From Eledone cirrhosa (Eukaryota): a stretch of DNA of 64,000 nt. Positions 1 to 64,000 of the stretch are shown in pieces. A program made the translations under genes and the position numbers. Position 1 is the first letter of the stretch; each line of letters opens with the position of its first letter. The notes under the pieces were generated by a model, which did no database searches, was not told the origin of the DNA, and saw only the letters and a program-made list of their open reading frames with translations. The stretch is taken from contig OZ024747.1 of assembly GCA_964016885.1 (NCBI GenBank), forward strand, positions 16,554,001 through 16,618,000, in the 5' to 3' direction.

Positions 1-43762: not shown

Positions 43763-44086
43763 GTATGGATTGACCGAACATTTATTATAATGCTCGGTGT
43801 GTTTGTAAACAAACATCCCGAATTAAGCCGTACAGTGTCTAGCAACCATCGTTGCTCATTTGTTCAACACTGACAAAGGAACGCTGTACTAGTTTCAAGC
43901 TTATTAGCTATCTACGGCTCAATTCGGGATGTTTGTTTACAACACACCGAGCATTATAATAAATTTTTCTGTGAATCCATACGTACATATATATATGTGT
44001 GCATGTATGTATATATATATATATATATATATACATACTGCTCTACGTCTGTATACATATATGTATGTAGGTATACATACTTATAT
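43613..44086 (-). mobile_element. Dispersed copy of the 422-bp-unit fold-back element
   Basis: Forward arm 43613-43911, inverted arm 43912-44086; both match the array unit; (TA)n flanks. Confidence 0.88.
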
Positions 44087-44112
44087 ATATATATATATAA
44101 ATATATATATAC

Positions 44113-44371
44113 ATAAAGAACAAAAAGATGAAATCGAAAATACAACTGGAGTCTTATTTAAAAAAATATATATATATTTATTTGTTTCCTTTACCGGTCT
44201 CGCAGTTCTTCTGTTTTTCAAAAGTAGAGTTGAGAGAGAGGGTTTGTTGTTTTTCTCACATCTGTGAGAAAAACCACAAACTGCGAAACCGGTACACGAA
44301 CCAAATAAATATATATATTGTTTTTTAAATAAGACTCTAGTTTCATTTTCGATTTCATCTTTTTTCTTTAT
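44113..44371. repeat. ~95-bp inverted repeat with inner hairpin (possible Penelope-like pLTR relic or MITE)
   Basis: 44113-44207 is the reverse complement of 44279-44371 with several mismatches; inner stem tttttctcaca/tgtgagaaaaa. Confidence 0.8.
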
Positions 44372-44427
44372 ACTTTCACTCGTGTAGGACACCTCGGTTA
44401 TTTTTCATTTTGTAAAAAAAACCTAAC

Positions 44428-44482
<55 letters not shown>

Positions 44483-44968
44483 AATATAAAGATTTATATA
44501 TACATAACGTCACAGATATATATCTGGCAACCGGTCACGTTGTGGTTCAATGAAGAATTAATAAATTAAATAATCAGAGCAAACATTTATTTTTCTTAAA
44601 TATACACAGTCAAATAAAAGAACATATAAAACAGCCCGTAGGAGATACAATTAAACATATAAAACAACTAAGTGAACATATATCACTCTATATATTAGAA
44701 AAATATGACACGCTTTTAATGACGCTAGGAATTACACCCCAAACGCGTTTAAAGCATGTAAATCTGCTCAGCATGAAGTATTAGCAAATATCAATCAAAA
44801 CGCTGTAATATATACAGACAGAATATTTATTTTTCTCCCCATCATAATTTTCTAATCCATATTGTCTGCATAAATGAAGTGATGCACAATGTCATTATCT
44901 ATGTATCTATTTATTTATCTATCTAGTTTAGTTTCTGTTCCACTTTCTCTCCGAATCTCTCTCCCACT

Positions 44969-45007
<39 letters not shown>

Positions 45008-46867
45008 CAACAATTCACAAGACAAACACATCTTTGGAAAATGCTATCTAGCTCTAAGGAACATTTATATTGGATAGGTTCATAACCACGTTTGTAACTT
45101 CATCTCATCAAAGAAAATAGAGAGTGTGAGAAACTAACCATATTTGTATGTTAGATTGGTCTCTATAGCAAATTTAATTGAACCTACGAAATTAACCTTT
45201 CATTGACCGGGAAATAATTAGTACCAACCTTTACAACGACCTTTATCAGTATAAATTAGTATAATTAAGTAAAAGTCAGTTTCATATGGTGTTTTGTCCC
45301 CATAAAACCAAGTGCCCTGGACAGTGAAAATTGTCCGTAAGTTTGGTAATACTGCAAAATGTGCTATCATCTAGATAATTCATTTACTTCATTCCAATAA
45401 CTGAGTTCAGAAATTCCAGTCAACTCTCGTTTAATTTAATTTATTACATCTAATTGAAGCTAATGATTGGAATTAATATTTTACAACATTGCAGAAGCTT
45501 CAGCAAATAAGGAAACAGCAAATCAAAGAAGAATTCCAAACTTAACATATATACTGTAGAACTATAACACTATTTCTCGACATACGATTAATTCACTTTA
45601 TGTTTGTTTCAGTTTTTAAATTAAAACTAATAACATAATTAGTCACCAGTGGAAGGTAATTTCGGTACGACTATATTCCATTTACTCACAGTTCGAAGAG
45701 CTAAATTAGATTTCGCAATAACTTTTGACGAAGTTATCAATTTAACTTCACAAATTAATATATGTTCGTGACACTAAACATCTTGAAGCAGTGAATGGAA
45801 ATTCAACAATAGAACTGTGGATGATTTCTGAAATATACTTTGCACAATGATGTTATACTGTGTTTGATTCTGTTTGTTTTGGAAAATATGTTGAAATTAA
45901 CGAAATGTCTATAAAACCCCCAATATAATTTTTCAAAGCAACATATCGGGAATAGTTAGATCATGCTTGTTGGGTTACTAAGTAATTGTGGATTTTCCCT
46001 CGGTAGAACTGTGATATGTCATAGCTTTATTATGAAACATGTGTTAGAGAAGCGTTATGAAACGATATACACTTCGGGAAAAACAATATAACTTACGCGA
46101 GTAGCGTCAATACCTTAGCGATCGGCTTTATCCCTTCTTTGGTTGATTTAATCACATGCTTTCAATTTTATTTATTTTCCAGTAATATGAGGCATTCAGC
46201 TTACTTGGAGAACATTCTGAATTTGCCATACCCCTGTATAGGTATTGATATAGCGTTATACTATTAGAAGGTATGTAATTTAACATGATATGTAAACTAG
46301 GTAGTGATATAACATCCTTACATCTGTATTAACCCTATAACATGTTATCGTTGTATATTCTATATTTTTCCGTAGCAAAAATATCTGATAGTATGTTCAA
46401 CATGTGCAACAAACTAGCAGGTTTTATGTGAATGATTAATAATTTAATAGCATGCCTAAAGATTTACAACGCTGAAAGGTTTTATTTTCACATATCTTAA
46501 GAAACCTCAGATACATCTTATCGTTATGTTCATTGACTTTCATGCCGTCCGTGATTTCTATTTTAATCTCAATACATTTAATCTTTTTAATCTTTTTGTT
46601 TAGCTTTTTCTTTTGTTCTGTTCTTACGCTTCGTATGAAAGCAATGTTCTATTATACAAATTTGACAATAACAATGATTGAAATATATTTGCGTGTCATT
46701 ACGTAACAGAGATGAAACATGGGAAATATATGGTTGAAATAAAATAGATATCAAATTCGATGGAGATTAAGCAGACATGAAATATCAATTACAATTTATG
46801 GAGCAAAGGTTAAATATGAAATTATACAAAGTCGCAATAATAATGACCCCTGGTTTAAATTTAAATA

Positions 46868-47075
46868 ATATTGGTTTCTAATTAAGGCGCAATGGCAGTA
46901 CGTTTTGAGAGCAGGGCAGCCTCGATTAACTAAACACCAATAGGTGATTGTTACATTATTGTAACGAATCCGAAGGGATGAAAGACAACAGAGTTATTTG
47001 AACTCAGAATGTAAACAGCCTGAACAAATAACGAAATGGCAATTTATCAGACGCTCTATAATCTCTAATCCACAA
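46868..47075 (-). mobile_element. Old diverged SINE family 1 copy
   Basis: ggtttctaattaaggcgcaatggcag...gaagggatgaaagacaa...tttgaactcagaatg. Confidence 0.55.
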
Positions 47076-50000
47076 ACGTTTTAGGAAAAATTAAAAACGA
47101 AAAATGAAGGAAAATTGCATGAAAATATTTCAGTGTTAGAAAAATCGATATTTAATCAATTTAAACTGATATATTTTTCTATTCTAGTTGAATTTCCCCA
47201 GTTTGTTGTCTAAAGTGAACACATGCTTATTTTCTGGTGCATGTTATCCTGCGAAACATTTTGGTGAAGCTTTAATAATTATAGTTTTGTTGGGGGATGA
47301 CCTGATATTTATTTTCAAACGTTGATATAATGATGCTATTGTGTTTCTTTAATATTTTTACCCAATTCTTTTTTCATTGTACTGTTAGCCACATCTACGT
47401 GAAATGTATTATGTAACCTCGAATACATTTCTCAAAATACGCTTTTCTAGACGTTCTAGGTTTGGTCTGAAATTGTATATATTTATATTAGTTGTGTTTT
47501 GCTTTCTCGAATAAGAATATTTTTTTCTATATTATGCAGTTGTATAAACTGGATTATAATTACTATAATTGTTTAGATTATTTGTTATAGAAACATATTC
47601 AAATATTTTTATGGCAGTCTATCTGCTTTATTATAATTGCTGCAAGTATGATTATCAGCACAGAACGTCATGTGGTTGCCTCCTTTATTTATGAATTGTA
47701 TTTTTTTTTCACAAAAATAATTCCTGACCAAATACAAATAAAAGTGATGTTAGCTAATGCGTGGTTTAAAGTTTGCATGTGCTTTTCAGCACTGTATTCA
47801 CATCCAGCTTTGCAATTAGCAATTAATCGATTTGCATAATATTTATAACGGTAATGGTGATAGGGACTTGGCGGTGATTTTTGAAGACTACTAAACGTTA
47901 CTGTGCTGGAGCAATAACAATTCTACTCGATATCGGTTTCAGCTGATTTGGATATATGCCTAGACAAAATATTCTAGCGTAATGAGGGTATGAAAACAGC
48001 CTAACTTCATACGGAAATGAAACTGATCTATTCTTAAGTTTGCCAAGAAAAGTGATTTCTCTTTGCTATGCAGCGCTTGCAAATATATTTGGCTATGTTG
48101 CTTTCTTCAAAAGAATTGCGTAAATCGTTCTGACTTCACGGCAAAGACTTTTTGATATGTGATATTGTTATTTTACTTTATAACATTATCAACATAAGTG
48201 AAGGTATTTTCCATGAATTAACTCACATTGCCGGTCATTTCTAATCTTACCTACTCCAAGCTTATGATGCTTACAATTCTGTTCACAATAGCATTGCAAG
48301 AGTTTGGAAAAACAATCGTCGAATTATCAAAAAAAAAATGATAAATACATATAAAAGCAGCATGATAATGTATATATTTGTTATTGCAAGTTAGATTAAT
48401 TTACATATAGATACTAAACAAATGTCTTGATACATAGTATCAAAATAACAGATATGCAAAATTTCAATAACGCAACAGATTTCTTTAAATTTAGGAAGAA
48501 AAATCGAACATACAGTCGATTTATGTATTTTACGAAAGTTTAATCATGTTAAATATGTTGTTTATTATATCAAAATTCAAAGCAAATAACAGTCTATAGC
48601 CCATAGCACCTAATAAAGCTTGGTAAAGACTACGAACGATGAGTTCATTAGGCATGTATTAATATTAAAAATTCAAATATATTACGCAAGTTGTAAAATA
48701 CAAGCATTGGTGTTTTATTTATAAAATATTATGAATTTTATCTCCCGTGATATGAAATGAAAGGTTTTCAAAAACACTTTATAATGTTACCCTTATATAT
48801 AATTGATAGGTGCATAAACATGACTTAGTTATGTATAGATACACCTCATTATGTAAAAGTTTTGTTGTAATCGACTGTCTGCCAAACTGATGTCACTGGA
48901 AAAGCGCTTATTCAATTAAAGAAAATTCATTGTATTTTTTATCAGAATCTATTCAAATGCATTGTAAAGGTTAGTTGGATTTTTATGTCTAAAAATGTGA
49001 GAAATACGAAAAAGGTTATAACAATTATATACTAAAATTAGTTTGCCCCTACTCTATTTATATTACATTCTGATTATAGAGTGGAGAGTATGGGGTATTA
49101 TTTTTCTGCTAGCGCATATTTTCTTTAAATAGCGTGTCAAAATTTAATGGAAACTTGTTTAAGATTTAAGCTAGACACGAACATAGACAAAATAGCTTTC
49201 AGTAAAAAAACGCATATAACAAACACATCAATCCTCAGGATAAGAATACACATATAAAGGAAACATTGATGACATTATTTACTCATACTCAGCCAATTAC
49301 ACGTATATATACATATACCATCTGTACGCACGCATTACATGTCCAAACAAAAGGACACATACACCTACGCTGTCTAGAAGTTATATCCAAAATGTCGCGT
49401 ACGCAATTGAAAGTATTCTCAATTTAAATTCTATATAAAAGATTTTCGCTTGTTTCCATCTTTACATACACACTCTCCCTCTCACTCACACACATGCACA
49501 TACAAACACACAAATACGCATATATATATATATGTATATATAACATTTCCAATTTATTTACTTGGTTGCTCATTTACAGTGTTTCTCTTAACCAATCTCT
49601 CTAATATACCAATATCTTTTCTCACTTCGAATCAATTCAACAATGAATCATCGCATCGGATTACTTTCATTGGTACGACTATTGATGAAACTTTTTAGAA
49701 GTTTTGAATTATTTTCCATTGAACTTCTTTCATTGACACTACTTTGCGTCTCAATCCAATTCATCAGTCCGTGTATTAGATTTTTTTATCTTATTGTATC
49801 TCCATTGTTGGAAATGTATAAACACAAAAGTTTAATACATTGCTGTATTAGCCAATCCAGTTGAACATTTTGCGGATAGGATTGTTATATTATTCAGAAT
49901 TTGTACTTCAAAAGGCAAGACCGGTCTCCTAAGGATGAGGTTAACTGAACTGATAAATGTGAATAATTAAGTTACTCAAGTTTAAATTAGATATATTTTC

Positions 50001-50169
50001 TATGTTTTTATACACAGCTATACATTCTACCTAATGGAAGAGATATTCTTATGATACACGTATACTTAGGTGTGTGTAATTGGTGTTCCGTGTGTTAACT
50101 GTATTTCCTATCTTTTTAGCTTATGTATGTGTTCATCATCCTAAAACCTACCTGTCTATAGATCTATCT

Positions 50170-50176
50170 TTTTTTC

Positions 50177-50219
<43 letters not shown>

Positions 50220-50232
50220 ATCTCTATCTATC

Positions 50233-50263
<31 letters not shown>

Positions 50264-50282
50264 GCATCTCTCTCTCTCTCTC
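50170..50282. repeat. (CT)n/(CTAT) microsatellite
   Basis: Directly visible. Confidence 0.9.
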
Positions 50283-50587
50283 ATTCTATATATGCACACA
50301 TATAGACATATATTTATATTTGCATGCGTGAAGTATTTGTAATTATGCATGAATGAGTGTATGTATATTCAATAAGCATATTTCTATGCATGCCTTTCAG
50401 CTGAAAACTAAGACACTAACACTGAGTTTTGACGCGTAATCTGACCACTGTGTGGAGGATGTTAAATTAAATTATGGATTCATAGATATGGATTTGATAT
50501 GCGATTTATTGGTTGGGGGCCTGATTAGTATAAACTTAATAACAAATAAAAAGTGGAAATATAGAGATAGAATCATTGAGTGGGAGA

Positions 50588-50742
50588 TTAATTGTTTCTA
50601 CTTTTGGAACAAGGCCAGCAAATATCCAGTACATTACTGGTACTTTATTTTATCGACCCCGTAAGGATGAAAGGCAAAGTTAACTTCGACGGGATTTGAA
50701 CTCAAACCGTAAAGGGACGTAACTATGCTAGAAAGCATGGCG
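50588..50742 (-). mobile_element. tRNA-derived SINE family 1, 5'-truncated
   Basis: gtttctacttttggaacaaggccagcaa...tactggtactttattttatcgaccccgtaaggatgaaaggc. Confidence 0.85.
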
Positions 50743-51439
50743 TGGGAGATTAATGACAGAACATTAGCAGGCGAAAGCAAAATAAGGCAATCATCAAATT
50801 AAAATTAAATTTAAAATACCATATTTTTATGCAAGGAAGGTAATTGACGTATATATACAGGAAACTTCATGTGGTAAAGACATGAAAAATGCAGTCGACC
50901 TACAAAACAAACGCACCCAGTACACACTGTAAAGTGGTTGGTGATACGATGGTTGGTGATACGATGTAGAAAAAAAACAGACAATATGTAGAAGACACCT
51001 GATTAATTTTCCGCTTAGCATGGTTTAAACTATGATCATGTGGTTGGAAATAACCTCTTTAATGACACAGCTATGCTTACACTTTCACTGTATGTAAACT
51101 GGAAATATAACTATCCTTTCTAATTAAATAAAATACTTTCTCTACTGCAAATTCATGTGCGGATAAAACCCATTAAGATTTCAAACGCCGAATGAATTAT
51201 TTACAAATTATCCTTTTCATAGAGCCAAATCAACTTATACCACAATTCATGTTGGATTATGTCTCTCGATGCAGACGTATAACACCATTTTCTTGTGGTT
51301 TTGGATTCTAAATTACAATTTAAAAAAATGTGTGACGCCGTTTAGATTTTAACTTGTCTGCTCATTGCGTTCAACATTAAAATGTTTATATTTCTTAAAG
51401 AATCGGATGTGCTTTACATACATACAGGCATAGATAATA

Positions 51440-51732
51440 ATGATGTGTATAGAATATTATATTAATAAAAGGAATTCCAACTTTGTCTAATTTAGTCGTT
51501 TTATTTACAATCCTTTAAAATTATAATGATATTATAATGAAATAGTATGGTAGAATATTGAATGTTAATTGAACAAGTACTTTCATGCTTTCGCAATCTG
51601 CAGGTTCATGTTCTGTGATGACAGTCAGGTTTGCAATGTTCAACTGTGTATATATGTATATATATATTATATATATATATATTATATATATTATATATAT
51701 TATATATATATATATATAAATATATATATATA

Positions 51733-51765
<33 letters not shown>

Positions 51766-51770
51766 GTATG

Positions 51771-51801
<31 letters not shown>

Positions 51802-52021
51802 TACATATATACACAGTTGAACATTGCAAACCTGACTGTCATCACATAACATGAACCTGCAGATTGCGAAAGCATGAAAGTGCTTGTTCAATTAACATTC
51901 AATATTCTACCATACTATTTCATTATAATATCATTATAATTTTAAAGGATTGTAAATAAAACGACTAAATCAGACAAAGTTGGAATTCCTTTTATTAATA
52001 TAATATTCTATACACAATCAT
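51440..52021. repeat. Long near-perfect palindrome, ~230-bp arms around an AT-only spacer
   Basis: 51444-51670 is the reverse complement of about 51790-52016, with 3 substitutions seen by eye. Confidence 0.93.
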
Positions 52022-52224
52022 ACACACCCATGTGTTATGGAATACGGCTCACAATCGTAAGGTCATGCGTTCGATTCAGTGCGGCGTGTGTTGGGTCCCT
52101 GAACAAGATATTGTGTATAATCCATAGTAGATATTGATCAGACTGGTGAATCAACCCGTGTATGTTACATATAATATAAATATATAATATATATAAAATG
52201 CATATATATATATATATAATAGTC

Positions 52225-52422
52225 GATCGACATTCGTCAAATCGAACCGAGGAAACAATGTTTCCGTTTATCTTTCCAGTTGCTAATACTATATATCGGT
52301 CGCAGCTCCAGGGAACCACGTGAAATAAAGTGTCTTACTCAAGGACATAACGCATCACCCGGTCCAGGAATCGAACTCACAACCTCAAGATTGCGAACCG
52401 ACTTCTCTTACCACTCATCCAT
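52225..52422 (-). mobile_element. CORE-type tRNA SINE family 2 (a degenerate + strand copy lies at about 52045-52130)
   Basis: Minus strand tggatgagtggtaag...gagttcgattcctggaccgggtgatgcgttatgtccttgagtaagacactttatttcacg. Confidence 0.82.
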
Positions 52423-53459
52423 GTATAAGGTGTAATATGTATATATATATTACACCTTGATGTATAGAACCAGTAGGATTGAATCATATGTGTCACAAAT
52501 AAAACCAAGTACGTTAAATAGAACGTCAATGAATTTATTCCGATGCTCACTTATTCGATCGATTCACCATACTGAATTTCTCTGACTTAATTTCTTCCAA
52601 ATATAAATTAACGTGGAAGCACGAAAGAATTCTGTAAACATTCTAAACGATGCTTTTGACTATCTATAATACTTGAAGTGACACAAAATGTCATGTCATG
52701 AAGCTTTTCCAATTTACCCAATCTTTGATGCATGAGCATCATACTACGTGTCCGTGTCATGCATTGGAGATTTTCAGATTAACTCGACTTTAATTACCCG
52801 ATATCGATTGCTCAATCATTTTAATATTAATGTGTTTACAATGCGAGTGACAGGTGATCTGTTAATTCCAATACACATATTCCTGATTGACTAATATGAG
52901 CGATGGAAATCACAGTATACATGGTAGGAATATCAACTACATTATATTATTTGAATTCTGGCACTCCATACGAATGCTTCATGGCGTATTTGAGATTTCA
53001 CAAAAATTCTATTTTTTTTTCGTTTACAGATATAAGAGATCAGCTTGAGGCAAGATGAGAATATTAAGTTGCAAATTATGAGCATACTAATAACATGTTG
53101 CTGTTTCTTTTCAACATAGTTATAGCAGAGTTTTAATTCGATAGTTATGTCGACATCATACCTTATGTTTCCTTTCATATAAATTATAGAGCTTTAGTGC
53201 CAAATCCAAAGGATACAATTATACAACCCTCTGACTGACGAATGTATGTTATTGGTGTTGTATTTTGAAATATTGTATCGGTTGATAGACCCATATATCA
53301 TAGCATAACTCTTTGGATAACGCGTATTGTTGATCATTTCCGAAAAGATTTTGCGGCAGGCGATGTGAACTAAAATAAATGTAACTAAATTTATATGGCC
53401 TTCTGTTTGTCAAAGATGGGTACATGCTAAACATGAGACGATGTATAATGACAAATAGA

Positions 53460-54560
53460 ATTTATAATATTTCTAACACTAGTAAATGCACCATGGTAAG
53501 TGAAGCGTGTTTAGTAATACTCATTGTAGTTTAAAGTAAGAGTGTATCTTGTTACATTTTGGTTAAAATGAACGAAATCCTCCGTCATTTCCACATTACC
53601 AAGAACAATTCTGATGTACAGAATGCATTGTCAACAACTTGGACCGAACCCTGATATTTATCAGGTCCCTTCCAAGCTCATTTACATATTATTCGGCGCC
53701 ATTTATAAGTTTCTCTTAAACGAAGACAAAATGCAAAAATCGCCAGAATTATGACTGAGGGATATCACTGAGAATAGAAATGTAGCCATATATCTCCAAT
53801 AACTGCAAGAAACAGATTTTTTTTGTGCAAACAAAATACATTGATTTTATAATGCGAAAATACAACATCCCGACGTTTATATAGATGAAATTGTTTCTTT
53901 ATACGAAACAGATTCCAATAAATCAGCTTAGTACTATAGTCAAGCATACTCAGACGAAGTAAAAGACAATATCGATAAAATATCTGTTAATTCATATAAC
54001 CAATTTTCAATCTACGTTCTTCTAATCCGGTGTTTTAGTATTAGATAAATATTTCCATAGCGTAATAAGCCCTATAAATAGAAACAGTTAAACTTCTGTA
54101 CTCTTCCAGACAGAGTTCTGCACAGATAAGAGCATCAAACAGAGCCAAATTAAAAAATATTCGCCTAAAAAATGTTAGTTGCCTCTCGTATCGCCAAACC
54201 AATTTAAAATAGATTTTGTATCTTCTGATATTATTCTCTTATTACTACAAGACTTGCACATCTAACGAGTATTGAAAGAGTAGTATATATTTAGATTTAT
54301 TTTCCTTCGAAAATTTAATGTATGTGCTGATTTACCAAGGGTAGAAGGTAAATTGATGGTTTATCTTGATTGAGCTCTCAACACTCAATTGACAGCATGC
54401 CCTTTTGATATGCTGTAGAGCCATTCTTCAAATCTCTCATGTTTGTGTGCCAAATCCCGAGATCTACACTCCACTTTTGATGTCGTCTGTCCATAAATTC
54501 TCCTCTCTATATTGCCCTTTATAGGTTGGCCTTTCGAAGGTCAATTGATCTTGTTACATG
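53460..54560 (-). mobile_element. Possible highly decayed LINE remnants
   Basis: Minus-strand peptide scraps such as LWTDDIKS (RTE C-terminal-like) and QGSV; very degenerate. Confidence 0.3.
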
Positions 54561-56742
54561 GTTACATTATTTGAATTGTGTTTTATGTATTCAATGCTTT
54601 GAAAATGTCTTCATGTAAGCCTATTACTGGATAATATTGATAGGATTAACGTGAATACGGCTTTAGTAATTATTTCTTTTGTACTGCAAATATATAAACT
54701 TTAGTGTAAATTTCGTGGAATTTTAACTTCGTATCCTACAAGGGCAACCCTTAATATTGTATAATACCTATCTACCATTTCTAGCAAGACAAAATACTCT
54801 AACGAGCGATATCCAGTTTCGGTACAAAAAGTATTCATAATTATAAAGTATATCGACTGCAAACACATTTCCTTTTACAAGATAAAAGTAAATGTCTTGC
54901 TAATGGATTTACAAGTAATTTTGCAGCGCAAAGTTAAGTATCAAATTAGTAAATTGTTTCAGCTCATCATTAAGAATCACTTTGCCTACACATGTTTTCG
55001 TCATGAGAAAACAAATGTTGTTAATGTCCATCCGGAAATTAAACTTCATATTATTTGTTCTGAAATTAAACAGAACTCTTTAGAAATAAAAGATAAATTC
55101 CGTCTACTCAAACGTTCATATATGTTTTCACAATCAACCGTGTTAAATCAAAAGATATATAATTATATCATTTTATCCTTATCCATACTCAATATTGTTA
55201 GCAAACAATAATACGGATTGAAAGAGAGTATATATTCGCGTTTAGATGTAATCTACACCAGATCGCATATATCAGAAAACAGATTGATCTGAATGTACTA
55301 TATAATAGCTGTGGGAAGGAGTAACCAGTTAAGGCGACGTCAACCTAATTTATTTTCAGTTGTAAGTGTTCGACAACTGATGAAAACGGACTGAACGTCA
55401 AAGACTCAATGATATCGTCAGTAACTTGATATTAATTCATGACAATGAGAAAAGCTGTTACGAGATTACCAACTAACAAACTACAATATACGTTCAATAA
55501 TATTTCGTGTACTTGACGTCATGTGACACTTTGTAATGTAACTATGGCAATTGAGATAGGAATATCATACTAGCCAACAAAGAAGAATACAATGGGCTAT
55601 GTTTGCTGGAAAAGACAAGTAATTATCCTTCATATTAAATAGGGAACACACCATATAGCCCTAAAACATTACAATTTTACAGCTGTAAATGTTTTATTAG
55701 GGTTGGTGTGCGTCTAAGCATCAAAAGTACTAACTGAAATATGATTTTCTTTCAAGTACTCTTCCTGAAAATAAGAAAGGATGGAGAGATAATAACAATT
55801 TCAAATGTGCAACTGTATTTCTTTTCGTTTATGTTCGTTCGTTGTTCAATTTGTGTCAGACTATACATTCATAAAACGGCGGCTGAACAAACAAATACCA
55901 TTATCGATCATATGAATCGAACAGACAGTGATAATTAAGTTGTTGTGTTTATACTAAACATGATGAATTCTTTTTTAGTGTGCTACAGAGGAAGAAGAAA
56001 CATTGACATGTTGATTCTGGGGAATATAATAACATTAGGTTAGAAATTAATGATAGTCTTTAATTACTACTTAACCTATGTTCAGATTGCATTAAGTAGA
56101 CATGCTATCAAAAACATTGTAACTTTGACGCACAGGTAGGGCGAGGTAGGGCGACGTTAATAATGTATGTCCTACCATGAGCCACCAAACTGTGGTTTGT
56201 GGGGAGAGCTGCCTGCTATTTCTATCACGTGGAAAGATCACACAGAAATGTCTTCAGTGTGTCAAAAGTCTCAATGGGTAAAAGCGTATTTCGAGGATGA
56301 TACAATTTAATTTGAATTTCTGAAATTCAATTTTACAAAATATTTTCCAAATCAAACGAACGCCATGACAGATATATCATTTAAGTCATGTAAATGTTAC
56401 AATGCAAGCGAGAAATCCATTACTCTTGGACATAACTAAGTTACTTTCGGTTGGTAGACAGGTTAACTGTACATTTGATTAGAAAGTCATTTAAAGTATT
56501 CGACCTTGAATGTCAATTCCATTGACATATATGAGCTTAATAAAAATAGTAAATCGCGCTCAGGGTAAATGAAGGATGAATCATGATGTATTTGAAACGA
56601 TTTAAAGAAAAGTGTTGATAATATTAGACAAATGCTCTATATAGATTTATATAGTTCTCCATCTCTCTCACAGTGAAGAGAATGGATATTGTGAAGATTT
56701 TAAGTGGGTATTGTAATTTAATTTGGGTCATTATTATTAAGA

Positions 56743-56938
56743 AGTGGATTGGTAGTATCGGTAGAGGGTCAGACGCCATGCTTTGCAGCAAAGAGTTACG
56801 GCCCTTTATGGTCTGAGTTCAAATCCCGCTGAAGTTAACTTTGCCTTTCATCCTTACGGGGGGGTCGATAAAATAAAGTACCAGTAATGCACTGGGTAAT
56901 TGCTAGCCTTGTTCCAAAAGTAGAAACAATTATTATTA
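56743..56938 (+). mobile_element. tRNA-derived SINE family 1
   Basis: Full head/body/tail; ttattattaagaag appears on both sides (TSD-like). Confidence 0.88.
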
Positions 56939-57500
56939 AGAAGACTTGATATTTAGATTAATATTGTTCTTAGACGACATAATTAAATTCGGTGTGAGCG
57001 ATATCATACAGACTCGGGTATAAAGCACTGCTACATTGAAGGGTAAATGGCATTAAAATAAGTGGCACCATAATCAAAAGGTTGTGCCATTGAATACCAT
57101 CCTCTAATATTTCATATCTAGTCATTTCATTGTTGGAAGTTATTTCTAAGCAAATTTCTTTACTACTTTCATTTGTTTGAATTATATCACTGGAACGTTT
57201 GTTTTAGACACACGCAGGTGATTAGACATCCATTAAACATCTAATGTATATTTATTCTTAATGCTCTCCCAAACAAAATTGATAATAGAAATATTTGTGA
57301 CGTCATACTTATTGCCATAAGGAAACCACTATTTCACTTAAGAGATTTAAAATGAATCTTGTTTAATTCGATAAAATCCTTTCGCCAAAATTTGACTAAT
57401 ATGAATAACAATGATTATTATGTTTTGAAGTAAATGATTTGCGAAAAGGCATAATAAGATTATACACGAAACAACCACTAAGAGAAGGAACATGAAGGTA

Positions 57501-57591
<91 letters not shown>

Positions 57592-57597
<6 letters not shown>

Positions 57598-60500
57598 TAA
57601 GTATGTACACGTACATACACATATGCATACCGACGTACAGTAGTATGTATACATATATATACATACATGCACACATATATATATGCACGTATGGATTCAC
57701 CGAACATTTATTATAATGCTCGGTGTGTTTGTAAACAAACATCCCGTATTAAGCCGTAGTGTCTAGCAACCACCGTTGCTCGTTTGTTCAACACTGACAA
57801 AGGAACGCTGTACTAGTTTCAAGCTTGTTAGCTATCGTCAGCAACGTATACCTTCCTGCCAGATTGTTGAACGTATATACTTACCTTATGCATATTAACG
57901 GCTGAGTAGCCCAATTTGCATATCGAGTGGGTTAATCGGCCGGGTGCACCGAAAACGATAAACGGAAAAAATGAAACGATATTTCATTTCCCACTCTTAG
58001 TACGGCTGTTACTTAAATATAAGTATGTACACGTACATACACATATGCATACCGACGTACAGTAGTATGTATACATATATATACATACATGCACACATAT
58101 ATATATGCACGTATGGATTCACCGAACATTTATTATAATGCTCGGTGTGTTTGTAAACAAACATCCCGTATTAAGCCGTAGTGTCTAGCAACCACCGTTG
58201 CTCGATTGTTCAACACTGACAAAGGAACGCTGTACTAGTTTCAAGCTTGTTAGCTATCGTCAGCAACGTATACCTTCCTGCCAGATTGTTGAACGTATAT
58301 ACTTACCTTATGCATATTAACGGCTGAGTAGCCCAATTTGCATATCGAGTGGGTTAATCGGCCGGGTGCACCGAAAACGATAAACGGAAAAAATGAAACG
58401 ATATTTCATTTCCCACTCTTAGTACGGCTGTTACTTAAATATAAGTATGTACACGTACATACACATATGCATACCGACGTACAGTAGTATGTATACATAT
58501 ATATACATACATGCACACATATATATATGCACGTATGGATTCACCGAACATTTATTATAATGCTCGGTGTGTTTGTAAACAAACATCCCGTATTAAGCCG
58601 TAGTGTCTAGCAACCACCGTTGCTCGTTTGTTCAACACTGACAAAGGAACGCTGTACTAGTTTCAAGCTTGTTAGCTATCGTCAGCAACGTATACCTTCC
58701 TGCCAGATTGTTGAACGTATATACTTACCTTATGCATATTAACGGCTGAGTAGCCCAATTTGCATATCGAGTGGGTTAATCGGCCGGGTGCACCGAAAAC
58801 GATAAACGGAAAAAATGAAACGATATTTCATTTCCCACTCTTAGTACGGCTGTTACTTAAATATAAGTATGTACACGTACATACACATATGCATACCGAC
58901 GTACAGTAGTATGTATACATATATATACATACATGCACACATATATATATGCACGTATGGATTCACCGAACATTTATTATAATGCTCGGTGTGTTTCGGT
59001 GCACCCGGCCGATTAACCCACTCGATATGCAAATTGGGCTACTCAGCCGTTAATATGCATAAGGTAAGTATATACGTTCAACAATCTGGCAGGAAGGTAT
59101 ACGTTGCTGACGATAGCTAACAAGCTTGAAACTAGTACAGCGTTCCTTTGTCAGTGTTGAACAAACGAGCAACGGTGGTTGCTAGACACTACGGCTTAAT
59201 ACGGGATGTTTGTTTACAAACACACCGAGCATTATAATAAATGTTCGGTGAATCCATACGTGCATATATATATGTGTGCATGTATGTATATATATGTATA
59301 CATACTACTGTACGTCGGTATGCATATGTGTATGTACGTGTACATACTTATATTTAAGTAACAGCCGTACTAAGAGTGGGAAATGAAATATCGTTTCATT
59401 TTTTCCGTTTATCGTTTTCGGTGCACCCGGCCGATTAACCCACTCGATATGCAAATTGGGCTACTCAGCCGTTAATATGCATAAGGTAAGTATATACGTT
59501 CAACAATCTGGCAGGAAGGTATACGTTGCTGACGATAGCTAACAATCTTGAAACTAGTACAGCGTTCCTTTGTCAGTGTTGAACAAACGAGCAACGGTGG
59601 TTGCTAGACACTACGGCTTAATACGGGATGTTTGTTTACAAACACACCGAGCATTATAATAAATGTTCGGTGAATCCATACGTGCATATATATATGTGTG
59701 CATGTATGTATATATATGTATACATACTACTGTACGTCGGTATGCATATGTGTATGTACGTGTACATACTTATATTTAAGTAACAGCCGTACTAAGAGTG
59801 GGAAATGAAATATCGTTTCATTTTTTCCGTTTATCGTTTTCGGTGCACCCGGCCGATTAACCCACTCGATATGCAAATTGGGCTACTCAGCCGTTAATAT
59901 GCATAAGGTAAGTATATACGTTCAACAATCTGGCAGGAAGGTATACGTTGCTGACGATAGCTAACAAGCTTGAAACTAGTACAGCGTTCCTTTGTCAGTG
60001 TTGAACAAACGAGCAACGGTGGTTGCTAGACACTACGGCTTAATACGGGATGTTTGTTTACAAACACACCGAGCATTATAATAAATGTTCGGTGAATCCA
60101 TACGTGCATATATATATGTGTGCATGTATGTATATATATGTATACATACTACTGTACGTCGGTATGCATATGTGTATGTACGTGTACATACTTATATTTA
60201 AGTAACAGCCGTACTAAGAGTGGGAAATGAAATATCGTTTCATTTTTTCCGTTTATCGTTTTCGGTGCACCCGGCCGATTAACCCACTCGATATGCAAAT
60301 TGGGCTACTCAGCCGTTAATATGCATAAGGTAAGTATATACGTTCAACAATCTGGCAGGAAGGTATACGTTGCTGACGATAGCTAACAATCTTGAAACTA
60401 GTACAGCGTTCCTTTGTCAGTGTTGAACAAACGAGCAACGGTGGTTGCTAGACACTACGGCTTAATACGGGATGTTTGTTTACAAACACACCGAGCATTA

Positions 60501-61943
60501 TAATAAATGTTCGGTGAATCCATACGTGCATATATATATGTGTGCATGTATGTATATATATGTATACATACTACTGTACGTCGGTATGCATATGTGTATG
60601 TACGTGTACATACTTATATTTAAGTAACAGCCGTACTAAGAGTGGGAAATGAAATATCGTTTCATTTTTTCCGTTTATCGTTTTCGGTGCACCCGGCCGA
60701 TTAACCCACTCGATATGCAAATTGGGCTACTCAGCCGTTAATATGCATAAGGTAAGTATATACGTTCAACAATCTGGCAGGAAGGTATACGTTGCTGACG
60801 ATAGCTAACAAGCTTGAAACTAGTACAGCGTTCCTTTGTCAGTGTTGAACAAACGAGCAACGGTGGTTGCTAGACACTACGGCTTAATACGGGATGTTTG
60901 TTTACAAACACACCGAGCATTATAATAAATGTTCGGTGAATCCATACGTGCATATATATATGTGTGCATGTATGTATATATATGTATACATACTACTGTA
61001 CGTCGGTATGCATATGTGTATGTACGTGTACATACTTATATTTAAGTAACAGCCGTACTAAGAGTGGGAAATGAAATATCGTTTCATTTTTTCCGTTTAT
61101 CGTTTTCGGTGCACCCGGCCGATTAACCCACTCGATATGCAAATTGGGCTACTCAGCCGTTAATATGCATAAGGTAAGTATATACGTTCAACAATCTGGC
61201 AGGAAGGTATACGTTGCTGACGATAGCTAACAAGCTTGAAACTAGTACAGCGTTCCTTTGTCAGTGTTGAACAAACGAGCAACGGTGGTTGCTAGACACT
61301 ACGGCTTAATACGGGATGTTTGTTTACAAACACACCGAGCATTATAATAAATGTTCGGTGAATCCATACGTGCATATATATATGTGTGCATGTATGTATA
61401 TATATGTATACATACTACTGTACGTCGGTATGCATATGTGTATGTACGTGTACATACTTATATTTAAGTAACAGCCGTACTAAGAGTGGGAAATGAAATA
61501 TCGTTTCATTTTTTCCGTTTATCGTTTTCGGTGCACCCGGCCGATTAACCCACTCGATGTGCAAATTGGGCTACTCAGCCGTTAATATGCATAAGGTAAG
61601 TATATACGTTCAACAATCTGGCAGGAAGGTATACGTTGCTGACGATAGCTAACAAGCTTGAAACTAGTACAGCGTTCCTTTGTCAGTGTTGAACAAACGA
61701 GCAACGGTGGTTGCTAGACACTACGGCTTAATACGGGATGTTTGTTTACAAACACACCGAGCATTATAATAAATGTTCGGTGAATCCATACGTGCATATA
61801 TATATGTGTGCATGTATGTATATATATGTATACATACTACTGTACGTCGGTATGCATATGTGTATGTACGTGTACATACTTATATTTAAGTAACAGCCGT
61901 ACTAAGAGTGGGAAATGAAATATCGTTTCATTTTTTCCGTTTA
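57592..61943 (+). repeat. 422-bp tandem array, 3.3 forward units + 7 inverted units (fold-back), inside (TA)n
   Basis: Period 422 (gtatgtacac at 57601, 58023, 58445, 58867); orientation switch at 58994-58997; reverse units start at 58997, 59419, 59841, 60263, 60685, 61107, 61529. Confidence 0.97.
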
Positions 61944-63219
61944 TATATATATATATATACACATATATAATAGATAGTTGATAGATATACGTGTGTGCAT
62001 GTATGTGCTTATGCATATGCATGTATGTGTGTGTATTTATCACCGGATGATTTCATTTCTTGTAAATACCAGTTATGTTTTACAGTACATATATACTAAT
62101 CTAATCCTTTTAGATAACTTAACTGCCCAGAAGCTCTATATAGAAGCTTCACCAGAAAACATACGAATTCAGAAAATTAAGCCAAATAACAAAAGTTTTT
62201 ATTTCATAATATATGAATCAGAATATTTTGAATCAAAGTATATATTGAATTATCCATATAAATAGCCAAGCATTGCTTAAATACTATATGTATTCAAGTA
62301 TAATCTTACATATATGACAGCATATGGCTTCTTGAGTGACTGGAATATATTTAACACGAACGTGGTACTCATATACAGGAACAGTGTTGGTGTGAATTAG
62401 AATTATACAGTAAATATGATATTGGTGCATTCAAAGTCTCTCCACTTTTAATATACTCTACCAGCTCTAATTGCATACACACAATACATTATAAATGCTT
62501 CAACAGAAATGATCTCATGTTACTATGATTCAATTTGACAGCAAATACAATTACTCATTTTGAATCATCACAAAGGAAATAGATTCATTCATGAAAAATA
62601 TATTTTTTGGATTATAATCAACCCAATACTAATAAACCTGATAGTCTCTCACATTGGTAAAAAAACTGAAGGTCAGTCACTGATGTACATAATCAATTGA
62701 ATCGTCCTCACAAAACATCAATCCTGTGGCTGATTATACTACAGATAGCAGCCAAAATTAATTACACGTTACATTGCCAACTGAAAACAAATAATTATGT
62801 AGTTCTTGATGTTGCAATGCATAATAAGGGCTATACTGGTATGAAATAACACCATGGATTTAAGAAGAACCTCAAAGTAATAATACCCTCAATGTAATAA
62901 TAGTCGTGAATTGATATTTTTTCGGAAAAAAGATATTCAGGAGTTAAAATGTTTTCAATTATATATTTCTTGCAAATGAAGATGTGCCGGATCTCTGTAG
63001 ATTATTATTTACAATTTGAAACACAGTTGGGAGACGATTCAAGAAGTGACCAAACTGTATTGAACATTTGGATAGCAAGAACGTGGCAAATCATCTTGCA
63101 GCACATCACAAATACCACCATATCACAGAATTCCCTAATGATAATGTGTGTTCCGGATTCTCCAGTAAAAATATTATTGAGATTATATTAGACTTTACTG
63201 TATGTGAACGAATAGCTAA

Positions 63220-63962
63220 ATAATTGTTTCTACTTTTAGGCACAAAGCCAGCAATTACCCAGTGCATTACTGGTACTTTATTTTATCAACCCCATAAGGA
63301 TGAAAGGCAAAGTCAACCTCGGCGGGATTTCAACTCAGAAGCTAAATAATGTATTCCCAAAACATATATCACATTTTTTTAAATATTGGTAATTGATTCT
63401 GCTTCCGGCATAAGGCCAGTAATTTGAAGATGAAATTAAATAGGTCTAAATCGAACTCAGTGCATTACTGGTACTCTATTTTATCGATCTCGTAGTGATT
63501 TAAGGTAAAGCTTACTTCAGCAAAGACTGATTTCAGAAAAGGGACGTAACTATATGCCACACAGTCTGATGTCCTACCCTCTACCGATACTACCAATCCA
63601 CACCCTATTTAAAGTAGTAATAAGGGTTTCTGACTTAGGCACTAGGCCAAATAGGTTAGCGGGAAGGGAGAAAGTTGATTGAATTGACCCCTGTACGTTA
63701 CTGGTACTTTATTTTATCCACCCCGTAATGTTGTAAGGCAAATCTAATCTCGGCGGTATTGATATTAGAGCGTTTTAGGCCGTAACTATATGCCACAAAG
63801 CACATTCTCGACGCTCTACCGATATTGTAAATCCACCACCTTATTAAAAGCAGTAATAATTGTTTCTACTTTTGGCACAAGGCCAGCAAGTACCGCAGTA
63901 CATTACTGGCACATTATTTCATCAACATCGTAAGGATGAAATACAAAGTTAATCTCGGCGGA
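63220..63962 (-). mobile_element. Cluster of four co-oriented SINE family 1 copies
   Basis: Copies at about 63220-63342, 63388-63606, 63620-63840 and 63855-63962, each with the tactggtac...gatgaaaggcaaag-like core. Confidence 0.8.
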
Positions 63963-64000
63963 TGATAAATAATCAGCAAAAAAATACATACAAATAAACT

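Follow-up and report, generated by a model that had tools for sequence, protein, structure and literature searches.

A probable non-autonomous Penelope-like insertion in the Eledone cirrhosa genome, built of 422-bp hammerhead-motif repeats in two opposed arms within a (TA)n tract

The tandem array at positions 57592-61943 of the window (the whole 64,000-nucleotide stretch of Eledone cirrhosa DNA analysed) is, with high probability, one insertion, likely young, of a non-coding, hammerhead-motif-bearing, non-autonomous repeat of Penelope type. In sequence its unit conforms to a non-LTR retrozyme, and hence to a non-autonomous derivative of a Penelope-like element (PLE), and it is likely that a Penelope-type reverse transcriptase/endonuclease copied the repeat into (TA)n from both cut strands. 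This reading is suggested by the shared Penelope insertion signature, comprising an inverted 5'-truncated arm, a one-sided tail, a microsatellite target and a hammerhead.

The unit coordinate U used throughout corresponds to the plus-strand 422 bp at window positions 59834-60255. Analysis with TRF returned two period-422 arrays, one at 57592-58996 (3.3 copies) and the other at 58994-61944 (7.0 copies), each at 99%, the unit counts being as read from an assembly in which mis-assembly is possible. Alignment to the unit resolved these arrays into the opposed arms detailed in Table 1: the main arm consists of U5-422 followed by six whole units, its last base, 61943, corresponding to U422, while the RNA-sense of the inverted arm is the minus strand. 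Four differences (58205, 59546, 60390 and 61559) were recorded among the units over 4,352 bp, and those at 59546 and 60390 are the same change, U135 G>T, such that U135 reads G,T,G,T,G,G,G across the seven right-arm units. The arms are ~99.9% identical to each other, and it is from the near identity of the units that the insertion is judged likely to be young. The unit has a GC content of 39% and no protein-coding capacity, the longest open frame in the six frames of a unit trimer being 53 aa, and six-frame translation of the trimer revealed no RT or GIY-YIG frame.

With respect to this geometry the earlier note proved accurate: it had described 3.3 and 7 units in opposite orientation, a TTT microhomology belonging to both arms at the flip, (TA)n at both outer ends, and outer ends that are asymmetric, lying 55 bp apart in unit phase (422-367). 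The flanks of the inverted and main arms are not mirrored. The note had also envisaged a cruciform with arms of about 1.2 kb, of which the arms themselves are real (1,207 bp), although they must close around a 195-nt central loop, and the palindrome is imperfect. Extrusion of a cruciform across a 195-nt spacer is unlikely.

Table 1. Positions in the window of the array, its flanking tracts and motifs, and the two older copies (U, coordinate within the 422-bp unit).
Feature	Position	Strand	Basis
Copy A (older), with U349-422 in the minus arm and U193-364 in the plus arm (96% and 87% identity to U)	20548-20791		
Copy B (older), with U123-422 in the minus arm and U200-364 in the plus arm (91% and 85% identity to U)	43613-44086		
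Left (TA)n target tract, ~36 repeats, preceded by a (CA)n run	57520-57591		sequence, TRF
Inverted arm, 3.33 units, U229 (58996) to U367 (57592), without tail	57592-58996	-	alignment to U
Hammerhead motifs of the inverted arm (three)	57805-57847, 58227-58269, 58649-58691	-	motif match, descriptor
TTT microhomology (3 nt) common to both arms; head-to-head joint of truncated 5' ends	58994-58996		
Main arm, 6.99 units, U5 to U422 (61943); RNA-sense is the plus strand	58994-61943	+	TRF, alignment
Type I hammerhead motif, U112-154, predicted cut after 59137 (U148); 7 copies, every 422 bp	59101-59143	+	descriptor, Rfam
Tail, U368-422 (55 bp); present at the right outer end, missing at the left	61889-61943	+	
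Right (TA)8 target tract	61944-61959		sequence

A BLAST search of the unit against the window located two older copies, A and B, with 85-96% identity overall. In both, the arms meet at a 1-nt microhomology (20622 in copy A and 43912 in copy B, compared with 3 nt in the young copy), and (TA)n is found at both ends; indeed, (TA)n adjoins six of the six ends in the window, with few repeats only at the short end of copy A. The outer ends are fixed in all three copies at U422 and U364-367, the short end being U364 in copies A and B and U367 in the young copy (a spread of 3 nt), and the tail is thus 55-58 nt long across copies. Both outer ends are RNA-sense 3' ends, and the inner 5' ends vary in all three copies (U349/U193, U123/U200 and U5/U229). 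The rough chance that two further copies would match both outer ends is ~5e-6, a figure that assumes ends free to fall at any of the 53 TA steps in the unit. A 6-bp hairpin is predicted whose loop contains the short end, and a second hairpin precedes the long end. The fixity of the outer ends is based on the three window copies. The contention of the earlier note that the array represents a single insertion of a mobile element, with arms made up of its own unit repeated head to tail, as opposed to an ordinary satellite, is supported, and the asymmetry of the ends to which it drew attention is of significance.

Each unit carries a predicted hammerhead motif consisting of a 6-bp stem I, a CUGACGA core, a stem II of U.U plus 4 bp, GAAA, and a palindromic stem III (ACUAGU), with UA at the predicted cleavage site. 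Ten core motifs were recognised, seven on the plus strand of the right arm and three on the minus strand of the left, all of them on the strand whose 3' end points outward, with 5' ends meeting centrally. A hammerhead descriptor of our own was passed by 8 of the 10, including several consecutive units, and both failures (cores at 59529 and 60373) reflect a stem II mismatch resulting from U135 G>T; the descriptor was also passed at one further place in the window, and by none of 5,000 dinucleotide shuffles of the unit. With the Rfam model Hammerhead_HH9, a full-model match was obtained on a 106-base stretch at 19.2 bits (E 0.0087), which is far below the gathering score of 52. A search of Rfam with the 1.3 kb at 59000-60300 gave 68 sub-threshold matches, hammerhead being absent from them, mostly to miRNA models over the TA-rich part and judged to be chance, and the whole window gave no match at gathering.

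As between a canonical hammerhead with loop 1-loop 2 contacts and the minimal PLE type, the evidence is mixed: the 6-bp helix I with its internal loop aligns to HH9, whereas helix III is a bare palindrome. In the unit motif U.U occupies the place of the usual G10.1-C11.1 pair (PMC4209133), a substitution known for one axolotl family according to the available text of PMC7229834. Stems I and II were formed in the MFE fold, but the active core was not. Hammerheads with a short palindromic helix III are described in the accessible portions of PMC4209133 and PMC6765202 as cleaving poorly as monomers and working as dimers in tandem repeats, and ribozyme activity is predicted here probably in dimeric form. 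By way of caution, eight of nine predicted Xenopus retrozymes gave no in vitro cleavage in the part of bioRxiv 10.64898/2026.07.22.740005 that was available. For the predicted monomer, running from cut to cut, the fold energy is -145 kcal/mol (z -6.7; none of 100 shuffles as low), a stability owed partly to the TA-rich stretch. The location of a hammerhead motif on one and the same strand of every unit points to an RNA intermediate.

Matches to some of the stretch were present in 20 of 24 listed sequencing runs, 16 of them at a share of at least 0.2, under 13 coded organism labels. No RNA run was identified among them, which has no bearing on expression in either direction, and four runs of possible RNA origin had a share of 0.05. 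Four runs (X1, X4, X5 and X6) were compared at the level of contigs only against the last unit plus flank, with the TA-rich intervals 61795-61839 and 61931-61976 masked and TA ends consequently uncounted there. Matching contigs numbered 8,240 in X1, 95 in X4, 5 in X5 and 3 in X6, and the summed depth in X1, which is not a copy number, was near a million on the unit vs 11 on the flank, showing that the unit family is very abundant in X1. The X1 flank contig and the window disagree at 62181, and the contig possibly represents another haplotype. Head-to-tail U422-U1 joints were present in contigs of X5 and X6 (organisms C and D), and opposite-strand joints in two of the four runs, namely X1 (U222/U360) and X6 (U2/U116). 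One X6 contig, among the 18 loose ends listed, passes from unrelated sequence into the unit exactly at U367. Loose ends at U364 in X5 match the short end over 35-36 low-complexity bases with 5-6 differences, and were not counted. No loci were found by pattern searches in collections of metagenome, viral and prokaryote sequences.

Five of the 30 variable places listed for the family fall within the 43-nt hammerhead motif, affecting N7, loop II, H17 (A to U, which is allowed) and the two bases of a single stem I pair (U115 and U151), and none falls among the 11 invariant core bases. Avoidance of the core is not significant by itself (P 0.21), and the whole tolerant pattern of variation has a P of ~5e-4 when the roles of the positions are as assigned by the analyst. 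One organism C contig (depth 5.64) appears to bear both stem I changes. U159 T>G (25%), which disrupts the outer extension of stem I, is a point against the hammerhead reading.

Retrozymes are defined in the available text of PMC7229834 as tandem repeats of 150-450 bp with a GC content <50% and a type I hammerhead in at least two consecutive units; the present unit lies within these limits of size and composition, and the predicted motif does recur in at least two consecutive units of the array. Like the animal non-LTR retrozymes described in that text, it is a non-coding tandem repeat (350-390 bp in mussel vs 422 here) with a type I hammerhead per unit and a strongly self-paired monomer, and mobilisation by PLEs has been proposed for them, PLEs being named as likely retrozyme mobilisers both there and in the accessible part of bioRxiv 10.64898/2026.07.22.740005. 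Unlike retrozymes, which are described in these excerpts as plain head-to-tail arrays, it has an inverted arm and a one-sided tail; the word 'inverted' does not occur in PMC7229834 and occurs once in the preprint.

In these additional features the array resembles a PLE. Insertions of PLEs are characterised in the available sections of PMC8557442 as partially tandem, frequently accompanied by an inverted copy with a truncated 5' end, and as having a 30-40 bp tail at one end; the same sections record a bias of Naiad and Neptune towards (TA)n, and non-autonomous multicopy head-to-tail insertions. All three window copies contain an inverted 5'-truncated copy, with a tail at one end only and a microsatellite as target, and the array is comparable in its partial tandem, inverted copy and one-end tail to Penelope/Poseidon, Neptune and Naiad, as far as these are described in the portions available of PMC8557442, PMC11167929 and PMC4209133. 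With endonuclease-bearing PLEs, as covered in those portions, it further shares a (TA)n target without a readable TSD, and a hammerhead with palindromic helix III upstream of two end sites; unlike them, it has no RT/GIY-YIG frame, a tail of 55-58 nt vs 30-40, and many units per arm. Non-autonomous Chlamys elements, MRC1 among them, are likewise PLEs with multicopy head-to-tail insertions in microsatellites, but occur in green algae and target (CA)n or (C)n, and most Chlamys are without hammerheads according to the same sections of PMC8557442. A Neptune-type partner is more likely than a Naiad, because Naiads are without canonical hammerheads. In Octopus vulgaris, 31 recently active Penelope-like families are reported in the available text of PMC13282606, which mentions neither hammerhead nor ribozyme, and the unit may already sit in a library such as this Octopus vulgaris Penelope set.

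A plausible route to such an insertion would begin with multi-unit RNA transcribed from a tandem donor; cleavage of part of this RNA by the ribozyme, probably in dimeric form, would yield 422-nt monomers and circles. The GIY-YIG nuclease of a partner element would cut both strands of (TA)n, whereupon each free end would prime reverse transcription internally at a site of its own (U422 or U364-367), aided by TA microhomology, and the use of two priming sites would leave a 55-nt tail on one side only. The enzyme would copy several units of a multimer or circle (7 and 3.3 units) before falling off, and repair would then join both cDNA ends via 1-3 nt of microhomology to produce the single flip; the right arm may since have undergone some unequal exchange. 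The geometry is observed, and from it we infer every one of the enzymatic steps. In the accessible text of PMC11167929, a PLE protein is reported to cut and extend both target strands in vitro, to start reverse transcription at two internal sites, the tail being the stretch between them, and to use uncut RNA as the main template. Priming by an anole PLE made no use of target homology in the part of the work available, which speaks against TA-aided priming. Seven rounds of copying from a single monomer circle would not produce the U135 pattern without subsequent duplication of a block; a multimeric transcript, or unequal exchange at a later stage, would be consistent with it. No PLE-like protein was recognised by eye among the 52 open frames of at least 100 aa in the window, and a Pfam scan of eight window frames returned no families.

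Rather than arriving at its present length, a short insertion of the same family could have behaved as a budding satellite, both arms lengthening later through slippage or unequal exchange, a history that we consider unlikely. The presence of U135 G>T in right-arm units 2 and 4 would fit duplication of a two-unit block, the change is not among family variants at >=2%, and local amplification is favoured in the available text of bioRxiv 10.64898/2026.07.22.740005. However, a donor array bearing the U135 variant would equally explain the pattern; both near-identical arms are multi-unit, with clean ends at two fixed sites, and such growth needs more than one starting unit, so at least some of the tandem units arrived together with the insert. 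Nor is the flip itself peculiar to Penelope enzymes: in L1 twin priming two target ends prime on the element RNA, and microhomology then unites the resulting cDNAs head to head, yielding the same arrangement. An RNA element moved by an ordinary LINE (RTE, R4/CRE or L1 type) in this manner is nevertheless very unlikely, since second priming sites of the L1 type vary but the position of the second end differs by no more than 3 nt among the three copies, the template is multi-unit, and the unit has no poly(A) or LINE-like 3' end. A non-LTR retrotransposon remnant is present in the window, and LINEs are named as possible mobilisers in the accessible part of PMC7229834, but the combination of tail, tandem and (TA)n is called PLE-specific in those of PMC8557442 and PMC11167929.

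The two origins offered in the earlier note, Helentron/Helitron (HUH) read-through followed by a template switch and an FB/Galileo fold-back, would both make the array a DNA element, an interpretation now largely refuted and given very little credence. Tandem units, a hairpin near the U422 end, and a unit junction (A followed by TC) resembling a Helitron start are compatible with it. Helitrons and Helentrons, though, have a fixed 5' start (TC or subTIR), a 3' CTRR or subTIR end and one orientation, whereas no copy here starts at U1, the six inner ends are variable (U5, 229, 349, 193, 123 and 200), the ends read TTTA or TTATAT, not CTRR, and the 25 longest of the 27 inverted repeats include no subterminal inverted pair close to both ends. 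FB/Galileo elements carry inverted tips that match each other, together with a TSD of fixed length; here the two tips have only 4 nt in common and are 55 bp out of register. Either origin would leave unexplained the hammerhead motif, with its implication of an RNA intermediate. That the flip is an assembly or chimeric-read artefact is scarcely credible: the U229/U5 joint is absent among the joints listed for run X1 contigs, but the flanks are unmirrored, the centre is offset by 195 nt, the inverted arm terminates at a site shared with the two older and more diverged copies, and opposite-strand joints of the family occur in two of the four runs.

Within the preferred Penelope-type reading, a more specific proposition, advanced tentatively and with less than even confidence, is that retrozyme arrays are written in one step, a Penelope enzyme dimer priming both cut (TA)n strands on one ribozyme RNA, multi-unit or circular, from two fixed positions separated by 55 nt, with the first copy tending to stop on meeting the second. 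The arm starting at U422 ends within 15-60 nt of the U364-367 start site in two of the three window copies, and the X1 and X6 joints have one side at U360 and U2, respectively.

The individual parts of the array, i.e. hammerhead tandem repeats, Penelope tails and Penelope inversions, are known already, and it is likely to represent a known kind of element and not a new DNA transposon. A literature search that covered sources other than Repbase, Dfam, most subscription journals and supplements found no retrozyme with a tail and inversion, and no description of the unit family. Mobilisation of retrozymes by Penelope enzymes has so far been argued from co-occurrence and phylogeny, according to the available text of PMC7229834 and bioRxiv 10.64898/2026.07.22.740005, and a retrozyme-type array with a Penelope tail and an inverted arm adds structural evidence for it. 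Transcription through the locus would be expected to give ~1.2-1.4 kb of double-stranded RNA. The origin of PLE inversions is listed as an open step in the accessible part of PMC8557442, and the ends and junctions of a family that is abundant and present in several organisms could test whether they arise by twin priming on one RNA. Should the proposed one-step writing prove true, the family would record the origin of the Penelope inversion and tail thousands of times, and would provide direct structural proof that Penelope enzymes move retrozymes.

Outside the 422-bp family, the sole match in the window to the descriptor, a sequence and stem pattern for the type I hammerhead motif, was a motif with an A/U-rich stem I of 8 bp, a long stem II and a palindromic stem III, located in a 253-bp insert that is flanked by TA tracts and present as a single copy within the window. 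Rfam hammerhead models gave no match to the insert. The motif is unrelated to that of the 422-bp family, and the insert is possibly a further fragment of a Penelope-like element (PLE) or retrozyme.

Other features of the window (strand where recorded)
Feature	Position	Strand	Remarks
Type I hammerhead-like motif	insert 18338-18590, motif 18491-18559	+	descriptor match
Open frame, 223 aa	33970-34638	-	
Open frame, 121 aa	39318-39683	-	
SINE-like family, ~180 bp	56740-56920; near 3-154, 508, 16350, 33669, 42096, 50601, 63235-63961		
Degenerate (AT)n tract, 1.4 kb	16931-18337		
Palindrome	51440-52021		arms ~200 bp, 95% identical; TA-rich tract in centre
Inverted-repeat (MITE-like) elements, old	44113-44371 and 20295-20480		arm identity ~78%

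The 223-aa frame resembles the C-terminal portion of a protein encoded by a non-LTR retrotransposon; of the 132 candidates from a protein search, 75 reached E <= 1e-20, and three contained PF13966. Pfam scans of this and the 121-aa frame returned no match. The latter, which we take to resemble a remnant of a Pif1-type helicase as in Helitrons, has no link with the 422-bp array. The SINE-like family, which may resemble an octopus SINE, is represented by around ten copies in the window (identity 68-88%). The layout of the palindrome is opposite to that of the 422-bp family. Each MITE-like element adjoins an older copy of that family.

Within the 422-bp family, a subfamily of the unit present in contigs of sequencing runs X1 and X4 carries 8 additional bases at 61605 (unit position U84). 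These terminate, ~30 nt before the hammerhead motif on its upstream side, in a pyrimidine-rich CAG that has the appearance of a splice acceptor. In PMC4209133, PLEs are reported to retain an intron whose end is near helix I.
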